Shown here piece after piece: positions 1 through 50,466 of a DNA stretch of 50,466 nucleotides; within the stretch, counting starts at the first letter, position 1; the number at the start of each line of letters is the position of its first letter. The stretch is from IMG/VR virus record IMGVR_UViG_3300034781_000002, positions 1 through 50,466 of that record; one strand, 5' to 3'. The DNA comes from a virus (taxonomy: Duplodnaviria; Caudoviricetes). The notes under the pieces were generated by a model. The model had not been told where the DNA came from. It did not search any database and saw nothing but the letters and a program-made list of their open reading frames with translations. A program made the translations under genes and the position numbers.

Positions 1-67
1 CCGACAACAACCAGGCCGGCCCACAACACCACGCCCAGACAGAAGGCGAACAACAGATCAACAACCG

Positions 68-904
68 TCAGGCACCCAACTTGCGGGTCCACGGCGTCGG
101 CCACGTCTTCGGGCCAATCACGCCATCCACCTGCATCTTGCAGTTCTTCTGCCACCGACGCACGACGCTGTCCGTCTTCGCTCCGAAGAACCCATCCGCC
201 GTACCCAGGCTCGTCCAACCACGCCTGATCATCTGCGCCTGGAAAGCCTTCACCGCCGGATCCGCCGACTTCTGCTTGTCGTTTCGCCGCAGCTCCCGAC
301 CCGGATAGGCCGGCGCCTTCACCGGCGCGACCGGCGCCGGCTTGACCGGCGGCTTCGGCACAGTCGTCGTGGACGTCTTCTGCGGCGTACCAACCCCAAT
401 CGACGCCAGGTACGCCGCCACCGACTCGCCCTTGAGAATCGACAAGATCGCCTTCATCGCGGTGACACTGTTGCAGTACCGCCGCCGAATCGACAGATGC
501 ACGTGCCACAGATGATCGGCCGACGCTGAACCCACGGTGCGGGCGTACACGTCCCACCGCCGCGCCACCTTGCCGTCCGTCGTGCCATTGAACGCGTTGA
601 TGTACTTGCGCCGAGGATCGTTCACATTCTCGAACGCAGCGATCAACCGCCTCGTACACGTGATCATGTCGGCCGGACTCAGATTCATGTCCACGGCCGA
701 AGCCGTGTTGTCCGGACCCAACCGGTCGTCCGGCCGCACGATCGAATAGTTGGTCTTGGACGTCTGGTCCTCGCGTGAGATGTGGAAACCGCCACGCTTC
801 GCGTGCGCCGTATCCCCCACAATCCCGCTGATCTTGGCTGACTTGTAGACCGCCTTCCAATCAGCCGCGAACTGCTTCATCTCAGCCGTGGCAATGGTGG
901 TCAT
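68..904 (-). CDS. Endolysin: N-terminal His-rich metallopeptidase-like (M15-like) domain plus C-terminal peptidoglycan-binding domain
   Basis: C-terminal ADGFFGAKTDSVVRRWQ...VDGVIGPKTW is the PG_binding_1 signature; N-terminal H-I-S...AVD...HLWHVH metal-ligand pattern; Pro/Thr linker between them. Confidence 0.85.
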   Translation of the reverse strand: MTTIATAEMKQFAADWKAVYKSAKISGIVGDTAHAKRGGFHISREDQTSKTNYSIVRPDDRLGPDNTASAVDMNLSPADMITCTRRLIAAFENVNDPRRKYINAFNGTTDGKVARRWDVYARTVGSASADHLWHVHLSIRRRYCNSVTAMKAILSILKGESVAAYLASIGVGTPQKTSTTTVPKPPVKPAPVAPVKAPAYPGRELRRNDKQKSADPAVKAFQAQMIRRGWTSLGTADGFFGAKTDSVVRRWQKNCKMQVDGVIGPKTWPTPWTRKLGA

Positions 905-1041
905 TCCTCGAACCCCTCATCCCCCGACACGGCAGGGTGACCGCCGTCGTCGTCGTCATCGGGCACCGCGTCCAGGCCATCGGTCGGGTCGTCGTCCACC
1001 TCAGCGGCGGCGTCCTCGATCTCGATCTCGTCGTCCGTCAC
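901..1041 (-). CDS. Small very acidic protein (46 aa) coupled to the endolysin
   Basis: GTG at 1041 preceded by AAGGGAG; its TGA overlaps the endolysin ATG (ATGA). Confidence 0.6.
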   Translation of the reverse strand: MTDDEIEIEDAAAEVDDDPTDGLDAVPDDDDDGGHPAVSGDEGFEE

Positions 1042-1064
1042 GGGGTTCTCCCTTCGGGCATGCG

Positions 1065-1092
1065 AAAAGGCCGCCCCGATCTGGGACGGCCT
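1065..1092 (-). terminator. Intrinsic terminator-like hairpin upstream of the endolysin unit
   Basis: Minus strand AGGCCGTCCC-agatc-GGGGCGGCCT followed by TTT. Confidence 0.5.
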
Positions 1093-1129
1093 GAAATGCA
1101 TTCGGGGCGGACCGATAGGCTCCGCGCCC

Positions 1130-1360
1130 ATGGATGATCAAAAGTTATGGGTCGAAACGAAGGTCAAGCTGCACCCCGAGGCGACCCGCGAGCTGTACGC
1201 GTACACACAGCCACCGCACAAGGTGCCGATCTGGAAGCTGGCCAGCGACGGGCTCCGGCTCTACCTGCGGATCCTGAAAGCCCGCCACGGCGAGGAGGTC
1301 CCCGTGCCCGGCCAGAACGGGCTACACCTGCTGGTCGTACGCACCAAGAACCGCACCTGA
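1130..1360 (+). CDS. Small putative DNA-binding protein (ribbon-helix-helix-like), probably leaderless
   Basis: VETKVKLHPEATRELY...IWKLASDGLRLYL strand-helix-helix pattern; TAGGCT -10-like box at 1116-1121, 8 nt before ATG. Confidence 0.5.
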   Translation: MDDQKLWVETKVKLHPEATRELYAYTQPPHKVPIWKLASDGLRLYLRILKARHGEEVPVPGQNGLHLLVVRTKNRT

Positions 1361-1386
1361 CCTGCGGATATCCACCGTCTGGCTTG

Positions 1387-1437
1387 ATGTCACCTTCAGG
1401 GGGCGTGGTGCAGACCACGCCCCCTGAAAGGCTACAT
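1387..1437. other. Candidate attP (or strong hairpin) just upstream of the integrase
   Basis: Perfect 15-bp inverted repeat TTCAGGGGGCGTGGT (1395-1409) / ACCACGCCCCCTGAA (1414-1428) around GCAG, extending imperfectly to ATGT...ACAT; ~50 bp, as expected for serine-integrase attP. Confidence 0.55.
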
Positions 1438-1474
1438 AAACTGGTAGGCTCGCCCTGACCGCGAGGGAGGGCAT

Positions 1475-3007
1475 ATGACCAGCATGAAGCCGCTGTGCGG
1501 ATATCGGCGACTGTCAGTGGATCGGCACGGAACCAAGATCGGACCCCGTATCCAGACCGACACGTCCGAGGCGTGGGCGGCGCGCGAGGGGCTGGTGATT
1601 GGTCAGTGGTACGAGGACAAGGACACGACGGCTGCCGATGAAGACGTAGTGCGCGAGGGCTTCGAGCAGATGCTCTCAGACCTCGCGGCGGGCATGTGGG
1701 GCGGGATCGCGACGTGGCGAATCGACCGCCTCGTGCGCCTCAGCCCTGACTTCGAACGATGCTTCATGGTGGCCCGCCGCGCTGGCGGATTCATCGTGAC
1801 CACGCACGACGGCATGTCGACGCGCGATCCTAACGGGCTCGTCATGCTGCGAATGCAGACTATGTTCGCGGACGCCGAGGTGGCCGGGATGAAAACCCGC
1901 ATCAAGGCGAACAAGGCGGAACGGCGTAAGAGGGGTGCATTCAAGGGCGGCGGCCGGCGCCCCTTCGGTTTTGCGGGAGCGATCTACGACGAGTCCGGCG
2001 AAAAGGTGGTCAACTCGGGAAAGGTCGGGGTAGAGCATGTGCCGCACGAGGTGGCGCTACTGCGGGACGCGGCGCACCGGATCGCGCGTGGTGGTGAGTC
2101 GTACGGCGACGTGATCAAGGATTGGCATTCGCGGACGCCGCCGGTGTACGGCGCGGTCGGGTCTCCGTGGAATCCGAAGACGTTGCAGAGCATCCTCACG
2201 GCTCCCCGGATCGTCGGGAAGCAGGTCTATCGCGCGACGGATCCGGCCACCGGTGAGGTGGTGGAGGAGTTGGTCAAGGCGGTGTGGGAGCCGGTGATCG
2301 ATGAAGCGACCTGGACTGCACTCAAGGCGTTGGCGCGGCCAGGTAATCACCGAGGGGGGAAGCGGAAGTATCTGCTGAGTGGTGCGGTGTTCTGTGGGCA
2401 GTGCGGGGGTCCGCTGACGGGCGCTATCCGTAAGTATCCAAAAGGCGGCGAGCTGATGGCGACACCGACATATCGGTGCCGCAATGGAACGGCCGACAAG
2501 GAGCGCGGGTCGTGCGGAAAGCTCAGTGTGATCGCGGAGCCGGTGGACAAGCTGGTTGCGGCGCACATCTTGACCCGACTGAGGCGCACCAGGGCGGCCA
2601 TGGCGGGGGTGCTAAGCGAGGACGATGATCGAATTCATCGGGAGCTGGAAGCCGCAACCGCCGAGGTGGACGACTGCGATGCAGAGCTGAACGAGCTGGC
2701 GGCGGAGAAGGGGCGGCTCGGCTCGAAGATGAAGTTCAGCGAATGGGCGGCCATGCGGGAGCCGATCGAACGGCGGCGCGACGCTGCGGAGCGTCGGCAG
2801 GAGGCGCTAAGACAGCAGTTGTCGGTGCCGACTCCGGCGGGCGCCGAATGGAGCGATCTTCCGGCCTGGTGGGAGGGCCTGACGATGGCTCAGCAGCGGA
2901 AGTTGGTTTCGGTGTACGTGCAGGCGGTGAGGGTGTTAGCGCCGGGGCGCAGCGGGCGGCATTTCCGCGCGGAGCGCGTGGTGATTGCGCCGGCCGATGC
3001 GAAGTAG
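1475..3007 (+). CDS. int: Large serine recombinase (phage integrase)
   Basis: YRRLS catalytic Ser motif, WRIDRLVR, RPFGF recombinase domain, CGQCG...YRC...C zinc ribbon, C-terminal coiled coil; GGGAGG RBS. Confidence 0.95.
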   Translation: MTSMKPLCGYRRLSVDRHGTKIGPRIQTDTSEAWAAREGLVIGQWYEDKDTTAADEDVVREGFEQMLSDLAAGMWGGIATWRIDRLVRLSPDFERCFMVARRAGGFIVTTHDGMSTRDPNGLVMLRMQTMFADAEVAGMKTRIKANKAERRKRGAFKGGGRRPFGFAGAIYDESGEKVVNSGKVGVEHVPHEVALLRDAAHRIARGGESYGDVIKDWHSRTPPVYGAVGSPWNPKTLQSILTAPRIVGKQVYRATDPATGEVVEELVKAVWEPVIDEATWTALKALARPGNHRGGKRKYLLSGAVFCGQCGGPLTGAIRKYPKGGELMATPTYRCRNGTADKERGSCGKLSVIAEPVDKLVAAHILTRLRRTRAAMAGVLSEDDDRIHRELEAATAEVDDCDAELNELAAEKGRLGSKMKFSEWAAMREPIERRRDAAERRQEALRQQLSVPTPAGAEWSDLPAWWEGLTMAQQRKLVSVYVQAVRVLAPGRSGRHFRAERVVIAPADAK

Positions 3008-3127
3008 TTGGACGCCAACGGCGATCATGTGCGGGTCGGTCAGTTCGGCGGTGACGCCGTGCTGCGCACACAAGGCGTCGATGGTCGCCTCGGTGTGCCG
3101 CATCGCCTCGTCCCATGTCATCGCCAT
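2936..3127 (-). CDS. Small hypothetical protein convergent on the integrase (candidate recombination directionality factor)
   Basis: 63-aa ORF with CAQHGVTAELTDPHMIAVGVQLL core; overlaps the integrase 3' end. Confidence 0.45.
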   Translation of the reverse strand: MAMTWDEAMRHTEATIDALCAQHGVTAELTDPHMIAVGVQLLRIGRRNHHALRAEMPPAAPRR

Positions 3128-3209
3128 ACCGCGACGCTACGAAGGGCGTCTACGGCACCTGGCCGCGACGGACCGCGCCGCACGCATCGCGGCGTGGGTC
3201 ACGGTTTGG

Positions 3210-3551
3210 TTACGGTTTGCCGAAGGTCTTCGGGGTGTAGGGGTGTTTCGGCGTCTTCTTGACGTGCTGCGGGCCGGCGCTGTTGGTGGGGACCAGGGGG
3301 GTGGGTCCGTTGTCGCGCAGGTCGCGGCGGACCCAGGTTGCGGTGATGTAGATGACGAGCACGACGACGAGGCCGGTGCGCAGGGCGCGGGGCAGGGCGG
3401 TGAACCAGGCGAAGCGGCGCAGGCGTTTGGTCTTGGCCTTGGAGTCCTTGTAGTCGCCGAAGGCGAGGCGCATGTGTTTGTAGGCGGCGCCGAACGCGAA
3501 CGCGATGACGCAGCCGATGATGAGCGCGGTGAGGCTGCTGGTGCTGTTCAT
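3210..3551 (-). CDS. Membrane protein with two TM segments
   Basis: ATG at 3551 with GGAGGG RBS; hydrophobic LTALIIGCVIAFAFGAAY and GLVVVLVIYITATW. Confidence 0.65.
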   Translation of the reverse strand: MNSTSSLTALIIGCVIAFAFGAAYKHMRLAFGDYKDSKAKTKRLRRFAWFTALPRALRTGLVVVLVIYITATWVRRDLRDNGPTPLVPTNSAGPQHVKKTPKHPYTPKTFGKP

Positions 3552-3710
3552 GGGCGGGCCCTCCAGCGGTTGGGGCGGGCCGCGCACCTGTGCGGGGTGC
3601 GCGGCCCTGTGCCCTAGTCGCACCGGCACACGGCGTTGGAGGCGAACACCGGCGGGTAGCTCGGGCTCGCTCAGTATCGCCGCTTGCCGCAACTGATCGC
3701 AACCGTTGCG

Positions 3711-4070
3711 TTACACAGTGGGTGCGTCGCTGGGCGGCACGGGTGCCTGGACCTGCGTGCGGGTGAACATCGCGGCGGCGGCGCCGACGAAGCTCATGAT
3801 CACGGCCTGGTTCTCGGCGGACAGGTCGAGGCCGAAGCCGATGGCCAGGGCGAGCAGGGCCTGCACGAGGCCGAGGAACGCGGGGACCTGGCCTTCGCGG
3901 CGCACGGCCTTGGCGAGTACGAAGCTCAGGCCGGCGGTAGCGACGGCGTTGAGGGCGGCCTGCTGGCCGTCGGACAGGTCGATGACGAACGCGCCGAGCA
4001 GCCGGATGGCGGTGGCCACCAGGGTCAGGATGAGGGCCGGGTCGCGGCCGAAGATCCGGGCGGGGGTCAT
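3711..4070 (-). CDS. Holin-like membrane protein
   Basis: IFGRDPALI start and four short hydrophobic helices with internal duplication (DLSDGQQAAL / DLSAENQAVI), typical of actinophage holins; follows the tail genes. Confidence 0.7.
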   Translation of the reverse strand: MTPARIFGRDPALILTLVATAIRLLGAFVIDLSDGQQAALNAVATAGLSFVLAKAVRREGQVPAFLGLVQALLALAIGFGLDLSAENQAVIMSFVGAAAAMFTRTQVQAPVPPSDAPTV

Positions 4071-4073
4071 GGG

Positions 4074-4523
4074 TCACTCCAGGTTCTCGGGGAGCCGGGG
4101 TGGCTCGGGGTAGGTGGGCTGGGCCCTGCGTAGATCGACCAGGGCGTTGGCGTCCCAGACGCCGTGCGTGGCGAGGACGGCGCGGAGCCGGCTGAACGAC
4201 TCCTCCATGCGGACGACGCGGGATTCGAGGGTGGTGATCTTTTCTCGGCTGGTGGCGAGCTTGTCGGCCGTCAGTGCATCCTTCTCGGCCTGCTGCTGGC
4301 GGAACTCATCCACGAGCTTCGCGGCGTTGGCGAGGAACAGGCTGTCGGTCTCGGCCTTGACCTTCTCGGCGGTCATGCGTGACAGCTCGGCGTCGGCCTT
4401 GGCTTTGTCGTTGATCGCGCGGTCGGCGCGCTTCTTGAGCCAGGCGCCGATGAGCAGTAGCAGGACGGGGCTGAGGCCGCCAAGGAGCTTGAGGAAGTCG
4501 TCCAGGGACATCAATGAGGTCAC
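4074..4523 (-). CDS. Membrane-anchored coiled-coil protein (lysis accessory)
   Basis: N-terminal TM LLGGLSPVLLLLIGAWL then heptad-rich helix; GTGA overlap with the upstream gene. Confidence 0.7.
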   Translation of the reverse strand: MTSLMSLDDFLKLLGGLSPVLLLLIGAWLKKRADRAINDKAKADAELSRMTAEKVKAETDSLFLANAAKLVDEFRQQQAEKDALTADKLATSREKITTLESRVVRMEESFSRLRAVLATHGVWDANALVDLRRAQPTYPEPPRLPENLE

Positions 4524-5041
4524 CCCTGCCGGCGGATGATCTTCACCAGGGTCCAGAAGTGCAGGCCCATGATCGTGGTGAAGTGGGCGTAGAGGATCGG
4601 CGCGTAGGGGGCGGGCTTGGCGCCTTCAATGGCGCCGATGTACCACTGAACGGTGGCGACGCCGAAGCCGACGCAGATGGTCAGGTAGAACGCGGTGAGG
4701 AAGATCAGGCCGACGGTCTCGATCTTGCGGTTGAGCATGATGCAGCCGACGCCGAGGATGAACCCGCCGACGATCAGCAGCATCCCGATACTGGTGGGCG
4801 AGCCGGGCAGCTCCCGCAGGTGCGTCCACGCGGTGCCAGCCATGCCGTCCTGGCCGAGAGCGATGAACGCCGGTCCCATCAGCAGGGCGTAGAGACTGTG
4901 GATCCAGAGCAGGTTGAGCCGGTACCGGCGACTCTCGACGGCCTGTTCCGAGGTGCGCAAGACGTACTCGGTGAAGCCGTCCATGAGGTCGGTGAACATC
5001 TCGATGGGGTCTTGCTGTTGCATGCGCGGGGCGACCGTCAT
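4520..5041 (-). CDS. Multi-pass membrane protein (~4 TM)
   Basis: ATG at 5041 overlaps the upstream TGA; four hydrophobic segments. Confidence 0.7.
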   Translation of the reverse strand: MTVAPRMQQQDPIEMFTDLMDGFTEYVLRTSEQAVESRRYRLNLLWIHSLYALLMGPAFIALGQDGMAGTAWTHLRELPGSPTSIGMLLIVGGFILGVGCIMLNRKIETVGLIFLTAFYLTICVGFGVATVQWYIGAIEGAKPAPYAPILYAHFTTIMGLHFWTLVKIIRRQG

Positions 5042-5361
5042 CCGGCGTCTCCCTCTGGTGCTCGGGCGGCCTTGCGACGCAGCGCCCACTTGACCATCCG
5101 GGCCACCTCGTAGATGAATCCGGTGGCGCTGACGGCTTGGACGAGGTCGTTGAGCAGCATCCAGTGGTTGTCGTGGAACCCGGCGGCGACAGCGACGTGC
5201 GTGATGGCGCAGGTGGTGAAGAACCCGATGCCGAACGCGCGGGCGCGGTTGGTCATCGGCAGCAGCCGCAGGGCGGTGAACGGGACGGCGACGTAGGCGA
5301 GGGTGATCCAGATCGCGAGGCCGATGTGGATCTGGTCAAGCCAGTCGGTGTGGTGGGTCAT
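5038..5361 (-). CDS. Three-TM membrane protein with ethylene-receptor-like AYxxVP and CxxxH motifs
   Basis: ATG at 5361 with AGGAGAGG RBS; 107 aa; LAYVAVP...FFTTCAITHV...QAVSA. Confidence 0.7.
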   Translation of the reverse strand: MTHHTDWLDQIHIGLAIWITLAYVAVPFTALRLLPMTNRARAFGIGFFTTCAITHVAVAAGFHDNHWMLLNDLVQAVSATGFIYEVARMVKWALRRKAARAPEGDAG

Positions 5362-5381
5362 GAGCACGGCACCTCTCCTGG

Positions 5382-7199
5382 TCAGGACTGCCGCGTGTAG
5401 TTCTTCAGGGTGCGGACCATCCGGGCGGCCGGGGAGTACCGGCTGCGGGGGTCCTTGGCCGGCTTGGGTGGGCCGAGGGTGAGGGTGACGGCTTCGGTGC
5501 CGGACTCGTCGATGTCGACGCTGATCTCGGACACGCGGTGGGTTCCGGTGATCAGCTCGCCGCCGAGGGCGATCTTCGCGGTGACGGTGTCGCCGACGTC
5601 GATGTGGGAGCGGCCCTGCCAGAATCCGGTGCGCAGGTGCAGGGTCCAGGTGATCTGCTGGTTGGACAGTTCGGTGAGGCGGCGTTGGGCGGCGGCTTGG
5701 ATGCGGGGCAGGTTGCCGGCGGGGCGGATGCTGGTGTCGGTTTCCTGCGCGTCGCGTTGGCCGTAGGTCGTGACGTCGGTGGGGATGCGGTAGACGACTC
5801 CGCCGGCACTGTCGGAGAAGTAAAGGGTGTTGGCGTACTTGTTGCCGGCGGCCTGGATCTGCCAGCGGGTGATGGGTGACTGTCCGGTGCCGGTGTCGAC
5901 GAGGTACACGCCGTTGTCGGCGCCGCGCCGGTGGGGGGCGAGGCGCAGTTTCGGGCGGGAGCCGATGTTGTCGACCATCTCGACCCACCATTCGAAGGTG
6001 GGCAGGGTGGAGATGGATTGCAGGTTGGTGATGGCCTCGGCGACGGAGGTGCCGGGTGGCAGTTCGACGGGTTCGGTGATGGTGCCGACGAACACGCTGG
6101 TGCCTTCGGTGATCTCGGTGAGGTCGAGGTTCATGTTGGTGGGCACGACGAACCGCAGGATGTCAATGATGTTGGTGCCCTTGCCCCAGGAGGACAGCCC
6201 GGCGGCGGGATGGTTCGCGACGTCGAGGATGAGCCGGTCTTCGAGCAGGGCCCGGTAGTCGGCGTAGGTGGCGGAGACGCGGATCTGCCCGTTGTCGTCC
6301 ATGGACATGTCGACGGTGTCGGCGTTGAATCGGCCGATCGCGTCGAGGGTTTGCCGTTCGGGGTCCTGGCGCAGCCACCACAGGTCGGTGGAGCGCTGTT
6401 CCACGAGGATCGCCTTGTTGCGGGGCAGGGTGAAGTCGGTGCGGGCCTCGTCTGCGGCGTTGAGTCGCAGGGTGAACGATTTGGTGGCGGTGTCGGGCAG
6501 GGTCGTGGAGGGCACCGATGGGTACGTGCCGGCGGGTTGCCCGTAGTTCGGGGTGCCCTTCCACTGGATGCCGGTGTTCCAGGGTCCGACGCCGAGGATG
6601 TGGGTTGTGGGCCGTGGCGCCGGGGTGGGCGCGGCGATCGGGACGTAGGTCGGGGTGGGTGCGGCAGGCGGGAAGGTGGCGGCCGGCTGGTTGGGGCTCA
6701 GGGTGATGCGGAGACCGTCGGGAGTGGCGGTGCCCAGGTAGGGCGTGGTCGTGGTGGGCGTGTCGCAGGTCAGCGGCGCGGCGACGCCGGCTGGTTCGGC
6801 GGTGGTGCTGAACGCGGCGGTGGGGGTGCCCGCCAGGGCGGTCTCGGCGATGCCGGTGGGCAGGGCGACGGCGACAGCGGCCGGGTCTGCGGTGGCGACG
6901 TCGATGGCCAGGTCGCCGGTGGTCGCGGCGGTGGTGAACGTGACCGCCGGGTTGTCCACGCCCGCGGTGTCGGCGATGGCGTCGGGGGTGGCCGCGCGGT
7001 CCCCGGTCTCGGTGGCGTCGGGCTGGTCCGAGTCGACGCCCACAGCTACCCCGTCCGGGACCGCGGTGGCGGTGACGGTGGCGGTCGGCGGGTCGCTGGT
7101 GGTGGCTTCGGCCAGGTCGGCAGGAGTGGTGGTCGCTGTCCACGCCACGGTTCCGCCGAAGGGCCCGGCGCCGAAGGTGCCGCTGCCGAATGCGCTCAA
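5382..7199 (-). CDS. Minor tail protein (N-terminal Ala/Thr/Pro repeats, C-terminal baseplate-hub-like domain)
   Basis: Position after tail genes; C-terminal HIDVGDTVT...HRVSEISVDIDESGTEAVTLTLG typical of siphovirus hub proteins. Confidence 0.75.
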   Translation of the reverse strand: MSAFGSGTFGAGPFGGTVAWTATTTPADLAEATTSDPPTATVTATAVPDGVAVGVDSDQPDATETGDRAATPDAIADTAGVDNPAVTFTTAATTGDLAIDVATADPAAVAVALPTGIAETALAGTPTAAFSTTAEPAGVAAPLTCDTPTTTTPYLGTATPDGLRITLSPNQPAATFPPAAPTPTYVPIAAPTPAPRPTTHILGVGPWNTGIQWKGTPNYGQPAGTYPSVPSTTLPDTATKSFTLRLNAADEARTDFTLPRNKAILVEQRSTDLWWLRQDPERQTLDAIGRFNADTVDMSMDDNGQIRVSATYADYRALLEDRLILDVANHPAAGLSSWGKGTNIIDILRFVVPTNMNLDLTEITEGTSVFVGTITEPVELPPGTSVAEAITNLQSISTLPTFEWWVEMVDNIGSRPKLRLAPHRRGADNGVYLVDTGTGQSPITRWQIQAAGNKYANTLYFSDSAGGVVYRIPTDVTTYGQRDAQETDTSIRPAGNLPRIQAAAQRRLTELSNQQITWTLHLRTGFWQGRSHIDVGDTVTAKIALGGELITGTHRVSEISVDIDESGTEAVTLTLGPPKPAKDPRSRYSPAARMVRTLKNYTRQS

Positions 7200-7223
7200 G
7201 GCTCACCCCGCCGTCTCGTGTGG

Positions 7224-7841
7224 TTATGCGACCTTGAACGCGATCAGGGGCAGGGTGGCCGTGAAGGTTTGCGAGGGCGACGCTGTCGCGGGTAGGACGC
7301 CGGTGCCGTTTTCGAAGTAGGAGTTGACATCGTTGAACGCTGTCGGCCCGCCGCCGATCATGGGGACCTGTGTGGACGCTGCGCCGTTGAAGACCCCGGG
7401 GGTGATGTTGGCTGCTGACAGCGCGAAGCAGTAGTAGCCGACCGTCAGGCTGACCGACAGGCCGGTGATGAGTTTCTGCCCGGTCGTGTCGGTAGCGACC
7501 CCACCCCAGTCGTACAGACGCGCGGCGGGTTTGTTGGCGGCGACGGAGTACAGGCCGATGCGGGTCACCGCGTTGGCCGATCCGGCGGTGGTGACGTTGA
7601 TGCCGACGGCGTCGATCGTGACGTCGGCCGCGATGAACACCGGCAGGTAGGCGACCTGAGAGGCTGGGCTGGTGTAGTTGGCGACTGTTCCGGCGTTGAT
7701 CCGCTGCGTGTAGTAGCGCTGCGAGACGTATCTGGGCGCTGGTGGCAGGCCCGCGTTGAGCATCTCGGCCATCGCGTTGTGGTGCGCGGCGTGCACGGTC
7801 GCCATGTCCGTGCCGTCGGTGAAGTTGCTGGTCAAGGGCAT
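7224..7841 (-). CDS. Minor tail / fibre-associated protein
   Basis: ATG at 7841 just after the upstream stop; beta-rich A/T/G composition; high GC3 codon usage. Confidence 0.65.
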   Translation of the reverse strand: MPLTSNFTDGTDMATVHAAHHNAMAEMLNAGLPPAPRYVSQRYYTQRINAGTVANYTSPASQVAYLPVFIAADVTIDAVGINVTTAGSANAVTRIGLYSVAANKPAARLYDWGGVATDTTGQKLITGLSVSLTVGYYCFALSAANITPGVFNGAASTQVPMIGGGPTAFNDVNSYFENGTGVLPATASPSQTFTATLPLIAFKVA

Positions 7842-7846
7842 GAGCG

Positions 7847-8275
7847 TCAGCCGATCTTGACGATCCGGTTGGTGGTGTTGGCCCAGGCGATGCTCAGCGT
7901 TCCGGCGCCGGGGACGACGGGTAGGCCGGTGCCGGTGTCGAAGTAGGCGATGAGTTTCTGCGACGCGGCGGCGACGTCGGCGCCGCCGGTGACGGCGGAC
8001 GCCTGGTACACGATGAGGTAGTGGTTGACGGCGCTGGCGGTGGTGGTGATGGTGGTGTCGTCGGCGTCGAAGACCCCGCCGGTGATGGTGACGTTGGTCA
8101 GGGCGGCACTGGTGCCGTTGACGACGCCGCCGGCTGCGGTGACGTCGGCCATGGTGGCGTGCGCGGCGCTGAACGCGTAGGCGCGGACCAGAGCGACCTT
8201 GATGCTGGCGGTGTTGAGGTCGTACTCGGCGTTGAGGACGCCCTGCTTGAAGGCGGTGTAGGTGGCGTTGGCCAT
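7847..8275 (-). CDS. Minor tail protein
   Basis: MANATYTAFK...IKVALV...FDADD...LIAYFD pattern of small phage tail/fibre proteins; GGAG RBS. Confidence 0.75.
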   Translation of the reverse strand: MANATYTAFKQGVLNAEYDLNTASIKVALVRAYAFSAAHATMADVTAAGGVVNGTSAALTNVTITGGVFDADDTTITTTASAVNHYLIVYQASAVTGGADVAAASQKLIAYFDTGTGLPVVPGAGTLSIAWANTTNRIVKIG

Positions 8276-8290
8276 CGCGTGGGTCTCCGA

Positions 8291-9190
8291 TCAGTCCAGT
8301 TCGTAGGTGACGCCGTCGATGCCGAGCCACTGCGCGGTGACGTCCTTCGGGGTGAGCGCTTCGAGGTTGCCGGTGGTGCGGATGACCAGCCGGTAGGTGG
8401 CGTGGGTGTTGCCGCTGGTCGCACAGGGCGCGACGAGGTGCCGGTCGTTGTTCGGCCGGTACGCGCTGGGCAGGTTGCCGAGGATGTAGGTGGTGTTCGG
8501 GTCGAACGGGTTACCGGAGGTGCGGGTGAACGCCCCGACGAGGCGGGCGCCGGTGCCGGAACGGATGGCCCGGGGGGTGCTCATGCCGGTGGTCAGGGAG
8601 CCGTCGGAGATGTTCGCGGTGATCGACACGGCCGTGTAGGACGGTCCGAACGCGGCACGCCGCCCGGTGTTGGCGATCACGGCGTTGGAGACGCTGGCGG
8701 CGCCGGGGGCGATGGTGAACGAGCCGAGCTGAAAGAAGTGCGCGACGCCGTCCTGTACGGGGTCGCCGGCTCCGGCGCCGGTGTCCTCGGTGATGACGAT
8801 CTTGCCGTCGTACTGGGTGCCGAGGCCGGTTTTCTGCTTGTCCAGGACGACGAGGAACACCTTGTGCGTTCGGGTCGCGGTGGGGTTGGTGACGAACCCG
8901 GTCAGCGCCACGTTGATGGTGGCGTTGGCGTAGACGATGTAGCGGTCGGAGTTGGCGTTTCCGGTGGTGTCGCCGAGGATCGCGAAGCCGGGCGCGATGT
9001 CGACGGAGAAGTTCGCGCCGGCTGCGCGTTGGGTGATCAGGAACGCGTCGTTGCTGAGGATGCCGGTGCGCGGCCAGATCGCCCCGGCGAGTTGCCGCAG
9101 GGCGAGCGCGTCGTAGCTGATCGCGGCGTCGCCGGATGCGGCCTGCATGAACAGCGGCTTGTTGGGCAGGATGGCGTTGACCGTTGCCTC
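8291..9190 (-). CDS. Minor tail protein (start uncertain)
   Basis: PLFMQ...GANFSVDIAPG typical actinophage minor tail motif; the RBS-spaced codon at 9190 reads GAG rather than GTG, next ATG at 9148. Confidence 0.7.
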   Translation of the reverse strand, partial: EATVNAILPNKPLFMQAASGDAAISYDALALRQLAGAIWPRTGILSNDAFLITQRAAGANFSVDIAPGFAILGDTTGNANSDRYIVYANATINVALTGFVTNPTATRTHKVFLVVLDKQKTGLGTQYDGKIVITEDTGAGAGDPVQDGVAHFFQLGSFTIAPGAASVSNAVIANTGRRAAFGPSYTAVSITANISDGSLTTGMSTPRAIRSGTGARLVGAFTRTSGNPFDPNTTYILGNLPSAYRPNNDRHLVAPCATSGNTHATYRLVIRTTGNLEALTPKDVTAQWLGIDGVTYELD

Positions 9191-10092
9191 GCGCGGGGTC
9201 CTTCCTTGATCGTCAGCCGGCGCTCGCAGAACTGGACCTTGACGCTGCCGCTGGTGGCTTTGTTGATGACGGACTTCTGGCCGCGCTGCCACGTCCAGAA
9301 CGTGGAGCGGTTGAAGTCGATGAGGTGGAACACGCTGCTGGTGGGGTCGCCGTTGAGGTAGGCGGTGCCGGCCTGCATGTCGACGACGGCGAACTCGCCG
9401 GGGGCGAGGGTGAGGCCCTTGAAGGCGAAGGTGTCGCCGTCGTCGGTGGCGACCTGCGGGTCGTTGACCGGGCCGTAGATGGCCAGGACAGGGGCGACGG
9501 GGGCGCTGGTGGTGACGGTGAACGTGACGGTGGGGTTGGTGCCGCTGCCGGGGGTTATCGCGACGGGGGCGGTGATGGGCAGGGTGAACCCGCCGATGAC
9601 GGCGACGGCGGCGGCCGTGGAGGTGAACTCGCGCAGCGGCCCGAGCAGGTAGCCGTCGGGGGCGTTGAAGACCAGTTGCATCTCCAGCATCGCGGCGGCG
9701 CGTTGGCCGTAGCTGATGGAGAACGGGGTGCCGCGCAGGCTCAGGGTCCAGTCGTCGCCGCCGGTGTCGACGGTGGGTCGGCGGATGGTCAGGGTGGGTC
9801 GGCGGCTCGGGTGGGTGAAGGAGGCGAGGCGTTCGGCGTAGGCGTACGGGCTGCCGTCGCCGTCACCGAAGATCAGCAGGTCGAGGGTGACGGTCCGGGC
9901 TCCGGTGAAGCCCGGACCGTCGTAGGTGCCGTCGACACCGTTGCGCGGTGTGCTGGTGATGCGGACCTCGGGGGCGCCGAGGTCCCACTGCCGGCACACG
10001 ATCGGATCCCCGGCGGTGGCGCGGGCGGGGCGGATGACGATGCTGTCGTAGCTGTCGCTGAGCGTCAGCGACGCGGGGACTCGGTACATCAC
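9037..10092 (-). CDS. Distal tail (Dit-like) protein; natural end probably ~9205
   Basis: Directly after the tape measure; WDLGAPEVR...GARTVTL, APVLAIYGP motifs; last ~55 aa are a low-complexity overlap with the next gene. Confidence 0.75.
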   Translation of the reverse strand: MMYRVPASLTLSDSYDSIVIRPARATAGDPIVCRQWDLGAPEVRITSTPRNGVDGTYDGPGFTGARTVTLDLLIFGDGDGSPYAYAERLASFTHPSRRPTLTIRRPTVDTGGDDWTLSLRGTPFSISYGQRAAAMLEMQLVFNAPDGYLLGPLREFTSTAAAVAVIGGFTLPITAPVAITPGSGTNPTVTFTVTTSAPVAPVLAIYGPVNDPQVATDDGDTFAFKGLTLAPGEFAVVDMQAGTAYLNGDPTSSVFHLIDFNRSTFWTWQRGQKSVINKATSGSVKVQFCERRLTIKEGPRARQRSTPSCPTSRCSCRPHPATPRSATTRSPCGNSPGRSGRAPASSATTRS

Positions 10093-13000
10093 ATCCCCCC
10101 CGGCAGGTAGCTGTAGCCGTGGACGATCTCGGCGACCTTGCGTCCGTCCATGTGGATCGGTCGGTTGGACGCCTGAGCGATGTACTGCGCGAGCAGGGCC
10201 AGGTCACGGCGGTCCAGGCGCATCCATCGGCCGTCGCCGAGGGCCTGCTCCTGCTCATGGGTGCGGATGGTTTCGTTGCGGCCGGTCTGGTTGACGGCGA
10301 GGGTGACGCCGGGTGGCAGGATCCCGCCGGTGTCGTACCTGCGGGGCACCAGGCCACCGCCGGCCATGGCGACGTGCAGGTGGTCCTCGTGCTGCGGCCA
10401 CTGGCTGGGGAACCGGTGGTCGCGTCCGCGCCGCACCCCGTAGTCGCGGGTGTCGGTGCGGTGGATCATCTCCAGGATGCGGTCCTTCATGGTCAGGAAG
10501 AACTGGGCGAGGGCGTCCTGGTTGTGCCCGCCGAAGTCGACTCCGCGGCCGGAGCCGTGCCAGCGCGGGTCACCGTCGCGGTAGGTGCTGGTGACCCGGA
10601 ACGGGATGCCCGAGGTGCGGGCCAGTGCGACGATGCGTCGCCAGATCCCGGAGTCGCCGCGCTGCGCGGCCGGCGACGACGGCCACGCCCCGAACCCGCC
10701 ACCGCCGCCGGTGATGAACGGCGCTTCGCGGTTGATGATCGCGTAGGCGTCGCCGAGGCGCTGGTCGTACAGGCCCGGCTTGGCCGAACGTTGCACGGCC
10801 TGTGCGAGTTGCCCGGGGGTCTGGTTGCCCCGGTCGGCGCGCTTAGCCCGGCTGATGAACTGCCGGGTGGCGTACGCGACGTCCATGATCTGCGCGGGGG
10901 TGCCCCATCCCTGGCTGGGGCGTTGTTGCAGGAAGCCCAGCGAGTCCCGGTCGCCGTAGTTGAGGTTGCGCATCCCGGACTCCACGACGCCCGCCGAGAT
11001 GAGGGCGAGCAGTTGCTTGTTCGTGGCTCCCATGGACCGCGCGGTGGCCTCGGCGATGCGGGCGACCTCGATGTCACCGACGGCGGTGCCACCGCCGTCG
11101 AAGAATCCGAGGAGAGCGTCTTTGACCTTCGCGGCGATGGCGGCGATGGTGTCGCCGCCCATCCGCTTGATCGCGGCCCCGGCCACGTTCGTGACGAGGT
11201 TGGGGCCGTCGGCTGCGCGGGTCATGGATTCGACCAGGCCGCCGTCTGCGTAGCGGGGGATCTCCTTGCGGCGGATCTTGTCCATGAACGACACGCCGTA
11301 GTGCTTGACCGCGTCGACGGGGTGTACATACTCGTCGGCGGTCAGCATCGCGGGGATGTTGTCGGCGCGCGGGTGCGGGCTGAACCCGGGCACCCGGCCG
11401 CCGTCGGCGCGGCGCACCGGTTGCGCGCGGGCGCGGACCGCCGGGCGGTCCCCGAGCCCGGTGCGGGCCTGTGGTGCTGCGGCCGGTGTGCCCACCCCGA
11501 AGTTGATGTTCGGGATGGGCTGCACGCCGACCGCGCCGAGTACGGCGTTGAGTCGGTCGATCAGGTTGCGGTCGATCCAGTCCAGGACGGACTTGACCGG
11601 CGCGGCCAGCTTGGCGCTGAGGTTGTTGAACGTGGACACGAACGCGTCGCGGATGCCGGTTCCGGCTGCCGTGAACGTGGCCCGTAGCGGGCCGGTGATG
11701 TTGGTACCGATCCACGTCTGGACCGTCTTGAGCAGGCCGTCCCACTTGGTGGTGAAGCCCTGCCACAGTCCGGCGATGAGGTCGGCGCCGATGGCGGCGA
11801 ACACGGTGGACGGGCTCTGCACGCCGAACAGTTCCTTGACCTTGGCGACCAGGGCGTCCTTCCAGCCGGTCAGCTTGTCGCCCAACCACGACGCCTTCTC
11901 GCTGATGCCCTGCCAGGTCCCGGTGACGGCGTTGACGCCGAGCATTTCTTTGAGGGTGTCTTTGACGTAGCCGCCGAAGCCGGACCAGCCGCCGCCACGC
12001 CCGCTCATCGCCTCGGGCAGGGTGATGGCGAACCAGTGCCGCATGTTGGTGGCGAGCCCGGCCCAGCCGCCGGACCCGGCCGCACCGGGGTTCAGCGCGT
12101 TGGGCAGGGTGATGGAGAACCAGTGCCCGACCCCGGAGCTGTTCAGCTCGAAGGGGTCTTGCATCTCCTCCTTGAACGCCTGTTTGAAGTCCTTGGCGGC
12201 CTTGGCGGCGTCGGCGACCGGATCCCACTGGAAGTCCATGCCGAGCATTTCCATGACGGCGCCGGTGCCCATCGCGACCCAGGCCGCCGGGCCGAGCGCC
12301 GCCATGGCCCCGGTTCCGATGCGACCCAGTTTGCCCTTCCAGCCACCCTTGCCTGCCTTGGCGTCGCCGCCGCCGCCGCCGACGGGCACGGGGGCCGGTG
12401 TGCTGCCGGCGCCGCCCGGCTTGCCGCCGGCCGGCCCGTGGATGTTCACCGTGCCGGCGTGCACGGTCATGGTGGGGATCTTCTTGACGAGCAGGTCATC
12501 GAGGAACTTGAACTTGCTGGTCAGGTAATTGCGGAGGTTGTCGATGCCGGGCAGCTTGACGCCGATGTCGAGGAGCTTGCCGACGGTCTTACTGGCCGCG
12601 AAGATGGCGAGCAGGGTGCCCGCCGCCTCCTTGTTGTCATTGACGACCTTGAGGGTGCCGACGGCGAAGTCCGCGATATAGGTCAGCAGCGTTTTGGTGG
12701 TTTCGGGGTCGATGGTGCCCAGCAGGGCGAACGCCGCGACGTACGGGTGGGCGCCGGCCGCCCGGACGGCCCTGAACGCGCCGATGGAGACAGTCAACTG
12801 GGTGAGCATCTGCGCGATGTCGCCGTACTTGAGGTTGCGGAACTTGTCGAAGAAGTCGCTGATCTGCCTGGCGCCGGCCGGGCTGTTGGCCCAGTCGCCC
12901 AGTTCGGTGATGAACGAGGTGAGCCGCTCCACCAGGTTGTTACCGGTGGGTAGGGCTTCCTTGAAGATCGGCATCACGAGGCGCACGACGGACTTGCCGA

Positions 13001-14984
13001 GGTTGACCCAGCGGGCGAACGCGTCGCCGGCGCGCTTGAACCAGTCCTCCAGCGCGCCGGAGTTGTGAGCGCGTTCGATGAACCCGGAGAACCGTTCCGC
13101 CATGTCCTTGAACGCCTTGGCGAAGCGGGTCGACAGCGGCGCGGCTGCCGCGACGATGCGTGACAGGGGGCGCAGCAGGATCGTCGCGGACTGGCCCCAG
13201 AGCTTGAACGCGGCGGCGTTCTCCTTGCCGACCTTGGCCATGGAGTCGCGGAAGAACGGCTGCTTGCTCAGCGCGCCGAGCCGCGCGACGGTGCGCCCGA
13301 CGATGCCGCCCATGGTCGCGGCCTGATCCGCCATGATGGACAGCGTCGAGTTGCCGTCCTTGCCCCGGTCGGTGATCTCCCGCAGGAACTGCGTGAAGCC
13401 GGGAAGGGTGGCCTGTTCGATCTTGTCGCGCAGGCCTCCCAGGGCGGACCGGTTCTTGTCGACCCAGTAGTACATCGCCTTGGCGGCGGGGGTCATCTTG
13501 GCGATCTCGGCGGCGAGCTGCGCGGCGGCGGAACTGGTGTTGCCGCCGTCGCCGCGCCGCACCCGAGCAAGATCATCCTGCGAGCGGGCCACCGCCGCCT
13601 GCGCGTCGGCGACCCGCAGGTTGGCGTCGGCGAGGGCGAACTGCTGGTCGATGACACGCCGGTTCGCCTCGGCGGCGCGGCGGCGGGCCTCGGTGACCTT
13701 GTCGGAGCCGGCGACGCCCTTGCGTTCGCTGTCGGCCAGCTCCCGGGTCTTCTCGGCCCGCTCGCGCTGGATGTCGCTGACGCGTTCCTCAGCCTCGCGG
13801 ACCCGGTGCGCGGCCTGCTGACGTTGCAGGGCGCTGGCCCAGTAGTTGCTGTTGACCTCGGTCTGCGCGCGCATGGCCTCCTGGACGTCCAGGTTGGCCC
13901 CGGTCTCCTGCAGGGCCAGGTCGGAGACCTGTTCGCGCAGCTCCCGCAGGTCGCGGGCGGCCTCACGGTAGGCGGCGTTGATGTCCCGGCGGGCGCGTAG
14001 CGCGTCGCGCTGGGCGTCGGCCAGGGACCGCTCGCTGTCGGCGACGCTGCGGTTGGCGTCGCGCAGCGCCCGGCGGGCGTCGGCGACCTGCCGCACGGCG
14101 TTGCGCAGGGTCGACCCGTCGTCGGCGTTCGCCGCGTCCCTGGTGGCTTCCTTGCGGACCTGTTCGCGCAGCGCGAGGGTCTCGCGGATGCGCTTGAACC
14201 CGACCACCAGGGCGGTCAGGCCAAGGCCGGCGCCGATGCCGGCGGCGCCGAGCGCGGCGACCGAGGTGGACGCCTGCACGGCGCTGGCACCCATGGCGAA
14301 CAGCGCCGGGGTCATCGCGGTGACGACCCCGTACAGGGCGTTCATGGGCCGCACGCCCTCACCGCCGCGGTCGATGATCGTCGGGCCGTACTGCTTGCGA
14401 CCGACGAACTTGCGGAGGGCGGCGGTGCGGCGCTGCCGGTCTCGTTCGGCGCGCTCCGCGATGCGGGTCTGCGCGGCCTCACTGTCGGCGCGACGTTTCT
14501 CCGCTTCGGCGTACGCCTGCCGTTCGGCGCGGGCGACGGCTTGCTGACGGCCGATGGTGCGGGCAGCGTCCTGTTGGTACGCCTGCTCCCGCAGGTGGTC
14601 CATCTGTTCCTGGTGGGAGCGGTAGCGGCGGGTCGCGCCGGCCAGGCTGCGTTGTAGCGCGCCCTCGTCGACCTGCATCTTGACCTCGAAGGTCTCCGAG
14701 GACAGGCCGAGCTTCGCCGTGTTGATGGCGCGCTGGATGGAGCGGCGCAGGTGGGTGGCGTCGGCCTCCACCTTGACCTTGTAGCGGATGTCGATGTTGC
14801 GTAGTTGGGTGCGCAGGTCGCGGCGGAACCCGCGCAGGTCCGCGACGACCGGGATCTTGGCGGGTCCGATCCCGGTCATCGCGGTCCGCAGGTCCGCCTG
14901 CGTGCGGCGTCGGAAGCCACTGAGGTCCGGTGAGACCCTGACGACGACTTCCTCGATGGGCCGTTCGGCGTCGGCGTCGGGCAC
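10089..14984 (-). CDS. Tape measure protein with C-terminal lysozyme/transglycosylase-like and M15-like peptidase domains
   Basis: 1631 aa, Ala-rich and coiled-coil, after the chaperone; VESGMRNLNYGDRDSLGFLQQRPSQGWG and HGSGRGVDF...HEDHLHVA motifs; DNIPAMLTADEYV. Confidence 0.92.
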   Translation of the reverse strand: MPDADAERPIEEVVVRVSPDLSGFRRRTQADLRTAMTGIGPAKIPVVADLRGFRRDLRTQLRNIDIRYKVKVEADATHLRRSIQRAINTAKLGLSSETFEVKMQVDEGALQRSLAGATRRYRSHQEQMDHLREQAYQQDAARTIGRQQAVARAERQAYAEAEKRRADSEAAQTRIAERAERDRQRRTAALRKFVGRKQYGPTIIDRGGEGVRPMNALYGVVTAMTPALFAMGASAVQASTSVAALGAAGIGAGLGLTALVVGFKRIRETLALREQVRKEATRDAANADDGSTLRNAVRQVADARRALRDANRSVADSERSLADAQRDALRARRDINAAYREAARDLRELREQVSDLALQETGANLDVQEAMRAQTEVNSNYWASALQRQQAAHRVREAEERVSDIQRERAEKTRELADSERKGVAGSDKVTEARRRAAEANRRVIDQQFALADANLRVADAQAAVARSQDDLARVRRGDGGNTSSAAAQLAAEIAKMTPAAKAMYYWVDKNRSALGGLRDKIEQATLPGFTQFLREITDRGKDGNSTLSIMADQAATMGGIVGRTVARLGALSKQPFFRDSMAKVGKENAAAFKLWGQSATILLRPLSRIVAAAAPLSTRFAKAFKDMAERFSGFIERAHNSGALEDWFKRAGDAFARWVNLGKSVVRLVMPIFKEALPTGNNLVERLTSFITELGDWANSPAGARQISDFFDKFRNLKYGDIAQMLTQLTVSIGAFRAVRAAGAHPYVAAFALLGTIDPETTKTLLTYIADFAVGTLKVVNDNKEAAGTLLAIFAASKTVGKLLDIGVKLPGIDNLRNYLTSKFKFLDDLLVKKIPTMTVHAGTVNIHGPAGGKPGGAGSTPAPVPVGGGGGDAKAGKGGWKGKLGRIGTGAMAALGPAAWVAMGTGAVMEMLGMDFQWDPVADAAKAAKDFKQAFKEEMQDPFELNSSGVGHWFSITLPNALNPGAAGSGGWAGLATNMRHWFAITLPEAMSGRGGGWSGFGGYVKDTLKEMLGVNAVTGTWQGISEKASWLGDKLTGWKDALVAKVKELFGVQSPSTVFAAIGADLIAGLWQGFTTKWDGLLKTVQTWIGTNITGPLRATFTAAGTGIRDAFVSTFNNLSAKLAAPVKSVLDWIDRNLIDRLNAVLGAVGVQPIPNINFGVGTPAAAPQARTGLGDRPAVRARAQPVRRADGGRVPGFSPHPRADNIPAMLTADEYVHPVDAVKHYGVSFMDKIRRKEIPRYADGGLVESMTRAADGPNLVTNVAGAAIKRMGGDTIAAIAAKVKDALLGFFDGGGTAVGDIEVARIAEATARSMGATNKQLLALISAGVVESGMRNLNYGDRDSLGFLQQRPSQGWGTPAQIMDVAYATRQFISRAKRADRGNQTPGQLAQAVQRSAKPGLYDQRLGDAYAIINREAPFITGGGGGFGAWPSSPAAQRGDSGIWRRIVALARTSGIPFRVTSTYRDGDPRWHGSGRGVDFGGHNQDALAQFFLTMKDRILEMIHRTDTRDYGVRRGRDHRFPSQWPQHEDHLHVAMAGGGLVPRRYDTGGILPPGVTLAVNQTGRNETIRTHEQEQALGDGRWMRLDRRDLALLAQYIAQASNRPIHMDGRKVAEIVHGYSYLPGGM

Positions 14985-14987
14985 AGC

Positions 14988-15323
14988 TCACCCCACTTCG
15001 ATGTAGCCGCTCTCCGCGGCGGTGCGCAGGCTGGTGGCGCTCTGTGTGACCGTCTCGTCCAGCGACGGGGCGGGCGCGAGCCATTCGTCGATCACGGCGC
15101 GGGCGTCGGTGATCGGTTTCTTGTCGGCGGTGAAGTGGCGTCGGGCGTCCACGTCGGCCTGCGTCGCGCGCAGCTCGGCGATCATGGCTTCCCAGAGCAC
15201 GATGTACGCCTGGCGGGTGCTCAGGCGCTGCCGCTGCGGGACGACAAGGAGACCACGTTCGGCGGCGCTCCAGTTCCGTTCGCACCATGCGGTGAGGAGT
15301 CGGAACTGTTCGGTTGTTTTCCC
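14988..15323 (-). CDS. Tail assembly chaperone, -1 frameshifted C-terminal extension (G-T type)
   Basis: Open -1 frame (GKTTEQFRLLTAWCERNW...) from the slippery site to just before the tape measure start. Confidence 0.75.
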   Translation of the reverse strand, partial: GKTTEQFRLLTAWCERNWSAAERGLLVVPQRQRLSTRQAYIVLWEAMIAELRATQADVDARRHFTADKKPITDARAVIDEWLAPAPSLDETVTQSATSLRTAAESGYIEVG

Positions 15324-15640
15324 GTGAAGTGCTCCATGACCCAGTCGGTGAGCTGGTCCATCTGATCCAGCCCGATCACCGACGCGTCGTCGTCGTCGTC
15401 GTCGCCGTCGTTGTTCAGCAGCGCCACGAACCTCTCCCGGTCCGCCTTGATCAGCACGGCCCGGAAGAAATTCGCGGTCGCCTCCTGCGCGTCGATGGCG
15501 TCGTCGCGCATCTCGGCCATGATCTTGTTCCACTTGCGATACGGCAGCTTCGCGCGCAGCGTGAACTGCTGCCCGCCGACTGTGAAGGTCGGGCGAGTGC
15601 CGACCTTCTCGGCCAACATCGCATCAAAGTCGCGGTGCAT
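15221..15640 (-). CDS. Tail assembly chaperone (G type)
   Basis: Between tail tube and tape measure; ...HFTGK at the slippery site. Confidence 0.8.
   Translation of the reverse strand: MHRDFDAMLAEKVGTRPTFTVGGQQFTLRAKLPYRKWNKIMAEMRDDAIDAQEATANFFRAVLIKADRERFVALLNNDGDDDDDDASVIGLDQMDQLTDWVMEHFTGKQPNSSDSSPHGANGTGAPPNVVSLSSRSGSA
15317..15323 (-). other. Programmed -1 ribosomal frameshift site GGGAAAA
   Basis: X XXY YYZ heptamer in the chaperone gene linking the two frames. Confidence 0.8.
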
Positions 15641-15651
15641 CAGGGTCTACC

Positions 15652-16227
15652 TCACGGGGTTTCGTCGGGGTTGAGGGAGGCGCCGCCCATGATCTTCAGC
15701 AGCTTCGCGCCGCTGGCCGGCTTCTCCAGTTGGAAGCTGGCGGAGATGGTCGACTTGGTGGCGCCCTTGCGGTTCTCCAGGCCCAGGGATCCGCCCTGAA
15801 GGCACTGCCGGAAGATGATGCGCAGGTCGTTGACCAGCGGGTCGGCGTAGGCGTCCCAGCCGATCATCACCCGGGTCTCCATGCCGAGGTCCGGCGGTTC
15901 GAACGACCAGGCGGCGCCGTCGCCGAGCACGATGCCGCCGTTGAACGCGATGTTCAGGTTCCGCTTGGTGACCTCGGCCAGCGCGAACTCCACACTGGCG
16001 TCACGGCCGGTGGTGACGCGGGCGAGGACGTCGAGTTCCTCGGCGACTTCCACGTTGTCGGTGCTGATGCCGTAGTTGAAGGCGGAGCCCTCGTCGGTGT
16101 AGCCCAGCGGGATCCAGCCGGCCCCCCAGGCGGAGTTGACGGTGGTCGGTTCGGCGGTGCCCAGGGCGGCGATGCGCAGCTTGCCCGGCTTGCCGAAGCG
16201 CACCGCTGCGGCGTTGAAGTCAGCCAC
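15652..16227 (-). CDS. Major tail (tube) protein
   Basis: GTG at 16227 with GAGAGGAA RBS; WIPLGYTDEG motif; synteny. Confidence 0.85.
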   Translation of the reverse strand: MADFNAAAVRFGKPGKLRIAALGTAEPTTVNSAWGAGWIPLGYTDEGSAFNYGISTDNVEVAEELDVLARVTTGRDASVEFALAEVTKRNLNIAFNGGIVLGDGAAWSFEPPDLGMETRVMIGWDAYADPLVNDLRIIFRQCLQGGSLGLENRKGATKSTISASFQLEKPASGAKLLKIMGGASLNPDETP

Positions 16228-16245
16228 TTGCGTTCCTCTCAACGG

Positions 16246-16281
16246 AAAAGGCCCCGTCCGCGCAACAGGCGCGGCGGGGCC
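16246..16281 (-). terminator. Intrinsic terminator-like hairpin upstream of the tail tube gene
   Basis: Minus strand GGCCCCGCCGCGC-ctgtt-GCGCGGACGGGGCC then TTTT. Confidence 0.55.
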
Positions 16282-16301
16282 GTGGGGGTGTGCGGGGGTG
16301 T

Positions 16302-16730
16302 TCAGGTGCTGACGGCGGCGATCAACGCGTCCACGACGTAGCGGGCGGTGTCCGACTCGGGGTCGGGCAGCCAGAACAGGTTGATCACTTCGGCGGCGGT
16401 GAGCCGGGCGTCACCGTTGTCGAAGCCGTCGGTGTGGCCCAGCGACTCCAGCTCCGCGACGAGCGCGCGGGCTATGTCGCCGGCCTGTTGGCGTGACCTG
16501 CCCCAGCAGGAGAACCGCATCCGGGCGTAGTCGACGGGCAGGTCCTGGCGGCGGCGGGGTGCACCGCCGACGCGGGTCATGGTCAGGGCGGGGATCGGCG
16601 CGGAGGCGGGCATCGACAGGTAGATCGACACCCCGCCGTCGGTACGGGTGAGCAGCGGTGCCACGGTGCTGGACAGCGCCCACGCCTTCGTCAGGGCCTC
16701 CACGTCGGCGAACCGCACGACGGGTGTCAC
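16302..16730 (-). CDS. Tail terminator protein
   Basis: FADVEAL...RVGG...CWG...WLPDP...RY pattern; synteny. Confidence 0.8.
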   Translation of the reverse strand: MTPVVRFADVEALTKAWALSSTVAPLLTRTDGGVSIYLSMPASAPIPALTMTRVGGAPRRRQDLPVDYARMRFSCWGRSRQQAGDIARALVAELESLGHTDGFDNGDARLTAAEVINLFWLPDPESDTARYVVDALIAAVST

Positions 16731-17038
16731 GACAGCGCCTGCTTCACCGTCTGCATGGCGGTGGCCAGGAAGGGTTGCGGGTCACGGCCGCGGGCGCCGT
16801 ACTCCACGAACATCCAGTAGCGGGCGTGCGCGAGGATCACCACGTCGCCGGTGACGGGGTCGTCGGCGACCGAGAACGACTCGGCGAGGTACCCCGATTC
16901 GCGGGGTGTCGCAGGGCCCATCTCGATCTCCTGGACGATCAGTTCGGCGATCTCCCGGCACCGGTACTGAGTGCGTTGCTCCAGCTCTTGCAGGAACGTG
17001 GACCAACCGTCGGCGCTGGCCATGCGGCGGGTCGCCAT
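16727..17038 (-). CDS. HK97 gp10-like neck/tail component
   Basis: TPRESGYLAES...YWMFVEYG...PQPFL motif. Confidence 0.8.
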   Translation of the reverse strand: MATRRMASADGWSTFLQELEQRTQYRCREIAELIVQEIEMGPATPRESGYLAESFSVADDPVTGDVVILAHARYWMFVEYGARGRDPQPFLATAMQTVKQALS

Positions 17039-17368
17039 TCACACCTCCCCCTCGATGATCTGCAAGCCGCCCTCGATGTGGGGGCCGTAGTCGAGGACCC
17101 AGACGACGCGGTACACCCGTCCGGTGCGCTCGTCCTTGACCAGGTCCCGGTAGTCGATGTCGCAGCGGTCGCAGGTCAGTGCCAGGTCCACCCGTGACTG
17201 CTCACCACCGGCGACCTGTTCGCGGCCGGAAGGCCGGTCCAGCACCGCCCGGACGTGCTCGGCGACGGTGTCCCGGTCGCCCGGTGTGGCACCGCCGTAC
17301 GGCTCGTCGAAGTCGGCGCCGGCCGGGTTGCGCAGGACCGTGATGCGGTGCGTCGCCAGGGGGATCAC
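17039..17368 (-). CDS. Head closure (head-tail stopper) protein
   Basis: GTG at 17368 overlapping the upstream TGA; THRITVLR...DLVKDERTGRVYRV pattern; synteny. Confidence 0.7.
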   Translation of the reverse strand: MIPLATHRITVLRNPAGADFDEPYGGATPGDRDTVAEHVRAVLDRPSGREQVAGGEQSRVDLALTCDRCDIDYRDLVKDERTGRVYRVVWVLDYGPHIEGGLQIIEGEV

Positions 17369-17541
17369 TTCTTGGTGCCGCGCGCCTTCGTCTCGCCGTC
17401 GGTCTCGTCGGCGACGACGTCCTGGCCCTTGTCCACCCGGTCGGACCAGCCGTAGGTCTCGACGGCCTCGTTGGACACGTATCCGCCGGGCAGGGCGACG
17501 ATGGTGAACCCGATGCGGAGGACTTCCTTGGCAATCGGCAT
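17365..17541 (-). CDS. Small hypothetical head-tail region protein (58 aa)
   Basis: MPIAKEVLRIGFTIVALPGG...; fills the gap exactly; below the ORF-track cutoff. Confidence 0.6.
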   Translation of the reverse strand: MPIAKEVLRIGFTIVALPGGYVSNEAVETYGWSDRVDKGQDVVADETDGETKARGTKK

Positions 17542-17544
17542 GAC

Positions 17545-18060
17545 TTACTCCAGTCGGTAAGGGTCCAGCAGGCGGATGTCCATCTGGGTCAGCGCCGCGT
17601 CGTAGGTGCGGGTCACCGTGCCGACGCTGGCGCTCTTGACGTTGTCGGGGTTGTTGATCAGCCGGGTAGCGAGGGTCAGGACGACGAGGCGCACCACGTC
17701 GGGGGTCTCGTCGTAGCCGTGGTCGCAGTCGACCTCCACCACGGAGTTGTAGGGCCACGACGCGGCCCAGATGAGCTGCCCCTGCGGGTGCGCCACGATC
17801 CCGGCGAGATCACCGGGCGAGACGGTGAGGCCGTCGATGCGCACCGCGCCGACGGACCGCAGGTGCAGAGTGGGCAGGCTCAGCACGACCGAGCCCGAGC
17901 CGGGGACGGTGAACGTGGCGTTCTCGCGCAGCAGACCCCACCCGCAGTAGGACCGGACCGCCCCGGACGCGCCGGCCAACGCAAGCGCGGCGACGTCGCC
18001 CGGGACGCTGAGTTGCAGGTGGGTGTCCAGCTCCTGCGCGTCGGCCAGCAACGCGGCCAC
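17545..18060 (-). CDS. Head-tail adaptor/connector protein
   Basis: ASGAVRSYCGW, HGYDETPDVV, LLDPYRL motifs of actinophage adaptors. Confidence 0.85.
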   Translation of the reverse strand: MAALLADAQELDTHLQLSVPGDVAALALAGASGAVRSYCGWGLLRENATFTVPGSGSVVLSLPTLHLRSVGAVRIDGLTVSPGDLAGIVAHPQGQLIWAASWPYNSVVEVDCDHGYDETPDVVRLVVLTLATRLINNPDNVKSASVGTVTRTYDAALTQMDIRLLDPYRLE

Positions 18061-18063
18061 GGG

Positions 18064-18567
18064 CTACTTGTCCCGCGCGCGCCGCGTCTTGGCGGTCACG
18101 GTGCTCACGTCCGGCTCCCCGGCCGGCTCCCCGGCCGGCTCCGGCGCCGCTTCGATGCCCTGTTCCTGCGGCGAGCGCATCGACGGGGTCCGGCCCTCGT
18201 CGTCGATGCCCTGCTGCTGTGGGCGGATCGGTTCCATCGCACCCTCCCCGGTCACGCCGGTGTTCATGTCGCTGGCCGCGTACACGGCCTGGTTCTGGCC
18301 CTGCGTGTAGCCGCCGTTGAGGGTCGCCGGGTCACCGTCGACCTGCACGGCGCCGAGACGTTCGGCCATCTTCGGGGTCAGCATGGCCGTGGTCTTCATG
18401 TTGTTGACCACGTAGACGTATTCCTTCAGTTCCGCCGGCTCGGTCACGGTGGTTCCTTCCTGGACGAAGTTGTCGACCGGGCCACGGCGCATGTGGTTGT
18501 CACCGCAGACGTGACCCGGTACCTGACAGATGGGGCAGTGCCCCTTGATCACGCCGCTGGTGATCAC
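18064..18567 (-). CDS. Capsid-associated hypothetical protein (alternative start at 18447)
   Basis: GTG at 18567 overlaps the capsid stop; second in-frame GTG at 18447 with AGGAAGGA RBS; ends AKTRRARDK. Confidence 0.6.
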   Translation of the reverse strand: MITSGVIKGHCPICQVPGHVCGDNHMRRGPVDNFVQEGTTVTEPAELKEYVYVVNNMKTTAMLTPKMAERLGAVQVDGDPATLNGGYTQGQNQAVYAASDMNTGVTGEGAMEPIRPQQQGIDDEGRTPSMRSPQEQGIEAAPEPAGEPAGEPDVSTVTAKTRRARDK

Positions 18568-19877
18568 GCGGCGAGCGTCACCCGGCAGAACGCCGGGGGC
18601 CGCAGGATCGCGAAGCCGGCCCGCAGCTCGGCGAGGATCGCGACGAGGTTGCGAACGAAGAAGTCGGCGTGGGTGTCGGTCGCCTGCACGGTGGCCTGCT
18701 CCCGGTCGTAGACGACGCCCCAGTTCCAGGCGGCGCACCACGCGGTGCCCTGCGCCACGGCCTCCGACTGCAAGACCGGCAGACCCCACAAGCGCGGCGC
18801 GGTCAGCGCGAACGGACCCGCGCCCCGGTAGTCGCCGTTGCCGTTCTTCATCAGTTCGACGTTCTCCCAGTCGATCGGGTTCATCACGTACGCAGTGGGC
18901 TGCGCCCGGCCACCGATCTGGACCTTGCGCCGGGCGATGCGCAGCACGTCCAGGTTGTTCAGCGACCCGGTCGGGGCGGCCTGCGTCTGGATGCCCGGGG
19001 TGTTGTTGAGGCCCAGCAGGTGCTCACCGGTGCCGTTGCCGGACAGCAGCTCGTCCTCCAGGGCCTCCTCCAGGCCGTAGCGCAGGAACGAGTCGATCAT
19101 GGTGCGGATCTGCGCGGCGTCCGACAGGGCCCGCTTGGTGACCGGGATCCAGTGCGCGATCGTCTTGATCGTGGTGGAGTCGCGCTCGAAGCCGAACGTC
19201 GACTCCGGCTTGAGACCGGCCTGCGCCGGGGTGATGGCGGGGGTGCCGGTGCCGATCGCACCGGTGGTGCGGGCCTCCGGCACGACGGAAGCGTTGTTGT
19301 CGGTGGTGACCAGCCGGACGTACTCGATGGTGTCCGACGTGGTGTTGCCGCTGGCGAAGAGGCTGCGGATGCTCAGCGGGCGCTCGTAGAACGGGTCCAG
19401 CATCCCCCGGTTGTCGGACTCCACCAGGAACCCGGCGGACTGCTCCCGGTTGCCGGAGTAGAACAGGTCCTTCATCCCGCCGAACGCCATCGGCGCCGAC
19501 TGAACCCGCATCTTCTCGGAGAACGCCCCGTTGGGGACGCTGTTCAGCATCGACTTGAACTCGTCGGAGGTGGTGAAACGCGCGCCGACGGTGGCGATGC
19601 GCTCCTTCTTGCCCCGGGCGTCTCCCGCGCCGGCCGGCGGCGGGGTGTTCGGGTCGTCGGCGCCGAGACCGAGGTTTGCCGACAGGTCCTTCATCTGCTT
19701 CTGGAACGCGACCTCGGCGAGGCCGTTGGCCTCGATGCTGGCGGCCTTGCCCAGGTGCTCGGTGATGGTGTCCTTCTCGACGTCCGACAGCTCGCGGTTC
19801 TCGCGTTCCGCCGTCTCCATCAGCGCCTTGGCCGCGTTCGCCTCCATGAGGATCGCGTCACGGTAGCTCTTGCGCAT
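18564..19877 (-). CDS. Major capsid protein, HK97 fold
   Basis: N-terminal coiled-coil delta domain; KTIAHWIPVTKRALSD, YVMNPIDW, LWGLPV, FVRNLVAILAELR motifs. Confidence 0.95.
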   Translation of the reverse strand: MRKSYRDAILMEANAAKALMETAERENRELSDVEKDTITEHLGKAASIEANGLAEVAFQKQMKDLSANLGLGADDPNTPPPAGAGDARGKKERIATVGARFTTSDEFKSMLNSVPNGAFSEKMRVQSAPMAFGGMKDLFYSGNREQSAGFLVESDNRGMLDPFYERPLSIRSLFASGNTTSDTIEYVRLVTTDNNASVVPEARTTGAIGTGTPAITPAQAGLKPESTFGFERDSTTIKTIAHWIPVTKRALSDAAQIRTMIDSFLRYGLEEALEDELLSGNGTGEHLLGLNNTPGIQTQAAPTGSLNNLDVLRIARRKVQIGGRAQPTAYVMNPIDWENVELMKNGNGDYRGAGPFALTAPRLWGLPVLQSEAVAQGTAWCAAWNWGVVYDREQATVQATDTHADFFVRNLVAILAELRAGFAILRPPAFCRVTLAA

Positions 19878-19907
19878 GCTCTTGTTTCCTCTCGTGACCG
19901 TTCGCGG

Positions 19908-20546
19908 TCAGTCGGTGTGGCGGGCCCGCAGAACCGCGATGTCAGCGGTTGCGGAGCACAAAAAAAGCGCCGATGCGGATCGGCGCTTCTCGTCGGGCGA
20001 ATCGGTGTCGGGAGGTGGATCGTCGGGCTCGGCGGCCTTGGCGCCGACGAGCGTGGTCAGCGGGTTCATCCCCAGCGGGGTCGGGCCGATCTCGTGCAGC
20101 CACAGCTTCAGCAGCTCGTTCTCGCCGTGCTGGTTGGCCTTCTCCTCGATCACGTCGTAGGAGAACGAGAACTGTGTGACCCTGCGCTTCTGCAGCAGGT
20201 GGCGCACCTGCGCGGCGACGCCGTCGGTGTCCAGCTCGGCCTTGACCCACAGACCCCCGTTGTCGTGCACCCACGGGTTGGCCCAACCCGGGATGCGCGA
20301 GTCACCGGACTTCAGCTCCTCGATCTCCAGGACGGCGCCGATGTTGTAGTGCGGGTCGTCCATCCGGTGCGACCACAGGACGGGGATCGGGTCGCCGCTG
20401 TTCTTCCACGCGGCGATCGTGTCGACGAACGCGCCGGGCCGGACCACGTCGTTGCCGTAGTCCTTGTTGTTGAACACGCTGACGATGGCCTCGAAGCCGG
20501 CACCCTCCTCGGGTGCGTAGCTGGCCGGCATGGTCTTGGTCTTCAT
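19908..20546 (-). CDS. Prohead maturation protease (HK97 family)
   Basis: FEAIVSVFNNKD...DVVRPGAF, PVLWSH, FSFSY, LHEIG...GMNP. Confidence 0.92.
   Translation of the reverse strand: MKTKTMPASYAPEEGAGFEAIVSVFNNKDYGNDVVRPGAFVDTIAAWKNSGDPIPVLWSHRMDDPHYNIGAVLEIEELKSGDSRIPGWANPWVHDNGGLWVKAELDTDGVAAQVRHLLQKRRVTQFSFSYDVIEEKANQHGENELLKLWLHEIGPTPLGMNPLTTLVGAKAAEPDDPPPDTDSPDEKRRSASALFLCSATADIAVLRARHTD
19960..19988 (-). terminator. Terminator-like hairpin inside the 3' end of the protease gene
   Basis: Minus strand AAGCGCCGAT-ccgc-ATCGGCGC followed by TTTTTTT. Confidence 0.55.
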
Positions 20547-21856
20547 GCGCCTACCTCCGCCGGCTTGGGGCCGGGCAGTTGGCCGTTGGACTCCTCGTTG
20601 GAGGGGTTGTCGGGTGCGGTGTCGCGGGGGCTGGCGAGCCCTCCGGTCACCACGTTCAGCGGTGTGATCAGGTCCTCGGCCTCAGCCAGCGCCGGCAGGT
20701 TGTTCAACGCGCGGGCCTCGTTGCGGGTCATCCACGGCCCGCCCACCGACGCGCTGATCGCGGCGGCCTGCTCCTCGAAGGAGCCCTGCATCTTGCGCTT
20801 GAGGTTGAACTCCACGTAGACCTTCCCGACCCCGCCCGGATCCAGGTCGGGCAGCAGTTGACACTCGATGTCCTGGCTCATCTCCTCCAGCCACGGCCCG
20901 AGCGAGTCGGCGTAGAGCTGCTTGCGGATCTCCGGCACAGCGGTAGAGCCCTGCCCGCTGCTGCTGCCCTGCGTCACGCCGAGGATCGCCGGGTTGACGT
21001 GGAACGCGACCGCGACCTCTTCGCGGGTGAGCTGCCGCGACTCGGCGTACTGCGCGTCGCGCGGGGTGATGCCACTGGCGATGTAGGTCATGCCGTCTTC
21101 GAGCACCGGTGTGCCACCGGCGCCGGGGCCCTGCCCGGTGTACTGCGCGTTCCAGTCCGAGGTGAATCGGGCGCGGGCCTGCGGCGACCACTTCGGGGCC
21201 TTCTCGGAGCGGGAGATGTAGCCGCCGACGCGGGCTCCGTTCTTCCACATCTGCTCGCGGTACTGACTGGCCGCGTACTCCTCGGCGAGCACCTGCCGCA
21301 GCGTCTCGATCGCCGAGTGCCCGATACGCGGGTCGTCGGGGTTGTAGCCGTTGAACACGACCACCTGATCCGGCGGGAAGTCCTTGAACCCCCGACTGCC
21401 GGTGATGCGGTAGTAGTCCGGGGTGAAGAAGTTCTCCCCTTGCGGGGTGATGAACCGTGCCGGCACGGGCAGCACACCGGGGCGCCCGTCCGGGCCGATG
21501 GTCTTGAGCCAGTACGCGGTGTCGAAGATGCACCGCTCGTGGACCGTCCAGTTGATCAGCCGGTACTTGGTCCACTTCGAGCCGAAGAAAGGCTGGCTCA
21601 GCAGCAACGCCAACGGGTGGTCGCGGACCTTGGACCGGTCGTCGTCGGCGCCACGGGTGAACACGTCGAGGCCCAGCTCCGCGATGTTGCGGGCCAGGAA
21701 CCCCACCACCGTGCGGACCGCCGGTTGCGCCTTGTAGATCGCCTCGTAGGTCATCGCCGTGGTGGCGTTGAGCAGGATGCTCGTCGGCGCGGAGCCCAGC
21801 GCAGCCATCGCCGGCTTGATCCGGTCCACCGTCCCGTCGTTACGCACGAACGGCAC
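20543..21856 (-). CDS. Portal protein, HK97 family
   Basis: HPLALLL, GTPVLEDGM, EVAVAFHVNP, WMTRNEAR...NLP motifs. Confidence 0.95.
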   Translation of the reverse strand: MPFVRNDGTVDRIKPAMAALGSAPTSILLNATTAMTYEAIYKAQPAVRTVVGFLARNIAELGLDVFTRGADDDRSKVRDHPLALLLSQPFFGSKWTKYRLINWTVHERCIFDTAYWLKTIGPDGRPGVLPVPARFITPQGENFFTPDYYRITGSRGFKDFPPDQVVVFNGYNPDDPRIGHSAIETLRQVLAEEYAASQYREQMWKNGARVGGYISRSEKAPKWSPQARARFTSDWNAQYTGQGPGAGGTPVLEDGMTYIASGITPRDAQYAESRQLTREEVAVAFHVNPAILGVTQGSSSGQGSTAVPEIRKQLYADSLGPWLEEMSQDIECQLLPDLDPGGVGKVYVEFNLKRKMQGSFEEQAAAISASVGGPWMTRNEARALNNLPALAEAEDLITPLNVVTGGLASPRDTAPDNPSNEESNGQLPGPKPAEVGA

Positions 21857-21860
21857 GTGA

Positions 21861-22082
21861 TCACCCGCCCTTCGGGGTCGTGGCCTGCATGAACAGCACC
21901 TGCGAGCGCTCCACGTAGATCTGTCCGTCCATCGCCGACGGTTCGCCGGACTCGGTCAGCAGCGTCGCGTCGGCGAGCACCAGCAACGGGCCGCGCCGGG
22001 CGATCAGGACCCCGTCGATGGCAGCGCCGTTGATCAGGTTCACCAGGACGCGGTCATAGATCGGCCAGCGGTACAGAGGCAT
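21861..22082 (-). CDS. Small Sm/LSm-fold-like protein
   Basis: ATG at 22082 with GAGAGG RBS; VLVNLINGAAIDGVL...LVLADA (Sm1-like) and GQIYVERSQVLFMQ (Sm2-like). Confidence 0.6.
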   Translation of the reverse strand: MPLYRWPIYDRVLVNLINGAAIDGVLIARRGPLLVLADATLLTESGEPSAMDGQIYVERSQVLFMQATTPKGG

Positions 22083-22272
22083 GTCGGGTGACCTCTCTCT
22101 AGCTAGAAGCGGCACGGCGCGGTACGGTTTGCCCTATCGCGGGCCAAACGGTGGGCCAACACCGTCCGCGAAGGGGGGTCCGTCAGTAGCGGTTTTTCGA
22201 GCGCCGCTTTGGGGCTTCCGGCGGGCGGCGCGGGCGTTTACCGCGAACGCGTGACCCCCCGACCCTTCACGA

Positions 22273-22812
22273 TCACCAGGCGCCGCGTTGAATGAACGCC
22301 GTCCAGTCGTCGGGGTCGGTGCCCCGGGTCTTGGCGTAGCCGCCGGGGTTCGCCCAGCCGACGGACTCGTACAGGTAGTCCACGGCGGAGCTGCACACCA
22401 CATGCGACGGCACGCCGTCGGCGGGCCACTCGCGCGCCAGGAAAGGCAGATGCGCGGTCCCGGCGGCGAAGCACAGGATCGCGCGCCAGTCGTAGGCGAT
22501 CCCGACCATCCGGGTCGCGGCCTCCACCACCTGACGGCGCTGCTCGTCGCTGCGGCCGGTCTGCGCGCAGTTGGCCACCGTGGAGGGGTGACCCAGGTAC
22601 TTCTCCAGGTTCGCCCACCCGAAGCCGGACGGGCGGCCCTCCAGTCCACGCGGGCGCCCCGTGTCATCCATGTGGGTAAACAACGCGACGTGGTTGTGCA
22701 GGTCCGGCCGGCGCAGGATCTTCGACCGCAACCGGATCGCCCAGCCCACCACGTCGGTGGTCTTCGTGACGATCACATCACCGGGACGCAGATCGACAAG
22801 GCTCACGATCAC
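22273..22812 (-). CDS. Permuted papain-like (NlpC/P60, YiiX/YebB-type) amidase
   Basis: LRPGDVI, HVALF, GIAYD, VVCSSAVDYLY and late P-D motif; His precedes Cys (permuted order). Confidence 0.8.
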   Translation of the reverse strand: MIVSLVDLRPGDVIVTKTTDVVGWAIRLRSKILRRPDLHNHVALFTHMDDTGRPRGLEGRPSGFGWANLEKYLGHPSTVANCAQTGRSDEQRRQVVEAATRMVGIAYDWRAILCFAAGTAHLPFLAREWPADGVPSHVVCSSAVDYLYESVGWANPGGYAKTRGTDPDDWTAFIQRGAW

Positions 22813-22876
22813 GGTTCAACTCCTTGCGGTACGGTGAGGCGATGACGTACGAGACAGTCGCGGTAACATGCGGGGC

Positions 22877-23065
22877 ATGACGGACAAGGGCATGCCGGAC
22901 AAGGAGCCTCGCGAGTCGATCACCATCGGCGGGAACACGTTCACGCCGGACGAGCTGGCATTCCTGCTGGACGCGTCCGGCGGCAACCTGTTCCTCGTCC
23001 GCGAGGCCATCGCGTCGGCGGCGATGTCACGCGACCCGGACGCGCAGACGCACACCATCGAATAA
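22877..23065 (+). CDS. Small hypothetical protein, probably leaderless
   Basis: TAACAT -10-like box at 22864-22869, 7 nt before ATG. Confidence 0.55.
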   Translation: MTDKGMPDKEPRESITIGGNTFTPDELAFLLDASGGNLFLVREAIASAAMSRDPDAQTHTIE

Positions 23066-23178
23066 GGTATGAGGCTGCGGCGCGGCGGGCGTCGGGCACC
23101 GGATCGGAACCGGGCACCCACACGGGACCTGTGGGGTAAGCGCTGACGCGGGGGTTCCCCGCCCAGAGCACCCGCCCC

Positions 23179-24855
23179 TTAGATGACCATGAGCCCGTCG
23201 TCCTCGTAGGCCGATCGCACGGGTTCCAGGTCGGCGCGGGCCTTCCACGCGTTGGTGGCCATCGCGGCGGCCGGTACGGCGTCGATGCGGGCCTTGTCGC
23301 GGCCCCGTTCGGGTTTCTCCGGGCGTACGAGGTTCGGGTCGTACGGGGCGTGCCGGACCTCGCACTGGTCGAAGCAGAACCGGGCGACGGGGTTGCCGTG
23401 GTGTTCCACCCGACCGGTTTTGACCAGTCCCATGACCTCGGTCATGCCCGGCGACATGCGGTCGTAGGTGTTGCGGTAGGCGGTCAGGCCGCCTTCCTCG
23501 GGGTCCAGGCCCAACGCGTTGGCGATCTTGTTGATGACCGGCCACATCGACCACTCGTCGCAGTCCGCGCCGAGGATGCGGAAGTCCTGCCCGTCGGTGC
23601 TGATGTCGTCGATGACCTTGTCGTAGTCGATGACGGAGCCCTCGGTGACGGTGATCCAGCCGTGCTTGGCCCACTGCGTGAACTTGCCGTCGTGGAACTG
23701 ATCCAGCCGCTCCAGGCCGGACTCCGGCAGCCAGAACCGCCACAGGTAGTCCGCCGGCCCGTCGCCGTCGGGCGGGAAGATCAGGCACCAGGCGGTCAGG
23801 TCGAACTTGGCCGCCAGGTCGAACCCGGCGTACGCGGTGCGTCCACGTAGCTCGTCGCGCCGCCAGTCCGGCTTGAGCCACAGTTCGCCGGTGCACGCGT
23901 CCCACAGGTGCATCGGCATCCACCGGGTGGACTGGCTCACCCACTGGTTGAGCCTGAACTGCCGGAACGCGTTCTCCTTGCCCGGGTCGTTGCGGGCTTC
24001 CTGCGCCTCGTCGCGAAGCGACTGGAGGCTGAGGAACTGCCCCAGCGCCGGGTTCGGGATGAACCAGTTGGACTCGTCCCACGGGTCCGCGTCGGATGCC
24101 AGGTTGCGCATGAACACGAACACGTGCGGGGCCCGCGACGGGTCGTCGGCGATCTTCTGCATCTCGTCGTGCTCGGCCTTGCCGAACGACTGCGGGTCAT
24201 CGCCTGCGGTGGTGGCGGCGACCATGAGCGCTTGTTCGCGGGCACCCATGCCGGTGCGCATGGCGTTCCACAGGTCGCCGTTCTTCTGCGTCAGCACCTC
24301 ATCGAAGACGATGCCGTGCGGGTTGTGCCCGAGGTTACCGCCCGCGTCGGCCGCGACGACCTCGTAATAGGAGGCGGAGCGCTCGTCGTAGATCCGCTTC
24401 ATCGCCTTGTTGATCTTCAGGCGGGAGCTGAGCACAGACGACAGTTGGACCATGCGTTCGGCGACGTCGTAGACCTTGCGGGCCTGGTCACGGTCCACGG
24501 CGCAGCCGTAGATCTCCGCGCCGTCCTCGTCGTCGGCCACCAGCAGGTACAGGGCGATGCCCGCCAACAGCTCGCTCTTGCCGTTCTTGCGGGCGACCTC
24601 GATCCACGCCATCCGGTACTGCCGGACGTAGCGGTCGAACTCCTCCGACCACACCATCGTGCCGAACAGCGGCTCCATGATCTCGGTGAGCTGCCAGGCC
24701 AGCAGGTGGAACGCGGTGCGCGCCCACCGGCCCTTGGTGTGCACCAGGATCTCCGAGAAGAACGCCTGCACGTGCATCACGCGGGGCTTGCACAGGTGCC
24801 GGCCGATCTCGCCGCAGTTCACTCCATCGAAGACGCGTTCGCAGGGCGGAGGCAT
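23179..24855 (-). CDS. terL: Terminase large subunit
   Basis: ARKNGKS Walker A, IVFDE Walker B, TTAG, GFDLA nuclease motif, ARIDAV. Confidence 0.96.
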   Translation of the reverse strand: MPPPCERVFDGVNCGEIGRHLCKPRVMHVQAFFSEILVHTKGRWARTAFHLLAWQLTEIMEPLFGTMVWSEEFDRYVRQYRMAWIEVARKNGKSELLAGIALYLLVADDEDGAEIYGCAVDRDQARKVYDVAERMVQLSSVLSSRLKINKAMKRIYDERSASYYEVVAADAGGNLGHNPHGIVFDEVLTQKNGDLWNAMRTGMGAREQALMVAATTAGDDPQSFGKAEHDEMQKIADDPSRAPHVFVFMRNLASDADPWDESNWFIPNPALGQFLSLQSLRDEAQEARNDPGKENAFRQFRLNQWVSQSTRWMPMHLWDACTGELWLKPDWRRDELRGRTAYAGFDLAAKFDLTAWCLIFPPDGDGPADYLWRFWLPESGLERLDQFHDGKFTQWAKHGWITVTEGSVIDYDKVIDDISTDGQDFRILGADCDEWSMWPVINKIANALGLDPEEGGLTAYRNTYDRMSPGMTEVMGLVKTGRVEHHGNPVARFCFDQCEVRHAPYDPNLVRPEKPERGRDKARIDAVPAAAMATNAWKARADLEPVRSAYEDDGLMVI

Positions 24856-24881
24856 GACACCTCCCGCTTAGACTGCAACGC

Positions 24882-25160
24882 ATGACGAACGTTCCCGACG
24901 ACGATGTCGTCTTCATCACGGACCTAGCGGCCGATGACCCGTTCGCTGAAGGTGAGCCGCCGGTGGGGACACCTGCCGCGGCAGATTGGACGAACATCTC
25001 GATCACGATCCCCCCGGCCGACGCCGAGCCGATCTTGAGGTTCCTGCGAGAGGAACACGGCTTCCGGGACGTGGACTGGTGCGTGATGCAGCGCGACGCC
25101 GACTGTGCGCGTGTTGATTACGACCCCGTCCCTCCGTTGACCAGCCGGGAATTCGAGTGA
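24882..25160 (+). CDS. Hypothetical acidic protein, probably leaderless
   Basis: TAGACT -10-like box at 24869-24874, 7 nt before ATG; GTGA coupling to the next gene. Confidence 0.6.
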   Translation: MTNVPDDDVVFITDLAADDPFAEGEPPVGTPAAADWTNISITIPPADAEPILRFLREEHGFRDVDWCVMQRDADCARVDYDPVPPLTSREFE

Positions 25161-25345
25161 AGGGCAACGATGAGTACCGCAGCGGCCCGGACCCCCGCCC
25201 GCTAGCCGAGCGATGGCACATCGAGCATTGCAGCAACGATGAATCCTGGTCGCCCTGCTACTGCTGCTGCACGCGTTGCGACCCCGACTACGGCGGCGGC
25301 AACCCGCACTTTTTCGCGGCGCTGGACTGCTGGGAGGACGCATAA
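25157..25345 (+). CDS. Cys/His-rich miniprotein, paralog A
   Basis: WHIEH...WSPCYCCCTRCDP...NPHF. Confidence 0.65.
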   Translation: MKGNDEYRSGPDPRPLAERWHIEHCSNDESWSPCYCCCTRCDPDYGGGNPHFFAALDCWEDA

Positions 25346-25530
25346 TGCGGCCTATGGTGCGTCAAGCACAGCAGTGGCACGACGAGCACCACGGCGACCG
25401 GGGTCCGGCGTGGTCGTTCTGCTGGTGCCACTGTCTTCTGTGCGATCCGGAGACGGGGCAGGAAAAGTCCAACCCGCACTACCGAGAGGCTTGGGCGTCA
25501 GGACAAGACACCACGAGGAGACTGCCATGA
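25345..25530 (+). CDS. Cys/His-rich miniprotein, paralog B
   Basis: TAATG overlap, GGAGG RBS; WHDEH...WSFCWCHCLLCDP...NPHY. Confidence 0.65.
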   Translation: MRPMVRQAQQWHDEHHGDRGPAWSFCWCHCLLCDPETGQEKSNPHYREAWASGQDTTRRLP

Positions 25531-25709
25531 TTATGGTGCGCGTCGTGCGCGACCGCGACGACGCCAACGACTGGTACTACCGGCAGGCCGACGAGGACGA
25601 CAGCGAGTGGGAGGAGATCCCCGAGCCGCTGTGGGAGACGTACCAGAACAGCCGGGCCAGCTACACCGACGCCTACAAGATGGTCCGCCACTACATCGAC
25701 AGCCGCTGA
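25527..25709 (+). CDS. Hypothetical protein (60 aa)
   Basis: ATGA overlap with GAGGAG RBS. Confidence 0.6.
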   Translation: MIMVRVVRDRDDANDWYYRQADEDDSEWEEIPEPLWETYQNSRASYTDAYKMVRHYIDSR

Positions 25710-25775
25710 CACCATAAGGGCGGATTACGTGGACACGGAGGTTACGTGGATCTACACGGCGAGGTAGGTCGCACG

Positions 25776-25964
25776 ATGAGCGCCGGCGAGGCCGCGCTGC
25801 GGGCCAAGATCCGGGCGTTCATCGACAAGGACGTGAAGCCGATGCAGGGCGGGTCGAGCGCCTGTGGCGCGACGTGCATCCGGCTGGGTGACGCGGCGTT
25901 CACGGAGACGATGCTGCTAAGCATCCTCGCGGGCGAGTACGACCCCCGCGACGACGCCACTTAG
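25776..25964 (+). CDS. Hypothetical protein
   Basis: ATG at 25776 after GAGGT; start uncertain (GTG at 25746 possible). Confidence 0.45.
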   Translation: MSAGEAALRAKIRAFIDKDVKPMQGGSSACGATCIRLGDAAFTETMLLSILAGEYDPRDDAT

Positions 25965-26185
25965 GGCAGCACCACGTACTGCTCGGCGAACGGGGCATCG
26001 AACATGATCTCGGCGTTCTCCCACGGCGCCTTGACGATCCACCAGCCGACCTGCATGTAGCCGCCCCATACGTCGATCCACAGGCCGTCCTCGGTGATCT
26101 CGCCCCCGCCCGCCAGGGCGATGACCTCGGTGGCGTTGTCGCCGGTGTACTGGATGGCCTCACGGCGCGGCACGACGTACGGCAT
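25961..26185 (-). CDS. Small hypothetical phage protein
   Basis: EAIQYTGDN...GWWIVK...FAEQY pattern common in phage small proteins; directly after terS. Confidence 0.7.
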   Translation of the reverse strand: MPYVVPRREAIQYTGDNATEVIALAGGGEITEDGLWIDVWGGYMQVGWWIVKAPWENAEIMFDAPFAEQYVVLP

Positions 26186-26201
26186 GGCACCCGTCCCTTC
26201 T

Positions 26202-26663
26202 CTACGACAGCAGGCGCGCGGCGCCCTTGTCCTGACCGGATTCGTTGGTGTGCATCTTGATCGTGGAGCGCGCCGACGGGGTCAACCCGAACTCCTGCGC
26301 GAACGCGCGGATCATCTGCGCGGCGTCGCGTTGGATCTGGTGCGCCGGGTTCTTGACGAACCCGCCGTGCAGGCCCTCCATGATGAAGCCCTGGGTGGCC
26401 AGCAGCCGCGACGCCGCCCGGTGCAGCACCACCGCCTCGCAGTAGGCGTACAACGCGTCTCGGTCGGCCAAGGTCACGATCTTCATGTGCTCCAGTTGCT
26501 CCAGGGTGTAGTTCCACACCTCGTGGACCTCCGGGGCCGCATCGATCGGGCACTGCGGCAGCCCTTCGCGGGCCTGCGGCTCGTCGAGGTTGATGCGGTC
26601 CTTGCGGTCACCGCGCACCAGGCGCAGCCCGGTCGGCGCAGGTGCCGGCCCTCGCTTGCCCAT
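26202..26663 (-). CDS. terS: Terminase small subunit, P27 family
   Basis: MGKRGPAPAPT...G, LYAYCEA, KNPA, EFGLTPSAR motifs; GGAGG RBS. Confidence 0.93.
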   Translation of the reverse strand: MGKRGPAPAPTGLRLVRGDRKDRINLDEPQAREGLPQCPIDAAPEVHEVWNYTLEQLEHMKIVTLADRDALYAYCEAVVLHRAASRLLATQGFIMEGLHGGFVKNPAHQIQRDAAQMIRAFAQEFGLTPSARSTIKMHTNESGQDKGAARLLS

Positions 26664-26752
26664 TGTCGACCTCCAAAGTTGTCATACGTGTGTGGTAGGG
26701 CACCGTGCGCGCGCCGTACCGCGACGTAGCGCGGCGTCGTACGCTGGTTGGC

Positions 26753-27928
26753 ATGAGTGACGACTGGATCGGCCTGCGCGTGGCCCGCTACCGCGACCTC
26801 GCCGGCCTGACACAGCAGCAGCTCGCCGACCGGGTCGGTAAGTCGCGGCCGTACATCTCGCAGATCGAGAACGGCGACCGGCCGGTGACGACCCGCAAGT
26901 TGCTGATCGCCCTGGCCGAAGCTCTCGGCGTGTCGACCGTCGACCTGACGGGCACCCCCAGGCACACCCGCGACCGGGCGGAACGCCCCGTGCACGTGGC
27001 CGTACCCGCCGTGCGCGCGGCACTGGCCGGAGCGTTGGACCCGCTGACGGTGCACCGCGAGTCCGGACAGTTGCTCGAAGACGTGACAGGACTGATGAGC
27101 GCCCGGATGGCGTGTGACTACCCCCGGATCGGGCGCCTGCTGGCCCCGACGCTGGCCGGCGCGACCGCCCTGGCGCAGGATCAGGCGACGCCGGAAGCTG
27201 ACGCGATCCTGTCGCGGGTGCTGTTCACCGCCTCGATGGTGCTGCGACCGCTGGGGTACGTGGACCTGGCGACGATGATGGCCCAACAGGCTGCCGGTCA
27301 CGCCGAGCTGCCCGACGCGCGGGCCGCCGCGGAGTTCGCCCGCTCGCAGTGCCTGTTGGCCGTCGGCGGTCAAGGCATGCAGGAGCTGAGCCTGCGCGTG
27401 GCGCTCGGCCCGGCCGACGAACCGGGCCCGGCCACCGCGTGGAAGGGTCTGCTGTACCTGCAAGCCGGCCTGGCCGCCGCCAGCCTCGGCAACGACAGCG
27501 AGGCCATGGAGTGCATCAACGAGGCCGCCGACATCGCCCGCCTCACATCGGTGGTCGACTCGTGGCAGATGGACTTCTCTGCCGCCAACGTGGAGGTGTG
27601 GCGGGTCGCCGCCGTCCTGGAGAGCGCCGACCCCGGCCGGGCGGTGGACATCTCCCGGCGTGTGCCGATCAACGACCTCAAGACCGTCCAGCGCCGCGCG
27701 CACCTGTTGATGCACGCCGCGCACGGGCACTACGCCCGCGGGCAGTACGACTCGGCCACGAGCCTGTTCGTGATGGCGGACCGGTTGGCGCCGGCTGAGG
27801 TACGCGGACGCACCCGGGTACGGGAGGTCGTCGGGCAGATGCTGCGCGACGCCCGACGCAGGGCCGGCAGTGAACAACTGCGTGACCTGGCGTTGAAGGT
27901 CGGTGTTGATCCACTTGAGACAACGTAG
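26753..27928 (+). CDS. XRE-family HTH regulator with long helical (TPR-like) C-terminus; candidate repressor, probably leaderless
   Basis: GLTQQQLADRVGKSRPYISQIENG HTH; TACGCT -10-like box at 26740-26745, 7 nt before ATG. Confidence 0.88.
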   Translation: MSDDWIGLRVARYRDLAGLTQQQLADRVGKSRPYISQIENGDRPVTTRKLLIALAEALGVSTVDLTGTPRHTRDRAERPVHVAVPAVRAALAGALDPLTVHRESGQLLEDVTGLMSARMACDYPRIGRLLAPTLAGATALAQDQATPEADAILSRVLFTASMVLRPLGYVDLATMMAQQAAGHAELPDARAAAEFARSQCLLAVGGQGMQELSLRVALGPADEPGPATAWKGLLYLQAGLAAASLGNDSEAMECINEAADIARLTSVVDSWQMDFSAANVEVWRVAAVLESADPGRAVDISRRVPINDLKTVQRRAHLLMHAAHGHYARGQYDSATSLFVMADRLAPAEVRGRTRVREVVGQMLRDARRRAGSEQLRDLALKVGVDPLETT

Positions 27929-28047
27929 CTGACAGCTACCCCACCATCGCGGTGCGGCTCGTAGCGTTGCGGTATGGACGCGGCGGCTGGTGCCCCCACT
28001 CATCACCGGCCGTCGTGTCCGCCACCCCCGACGAACGGAGACCGGAC

Positions 28048-28257
28048 ATGCGCTGGAAGTGGTGGGCACCGAAGTACGAGGCACCACTGGATCAGACGGG
28101 CGCGGCCACGTCGTACCCGGAACAGGCCGGGGCGTACCCGCAGTGGAACGCGGCCACCATGCGGTTCCCGGCGTACAACGCGCCGCTGATGACGCCCCTT
28201 CAGCAGTTGCGCGCCAGTGACGTCCCCGGCCGGCGACGCGGCGGCGGGATCTTCTAG
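28048..28257 (+). CDS. Small hypothetical protein downstream of the XRE regulator
   Basis: ATG with GGAG RBS; 69 aa MRWKWWAPK...PLMTPLQQLRA. Confidence 0.55.
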   Translation: MRWKWWAPKYEAPLDQTGAATSYPEQAGAYPQWNAATMRFPAYNAPLMTPLQQLRASDVPGRRRGGGIF

Positions 28258-28577
28258 TAGGTCAGCGTCCTGGCGTGCCCCGCGATGACCATGCAGGTGC
28301 CGAAGTTCCCGCCCTGGTACAGGATGTCGCCCAGCGGGCGGCCGTACTTATCCAATTTGCGCGACTGAAACACCACCTCGGCGCCGGGGGGCAATAGCCC
28401 CTCGGCGTACGAGCGCGCCGCCTGCCCGGCGGCGGTGGACAGCTCAGGGGCGTTGATGCCCAGGATGCGGCAGTTTGCGGTCATGGTGATCCGCCATCCG
28501 AGGTCCAGGTTCAGTTCGACCGTGTCACCATCCACAATGCGAACGACGGTCGCCGGAACGGTCCACACCCGACTCAC
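28254..28577 (-). CDS. Thermonuclease (SNase-like) family protein
   Basis: VVRIVDGDTV, RILGINAPE, DKYGR motifs. Confidence 0.9.
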   Translation of the reverse strand: MSRVWTVPATVVRIVDGDTVELNLDLGWRITMTANCRILGINAPELSTAAGQAARSYAEGLLPPGAEVVFQSRKLDKYGRPLGDILYQGGNFGTCMVIAGHARTLTY

Positions 28578-28813
28578 GCCGTCACCCCCCGTTCGTAGCG
28601 CGTCGCGGTGTGTTGCGATACGGTGAGTTCTCCCCGGTTCCGTTGCTGGGGAACGTGGCCGGCTTCGGTTGGGCGCAAGTACGTCACCGTTTGGCCCGCC
28701 CAGGACGTGCGCGGGCGCCAGGCCGACCGGACACGGGCATCACCCTCCGCCTCGGCTGCGCGCCTGCCCCAACGCAGCCGGGGCGGGGGCATCGTTACGG
28801 AAGGGACACCGAC

Positions 28814-29080
28814 ATGACCGTGTTCACCGGAGCTGAACTGCTGCACCGCGAACACCTGCTTACCAACGACGAGGGCGTCCACGTCTACGTGACGGCCCGC
28901 GCGAACCCCCGCTCGGACGCCATGGCCGACGAAGCCCTCAAGCTCAGGCGGATGCTGTTCCCCTGCCATGGCTGCCAGACCCCGTGCTGGGTGGACCCGC
29001 TGGCCACCATGTACTCCGTCGGAGCCCGCATCCGCTGCATCGAGTGCATGCTGGCGCGCACCCACGGAGACGGGCGATGA
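28814..29080 (+). CDS. Zn-finger miniprotein (CxxC...CxxC)
   Basis: CHGCQTPCWV...IRCIEC; GAAGGGA RBS. Confidence 0.65.
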   Translation: MTVFTGAELLHREHLLTNDEGVHVYVTARANPRSDAMADEALKLRRMLFPCHGCQTPCWVDPLATMYSVGARIRCIECMLARTHGDGR

Positions 29081-29358
29081 ACGACGCACCCGACCCGCAG
29101 CGGCTGCAGCGGCGAGTCGACGCGTCGCGGGCCCACGGACCGGACGACACGTCTCAGTGGCTGGACAGCCACGAGGTGGTCCGGTTGATCGGCAAGCACC
29201 GGCTCAACGACGTCAAGGTGGACGTCGCCGGGGTGCTCGTGCCGGTCGACAACGTGGGCTACGACCCCGACGCGGACTGCATCGTCATCGAGTTGTACGA
29301 GGGGTTGGACTGGCGCGTCGCCCTGCACACGGACCCGGTGATCGGAGGGCCACAATGA
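29077..29358 (+). CDS. Hypothetical protein
   Basis: ATGA overlap, GGAG RBS. Confidence 0.6.
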   Translation: MNDAPDPQRLQRRVDASRAHGPDDTSQWLDSHEVVRLIGKHRLNDVKVDVAGVLVPVDNVGYDPDADCIVIELYEGLDWRVALHTDPVIGGPQ

Positions 29359-29624
29359 TCAGCGTCATCGTGTGCTGCCCGGTCGACACGACCGGCCTTC
29401 CGGATCCGGAGAACCTGCCGGCACCGACGATCGCGCACACCATCAAAACGTGCCTGGCGTGCAAGCGGGAGGTATGGGTCGGGCAGGCGCAGGCGCGGCT
29501 CGCCCGCACCGGCGGCGGCGAAATCCGCTGCTACTGGTGCGTCTTCGACATGATGCGCGGCGACCGGTACCGGCTGGCCCACGTCATCGGACTCGCGGAG
29601 TCCGACGCACCGCCACGGAGGTGA
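29355..29624 (+). CDS. Zn-finger miniprotein (CxxC...CxxC)
   Basis: CLACKREVWV...IRCYWC; ATGA overlap, GGAGG RBS. Confidence 0.65.
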   Translation: MISVIVCCPVDTTGLPDPENLPAPTIAHTIKTCLACKREVWVGQAQARLARTGGGEIRCYWCVFDMMRGDRYRLAHVIGLAESDAPPRR

Positions 29625-29627
29625 GCC

Positions 29628-29882
29628 GTGACGTGGAACAGCGGCGCCTGCAACGGGGGGCCCTCCCCGCAGGAGGAGAACCGAACCGCCGAGGACGAGC
29701 TGTGGTGGCCAACCCCCCGACACCTGGACGAGTTGGCCGCCGAAGCTGACGCCGACCGCGACCCGGAGCAACCGACGACGACGATGAGGCCGACCCGACG
29801 GCGGCGACCGTCGTACTGGATTCCGCCGCGCGTAGCCGGCGTGGCCGAAGTCGTCGAACTACCGCAGGAGGACCACCCGTGA
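29628..29882 (+). CDS. Hypothetical protein
   Basis: GGAGG RBS; tight operon packing. Confidence 0.5.
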   Translation: MTWNSGACNGGPSPQEENRTAEDELWWPTPRHLDELAAEADADRDPEQPTTTMRPTRRRRPSYWIPPRVAGVAEVVELPQEDHP

Positions 29883-30094
29883 GCGACGTGATCCACGTGA
29901 CCATGTTGAAGGTGTTGATGCCGGCCCTGACCGAGTGGCTGACGGTCAACCACTTCGAGCTGGTGGCGATGGGCAAGAACACGTACATCGTCGTGCCGGA
30001 CGAATTCCGCTACGGGGAGCACCTACGCCAGGCGACGCCCGGCGCCGAGGTGGCGGGCGGGGACGGCGAGTCGCGCATCGGGGGGTGTTCATGA
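29879..30094 (+). CDS. Hypothetical protein
   Basis: GTGA overlap, GGAGG RBS. Confidence 0.55.
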   Translation: MSDVIHVTMLKVLMPALTEWLTVNHFELVAMGKNTYIVVPDEFRYGEHLRQATPGAEVAGGDGESRIGGCS

Positions 30095-30288
30095 GGTTCC
30101 GCCGGCAACGCAACTACATGGGAGTGATCATCGGCGAGGAGTCCGGTAGCGTCATCCCGCTGCCGTGGTGCGACTTCTTCACCGAGGAGGAGGCGCAAGC
30201 GTGGGTGCAGGACATGAACCGGCGCCCGCCCGCGTTCACGCACTTCGAGTACCGGCCGATCGAGAAGGACGAGGCGCAGGCACAATGA
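30091..30288 (+). CDS. Hypothetical protein
   Basis: ATGA overlaps at both ends. Confidence 0.6.
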   Translation: MRFRRQRNYMGVIIGEESGSVIPLPWCDFFTEEEAQAWVQDMNRRPPAFTHFEYRPIEKDEAQAQ

Positions 30289-30575
30289 CCGGAGACCCGT
30301 TCGGGCTGAAATTCGTCCGCCCGGACCCGCACCGCATCATCATCCTGGACCGCGTCGTCGAAGGCACGGTGCCCGAATACTGCGTACACGGACGCACCAT
30401 GTGCATGCGCTGCCGTAACTGGTGCTGGCTCGGCGACGAGACAAAGAAGCTCGTGTCGGCCGGCGACGCGTCCCCGCTGTGCATGCAGTGCGCCGCCGAG
30501 GTGGTACCCCCGCAGCACGTGGCCCCGATCGCGCGTGTAGCGGACCACCGCCGCATCGACGGGCCACACGGATGA
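30285..30575 (+). CDS. Zn-finger miniprotein (CxxC...CxxC)
   Basis: CMRCRNWCWL...PLCMQC; ATGA overlap. Confidence 0.65.
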   Translation: MTGDPFGLKFVRPDPHRIIILDRVVEGTVPEYCVHGRTMCMRCRNWCWLGDETKKLVSAGDASPLCMQCAAEVVPPQHVAPIARVADHRRIDGPHG

Positions 30576-30666
30576 CCGGCCCTGCCGTCGGGTACTGCTA
30601 CGACCCGGTGCCTTGCGGATTCGACCACCCCGTTGTCACGTCCGACGCGCGATCGGTGTGTGGGCC

Positions 30667-30981
30667 ATGAAGTTCGAACCCGCGCAGCTCGTCATGGGCG
30701 CCCTGGAGGCGCTGAGCGACTCCGCCACGCGGGCGCGCGACGAGATCCACGACACGGGCGGCCTCGATGAGCAGACCTTCGCCGCCGTCCTGATGAGCTT
30801 CGAGCGGATGTTCTACGCCGCGCAACGCCTGGTGGTGCTGAGCAGGCCGCCACTGGACCTCGAAGCGCCGCTGAACCCCGAAGCGGCGGCCGGCTCCGAC
30901 CCGAAGCCCGAGCCGAAGCCGAAGCCGAACCGCCAACGACAAGACGGCGGGGGTTTCCGCTACCAACTGGACGGCGGCTGA
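30667..30981 (+). CDS. Hypothetical protein
   Basis: MKFEPAQLVMG...; chained by ATGA overlaps through a 32-aa ORF at 30572-30670. Confidence 0.55.
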   Translation: MKFEPAQLVMGALEALSDSATRARDEIHDTGGLDEQTFAAVLMSFERMFYAAQRLVVLSRPPLDLEAPLNPEAAAGSDPKPEPKPKPNRQRQDGGGFRYQLDGG

Positions 30982-31009
30982 GCCGGTCAGCCCCCCATGG
31001 AGGAGAGCC

Positions 31010-31186
31010 GTGAGCGAGACCAAGTACAGCCGCACGTTCGCATTGCGCCTGGACGACAAGGAGCGCGACGACTTGACCCGCGCCGTCATGCGCGAGATCG
31101 AAGCCGTCCAGTCGCCGCCGCACCTTGGCGCCGAGGTCGACGTCGCCAAGATCCGCCGGCTGCGCTCACTGCTGGACCGGCTGTGA
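31010..31186 (+). CDS. Small hypothetical protein (58 aa)
   Basis: GTG with GGAGGA RBS; SRTFALRLDDKERDDLTRAV. Confidence 0.55.
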   Translation: MSETKYSRTFALRLDDKERDDLTRAVMREIEAVQSPPHLGAEVDVAKIRRLRSLLDRL

Positions 31187-31190
31187 GCCG

Positions 31191-31502
31191 TCAGCCCGCC
31201 CGGAAAGCCGACCAGCCGCCCGTGTCGGACTCCGACAGCGGCAACGGTGGGCTCGGGTAGGGGTCGTACGGGTCGGGGTCCAGGAACTCGACGTCAGCGG
31301 CCCCGAGATACCCGGCGCCAGCCTGGATGACCTCGATGCCGTGGCGTGGGTAGATGACCGTGTGCGGAACGGTGCCGGCCCACTGCACGGCCACCGTGCC
31401 GTCGGTGAACATCACGCCCTCGGCGAACGCGGAGGGCCGACTGCGGCCAGTGAGGTTGTCTTTCGGCCACAGCACGAATCGTCGGGGGTTAAGTCCGGCC
31501 AT
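31191..31502 (-). CDS. Conserved hypothetical actinophage protein
   Basis: PRRFVL...AEGVMFTDGTVAVQW motif; AAGGAAGG RBS. Confidence 0.7.
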   Translation of the reverse strand: MAGLNPRRFVLWPKDNLTGRSRPSAFAEGVMFTDGTVAVQWAGTVPHTVIYPRHGIEVIQAGAGYLGAADVEFLDPDPYDPYPSPPLPLSESDTGGWSAFRAG

Positions 31503-31533
31503 GTCGGGTGGCCTTCCTTCTGCTCATCGGGGG

Positions 31534-31779
31534 CTACGGGTCGACGCGGTGGAACTGGATCGGGCCGGTGTCGCCGCTGTTGAGTTGCGTACTGCCCTTC
31601 CAGGCGATGTCCGGTACGAGCGCGGGGGCGTCGTCGTCCACCGAGCCGCGCGCCTCCAGCTCGTCCGCCACCTCACGCAGCCAGATCACGGCCATTTCGC
31701 GGTCGCAGGTGATCGTGTGCCGCAACGGAACGCCCTTCTCCGGGCGGTGCGTGAAGTCGATCTCGAAGACGTCGCCCAC
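31534..31779 (-). CDS. Hypothetical protein
   Basis: GTG at 31779 with GGAAGGA RBS. Confidence 0.55.
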   Translation of the reverse strand: MGDVFEIDFTHRPEKGVPLRHTITCDREMAVIWLREVADELEARGSVDDDAPALVPDIAWKGSTQLNSGDTGPIQFHRVDP

Positions 31780-32012
31780 GGCGGTCCTTCCATTGTTCGG
31801 GCCCGGCCGGGAATCGTCCCTTGCCGTTCTAGGGATAGTGAAATCCCGGCCGGGGGCTTCAACACACACAGAGGCAGCGCAGGCAATCGACGCACGCCCG
31901 GTCGCAGTCGGGCATCGCCTGCGGGCAAGGCCACGGCTTGTCGCACACACCGCAGATCATGTGTCGATCTTTGCCACGCTCGGGACAGGAAAGGCAGTCC
32001 TCGGGAAAGTGC

Positions 32013-32279
32013 TCAGTAGGCATGATGAACGTCCATCACGACGAATCCCAAGCCGGCGACATACCCGACCAGTCGGTCCGGGTCGCCGACCTGGCCGCTT
32101 TTCAACGTCTCGCCGTCGGAGCGTAGTTCCCATCGGCCGTTGTGAAAGTCGCGTTCCACGATGACGGGCAATCCGTACACCGGGGGGAGTGTTCTAGCGT
32201 CAAAGAAAACGGCGCCTGCCGGTGCAGCGTCGCACATCCAGGCATTGATGGCACTTCCCACGTGCAATGTGTCGCTCAT
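32013..32279 (-). CDS. Hypothetical protein
   Basis: ATG with GGAG RBS; lower GC. Confidence 0.5.
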   Translation of the reverse strand: MSDTLHVGSAINAWMCDAAPAGAVFFDARTLPPVYGLPVIVERDFHNGRWELRSDGETLKSGQVGDPDRLVGYVAGLGFVVMDVHHAY

Positions 32280-32946
32280 TTGTGTCTCCGAATGCGCAAT
32301 CGTCGGGCAATTGCAGGCAGAATACAGTGGAATTCACTGTGGATTCACTGTGGAATGGTGCGCAATTCACGGATATCTATGACCGAGTTCGGAAAACCTG
32401 TCCCGGCACGCGTCGCGACGCCCCGGCGCTCCGGCCCCCCGCATCGACGGCGGTGATTGGACACCCCCCGTCCCTCGTGTCCGGATTGGGACTCGTGAGG
32501 CCGGTGGGAATACATCCCCCGAACGGATGAGGTTCGAATTCATCCTATCGACCTGACCGAAAGGAGGATGCTAAGACCTCAGGCAGGCCGTAGTATTAAA
32601 CAGGTAAGGGAAAACGGGAAAAACTGAGAAAGAGGGGTGGTGGAGGGATCGACGACTGACGATGACGCATGCCCTGAATCAGGGCGATGTGGCTGTGGTG
32701 GCCATAGACGACAACTCCATAAATGCCGAATGCGTACGCGCAATGCGGAAGTCTCATGCCTGCCGAGTGTGACGGCATGGCTCAACGTGTCTTACCTGAG
32801 AGGCACGCGAGGATGGGCGATCGACACTACCCATACCGATACCGGGGGAAAGAGCCGAGCCTGGTCGGATTAGTCATGCCAAAGACATAGGCGAGCATAC
32901 ACATCGAATCGTTGGATGCACGGGACCGGAAAGGAAAGGAGCGGAT
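32280..32946. promoter_or_regulatory. Long, lower-GC divergent non-coding region (candidate cos / genome end and promoters)
   Basis: No credible ORF; flanking genes diverge; local repeats at 32324-32354; TAGTAT/TATTAA near 32591. Confidence 0.55.
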
Positions 32947-33264
32947 ATGTTGGTCTGCAAATTGCGTATTGGCTTCCGTATTGATGGCGTCGCCATCACC
33001 GGAATTGAGCGCGTCCGTGACCTGTCAGTGATCACACTACGGGACGGTACAAAGCGCACCGAACACAAAGCCACCGACATTCCCGACGTGAGCGCATCGC
33101 TCGCGGTAATTCCTTCCGGTCCCGTGCGTTCGAAGTACATCAACGGACCTAGAAACGTGCGCGCGTCGTCAACAGGCTGGCGTGGAGAGTCTGACGGAAA
33201 GCGCGGCGAACGGTTCCGCGCACGCACAAACGCATACGACCTGTACAGAGTGGACGGCCGTTAG
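32947..33264 (+). CDS. Hypothetical basic protein, first gene of the rightward operon
   Basis: AAAGGAG RBS. Confidence 0.55.
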   Translation: MLVCKLRIGFRIDGVAITGIERVRDLSVITLRDGTKRTEHKATDIPDVSASLAVIPSGPVRSKYINGPRNVRASSTGWRGESDGKRGERFRARTNAYDLYRVDGR

Positions 33265-33275
33265 GAGATACCGCA

Positions 33276-33638
33276 ATGCACCTGCCAACCGAGGACACTT
33301 CGGTGAAGCTGATCATCGGCAACACGACTCAGGACCTCAGCAGCGTACGTCAGTTGGTTTTCGGCGAGCTGGCGGAAATCGCACAACCGATCGTCAAGGA
33401 GTACCACAGCGATCTCTATTGGGACGCCATCTGGCTGCACGCAAACCTGTCCGGCACGGGCACGTTCCGGTTCTTCTGGAGCTGCGACAAGTCCGGGACC
33501 GCCATTACACAGGATCCCGGTTCGACGTTCCGTGAGCACACATTCTCGATCTCCGTCGAACTGTCGAACAGCGGCGTAACCATGCTCGTCAGGCCGCTGG
33601 CAGTCAACGCACGGGGAGAGCTGGTGATCCCGGCATGA
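33276..33638 (+). CDS. Hypothetical protein
   Basis: AGGAG RBS; ATGA overlap downstream. Confidence 0.65.
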   Translation: MHLPTEDTSVKLIIGNTTQDLSSVRQLVFGELAEIAQPIVKEYHSDLYWDAIWLHANLSGTGTFRFFWSCDKSGTAITQDPGSTFREHTFSISVELSNSGVTMLVRPLAVNARGELVIPA

Positions 33639-33853
33639 AGACATATCCATACCTGTACGCGTACGAGACAGGCAGAGATGACGGGTTCCGGTACGCGGTC
33701 GGCATCATCCGCAATGCAGGTGCCCGCGCCGATGGCGCGTACGGGCTGTTTCAGACGGCGGACGACGCAACGCTATTCGGCGAGGCGATCGCGAGGCGTG
33801 ACGGCGGGGAGTTCCTGGCGCTCCCCTCAGTGGAGAAAGGACTAAGCGCATGA
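33635..33853 (+). CDS. Hypothetical protein
   Basis: ATGA overlaps at both ends. Confidence 0.6.
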   Translation: MKTYPYLYAYETGRDDGFRYAVGIIRNAGARADGAYGLFQTADDATLFGEAIARRDGGEFLALPSVEKGLSA

Positions 33854-34359
33854 CAACGAAAGTCAGCCGTGAGGGTATTGTCACCCGCGACGGCGAGAAC
33901 ATCGGCCACGTCGAGAAAGTGATGCGACAGGGCATGTTCGCCACGATCATCGGCGCGTCGTACAGCGGCGGCGGCACGCCGTACTGGATCCCGTACGCGG
34001 CGGACGGAACACAGCTCAACGAGTACGGCTACGACACCCGCAAGCGCGCCGTGCAACGCATCGAAGCGCACGCCACGCCGCTCACGGTGACCGACGTCCG
34101 GCACGAGTACCCGTGGGGGTATGACGCGCCGTGCGTGACGGCCGCTGTGCGGTTCCAGGGCCACTACTTCGGTGTGTCCCGGCACGCTCACGAGGATGTG
34201 TGGGTGGTCGACTTCTACATGTCGCCGGACTCGATCTGCCCGGTGTGGTCGAACGGCACCGGCACGCGGGTCACCACGGCGCACGTGCTCAAGGACGACA
34301 TGGCCGAGGCTGTCACGAAGGCGGCCGAGGACGCTGAGCTGTGGCCCATCAAGCACTGA
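33850..34359 (+). CDS. Hypothetical protein
   Basis: AAAGGA RBS, ATGA overlap, high GC3. Confidence 0.7.
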   Translation: MTTKVSREGIVTRDGENIGHVEKVMRQGMFATIIGASYSGGGTPYWIPYAADGTQLNEYGYDTRKRAVQRIEAHATPLTVTDVRHEYPWGYDAPCVTAAVRFQGHYFGVSRHAHEDVWVVDFYMSPDSICPVWSNGTGTRVTTAHVLKDDMAEAVTKAAEDAELWPIKH

Positions 34360-34370
34360 CCGGCCGGTGT

Positions 34371-34408
34371 GATGGGCGGGCGCAACAGCCCTTGCGCCCC
34401 AGCCCATC
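34371..34408 (+). terminator. GC-rich intergenic hairpin (no U-tract)
   Basis: GATGGGC-GGGCGCAA ... TTGCGCCC-CA-GCCCATC. Confidence 0.4.
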
Positions 34409-34439
34409 GGCTTACCGATCAGAAAGGAGTGATGCCGCG

Positions 34440-34793
34440 ATGAAGTACACGGCGATCATCAACGTGCCCGGCTATCTGCCGACGGACGACGAGCCGCCGG
34501 TGTTCGACACGCCGGCCGAGGCGTGGCAGTACCTGGCCGACGAGCGGGAGCGTGGCGAGGGCCGGTGGCTGCCGGACGACCCGGACGACCCGGACGGCCC
34601 GGCCTCGGAGGACCCCACGTACGCGTGCCTGTGGCATCACGCCAACACCGAGGACCCGTACGTGTGCGGCAACCGTGTCACGCACTGGCCCCACTTCGAG
34701 GGCACCCTGTACGGCACCACGCCCGGCTACGAGGGCGAGCATGACCTGGGCGTGGCCTACACGGTTCAGGCGACCGACACCGACGAGGAGTGA
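34440..34793 (+). CDS. Hypothetical acidic protein
   Basis: AAAGGAG RBS; NVPGYLP...FDTPAEAWQYL. Confidence 0.7.
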   Translation: MKYTAIINVPGYLPTDDEPPVFDTPAEAWQYLADERERGEGRWLPDDPDDPDGPASEDPTYACLWHHANTEDPYVCGNRVTHWPHFEGTLYGTTPGYEGEHDLGVAYTVQATDTDEE

Positions 34794-35086
34794 AAGCAAT
34801 GGCAGTTGAGCAGACGGACGGCGGGATGGTGGTCACCGGTGAGCACATCGCGGTGTTCCAGCTCCTGCGAGTGGGCCACGCGTTGGCCCTGGAGATCAAC
34901 ACCGGCATGAAGGTGGCCGGGGGCCGATCCGTGATGCAGCTCGCCGCGGGCTACTGCGGCAGCACCAAGCGCACGAAGAAGGGTGTGCTGCGCGACTACA
35001 TCGCCTTCCTGGCGGAGAACCTGCCGCACACGGCCGACGGGGCGTATCAGCCGTCGCCGTCGATCCAGCGAGCACTCGGGAAGTGA
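34790..35086 (+). CDS. Hypothetical protein
   Basis: GTGA overlap; ALALEINTGMK...KRTKKG. Confidence 0.65.
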   Translation: MKAMAVEQTDGGMVVTGEHIAVFQLLRVGHALALEINTGMKVAGGRSVMQLAAGYCGSTKRTKKGVLRDYIAFLAENLPHTADGAYQPSPSIQRALGK

Positions 35087-35277
35087 AGACGGCCGACGGG
35101 GTTGAGATCGTCAACGGCATGCGGGTCTGGGACTACAACCTGAACGCCGGGACGGTGGACCTGTCGCGGTTGGACGACATGGGCTGGTTCGACGTCGTCA
35201 CCGACCACAATGGCCGGTCGTACATGAACGCCGAGCGGGTGTGCGTCCGCCACCCGTTCACGAACAAGGAGGCATGA
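35083..35277 (+). CDS. Hypothetical protein
   Basis: GTGA overlap; TADGVEIVNGMRVWDYN. Confidence 0.6.
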   Translation: MKTADGVEIVNGMRVWDYNLNAGTVDLSRLDDMGWFDVVTDHNGRSYMNAERVCVRHPFTNKEA

Positions 35278-35900
35278 GCATGGGCGAATACGCGACCCGA
35301 CTCACTGACGGCGAGCGGGTCAAGATCGGCACCTGCGAGAGCATGTATTACCTGCGGGCCGATCAGCGGCACCTCGTGGACTATCGGTTCACTGAGGACG
35401 TCCTGACGGCGATCCGGTTCCGGTTCCCGTTCCCCGCCGAGGACAACGTCAAGCCGGGAGACTTCGAGGACTACAACTACGGCTTCGGCGTGTACGGCTA
35501 CGAGCCCCCCGGGGAGATCGACCACTACAGCGTGCAGTACCGCGCGGGAGGCAAGTTCGGCGGCCTGCTGGCAAGCCTGCCGTGCCCGCTGTCGACCGAT
35601 GCGGAGGTGCTGCAGAAGCAGACCACCATCAAGGTCAGCATGCACTTCAACGGCTTCGGCCCGACGACGAAGATCAGGCAGCAACGCGCATGGGCCGGAG
35701 TTTGGGCGACCGTCCTGGAATGCGCACCGTGCGGTGCGCTGTACCGGCTACCGACCATCGCCGACGCCGAGCCTCTGCTGACGGCCCTGGAGCGCATGGC
35801 GGTCCAGGAGACCGGCCGCGACCGCGAGGGGTACGCGAAGACCATCCGGACCGTTGCCGAACGCGTGCGCCTGGGCTACGAAACGCCGGTGACCGCATGA
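35274..35900 (+). CDS. Hypothetical protein
   Basis: AAGGAGG RBS; MGEYA...VKIGTCESMYYLR...RFRFPFP, CAPCG. Confidence 0.75.
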   Translation: MSMGEYATRLTDGERVKIGTCESMYYLRADQRHLVDYRFTEDVLTAIRFRFPFPAEDNVKPGDFEDYNYGFGVYGYEPPGEIDHYSVQYRAGGKFGGLLASLPCPLSTDAEVLQKQTTIKVSMHFNGFGPTTKIRQQRAWAGVWATVLECAPCGALYRLPTIADAEPLLTALERMAVQETGRDREGYAKTIRTVAERVRLGYETPVTA

Positions 35901-36238
35901 GCGGGACGGACTTTAGCCGGGACCGGGTGTTGCGGGTCGCCGAGGCGGTCGAGGAGATGGCCAGGGCGTTGAACACCTCCGAGTCTGCCCTGTCGCACCT
36001 GACGTGCGGCGAGGCGGACAGCATCATCCGGGTCCTGGCGATCGGCGGGCACCGCGATGTGGCAGTCGACCTGGTGATCGGGCACGCCGTCGATTCGGAC
36101 GGCGACAGCATGGACGACGAGGGCGACGCGCACTGGGACGTCGCGCAGCACTACAACGAGGAGACCTACCAGTGGGACTGGGAGGCGGCGAGGCAGGCCG
36201 CACGGGCGTACGTGGACCGGATGGTGGTCGAGGCATGA
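35897..36238 (+). CDS. Hypothetical acidic protein
   Basis: ATGA overlap; LTCGEAD...H...DDEGDAH. Confidence 0.65.
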   Translation: MSGTDFSRDRVLRVAEAVEEMARALNTSESALSHLTCGEADSIIRVLAIGGHRDVAVDLVIGHAVDSDGDSMDDEGDAHWDVAQHYNEETYQWDWEAARQAARAYVDRMVVEA

Positions 36239-36507
36239 GCGACGAGATCGCGGCGGTGATCGCGGCGGCGAAAGCCTGGTCGGCGGAGGCGCATTCGGAG
36301 ATGGAGCAGCTATCCAGTGAGGCCGAGCAGACGCGCGACTACAGCAGGCTTGACGAGGCGGCCGTCGACCACGGCAAGTCCGCCTGGGAGCTTCTGGACA
36401 GGCTGCTGGCGGCACTGGAGAAGGCACCGGCACCGGACGTGCACGAGATCCACCACTTCCCCACGATCGACGCGGCGGCGGCGTCGTTGGCGGAACCCCA
36501 CCAGTGA
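36235..36507 (+). CDS. Hypothetical helical protein
   Basis: ATGA overlap. Confidence 0.6.
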   Translation: MSDEIAAVIAAAKAWSAEAHSEMEQLSSEAEQTRDYSRLDEAAVDHGKSAWELLDRLLAALEKAPAPDVHEIHHFPTIDAAAASLAEPHQ

Positions 36508-36716
36508 AGGACTCCGGAGGGCTGGCCCGGATCTGCGACATGGAGCCGGGGATGGCGTTCCGGGAGCGCCGTAACCGGTGCCCGTACACGTTCGTCGGTA
36601 TCGACCCGGTGGTGTCCCGGTTCGCCGGGGTGCAGCGGGTGACGGTGCGGACCGCGGAGGGCGCGTCCTGGATCTGCGACAAGTACGAGCGGTTCCCGTT
36701 GATGGTTGCTGAGTGA
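36504..36716 (+). CDS. Hypothetical protein
   Basis: GTGA overlap. Confidence 0.55.
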   Translation: MKDSGGLARICDMEPGMAFRERRNRCPYTFVGIDPVVSRFAGVQRVTVRTAEGASWICDKYERFPLMVAE

Positions 36717-36985
36717 GCAACCGGTTGCGCTGCGGTGTGGTGCCGCGCGTAGAATCGAGGTGTATCTGTGGACAACACGCTGAGTGAGGTGTTGGGGACC
36801 GAGCCGAGCCCGTGGTGGGTGAAGGCGCTCGGCGCGACCGTGTGCGTCGGGCTGCTGGTGCGCGGGTGGCTCGCGCGATGAGCGAGGAGAAGGGACCGGC
36901 CGGGCGGCCCGACACTGCCCGGCCGGTGTATCGGGGAGCTGGTTCGGTGGCGGTGCGGTTCACCGCTGCGACAGGAGAGGTTCTG

Positions 36986-37552
36986 GTGACGAAGCCAGAC
37001 AGGCTACTGACCTCCAAGGAGGCGGCCGAGGTCGTCGGCGTGAAGCCCGCGACCTGGCTGTCCCTGGTCAGTCAGGGGTACGCACCGAAGCCGGACGACC
37101 CCGACGAGGGCAGGCCGGTCAACCGGCGCACGCCGCGTTGGCTGGAGTCCAGCGTGGAGACGTTCAAGGCGAACCGGCCGGGTCGCGGCGCCCCTGGCCG
37201 CCCCCGCCGGGCACGGCAACCGAAAGCGAGGGTGATCAAGCAGATGAGTCAGACGATGAACGAGGTGCGGCGTATCTCGGCGCAGCTCGGGGAGGTGACC
37301 GGGACGGAGCCGTTTGCGTACATGTCGGAGCCGTCGCCGGGTAGCTACACGGTGGTGTTCCAGTCGGAGGTGATCGCCGGGAGAGACCGGACGACGGTGG
37401 AGGGCAGGGCGTTGGCGTACGTGCAGGGCATCGCCGCGCAGGTCGCCGCTGGCACGTGGGATAACTTCACGTGCCGTGTGTGCCCTCAGGCGTTCACCTC
37501 GGCGGGCGACAAGGCCATCCACGAGGCGTCGCACGGCAGGCGGGCGCGGTAG
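36986..37552 (+). CDS. AlpA/excisionase-like HTH protein with C-terminal C2H2-like zinc finger
   Basis: GTG with AGGAGAGG RBS; LLTSKEAAEVVGVKPATW...APKPD...PRW...RPGRG; CRVCPQAF...IHEASH. Confidence 0.75.
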   Translation: MTKPDRLLTSKEAAEVVGVKPATWLSLVSQGYAPKPDDPDEGRPVNRRTPRWLESSVETFKANRPGRGAPGRPRRARQPKARVIKQMSQTMNEVRRISAQLGEVTGTEPFAYMSEPSPGSYTVVFQSEVIAGRDRTTVEGRALAYVQGIAAQVAAGTWDNFTCRVCPQAFTSAGDKAIHEASHGRRAR

Positions 37553-37554
37553 CC

Positions 37555-37908
37555 GTGGCCACGCCGTGGTGGCGCGACGGGTGCGAGAGCCTGCCGGCGG
37601 GGCACTGGCACTGCGGGCACGGGCACCTGCGCAACTGTCCCGTGGGTGCCGACTGCCCGCGGGTGGACTTCCCCGAGGTGGACGCGACGACGTGGGTCGT
37701 GCAGGCCGGACCGACGGTGTGGCTGTTCGACAACAAGACCTTGGCGCTGCTACAGCGCCTGGTGCTCAACCACGGTGGCGCTGCGGTGAAGACCCGACAG
37801 CTCCGGTCCGCCCGCGCAGTGGAGAGGCTGCTGCGGGATCTGCCGGAGCGTCGCACGGTCGAGGACTGCCGCACGAAGACGTACACGACGTTCTGTAGGG
37901 CCCGATGA
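37555..37908 (+). CDS. Hypothetical Cys/His-rich protein
   Basis: GTG just after the upstream stop; HWHCGHGHLRNC. Confidence 0.5.
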   Translation: MATPWWRDGCESLPAGHWHCGHGHLRNCPVGADCPRVDFPEVDATTWVVQAGPTVWLFDNKTLALLQRLVLNHGGAAVKTRQLRSARAVERLLRDLPERRTVEDCRTKTYTTFCRAR

Positions 37909-37920
37909 AGGGGGACGCAG

Positions 37921-38220
37921 GTGCCGAGCGCACACGAACGGCTTGAGGAGCTGGAACAGCGGGTCGCGGCGATGGAGCAGCGGCTGGGGACCGAGGCCGG
38001 GCTACGCGCTAGCGGGGACCGAGACCTGGCCGACGTGGCGCAGGCGCAGCGGGCGATGCGGCACCTCGTGCAGGCGGTGTCGATCACACAGTCGGAGCAC
38101 ACGCAGACCCTGCTGGACCACACGGAGCTGCTGCGGGGGCACTCCTCGGCGCTGCGCACGGCCAACGAGAAGCTGGACCAGATCGTGACGATGCTGACCG
38201 CCCTGCTGGAGCGGCCGTGA
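37921..38220 (+). CDS. Coiled-coil hypothetical protein
   Basis: Heptad pattern with H-x6 repeats; AAGGGGG RBS. Confidence 0.65.
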   Translation: MPSAHERLEELEQRVAAMEQRLGTEAGLRASGDRDLADVAQAQRAMRHLVQAVSITQSEHTQTLLDHTELLRGHSSALRTANEKLDQIVTMLTALLERP

Positions 38221-38347
38221 GGGTGTACCACCGCACGAGTAGGTTCCCCCCGCGCCCGGACCGCGAGGGCGCGACAGCCGCCGGCTCGTCAGCTCAGGCC
38301 GAGCCGGGCGGCGCGCAGCCGGGTCCGAGTGCGGGGGGAGAACGGGG

Positions 38348-38393
38348 GGCGGCACCCTGGCCGGGTACAACGGCCGGGGTGCCGCCTGTTTTT
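38348..38393 (+). terminator. Intrinsic terminator ending the rightward operon
   Basis: GGCGGCACCCTGGCCG-loop-CGGCCGGGGTGCCGCC then TGTTTTT, between convergent genes. Confidence 0.7.
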
Positions 38394-38419
38394 CCGGGAC
38401 TTCCCTGTCGCTATCAACG

Positions 38420-38788
38420 CTAGCGACTGCGGTCGCGGTTCCACCCGCCGGGCTCGCGCTTGGCGGTCTCCCTGTCGTGGCACTGCTTGCACAGCGGGCG
38501 CAGGTACCGGTCCTGGTTGGGGTCGGCGACGCCGTGCCTGCGCAGCAGGCGGATCCCGCGGGGGTGATGGTCGGCGACCTGCGCCATGCGGGGACACAGC
38601 GCGCAGGTGGGGTGCCGCACGAGGAAGTCGAGACGGGTCTGTGGCCACTCCGGACCGTACAGCTCGGACCAGCCCTCGCGGCGCCGGTTGAGGTTGCGTC
38701 GTTGCCGTGACCGGCACGTGTCGCAACGCCCGGAGTCGCAGCGGTTGGGGCAGCCGGGGGAGGTGCAGGGCTTGCGGGGGCGCTGCAC
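38420..38788 (-). CDS. HNH endonuclease (terminase-associated, HK97 gp74-like)
   Basis: KPCTSPGCP, HPTCALC, ADHH, LRPLCKQCHDRETA...GGW. Confidence 0.88.
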   Translation of the reverse strand: MQRPRKPCTSPGCPNRCDSGRCDTCRSRQRRNLNRRREGWSELYGPEWPQTRLDFLVRHPTCALCPRMAQVADHHPRGIRLLRRHGVADPNQDRYLRPLCKQCHDRETAKREPGGWNRDRSR

Positions 38789-38890
38789 GCTGCACCACCC
38801 CCCGGCGCGGGACGCACGGCTCCACTGGGGTGGACCTCGCGGGTGATCCTGGAGCCGTGCGCGTTTCCGGCGGGCGGCAACCCGTCGGGG

Positions 38891-38998
38891 TCAGTACCTG
38901 CGGCGAGTGGGCCGGGCCGTGAGTCGCCACGCGAACCCGAGGAACACCGCGCCGGCCCCGAGTGCGATGCCGATACCGAGCCACATCCACCACGTCAT
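38891..38998 (-). CDS. 35-aa single-TM peptide
   Basis: MTWWMWLGIGIALGAGAVFLGFAWRLTARPTRRRY; below the ORF-track cutoff. Confidence 0.45.
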   Translation of the reverse strand: MTWWMWLGIGIALGAGAVFLGFAWRLTARPTRRRY

Positions 38999-39006
38999 GG
39001 CGGCCA

Positions 39007-39477
39007 TCAACCAGCCTCGCTGTCGGCTGTCGGCTGCTGCGGTGTGTTGCGGTGTCCATCCGGGACGGTGGATGCACCTGTCCCGTTGACGCTCACTGTA
39101 ACTGTCCGGCGGTCCTTTCTGCTACGTACCTCGCTGGAAAGCCGGTGCAGATCTCGAACGAGGTACAGGTACTGTTTGCCGCCGCGCAGATGGCCCTTGA
39201 TCCGGCCGCGCCGCCGTAGCGCCGAGATGGTCCCGGCGGCCAGGCCGGTGATGTCGGCGGCCTCGTCCGGGTCCACCAGCTCGTCCGGGTCGTACGACAC
39301 CACCGGCGCCGGCCACCGCTCACCCCAGGAACGGAACCGGGCGTCGAGGTCGGCGACGGCGTTCGGGTCGGCGTCGGGGTGTCCCTTCAGCATCTCCTCG
39401 GCGAGTGCCCGGTACGCCCATGCGATCTTGCGGGCGCGCACAACGGTGCTGTCGCCGGGGAACGGCCACTTACTCAT
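39007..39477 (-). CDS. HTH DNA-binding protein (actinophage WPxPGD family)
   Basis: MSKWPFPGDS...ARKIAWAYR; C-terminal EAADITGLAAGTISALRRRGRI HTH. Confidence 0.75.
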   Translation of the reverse strand: MSKWPFPGDSTVVRARKIAWAYRALAEEMLKGHPDADPNAVADLDARFRSWGERWPAPVVSYDPDELVDPDEAADITGLAAGTISALRRRGRIKGHLRGGKQYLYLVRDLHRLSSEVRSRKDRRTVTVSVNGTGASTVPDGHRNTPQQPTADSEAG

Positions 39478-40792
39478 CGTCGCCGATCTCCCCGTCCAGC
39501 GCGGACGGGCAGTTGATCGCGGCGTGTCTGGTGCCGTCGTCCTTGGCGAGGGTGATGCGTGGGATGGGGCTGTCGTCGGTGAACCTGACGAACCTCGGGC
39601 GCCTGCCCTCCACAATGTTGTTCCAGGCCAGCACGATGATGCTCATCGCCTCGATCGGGGTGATGCGGCGCCGGTTGTCGCGGGCGTTGTCGAAGAACTG
39701 GCGGGTCACGGCGCGGGGGTCGTCGTCGTCGAGGACGACCCGGCTGCCGGATTTGGTGCCGGTCATCAGGCCGTTGAAGAACGCCTCCACGTAGCGGTTG
39801 TCGGGGCCGTTCGCGCGGCGCAGCATGTAGCGGGCGGCGGCGAGGGGCCCGGCGGTCAGCTTCGCTTTCTTGTAGTTGCTCACGGCCCAGCGGGCGGCCA
39901 GGCGTAGCTCGTCGGGGTCCTCGCGGAAGAACCGCGCGACGGTCTCGTTGGTCTGCCGCTCCCGGATCATCCGCTTCGGGGACTGTGCCTGGAACGCCAG
40001 GGACAGTCGCACGGCGGTGCCGATCGTGCCGCCGTAGGAGCCTTCGCCGAGCACGTCGGACGGGGAACGGTTCAGGCCTTCATCGACGGCCTCGAAGTTG
40101 TCCACGGGCATGCCGACGAAGAACGCCATGGCGACGCGGATACTGGGCATCTCCTCGCCGGCTTGTACCAGGGCCAGGAGCCGGTGCTGGCCGTCCTGGA
40201 GCTGGGCTCGGGTGTCCATCGCCATGCCCTGGTGGGTGCGATGCCACTCACCGCGCAGGATGGTGCCCCGGTAATGATCCACCCGGCCGAGTCGGACCGG
40301 ACGGTTGTACTGGTTGTGGTGATCCAACAGGTACTTGGCGATCTCGGGTGTCATCCACACCCACCGCATCCACGGCGCCGGGTGTTGCTGTGCGAACCAC
40401 ATGATCCCGACCTCTTCGGGCTCCTGGTACGGCCCGGACGCGCGGGCCACGGCGGCGGCCTCGGCCGCCTGCCGGGCGGCCTCAGCGTCGGCGTCGGTGC
40501 GTTCCTGCGCGGCTTGCGCGTCGGAGAACGCAGCGGCCTGCGCCTTCGCGGTCCTGGTGGTGCGCGCGGTTTTCCTGACCTCTGCCATGTTCGTCTCCGC
40601 TTCGGTGAGTCCGTTGAGTTCCAGTCGCTTGGTGACCAGCTTGATGGCGTTGCCGTCGCTGTAGGTGAGGTGCACAACTACCGGACCCTTCGGGGTCTTG
40701 ACCCGGTAGCCGTCCTTGTTGCGGGTGATCTCCCAGTCCACTCGCCGCACCCGTTTGATCAGGGCCATGACGTCGGCCTGTCGCGATCCCAT
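39470..40792 (-). CDS. ParB/Srx-like (DGQHR) protein with N-terminal HicA-like domain
   Basis: MTPEIAKYLL...NRP...HQG...LQDGQHRLLAL; N-terminal LIKRVRRVDWEITRNKDGYRVKTPKGPVVVHLTYSD. Confidence 0.75.
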   Translation of the reverse strand: MGSRQADVMALIKRVRRVDWEITRNKDGYRVKTPKGPVVVHLTYSDGNAIKLVTKRLELNGLTEAETNMAEVRKTARTTRTAKAQAAAFSDAQAAQERTDADAEAARQAAEAAAVARASGPYQEPEEVGIMWFAQQHPAPWMRWVWMTPEIAKYLLDHHNQYNRPVRLGRVDHYRGTILRGEWHRTHQGMAMDTRAQLQDGQHRLLALVQAGEEMPSIRVAMAFFVGMPVDNFEAVDEGLNRSPSDVLGEGSYGGTIGTAVRLSLAFQAQSPKRMIRERQTNETVARFFREDPDELRLAARWAVSNYKKAKLTAGPLAAARYMLRRANGPDNRYVEAFFNGLMTGTKSGSRVVLDDDDPRAVTRQFFDNARDNRRRITPIEAMSIIVLAWNNIVEGRRPRFVRFTDDSPIPRITLAKDDGTRHAAINCPSALDGEIGDDE

Positions 40793-40808
40793 TCGGTTTC
40801 TACCCCTC

Positions 40809-41651
40809 TCAGTTGATGCGGTTGTGCGGTGCCAGGCGGGTGTTGTACGCGTTGACGAGGAGTTTGGCGATTGCCGGCCACCTGCTGTTGCCGCCGGTGG
40901 CGCCGGTGGCCAGCGCTGCCCTGCGCTTCCACTGCGCCGGGCTGAGGACCACCTTTCCGTCCTTGCTCATGCGCGCCGCGAGCCGGCCGGCGTCCACGCC
41001 CGGGTTGGTGGCGAGGATGATCGCCACCGCGTGGCAGAGGTCCGCGTCGAAGGTTTCAGCGTCGCGGCCGAACGCGTCGACGAGCACCGCCAGGGCGGTG
41101 TGCAGAATCTCCTCGCCGTGCTTGTCGAGGATCGACTCCAGGGCCCGCACGCAGCCGACCCGGTTGGTGCCTGCGGAGGCGCCGGCCTTGAGTCCCAGAT
41201 CGCTCAGGACACGTTGGATGGCCACGTAGGACGGGTTTCCGGCGACGACCCCTACGCGGAACTGGTCGTAGGGCTTGGTCGGTGTGCGGTCGCGGTTGAG
41301 CCCGAGGAAGATCGCCGCCTCCTGTTCGCGGGTGAGCCCGGCGAGGCATTCGCAGGGCAGTTCGTACTCCTCTCCGAGGGCGGGGTTGGTGACGATCGCC
41401 AGAACCCGGTGCTGCCCGTCCAGCACGACGTAGTCCCCGTCGGTGCGCTTGCTGACGACCGGGACACCGACGAGCATCGGCTGGAAGTTCTCTCGGATCT
41501 TCCGGACCTTGGCTGCGATCGGAGCCCGGTTGACCGTGGGGTCGAAGGAGAGCAGCCCGACGGGGACTGCCTCGATCGTCCGGACGACGCCGGTGGGCAC
41601 ATCAACATTGGTCTCGCGTTCGGTGACAGTGGTTGAACTGACAGCAACCAT
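40809..41651 (-). CDS. ParB/Srx-like (DGQHR, DUF6551-like) protein
   Basis: ATG at 41651 with AAAGGGA RBS; DPTVNR...VVSKR...VLDGQHRV...GLTREQEAAIFLGLN. Confidence 0.8.
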   Translation of the reverse strand: MVAVSSTTVTERETNVDVPTGVVRTIEAVPVGLLSFDPTVNRAPIAAKVRKIRENFQPMLVGVPVVSKRTDGDYVVLDGQHRVLAIVTNPALGEEYELPCECLAGLTREQEAAIFLGLNRDRTPTKPYDQFRVGVVAGNPSYVAIQRVLSDLGLKAGASAGTNRVGCVRALESILDKHGEEILHTALAVLVDAFGRDAETFDADLCHAVAIILATNPGVDAGRLAARMSKDGKVVLSPAQWKRRAALATGATGGNSRWPAIAKLLVNAYNTRLAPHNRIN

Positions 41652-41719
41652 TGTGGTCCCTTTCCGTACGTTGCGGCAAGTTGCGCCACTACCGAAGTAA
41701 CGAACGCGGGCCAGGACGG

Positions 41720-42415
41720 TCACGGCCCGTCTGAATTGATCTCGGTAACTCTCAAGGTCACCCGTTTGCGGTACGCGTCCCACGGCTGCGCGAACCCGCA
41801 AGATCCGCAATGGACGGTGTCCGAGCCGTCGCGTCGCGACAGTGCCGCGACGTGGCATTTCTCGCAGTAGCCGGGCAGCGCAATGGTCAGTTCCGACAGC
41901 CCGCACATCCGGCGGGCTCGGCGGTGCAGCCGGCTCAGGTCGGTGAGCGCCGAGACCCCCGTGGCGTCCTCGTGGTCGTACGCGTCACTCCACGACGGTA
42001 GGTCCTGCAAGCCGGCGAGGGTGTCCACCCGCGGCGCGATGAACGCCACCGCCTGCTGCACGTTGTAGCCCGAGCGGGCGTGCAGGGTGTACCGGGGCCG
42101 GGTGCCCGTCGCGGTGCGTAGGTCCATCTCCACCAGCCCCAGCGCCTCGGCGATGGCGCTGCGCGCCGCGTCCACGTTGAGGTCGATCGGCGGCACCGAC
42201 GCCGGCTTGGGCCGGGAGATCTTCGACTCTGAGTGACCGTCACGGCGGGCGATGATCTGCGACAGGTCGAGGTAATCGAACAGCAGCGCCGAGATGTCGC
42301 CGACGTAATGGGCCAGGCACCGATTGCAGATGTGGAATCCGTACGTCGCACCAGCAGCGGCCGTGCTCTTGTCGAACGATTCGCAGGCCGAACCGAAGGA
42401 GCAGAGACTACTCAT
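41720..42415 (-). CDS. Zn-ribbon phage protein (candidate late transcription regulator)
   Basis: N-terminal C...C...CNRC and C-terminal CEKC...CGSC; PPIDLNV; lies after the replication gene. Confidence 0.65.
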   Translation of the reverse strand: MSSLCSFGSACESFDKSTAAAGATYGFHICNRCLAHYVGDISALLFDYLDLSQIIARRDGHSESKISRPKPASVPPIDLNVDAARSAIAEALGLVEMDLRTATGTRPRYTLHARSGYNVQQAVAFIAPRVDTLAGLQDLPSWSDAYDHEDATGVSALTDLSRLHRRARRMCGLSELTIALPGYCEKCHVAALSRRDGSDTVHCGSCGFAQPWDAYRKRVTLRVTEINSDGP

Positions 42416-43160
42416 CGGACTCACCGGCCATTTCGGTGAGCCGGTCCATCACCTTGCGGAAATCACTCGGCTCCGGCGACGGAACCTGCGGCCGATAGCT
42501 GAATTGCCGACCTGCTGCCGGATTGTTGCGCCGGCCTTTCTCCGCTTCGGACTTCGCCCATTCCGCCGCGCTCATTCCCGGCGGTCGGCTCCAGTCCGAT
42601 TCGGACGCTACCACCTCAGCCGAGTCGATGCCAGGCGCTGGCTGCGCGGCGCCCCCGGCGCTGCGCGGCGCAGCCGGCGCGGGTACTGACCGACCCGACC
42701 CCGAAGGGGGTCGGTCAGTACTCTTCTCTCTCTTCTCTTCTCTTCTCTTATGCGAGGGCGTCCGGTCGGACATATCGATGACGCTTGATGCGGGAGGTCC
42801 TCTGCGGGCGGCCCGCTTACGGGCCGCATCCTGCTCCTTTGCGGCTTCTCGCTGTGCGGTGGTCTCGTTGTGTTCGGACCAAGATCGAATGCGGTAACCA
42901 TCCACTGTTGATGCAGGAACCCACAGTTTGTGCTCCAACAGTGCACCAACAACGTCATCCCAACTCCGAATTCGTGCTCTAACCTGACGCAGTTGGTGCA
43001 CTGTTAGCACCCCGTCTCGATCAACTAGCTTGGCCACGGCGAGGCTGCGGATGTACGCCAACTCCCCCTGGTTGCCCACCGCCTGGATGGCTGGATCGAG
43101 AATGTAATTGGCCTGCAAGGGCACGAACATTCCACGCGCCCGCCGGTTCGGCCCCGTCAT
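42408..43160 (-). CDS. Putative replication initiator protein
   Basis: FVPL...DP...LLEHKLW...YRIRSWSEHN...KRAAR wHTH-type N-terminus, REEKREK linker, position in the early block. Confidence 0.7.
   Translation of the reverse strand: MTGPNRRARGMFVPLQANYILDPAIQAVGNQGELAYIRSLAVAKLVDRDGVLTVHQLRQVRARIRSWDDVVGALLEHKLWVPASTVDGYRIRSWSEHNETTAQREAAKEQDAARKRAARRGPPASSVIDMSDRTPSHKRREEKREKSTDRPPSGSGRSVPAPAAPRSAGGAAQPAPGIDSAEVVASESDWSRPPGMSAAEWAKSEAEKGRRNNPAAGRQFSYRPQVPSPEPSDFRKVMDRLTEMAGESDE
42683..42750. repeat. 14-bp inverted repeat plus TCTCT/TCTT purine-skewed tract inside the initiator gene (candidate origin)
   Basis: GTACTGACCGACCC (42683-42696) / GGGTCGGTCAGTAC (42708-42721), then CTCTTCTCTCTCTTCTCTTCTCTTCTCTT. 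Confidence 0.5.
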
Positions 43161-43390
43161 TCCCGCTCTCCCAACTGCTTTTCCTGGTGCTCGGTCCGGT
43201 AGTCCCGGAACCACAACAGGACCCCCGCCAACGTCTCCGCGTACACGTCCGGCGCAGTGACCCGAGTGCGCCATGCCTGCGTCGCTGATTCCCGCATCGG
43301 GCACGGCATCGACCGAAAGCACCGGGGGCAGCAGAACCGGAACACCGGCACCTTCCGCGCCTTGCACAATGGGCAGTCGCGCGCCCCCAT
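43157..43390 (-). CDS. Small Cys-rich hypothetical protein
   Basis: CPLC...CCPRCF; ATGA overlap. Confidence 0.6.
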   Translation of the reverse strand: MGARDCPLCKARKVPVFRFCCPRCFRSMPCPMRESATQAWRTRVTAPDVYAETLAGVLLWFRDYRTEHQEKQLGERE

Positions 43391-43393
43391 GGG

Positions 43394-43675
43394 CTACGTG
43401 GGATAGGACAGGGTCGCCACTTCACCGGGCACCGTCCGCGACCCGTTAACCGCCGGGATCTCCGCCGTGTTGCCCAGTTCGGTGTGACGGAACGTGAACT
43501 TCTGGCCGGCGCGCGGCATCTCGATGCCCGCCTGCGCCGGGTTGAACGCCGCCCTGATGACCTCGGTCAGGTCCTCGCGGCTGATGCCGTCGTAGTTCAG
43601 GTGGATCTCCACGCTGTAGCAGTGCCCGGACTCGTCGTAGAAGCCGGTCACCATGACCTTGTCGACGTCGCTCAT
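43394..43675 (-). CDS. Hypothetical protein
   Basis: ATG at 43675 overlapping the upstream TGA. Confidence 0.55.
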   Translation of the reverse strand: MSDVDKVMVTGFYDESGHCYSVEIHLNYDGISREDLTEVIRAAFNPAQAGIEMPRAGQKFTFRHTELGNTAEIPAVNGSRTVPGEVATLSYPT

Positions 43676-43929
43676 CTCAGGTGCTCCCTCACTCGTTGCT
43701 CCTTGTGTTCCTCGCACAGGTGCCGGGTCAGCGACCCGACGGTGAACAGCCACCGCACCGGGCTCGGATACGGCGCCTTCGTCGCCCCGAGCAGGTGGAT
43801 CTGCGCCATGCAGTCGCCGCACAGCAGCCGGCTGCGGGGGCGGTAGCGCTGGATGTGGACCCCGGCGGGCGGGGAAGTGCCCGCCGGGGGGTCGGGGGGC
43901 ATGCCGGGCAACGGCACGTCGTCGATCAT
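43672..43929 (-). CDS. Small Zn-binding hypothetical protein
   Basis: CGDC...LCEEH. Confidence 0.6.
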   Translation of the reverse strand: MIDDVPLPGMPPDPPAGTSPPAGVHIQRYRPRSRLLCGDCMAQIHLLGATKAPYPSPVRWLFTVGSLTRHLCEEHKEQRVREHLR

Positions 43930-44023
43930 CAGGACCTGCCCACGGCGTCGAACACGACGTTGATCACCTCGATGACCATCAGGCCCACCACGAACGGGCC
44001 GATGATCTGGCCCAGCTCCCGGA

Positions 44024-44206
44024 TCACCGGCTCACCACCCAACCGACGACCCGCGCCACCGTCAGCACCGCCAGGCCGCACACCAGCAGCACCGCAACCC
44101 GGTGCATCTCCTGCGTGGCCTTGCGGTGCTTGGACGCCTGTTCGCAATGCGCCTTGGCCAGGTGCGCGTACAGCCGGGCCACCTTCACGTAGTCCTCGGG
44201 GTTCAT
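44024..44206 (-). CDS. Small membrane-associated hypothetical protein
   Basis: ATGA overlap with the resolvase; C-terminal hydrophobic helix; followed by a 32-aa hydrophobic ORF at 43929-44027. Confidence 0.5.
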   Translation of the reverse strand: MNPEDYVKVARLYAHLAKAHCEQASKHRKATQEMHRVAVLLVCGLAVLTVARVVGWVVSR

Positions 44207-44631
44207 ACGAACTCCCTCCACTGCGGGTAGACGTGCACGATCAGTTCCTCGTTGGACTGCGTCGGACCCAGGCGCATGTCCGGGCCGATGACGTGCTCCG
44301 AGTTGTCGTCCAGGAAGATCCCGGCGTCCACGAGCCCGTCGATGACCGCCTTCGCGGTCGGCGCCCAGTTCGCCGGGTCACGCCGGCGCCGGCTGGAGAA
44401 CCGCAGCTCGCAGATGACATGCGCCCGGCCGAACGTGATCCGGCCCCACTCCCGGTGCGCGCGCCACGCGGAGATCTCCCGCCAGTTCTTCACCTGCCGC
44501 GACATCGCCTGCCACGACAACCGGTCATTCGCGGTGATCCACTTCTTGCCCGTCCGGTCGATCTCCAGCCGGTAATGCGCGGGAGGGTTGCCGACCGGCG
44601 GAAGGACGTCGTACGGGTCCGGTGTATTCAT
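44203..44631 (-). CDS. RusA-like Holliday junction resolvase
   Basis: RRRDPANWAPTAKAVIDGLVDAGIFLDDN. Confidence 0.85.
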   Translation of the reverse strand: MNTPDPYDVLPPVGNPPAHYRLEIDRTGKKWITANDRLSWQAMSRQVKNWREISAWRAHREWGRITFGRAHVICELRFSSRRRRDPANWAPTAKAVIDGLVDAGIFLDDNSEHVIGPDMRLGPTQSNEELIVHVYPQWREFV

Positions 44632-44637
44632 GGGGCG

Positions 44638-45390
44638 TCACACCGCGATGAATAGCTGGGGGAGATCGCCAAGGGCCTTCCGCACCGCGTTCTGCCGTGC
44701 ATGCCGGACGATCGCAGCGTCCACCAGCTCGTCGACCGCATGCAGGGCCACGTCCGTGGAGTGAGAGCCAAGCGACGCGGCAGCCTCATCCCCTAGGTGG
44801 CGCAAGGCCCTCTTGACTGCCGACGCAGACACCATGCCTCGAAGCGTGGGATCGTCGATGTAGTTTCCGGGGTGAACCGACCCCTCCGAGTCGCCCAGGC
44901 TCCTGAGTGCCCGCTCGATTCTTAGTAGTTCCTCCGCTTCGGCGGACAGGCTCGCGTACAAGGCGACGCCTGCACGGGTGCCCATGGAAACGCGGTCGTC
45001 GAACACGCGCCGGTGGTGGACAGGCAGGCCGGCGCCGCCACGCGTCCAGTGGTCACGAAAAGCTGCCAACGCGTACCTGTCGACCGCCTCATCGAGGAGA
45101 TACGCGGGGCGATCGGGGTAGCGCTTCTCGACCAGGGCCACCCGCAGCTCTGTCTCGTTCGGCCGCCAAATGACGTGCCAGTGCTCCGGCTTCTCCGCGC
45201 ACCACGCGCCGTGATAGTTGACCCATCCGTACGGGCTTCCCCTCAGGCTCCCGTCGTGCGCAAGGATCTGCTCCTCGATGATCTGGCGGAACACCGACAG
45301 GGTGACCCGCTTTCCGTTCAGCGTCAGTACCCGGATCTGGACGGTAGCGGTCGTGATCAACGCGTTGTCGACCGTCAAGACTGAAGTCAC
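44638..45390 (-). CDS. Conserved hypothetical phage protein
   Basis: GTG at 45390 overlapping the upstream TGA; TATVQIRVLTLNGKRVTLSVFRQI...GWVNYH...LPQLFIAV. Confidence 0.7.
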   Translation of the reverse strand: MTSVLTVDNALITTATVQIRVLTLNGKRVTLSVFRQIIEEQILAHDGSLRGSPYGWVNYHGAWCAEKPEHWHVIWRPNETELRVALVEKRYPDRPAYLLDEAVDRYALAAFRDHWTRGGAGLPVHHRRVFDDRVSMGTRAGVALYASLSAEAEELLRIERALRSLGDSEGSVHPGNYIDDPTLRGMVSASAVKRALRHLGDEAAASLGSHSTDVALHAVDELVDAAIVRHARQNAVRKALGDLPQLFIAV

Positions 45391-45611
45391 GTGATTTGCT
45401 CCCATTCCGTGCTCGTGGCCCGGTACGTGGCGCAGGGCCACGGCTCCCAGCAGATGCCGCAGTCGTCCACGGTGGTCTCGATGCCGTGCTGCGGGCATGC
45501 GGTGCGGATCGGCTTGCGGGCGTGCAGGTTGCGGACCCGGGCCAGGGCCAGGTTCGCCGCCGACAGGGAGCCCACGAGGTGGTCGATGATGACGTCCGCG
45601 TCGGCGCTCAT
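45387..45611 (-). CDS. Small Cys-containing hypothetical protein
   Basis: VRNLH...CGIC...WPCAT motif. Confidence 0.65.
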   Translation of the reverse strand: MSADADVIIDHLVGSLSAANLALARVRNLHARKPIRTACPQHGIETTVDDCGICWEPWPCATYRATSTEWEQIT

Positions 45612-45763
45612 GGCCGCTCCTGCGTGTCAGGGCGGCGTTCCTTGTGGAAGCCCTTGCTGCGATGGGGGTACAGCAGGCCCGGCTTGACGCTGTAGCACGG
45701 CTCGCCGGGGCGGGCGTCGCAGCGCGGGCACTGCACGTCCAGGCGTGGTGATCGCTGCTTCAT
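45608..45763 (-). CDS. Small zinc-finger protein
   Basis: VQCPRCDARPGEPC...H.ER; ATGA overlap. Confidence 0.65.
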   Translation of the reverse strand: MKQRSPRLDVQCPRCDARPGEPCYSVKPGLLYPHRSKGFHKERRPDTQERP

Positions 45764-46041
45764 TCGGCCACCAGCCCGGGGTGGGCCAGCTCGTCCAGGG
45801 GGGCGCGCAGGATGCCGGCGGGTTCGATGATGTGGCTGATCGGGCCGTGCGGGGGCCACTTGCCGATGGCGTGCCACATGCCGTTGATCTCGACGGAGAC
45901 GGCCAGTTCGCCGCCCAGGTGCTCGAAGGCGCGGTGGACCCAGATCCCGGTGATGCGGACGGCGCCGAGGTCACCGTCGCCCTTGACGCGCTGGACGGGC
46001 GGGACGATCTGCGGTCTGCCGCGGCGGCGGTGGGCGCTCAC
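45760..46041 (-). CDS. Hypothetical protein
   Basis: GTGA overlap, GGAG RBS. Confidence 0.55.
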   Translation of the reverse strand: MSAHRRRGRPQIVPPVQRVKGDGDLGAVRITGIWVHRAFEHLGGELAVSVEINGMWHAIGKWPPHGPISHIIEPAGILRAPLDELAHPGLVAE

Positions 46042-47048
46042 TGTGGGGACTCCGCTGCCTGCGGCCAGCCCTCGCGGACCTCCTGGATCTTCGCCACGAC
46101 GCGGCGGCCCTCGGCTTCGGTGAGCTGGTTGACCGAGGCGATCTCGCGGCCCACCACCGCCGACACCCGCGCGAGCCGGTCGGGACGGCCGATGATGCCC
46201 AGCTCCTTGAACCCGATCATGATCGCCGAGCGGGTCCGGTCGGTGATCGTCTCGCCGCTCGCCTCCATGTGCTCGCCGACGGCGTCCCGCAGCTCCTGAT
46301 CGAAGCCGGTCATGCCGTCCGACTCGGGCGCGGCCTCGATCTGCGCCGGCTCGCTGCGGCCGATGACCTGCCCATCCGGTGGGAAGTCCCGCCCCTCCTG
46401 CGCGAGCATGTCGTGCAGCGGATCGTCCAGGGGCGGCTCCGGCGCCACGGTGGCCTGGATCGGCTCACGGCGCCGGGGGCGCGTCCTGTTCATGACCGCC
46501 TGTGGCCGCTCCGCATCCTCGCCGGTGTCCTGCAACTCCTCAGTGGAGTACGGCATGCCCAGCAGCACGTTCGCCGCGACGAGGCGGCACAGCTCCGACG
46601 TGGCGCGGGCGATGAGCATCGCCTGCGGCATCTTCGTCCAGTTGCTCTTGTTCGTCAGGCCCATCTTGCGGGCCCGTTCGATCGGCCAGTCCACCTCGGT
46701 CCAGGCGTTCTGACCGGGTGCCTTCGCGCGCATCTGCACGCGGGTGTCCGAAGCGCTGATCGTCTCGAACACCACCCCGGCGGCCATCGCCAAGCCGCGC
46801 AGGGCGTTGGCGCTCATCGTCGGGCGGCCCTCGATCACGTGGATCGTGGACAGCGCGGTCATCGGGGGCAGGCCCAGTTCGCGGCCGGCGAGGATGGCGC
46901 CGGTGATCTCGTCGGGCTTGCCCTGCATCGACTTCGGGACGAACGAGGTGGTGGCCAACGCGGTGGCGATCTTGTGCACCGACGACGCGTCCTCGGCGAA
47001 CTTCACCAGATCGGTGACCACGGGCTGGTAGATCTGCACGTCGCTCAT
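46038..47048 (-). CDS. RecT-like single-strand annealing recombinase
   Basis: FVPKSMQGKP, GRELGLPPMTALSTIHVIEGRP, NWTKMPQAMLIARA, YSTEE; AAGGAGG RBS. Confidence 0.85.
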   Translation of the reverse strand: MSDVQIYQPVVTDLVKFAEDASSVHKIATALATTSFVPKSMQGKPDEITGAILAGRELGLPPMTALSTIHVIEGRPTMSANALRGLAMAAGVVFETISASDTRVQMRAKAPGQNAWTEVDWPIERARKMGLTNKSNWTKMPQAMLIARATSELCRLVAANVLLGMPYSTEELQDTGEDAERPQAVMNRTRPRRREPIQATVAPEPPLDDPLHDMLAQEGRDFPPDGQVIGRSEPAQIEAAPESDGMTGFDQELRDAVGEHMEASGETITDRTRSAIMIGFKELGIIGRPDRLARVSAVVGREIASVNQLTEAEGRRVVAKIQEVREGWPQAAESPQ

Positions 47049-47221
47049 GAAGCCTCCTTCGGCTTCCGCTTGTTCTCGCTGCCGACGTGGCGGGTCTCGG
47101 CGATCACCACGTCGGAGAGGGTGGCGTCGTGGTCGAGGCGTTCCGACCACCCGCAGGTCTTGCAGCGCAGCAGCACACCGCGCCCATCGTTGGTCAGGGT
47201 GCCGAGGTCTTCGCAGGTCAC
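47045..47221 (-). CDS. Small CxxC protein (58 aa)
   Basis: GTGA/ATGA overlaps at both ends; LRCKTCGW. Confidence 0.55.
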   Translation of the reverse strand: MTCEDLGTLTNDGRGVLLRCKTCGWSERLDHDATLSDVVIAETRHVGSENKRKPKEAS

Positions 47222-47973
47222 AGGTACACCGCCGGTTTCATCCAGGACTTCATGGAGTCGCTGACACGGGCCACGTACTGCACGTGCAGGAACGCGCGGA
47301 ACACCGGCTCGCTGGTGTCCAGGGGGATGACGTCGAAGCCGTCAGCGCGCACATGCACGGCCATGCACTCGTCGATGCCGATCTCGCCCATCGGCACCTC
47401 GGTCACGCCGTCGGTGCCGAGGTAGCAGTCGGCGTGCCGGTACGCCGCGAGCTGCATCGCGGTCTCCGGCCACACGCTCTTGCCGGTCTTGTAGTCGAAC
47501 AACACCCGCCGGCCGTCCGGCAGGTCCGCGACCAGGTCCAGCGTTCCGGCGTAGCCCCACCGCCGGGACGCCACGACGATCTCGCTGAGCACCGGTCGTG
47601 GCCGCCAGGTGTTCATGAACGCCACCGCGGAGTCCACGTACGCCGACAGCTCGTCGGGCACGTCGACCTCGCGGCCGTGGACCAGCTCGTCGGCGAGGCG
47701 GTGGACCTGCGTGCCTCGGTCGGCGGCGGTGTCGCGTTGCAGGTTCGGTTCCCGCTTCAGGGCGTTGACGACGGCGTCGCGGCCCATCCGCTCGAACATG
47801 GCGGGCATGTCCTCGGCGATGCCGACCGCCTTCTCGGCGACCACCTTCGCGGCCCAGCCGACCAGCGCCGGCTTTGGCATGCCCTTGTTGATGACGGTGG
47901 TGACACCGTCGGCCTTGCGTCCGTCGATCAGGTACCAGTGGTTGTTGCCCCGGTCGATTCTTTCGATCGCCAC
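47218..47973 (-). CDS. PD-(D/E)XK (Cas4-like) exonuclease
   Basis: GVTTVI...LVGWAA, RGTQVH, YAGTLDLV, DYKTGK, QLAAYRHA. Confidence 0.88.
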   Translation of the reverse strand: MAIERIDRGNNHWYLIDGRKADGVTTVINKGMPKPALVGWAAKVVAEKAVGIAEDMPAMFERMGRDAVVNALKREPNLQRDTAADRGTQVHRLADELVHGREVDVPDELSAYVDSAVAFMNTWRPRPVLSEIVVASRRWGYAGTLDLVADLPDGRRVLFDYKTGKSVWPETAMQLAAYRHADCYLGTDGVTEVPMGEIGIDECMAVHVRADGFDVIPLDTSEPVFRAFLHVQYVARVSDSMKSWMKPAVYL

Positions 47974-48056
47974 AGCCCGACCCGCCCATCCATTTTCGGC
48001 CGCGCACCACCCACCGCCCTTTATTCGCGGTCTTTAGCGGTGCGTTGCGGTAAGAA

Positions 48057-48437
48057 TCAGATGGGCTCGCGGCCATGCCGCGTCAGATACGCATTCACCG
48101 ACGCGCGGGGAATGCGGTACTGCGCGCGGGGCCCGGAGCCACGCACATACGCGAGGTCACCGTTGAGGCACATCCGGCGGACCGTCTCGGCGGTGAAGCC
48201 GAGGACCGCGGCGACGTCGGGCACCCGCAGGATCTCGCCGAACTGGCGGCCCATCCGGCGGTTCGACCCGCCGTCTGCCAGGTACTTCTCCAGGTCCTCC
48301 TCGGACACCACGTAGCGCAGCTTGTCGCCGCGCTCCACGCTGGCCGGTAGCTGCCCGGAGCCGATGCGCCGGTACACCTGGTGCCGGGTCAGTCCGAGGC
48401 GTTCGACAACTTCGTCAATTCGCAACCATTGCGCCAT
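48057..48437 (-). CDS. Tandem excisionase-type HTH DNA-binding protein
   Basis: Two MerR/Xis-like HTH units: WLRIDEVVERLGLTRHQVYRRI and LRVPDVAAVLGFTAETVRRMC. Confidence 0.8.
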   Translation of the reverse strand: MAQWLRIDEVVERLGLTRHQVYRRIGSGQLPASVERGDKLRYVVSEEDLEKYLADGGSNRRMGRQFGEILRVPDVAAVLGFTAETVRRMCLNGDLAYVRGSGPRAQYRIPRASVNAYLTRHGREPI

Positions 48438-48646
48438 GGTGCGGCACGCCCTTCTGCGAGCGGGGCTCGCGGCTCTTGTTGCGGTAGGGGTACGGCCCAT
48501 ACATAAGCAGAAGTCGGTCACGGAATCACGTGAGAGAGCATGAAAATCTTGGTCGGACAACGAATTTCCGGGGCCGTGCAGCGCCATACCGTTTCTGAGT
48601 GCAACGCAGATTGAGAGAACCATTCAGGAATGCTTTCGTGGGCGTC

Positions 48647-49030
48647 ATGCAGCCCGAACCGTTACCCGGGACACACCTCGCCGAAGTGGATTGCGTCGAC
48701 TGCTGGCGGCCCGTGCTGGCCATCCCGGAGCGCGTCGACATGGCGCGCTGCACCGGGTGCGGGCACGAGCACTACGGCACCGGCGGGTACCAGGCGCCGG
48801 CTCGGCCGCGTGCAGCCGCGTCCCGGCCGCGGGCGCGGCACGTGTCGCCGGTTGCTCAGCCGCAGGATCTACCGTGGACGGCGAGCTGCCCGCACTGCGA
48901 GTGGACATGGAAGATGCCCAGCGCGGAACACCTCGCACTGGTGGTGAGTAACCACATCAAGATCACCCACGACCCGAAGGGGTGGGCCTCCGGCGTACGC
49001 GGCGGGCTGCGCGGGCGGCGGCGCTACTGA
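48647..49030 (+). CDS. Multi-zinc-finger hypothetical protein
   Basis: CVDC, CTGC, CPHC...H...H. Confidence 0.55.
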   Translation: MQPEPLPGTHLAEVDCVDCWRPVLAIPERVDMARCTGCGHEHYGTGGYQAPARPRAAASRPRARHVSPVAQPQDLPWTASCPHCEWTWKMPSAEHLALVVSNHIKITHDPKGWASGVRGGLRGRRRY

Positions 49031-49206
49031 TGGGGCCGCCGGTGCTCCCGGTCGCTCATGGACAGCGGTACCCAGAAGGTCGACACGGCGAAGACGTAGT
49101 GCAGGACAGCCAGCCAGCGGTTGCCGCCCGTCACGTGCCAGGCGACCATCGCGGCGTTGAACAGCCCGCCGAGCACACACCAGCGCCGCGACCGGGCGTC
49201 AGGCAC
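49024..49206 (-). CDS. Small membrane protein
   Basis: Two hydrophobic segments; overlaps the upstream gene end. Confidence 0.45.
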   Translation of the reverse strand: MPDARSRRWCVLGGLFNAAMVAWHVTGGNRWLAVLHYVFAVSTFWVPLSMSDREHRRPHQ

Positions 49207-49444
49207 GGTCGTCGTGACCCATGACGGCGCGGAACCAGCGCAACGCCCGCCGGTTGTACCGGTATCGCCGCGTCAGACTCACCGTCATGATCAGGTTGAG
49301 GGCACCGGCGAGCAGGTACACCGCGCCGACCTTGGCCGGCAGGACCGCCAGGCCGAACCCGATCACGAACGACCCGACGAGCGCGCACACCACCGCGAGG
49401 CACAGCAGCGTCGGCTGGATCCGGTCGAGGGCGCGGCGACTCAT
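49199..49444 (-). CDS. Small membrane protein
   Basis: ATGA overlap; two TM segments. Confidence 0.55.
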   Translation of the reverse strand: MSRRALDRIQPTLLCLAVVCALVGSFVIGFGLAVLPAKVGAVYLLAGALNLIMTVSLTRRYRYNRRALRWFRAVMGHDDRA

Positions 49445-50052
49445 GTCAGCCCCCACGCGACGCCGCCACGGTAGGCACCGCGCCGGGGCGGCACGTACGG
49501 CACGACGGAACGGCGCAGGCGCTGCGCGGCGGCTACGGCGGCCACGACCCGGGCGTGCCCGTGCATCGCGGCCGGGCGGGTGGCGTAGCGCCACGTGTTC
49601 ACCCCCATGCAGTCGCCCGCGAAGATCATCGTCTCCCAGATGATCGGCGGCCCGCCGTGCCGGCCGAACGAGTGGTCCAGACCCAGGTACGTCGTGGACA
49701 CCCAGATCTCGCAGCCCGAGCGGTAGAACGGCCGAGACACCCGGCGGTTACGGGGGTCGGACCTGTGGCGGTGGTACGTCGCGGCCTGCTCCAGGTGGCT
49801 GCCGGTGATCGGCAGACCCTCGGGGTCGTACCACATCGGCGAGCCGGACACGAAGTCGAACGGCTCCTCCGGCTGCGGGCGCACGAACAGCACCTCGTCG
49901 TCCAGCCAGCGCGGCAGGTCCAGATCCAGGTCTTCCAGGTCGGGCACCGCGACGACCTTCGGCTCCACGCCGCCGTACATCTCCCGGCGGATCCGGCGCA
50001 TGGCGCGCGCCGCGTCGGCCAACTCCGACAGTCGCTGCGGCATGTCCGTCAT
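49441..50052 (-). CDS. Conserved hypothetical phage protein
   Basis: AGGAGG RBS; WYDPEGLPI...VSTTYLGLDHSF...PPIIWETMIF...RYAT...GH. Confidence 0.7.
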   Translation of the reverse strand: MTDMPQRLSELADAARAMRRIRREMYGGVEPKVVAVPDLEDLDLDLPRWLDDEVLFVRPQPEEPFDFVSGSPMWYDPEGLPITGSHLEQAATYHRHRSDPRNRRVSRPFYRSGCEIWVSTTYLGLDHSFGRHGGPPIIWETMIFAGDCMGVNTWRYATRPAAMHGHARVVAAVAAAQRLRRSVVPYVPPRRGAYRGGVAWGLT

Positions 50053-50240
50053 TGTGTTGCCTCCTGCGCCGTCTGCCAGCAGCGGTGCAGATCGCAGTCC
50101 TTCGCGACCCACCAGTGATCTCTGACCGGCGGGAGTGAGCCGCCGAGGTTATGTTCCACCGGGCAGATGCAGCCGGCGCGCACGGCGTCGGGACTACCCG
50201 GTGGGGGTCCGTACGGGTGTTCCAGATATGGGGGCAGCAT
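50049..50240 (-). CDS. Small Cys-containing hypothetical phage protein
   Basis: PGSPDAVRAGCICPVEHN...DCDLH; AGGAG upstream. Confidence 0.65.
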   Translation of the reverse strand: MLPPYLEHPYGPPPGSPDAVRAGCICPVEHNLGGSLPPVRDHWWVAKDCDLHRCWQTAQEATQ

Positions 50241-50433
50241 GGGATCTCCGCTCCTGGTGAACGGTCCGGCGTGGTCCGGCGCGACTCGGGTGCGACCAAG
50301 CACCAACCACGCGCCATGTTGCGGTGAGCACATCGTTACCGTCAGGCAGCATACAATCGGACACGGGGGACGCCAAGGCCAAGGGGGGGATGATCAGGAC
50401 GTCGAGATACGTCTGAGCATTGGTTTTGGGCAC

Positions 50434-50466
50434 AAAAAAAGAGCGGCGGTCACCCACACCCGTGAC
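50434..50466 (-). terminator. Intrinsic terminator truncated by the window edge
   Basis: Plus strand A7-GAGCGGCGGTCAC-loop-GTGAC then the sequence ends. Confidence 0.45.

Follow-up and report, generated by a model that had tools for sequence, protein, structure and literature searches.

The window analysed here, the whole 50,466-nt stretch that makes up IMG/VR record IMGVR_UViG_3300034781_000002, carries on its minus strand a short open reading frame, P0001, followed by the tightly spaced genes P0002, P0003 and P0004 (Table 1). P0001 begins 20 nt past the stop codon of a minor-tail-like gene, and within this gap the Shine-Dalgarno-like sequence AGGAGAGG (5379-5372) lies 10 nt before the ATG, in keeping with the strong ribosome-binding site reported in an earlier note made from the sequence alone. 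The stop of P0001 shares the ATGA at 5041-5038 with the start of P0002, the stop of P0002 shares the GTGA at 4523-4520 with the GTG of P0003, and only 3 nt separate the P0003 stop from the ATG of P0004 at 4070. The coupled chain of starts that the note described (5361>5041>4523>4070) is thus correct and does end in a holin-family gene. The coordinates and translation of the 107-aa three-TM protein also hold, the helix 1, 2 and 3 strings quoted at that time are present in it, and its residues Y23, P27, C51 and H55 had been numbered correctly. The minus-strand frame of P0001 was also preferred, with a log-odds of 58, by a codon-usage model for which six long ORFs of the window served as the training set. 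An in-frame GTG at 5367 provides an alternative start; a lambda-type dual-start motif (GTG-CTC-ATG, 5367-5359) was considered and rejected because the added residues carry no charge. A sigma-70-type scan of positions 2900-5700 revealed no promoter-like or terminator-like site. The presence of a large serine integrase gene indicates that the phage is temperate. P0001 is a genuine late gene, and the genome that carries it is complete, temperate and actinobacteriophage-like, from an uncultured phage whose hosts are high-GC bacteria.

Table 1. Features at and around the P0001 locus, with positions counted in the window.
Feature	Position	Strand	Description	Basis
P0001	5038..5361	(-)	107 aa + stop; three-TM; stand-alone remote ETR1_N homologue	translation, Pfam, hhalign, AF2
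Shine-Dalgarno-like AGGAGAGG	5372..5379	(-)	upstream of P0001	read from sequence
P0002	4520..5041	(-)	173 aa, cytoplasmic N-terminal helix, ~4 TM; second trio gene	sequence, homologues
P0003	4074..4523	(-)	149 aa, N-terminal TM anchor + long coiled coil; third trio gene	sequence, homologues
P0004 holin-family membrane protein	3711..4070	(-)	119 aa, directly after trio	phrog_9752 holin, E 3.5e-30
Small two-TM membrane protein	3210..3587	(-)	after holin	no family match
Large serine integrase	1475..3007	(+)	between holin region and endolysin-like gene	phrog_95 integrase, E 1.3e-68
Endolysin-like protein, C-terminal peptidoglycan-binding domain	68..904	(-)		phrog_1493 E 2.4e-17; PG_binding_1 E 2.2e-12
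Minor-tail-like protein	5382..7199	(-)	605 aa, upstream of P0001	phrog_110 minor tail, E 3.9e-4

AlphaFold2, run on an alignment of 63 sequences, folded P0001 with high confidence (mean pLDDT 92.2) into a bundle of three helices (7-28, 38-60 and 67-100), and hydropathy also gave three TM helices. The positive-inside rule predicts an N-out/C-in topology. The protein ends only 7 residues beyond helix 3 and, as previously noted, has no output domain. Foldseek searches with the model found nothing at E ≤ 0.001 in BFVD or in the PDB, a library without the ETR1 membrane domain. VIA-align against 48,161 chains reached a best Z of 8.0 with generic hairpins and bundles, and PDB sequence searches with either P0001 or the family profile yielded chance matches only (E ≥ 0.3). 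No ETR1 membrane-domain chain was found in the PDB; since this domain is absent from the structure libraries, fold comparison has no bearing on the relationship discussed below. The weak generic helical matches from the structure searches were not counted as evidence.

The family of P0001 comprises 63 metagenome-derived proteins of 95-181 aa, and 60 of the 62 profile hits fall within this length range. Two long repetitive hits, P0055 (14 matched stretches) and P0061 (8), were judged spurious and left out of the alignment; in the case of P0061, the translation derives from a repeat. Among 8000 candidates of 318-2000 aa, no fused or longer relative was found at E ≤ 0.01, lengths of 189-317 aa lying outside the word-index searches. 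Against 50,697 phage records, neither P0001 nor P0025 had a tblastn match, and 25 kb of the window had no megablast match. Pattern scans of IMG/VR with two family alignments gave no locus with one and a single locus with the other, while two further scans of this kind, over 185,579 species genomes, gave no confirmed relative, an absence that is weak evidence since each scan used one or two short peptide patterns. No PHROGs family covers the 63 members, and none was matched by more than one of them. Literature searches found no paper on a phage system of this kind, in line with the statement in the earlier note that none was known.

The top Pfam match of P0001 was ETR1_N (PF25487), the ethylene-binding domain, which aligned over nearly its full length (residues 10-91 on profile positions 4-89 of 97) with an E-value of 0.038 and 14.7 bits. 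This score does not reach the Pfam gathering cut-off of 27 bits, nor do those of the relatives from loci L002 (18.0 bits) and L009 (17.6 bits) or of any other of the 63 members; the same model gave 136 bits for the receptor AzoEtr1 and 60.9 bits for gp65 of the cultured Maribacter phage Molly. When the ETR1_N HMM was run against the 591 ORFs of the window, P0001 was the sole match, but only at E = 0.98. ETR1_N was matched by 29 of the 63 members at E ≤ 0.1 (best E-value 7.5e-4) and was the only family to recur among them, the runner-up being matched by two. We aligned the 63-member profile with a profile of 121 bona fide ETR1_N receptors gathered independently via AzoEtr1. The hhalign probability was 91.4% (E = 9.2e-7) over 86 columns that span all three helices, with the Tyr, Pro, Cys and His in register and at the same spacings. 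The score of 41.7 compares with 17.3 for the reversed template, at most 24.7 in 100 column shuffles and at most 21.2 in 100 block shuffles, all 201 controls being composition-preserving. ESM Atlas neighbours of P0001 formed clusters of 107-138-aa proteins, mostly from Uroviricota, and PF25487 was found on 36-64% of the members in four of the five neighbour rows, the fifth having no common family.

These results bear on the simplest alternative, namely that there is no true relationship and that a short three-TM protein mimics an ethylene-binding domain through its composition and a chance CxxxH motif. Every single-sequence score is below threshold and the structure searches return only generic helical matches, as this alternative would predict. 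However, the profile-profile score lies far above the composition-preserving controls, the alignment covers three helices with the four key residues in place, ETR1_N alone recurs among the members, and the ESM Atlas leads to ETR1_N clusters independently, making a chance resemblance very improbable. P0001 belongs to the ETR1_N superfamily as a remote member that stands alone and has no kinase, and the likeness to ethylene receptors first noticed from the sequence alone is above chance.

Wang et al. reportedly showed in 2006 that seven residues, D25, Y32, I35, P36, I62, C65 and H69, are needed for ethylene binding. P0001 is identical at four of these positions (Y23, P27, C51 and H55), conservative at one (V26) and changed at two, with A16 for Asp25 and F48 for Ile62; D72 and Q75 complete its set of key residues. 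The matching Tyr/Pro and Cys/His pairs and the missing Asp25 equivalent had both been recognized in the earlier note. Tyr is conserved in 59/63 family members, Pro in 52/63, Cys in 50/63 and His in 51/63, and Cys and His occur together in 49/63. Neither is present in the proteins of 11 members, so the metal site is not essential to the family. Position 16 is occupied by Asn (32), His (14), Ala (9), Ser (3), Gly (2), Cys (2) or a gap (1) but by Asp in none of the 63 members, and the Ile62 equivalent is Phe in 57. Positions 16 and 72 covary (N-H in 29, H-D in 11 and a small residue with Asp in 13 of 63). The same two positions define three clades, so that the covariation may reflect just a few events. 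The conserved buried polar set consists of N/H/A16, C51, T54, H55, N71, H/D72 and Q75. The six N-terminal residues include at least one His in 29/63 members and no fewer than two in 14/63, compared to an overall His frequency of 4%.

One account of ETR1 lists D25, I35, P36, I62, C65 and H69 among its ethylene-binding residues and describes Cu(I) as held by C65 and H69, one per monomer (PMC6586836). From the conservation of the equivalent residues, we infer that the Cys/His site of P0001 binds a metal, most likely Cu(I). High-affinity sensing of ethylene itself is unlikely, because the Asp25 equivalent is Ala and because the corresponding AzoEtr1 mutant D35A, built as a predicted ethylene non-binder, is reported to have failed to complement (PMC11819568, which gives D35, C75 and H79 as the AzoEtr1 equivalents of the receptor residues). 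The earlier note had proposed a metal, gas or redox sensor that could tune holin timing by membrane protein contact. In its literal form, this would make P0001 an ethylene sensor that binds the gas at a Cu(I) site and touches the holin. The ethylene-binding-domain homology, the retained Cys/His, Tyr and Pro, the coupled chain ending in a holin and the occurrence of the relatives on metagenome contigs are consistent with this proposal, as is the Asn found at the Asp25 position in 32/63 members, given a report that ETR1 D25N still works with an affinity lowered about 100-fold (PMC11971883). In P0001, however, position 16 is neither Asp nor Asn, Ile62 is replaced by Phe in nearly the whole family, and, as shown by the gene neighbourhoods below, the holin is not among the conserved neighbours of the gene. 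We consider ethylene sensing with holin contact improbable.

We examined the gene neighbourhoods at 18 loci, 14 of which have a readable upstream gene. The ETR1_N-like gene is always the first of a trio, whose second gene encodes a protein of 3-4 TM segments with its N-terminal helix in the cytoplasm and whose third gene encodes an N-anchored coiled-coil protein. This trio was present at 12/12 loci with enough downstream DNA, and the start of the second gene was present at four truncated loci. Homologues of P0002 with 27-36% identity occupy the same position at L015, L012, L016, L007, L009 and L011; its only PHROG match is a weak one to phrog_2272 (function unknown). The second gene of one locus, L004, carries a PAS domain (E = 3.5e-10). 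P0003, which the positive-inside rule predicts to be cytoplasmic beyond its anchor, shares 48% identity with the third trio protein of L015 (E = 7e-49) and 29% with its counterpart at L002 (E = 3e-7), and it weakly matches 'hol-like' and holin PHROGs. Proteins of its type weakly match PHROGs of the holin, 'hol-like' and Rz-like kinds (E-values of 1e-4 to 5e-6), and the third-gene matches include phrog_9090, 'moron/host takeover membrane protein'. A complex prediction for the P0001 and P0002 families (score 0.01, mark 0.32) neither favours binding nor counts against it. What is conserved is a cassette of three genes, and the conserved partners of P0001 are P0002 and P0003, not the holin.

At 11 of the 14 placeable loci the trio directly follows the major head gene, and no lysis gene was found within the 4-6 kb fetched around the trio at these 11 loci; L015, whose third gene is closest to that of the window, is among the loci with this arrangement. 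An endolysin family search also gave no match in the record of L002. The trio adjoins lysis genes only in the window, at L012, where an endolysin gene (phrog_1493, E = 1e-29) lies 1 kb downstream, and perhaps at L016. In the window itself, the endolysin-like gene is 2.8 kb from the trio, beyond the oppositely oriented integrase module. The description of P0001 as heading the lysis membrane genes therefore applies to the window, where the holin follows the trio, and not to most of the family. Lysis adjacency in the window is a local accident of this genome. Because of the prevailing head-gene position, direct contact between P0001 and the holin is not indicated. P0001 may nevertheless be linked to lysis, though the link is weak for its family. 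An independent ETR1_N protein, Molly gp65, is encoded directly upstream of an annotated amidase.

The trio could instead be a lysis effector. In that case P0001 would act as a holin of the class I type or as a subunit of one, with P0002 and P0003 as accessory components of the pore or of membrane disruption, and the Cys/His pair would have its part in oligomerization or gating and not in sensing. Lambda S105 and other class I holins are proteins of about 100 aa with three TM helices, an N-out/C-in topology and a basic C-terminal tail, encoded by a late gene near the lysis genes; P0001 shares this length, TM count, topology and basic tail, and its gene is likewise a late one, near lysis genes in the window. 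The holin-related matches of P0003-type proteins, the placement of the trio in the lysis region in the window and at L012, and the location of Molly gp65 in the usual holin slot ahead of an amidase fit the same idea. Unlike S105, however, P0001 has a conserved buried Cys/His/Asp/Gln site, which resembles a ligand site and not a pore lining, it matches no holin family of Pfam or PHROGs, and a separate strong holin-family gene, P0004, is already present in the window. Phage_holin_2 was matched by a single one of the 63 members (E = 0.006), and the PAS domain fused to a partner suggests signalling. We thus regard an effector role as rather unlikely.

The gene neighbourhoods also raise the prospect of a moron-like membrane cassette inserted at variable sites of the late operon and unrelated to lysis, acting for example in superinfection exclusion, in blocking DNA entry, in altering the copper or redox homeostasis of the host, or in a membrane step of assembly. 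The trio has two alternative genomic positions, behind the major head gene or behind tail genes, and it moves as a unit, which is typical of morons; moreover, the phage is temperate and the third gene matches phrog_9090. Conversely, the 20-nt gap leaves no room for a promoter of its own and the sigma-70-type scan of 2900-5700 revealed no such site, the two pattern scans of species genomes gave no sign of carriage by lysogens, and phage ETR1_N proteins recur beside cell-wall hydrolases. This scenario appears quite unlikely.

The reading that we favour, to which we give about an even chance, is that P0001 is a kinase-less membrane sensor or regulator that probably holds Cu(I) and possibly acts on lysis timing. 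The metal site would be completed by the covarying polar pair of helix-1 position 16 and helix-3 position 72, Ala16/Asp72 in P0001, which would take the place of the receptor Asp25, and the His-rich extracytoplasmic N-terminus (MTHH...) may aid metal capture. P0001 would report a membrane-soluble ligand, or the status of copper or redox, to P0002 and P0003, the signal passing by intramembrane contact and through the cytoplasmic helices of these partners. The output would be a membrane event late in infection, the best candidate being the timing of holin-dependent lysis by an antiholin-like or holin-modulating action, because the trio adjoins holin or endolysin genes at two or three loci and because Molly gp65 directly precedes its endolysin. 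We also considered a more far-reaching proposal, which we rate as unlikely: phages of several bacterial phyla would carry a kinase-less, Cu(I)-centred sensor of small molecules, gases or redox state derived from the ethylene-receptor domain, and in this actinophage lineage the trio would form a three-protein relay in the membrane for the timing of lysis or of another late membrane event. Signals would run from the sensor through a 4-TM transducer, able to carry PAS, to an anchored cytoplasmic coiled coil, so that host lysis, or another late event at the membrane, would be timed by a membrane-borne chemical cue.

A kinase-less sensor domain with a metal site recurs in phages and lies in or near the lysis cassettes of an actinophage and a Maribacter phage alike, which suggests that late in infection phages read out a chemical state of their host's membrane. 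Our literature searches found no description of such a chemical input to lysis control, and the relay, if true, would represent a new class of input for the timing of phage lysis and would also provide a minimal model for the membrane domain of ethylene receptors, the structure of which is yet to be solved. According to one account, an experimental structure of this domain is lacking, and the way in which it handles copper and ligand is still debated (PMC6586836). A natural stand-alone version of about 100 aa, predicted with a pLDDT of 92, would be a handy minimal object for structural and metal-binding work, and the replacement of Asp25 by a covarying polar pair in helices 1 and 3 offers a testable idea for retuned ligand specificity.

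Among known systems, RI and RIII of phage T4 are small membrane sensors for lysis inhibition that retune holin T by protein contact, with no kinase. They serve as a working analogy for P0001, with which they share no homology, and the trio usually does not adjoin a holin. The membrane domains of ETR1, SynEtr1 and AzoEtr1 resemble P0001 in having three TM helices and a predicted N-out/C-in topology, and AzoEtr1 residues Y42, I45, P46, C75 and H79 align with Y23, V26, P27, C51 and H55. In contrast to these receptors, P0001 is only 107 aa long and lacks GAF, PAS and kinase outputs as well as the N-terminal cysteines (C51 is its sole Cys). The receptor Asp25 is Ala in P0001 and Asn or His in relatives, Ile62 is Phe, and helix 3 has an N-(H/D)-x2-Q signature of its own; P0001 is moreover encoded by a phage, together with two dedicated partner genes. 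Molly_1 gp65 (Molly1_65, QQO97550.1, annotated as 'hypothetical protein') differs from P0001 in being a bona fide Pfam member, in its length of 289 aa, about 165 of which form a C-terminal extension, its Bacteroidota host and a locus at which no trio was seen, and its relation to the P0001 family is weak (hhalign probability 20%, E = 1e-3). Like P0001, however, it is a phage-encoded, kinase-less membrane domain of the ETR1_N type, and its gene likewise follows the tail genes in the lysis region. Its Asp25 position is occupied by Asn, the residue found there in most members of the P0001 family though not in P0001 itself.

The 107-aa three-TM protein P0001 is encoded by a complete virus record (50,466 bp, IMG/VR; CheckV 100%) with genes for a large serine integrase (phrog_95, E 1.3e-68) and a large terminase whose nearest relatives, at ~50% identity, are those of Mycobacterium phages. 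Megablast against 50,697 phage records returned no similar genome, and we take the record to represent a temperate phage, so far uncultured, whose host is a high-GC actinobacterium. The P0001 gene and its coupled chain with the partner genes P0002 and P0003 and the holin-family gene P0004, both described in an earlier note, were borne out by the sequence and by the codon model, which prefers the minus-strand frame of the P0001 region: the four genes are joined successively by an ATGA overlap, a GTGA overlap and a 3-nt spacer, and no sigma-70-type promoter or terminator was seen within 2900-5700. The lysis region (68-3692) is split, a plus-strand module parting the holin and two-TM genes from the endolysin-like gene. 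The N-terminal ~150 residues of the endolysin-like protein matched no catalytic family.

Features of the window, in late-gene order, and of related loci
Feature	Location	Strand	Remarks
Minor-tail-like gene, 605 aa	5382-7199	-	last of the tail genes, which lead the late-gene order
P0001	5361-5038	-	next after the minor-tail-like gene
P0002	5041-4520	-	after P0001
P0003	4523-4074	-	after P0002
P0004	4070-3711	-	holin family phrog_9752, E 3.5e-30
Two-TM protein gene	3587-3210	-	after P0004
Serine integrase	1475-3007	+	plus-strand module, opposite to late genes
76-aa ORF	1130-1360	+	plus-strand module
Endolysin-like gene	904-68	-	PG_binding_1 domain; beyond integrase module
PAS-fused second gene of trio	L004:6173-6997	+	PF00989
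Divergent variant	L017:266-754, L018:3235-3723, L019:462-971		three loci
Conserved ~366-394-aa gene	L002:8226-9392, L009:10378-11523, L011:10107-11291, L013:9786-10886		
Molly1_65, 289 aa	L027 (MT732451.1 36990-37859)		ETR1_N; annotated 'hypothetical protein'

Searched alone, P0001 matches the ethylene-binding domain ETR1_N (PF25487) below threshold (E 0.038; 14.7 bits, Pfam cut-off 27), over residues 10-91 and profile positions 4-89 of 97. A word-index search gave three relatives. Together with P0001 they were made into a profile, which picked out 62 proteins at E <= 1e-3 from 1.84 billion representatives; 60 of these are 95-181 aa. Two long, repetitive matches were dropped (P0055 and P0061, the latter visibly a repeat-derived translation). 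In the family alignment A2 (63 sequences), 29 members match ETR1_N at E <= 0.1 (best 7.5e-4) and no other family recurs, the next being matched by two members. For comparison with genuine receptors we turned to AzoEtr1 (525 aa), whose function as an ethylene receptor in Azospirillum brasilense has been demonstrated experimentally (PMC11819568); the Pfam model found its gene on plasmid p1 (136 bits). A search with its ethylene-binding region yielded 509 proteins, and the best 120 all carry PF25487 and a kinase-type output (HisKA and/or HATPase_c), many with PAS or receiver domains as well. We aligned the phage-family profile by hhalign with a profile built from the first 135 residues of these 121 receptors, and the match covered 86 columns and all three helices (probability 91.4%, E 9.2e-7, score 41.7), compared to 17.3 for the reversed template, at most 24.7 for 100 column shuffles and at most 21.2 for 100 shuffles within 22-column blocks. 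The proposed kinship with the ethylene-binding domain thus holds, and against these control scores it is very improbable that the resemblance is due to chance. Aligned with AzoEtr1 alone, the family profile still gave a probability of 55.9% (E 1.1e-4), and an HMM of the 121 receptors run on 591 six-frame ORFs of the window matched the P0001 ORF only, weakly (E 0.98). Independently, the ESM Atlas places P0001 near clusters whose proteins are 107-138 aa long and come most often from Uroviricota, with PF25487 on 36-64% of the members in four of five cluster rows and no common family in the fifth. AlphaFold2 models P0001 as a confident three-helix bundle (pLDDT 92.2), and structure searches with this model gave nothing beyond generic helical matches because the PDB copy searched contains no ETR1 membrane domain. 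Judged by sequence, P0001 is a stand-alone, remote homologue of the ethylene-binding domain, of the same superfamily and beyond Pfam's current family boundary.

In the hhalign alignment, AzoEtr1 D35, Y42, I45 and P46 lie opposite P0001 A16, Y23, V26 and P27, and I72, C75 and H79 opposite F48, C51 and H55. Y32 of ETR1 is said, after Wang et al. in 2006, to complete the seven essential residues of that receptor. AzoEtr1 D35, C75 and H79 align with ETR1 D25, C65 and H69 (PMC11819568); in ETR1, according to PMC6586836, Cu(I) is bound by C65 and H69 at a ratio of one Cu to each monomer, and I35, P36 and I62 also count as essential. The 63 A2 members mostly have Tyr at position 23 (59), Pro at 27 (52), Phe at 48 (57), Cys at 51 (50) and His at 55 (51); position 26 is Val in 43, Ile in 9, Leu in 5 and another residue in 6. 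The Cys/His pair singled out in the earlier note persists in most homologues, both residues being present in 49/63 and neither in 11/63, and 44/63 keep the complete Tyr/Pro/Cys/His set. The 11 members lacking both retain the rest of the fold signature (e.g. P0017, P0021, P0024, P0029, P0033, P0034 and P0051).

Position 16, the helix-1 equivalent of Asp25, is never Asp (Asn 32, His 14, Ala 9, Ser 3, Gly 2, Cys 2, gap 1) and covaries with position 72 in helix 3, the pairs being Asn-His in 29, His-Asp in 11 and small-Asp in 13 of the 63; these pair types correspond to three clades and therefore represent few independent covariation events. By the helix limits of the AlphaFold2 model, position 72 lies at about the membrane depth of His55, and positions 16 and 75, the latter Gln in 58/63 members, at about that of Cys51. 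From this covariation and the matching depths, we infer that a helix-1/helix-3 polar pair may complete the metal/ligand site in place of the receptor's Asp25, the acidic residue of the pair in P0001 being Asp72. His occurs within the first six residues of 29/63 members, and at least twice in 14/63, compared to an overall frequency of 4%; P0001 starts MTHH, and this His-rich N-terminus is predicted to lie outside the cell. That P0001 is a true ethylene sensor is quite improbable, since its Ala at the Asp25 position would argue against tight ethylene binding and AzoEtr1 D35A, built as a predicted non-binder, failed in complementation (PMC11819568). The Asn variant of ETR1, D25N, keeps function at ~100-fold lower affinity (PMC11971883).

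Pattern scans recovered relatives at one IMG/VR locus (L002) and 17 metagenome loci (L003-L019) and none in 185,579 species genomes. Across these and the window (19 loci), genes were called with the codon model, and two loci were checked by hand. All 12 loci with enough downstream DNA (the window, L002, L003, L004, L007, L009, L011, L012, L013, L014, L015 and L016) carry the same trio, headed by the ETR1_N-like gene. The second gene overlaps the first and encodes a protein of 160-275 aa that has three to four TM segments and an N-terminal helix predicted to be cytoplasmic; the product of the third (141-187 aa) is anchored at its N-terminus and contains a long coiled coil. Four other loci (L005, L006, L008 and L010) end inside the second gene. 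P0002 shares 27-36% identity with the second genes of seven loci, the remainder having the same layout and little shared sequence, and P0003 is 48% identical to the third gene of L015 (E 7e-49) and 29% to that of L002 (E 3e-7). Basic residues are found behind the P0003 anchor, ahead of the first P0002 TM and in the P0001 tail; by the positive-inside rule, the coiled coil, the P0002 N-terminal helix and the P0001 tail would all be cytoplasmic. The 274-aa second gene product of L004 has four TM segments followed at the C-terminus by a PAS domain that passes the PF00989 cut-off (E 3.5e-10), which hints that the trio may be a signalling device; its N-terminal part matches the PHROGs 'minor tail protein' phrog_4026. 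Loci L017-L019 carry a divergent 162-169-aa variant without a Pfam match, followed by a 115-117-aa two-TM protein in place of the usual second gene. In this variant a long insertion separates helices 1 and 2, and the Asp25 position reads 'EN'; the L018 copy has a TM-plus-coiled-coil ORF upstream.

The claim that P0001 heads the lysis membrane genes stood in part. The trio abuts the holin gene in the window, and in L012 minor tail genes (phrog_538) precede it, and the next 1 kb downstream contains three small genes plus that of an endolysin (phrog_1493, E 1e-29); in L016 a two-TM protein comes next. The trio might itself be a holin-like effector, which we consider rather unlikely. The claim fails in 11 loci (L002-L007, L009-L011, L013 and L015), where the trio directly follows the major head gene (confirmed by PHROG in L002, L009 and L015, and recognised by shared head-protein sequence in the other eight) and precedes the head-tail connector genes, with no lysis gene within the 4-6 kb fetched. 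One of these, L015, has the third cassette gene closest to P0003. The cassette is therefore mobile as a whole, and the holin is not a conserved neighbour. Such varied placement would also suit a membrane cassette of moron type with no part in lysis, a reading that we hold to be unlikely. The capsid-linked phages share a conserved gene after the head-tail connector genes, with an N-terminus that looks glycosyltransferase-like by eye. We give about an even chance to P0001 being a kinase-less membrane sensor or regulator that would hold a metal, probably Cu(I), at its Cys/His site and, through contacts with P0002 and P0003, act on a membrane event late in infection, for which lysis timing is the most plausible candidate.

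We found no paper on phage ethylene-receptor-like proteins; the passages concerned in PMC7700396 mention only giant-virus kinase exchange, and those in PMC6324907 give the same picture. P0001 represents a known domain in a new variant form and context, with a putative function. A tblastn search of the 50,697 phage records with the AzoEtr1 domain hit only eight Maribacter phage records (E 1e-3 to 5e-3), from the cultured phages Molly and Colly. The 289-aa protein that these two encode, Molly1_65, scores 60.9 bits as a bona fide member of ETR1_N, and its ~165 C-terminal residues are unassigned; its gene lies after the tail genes and directly upstream of an annotated N-acetylmuramoyl-L-alanine amidase, so that a wider lysis link of phage ETR1_N proteins exists. 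At the Asp25 position Molly1_65 carries Asn, as do 32/63 members of the P0001 family.
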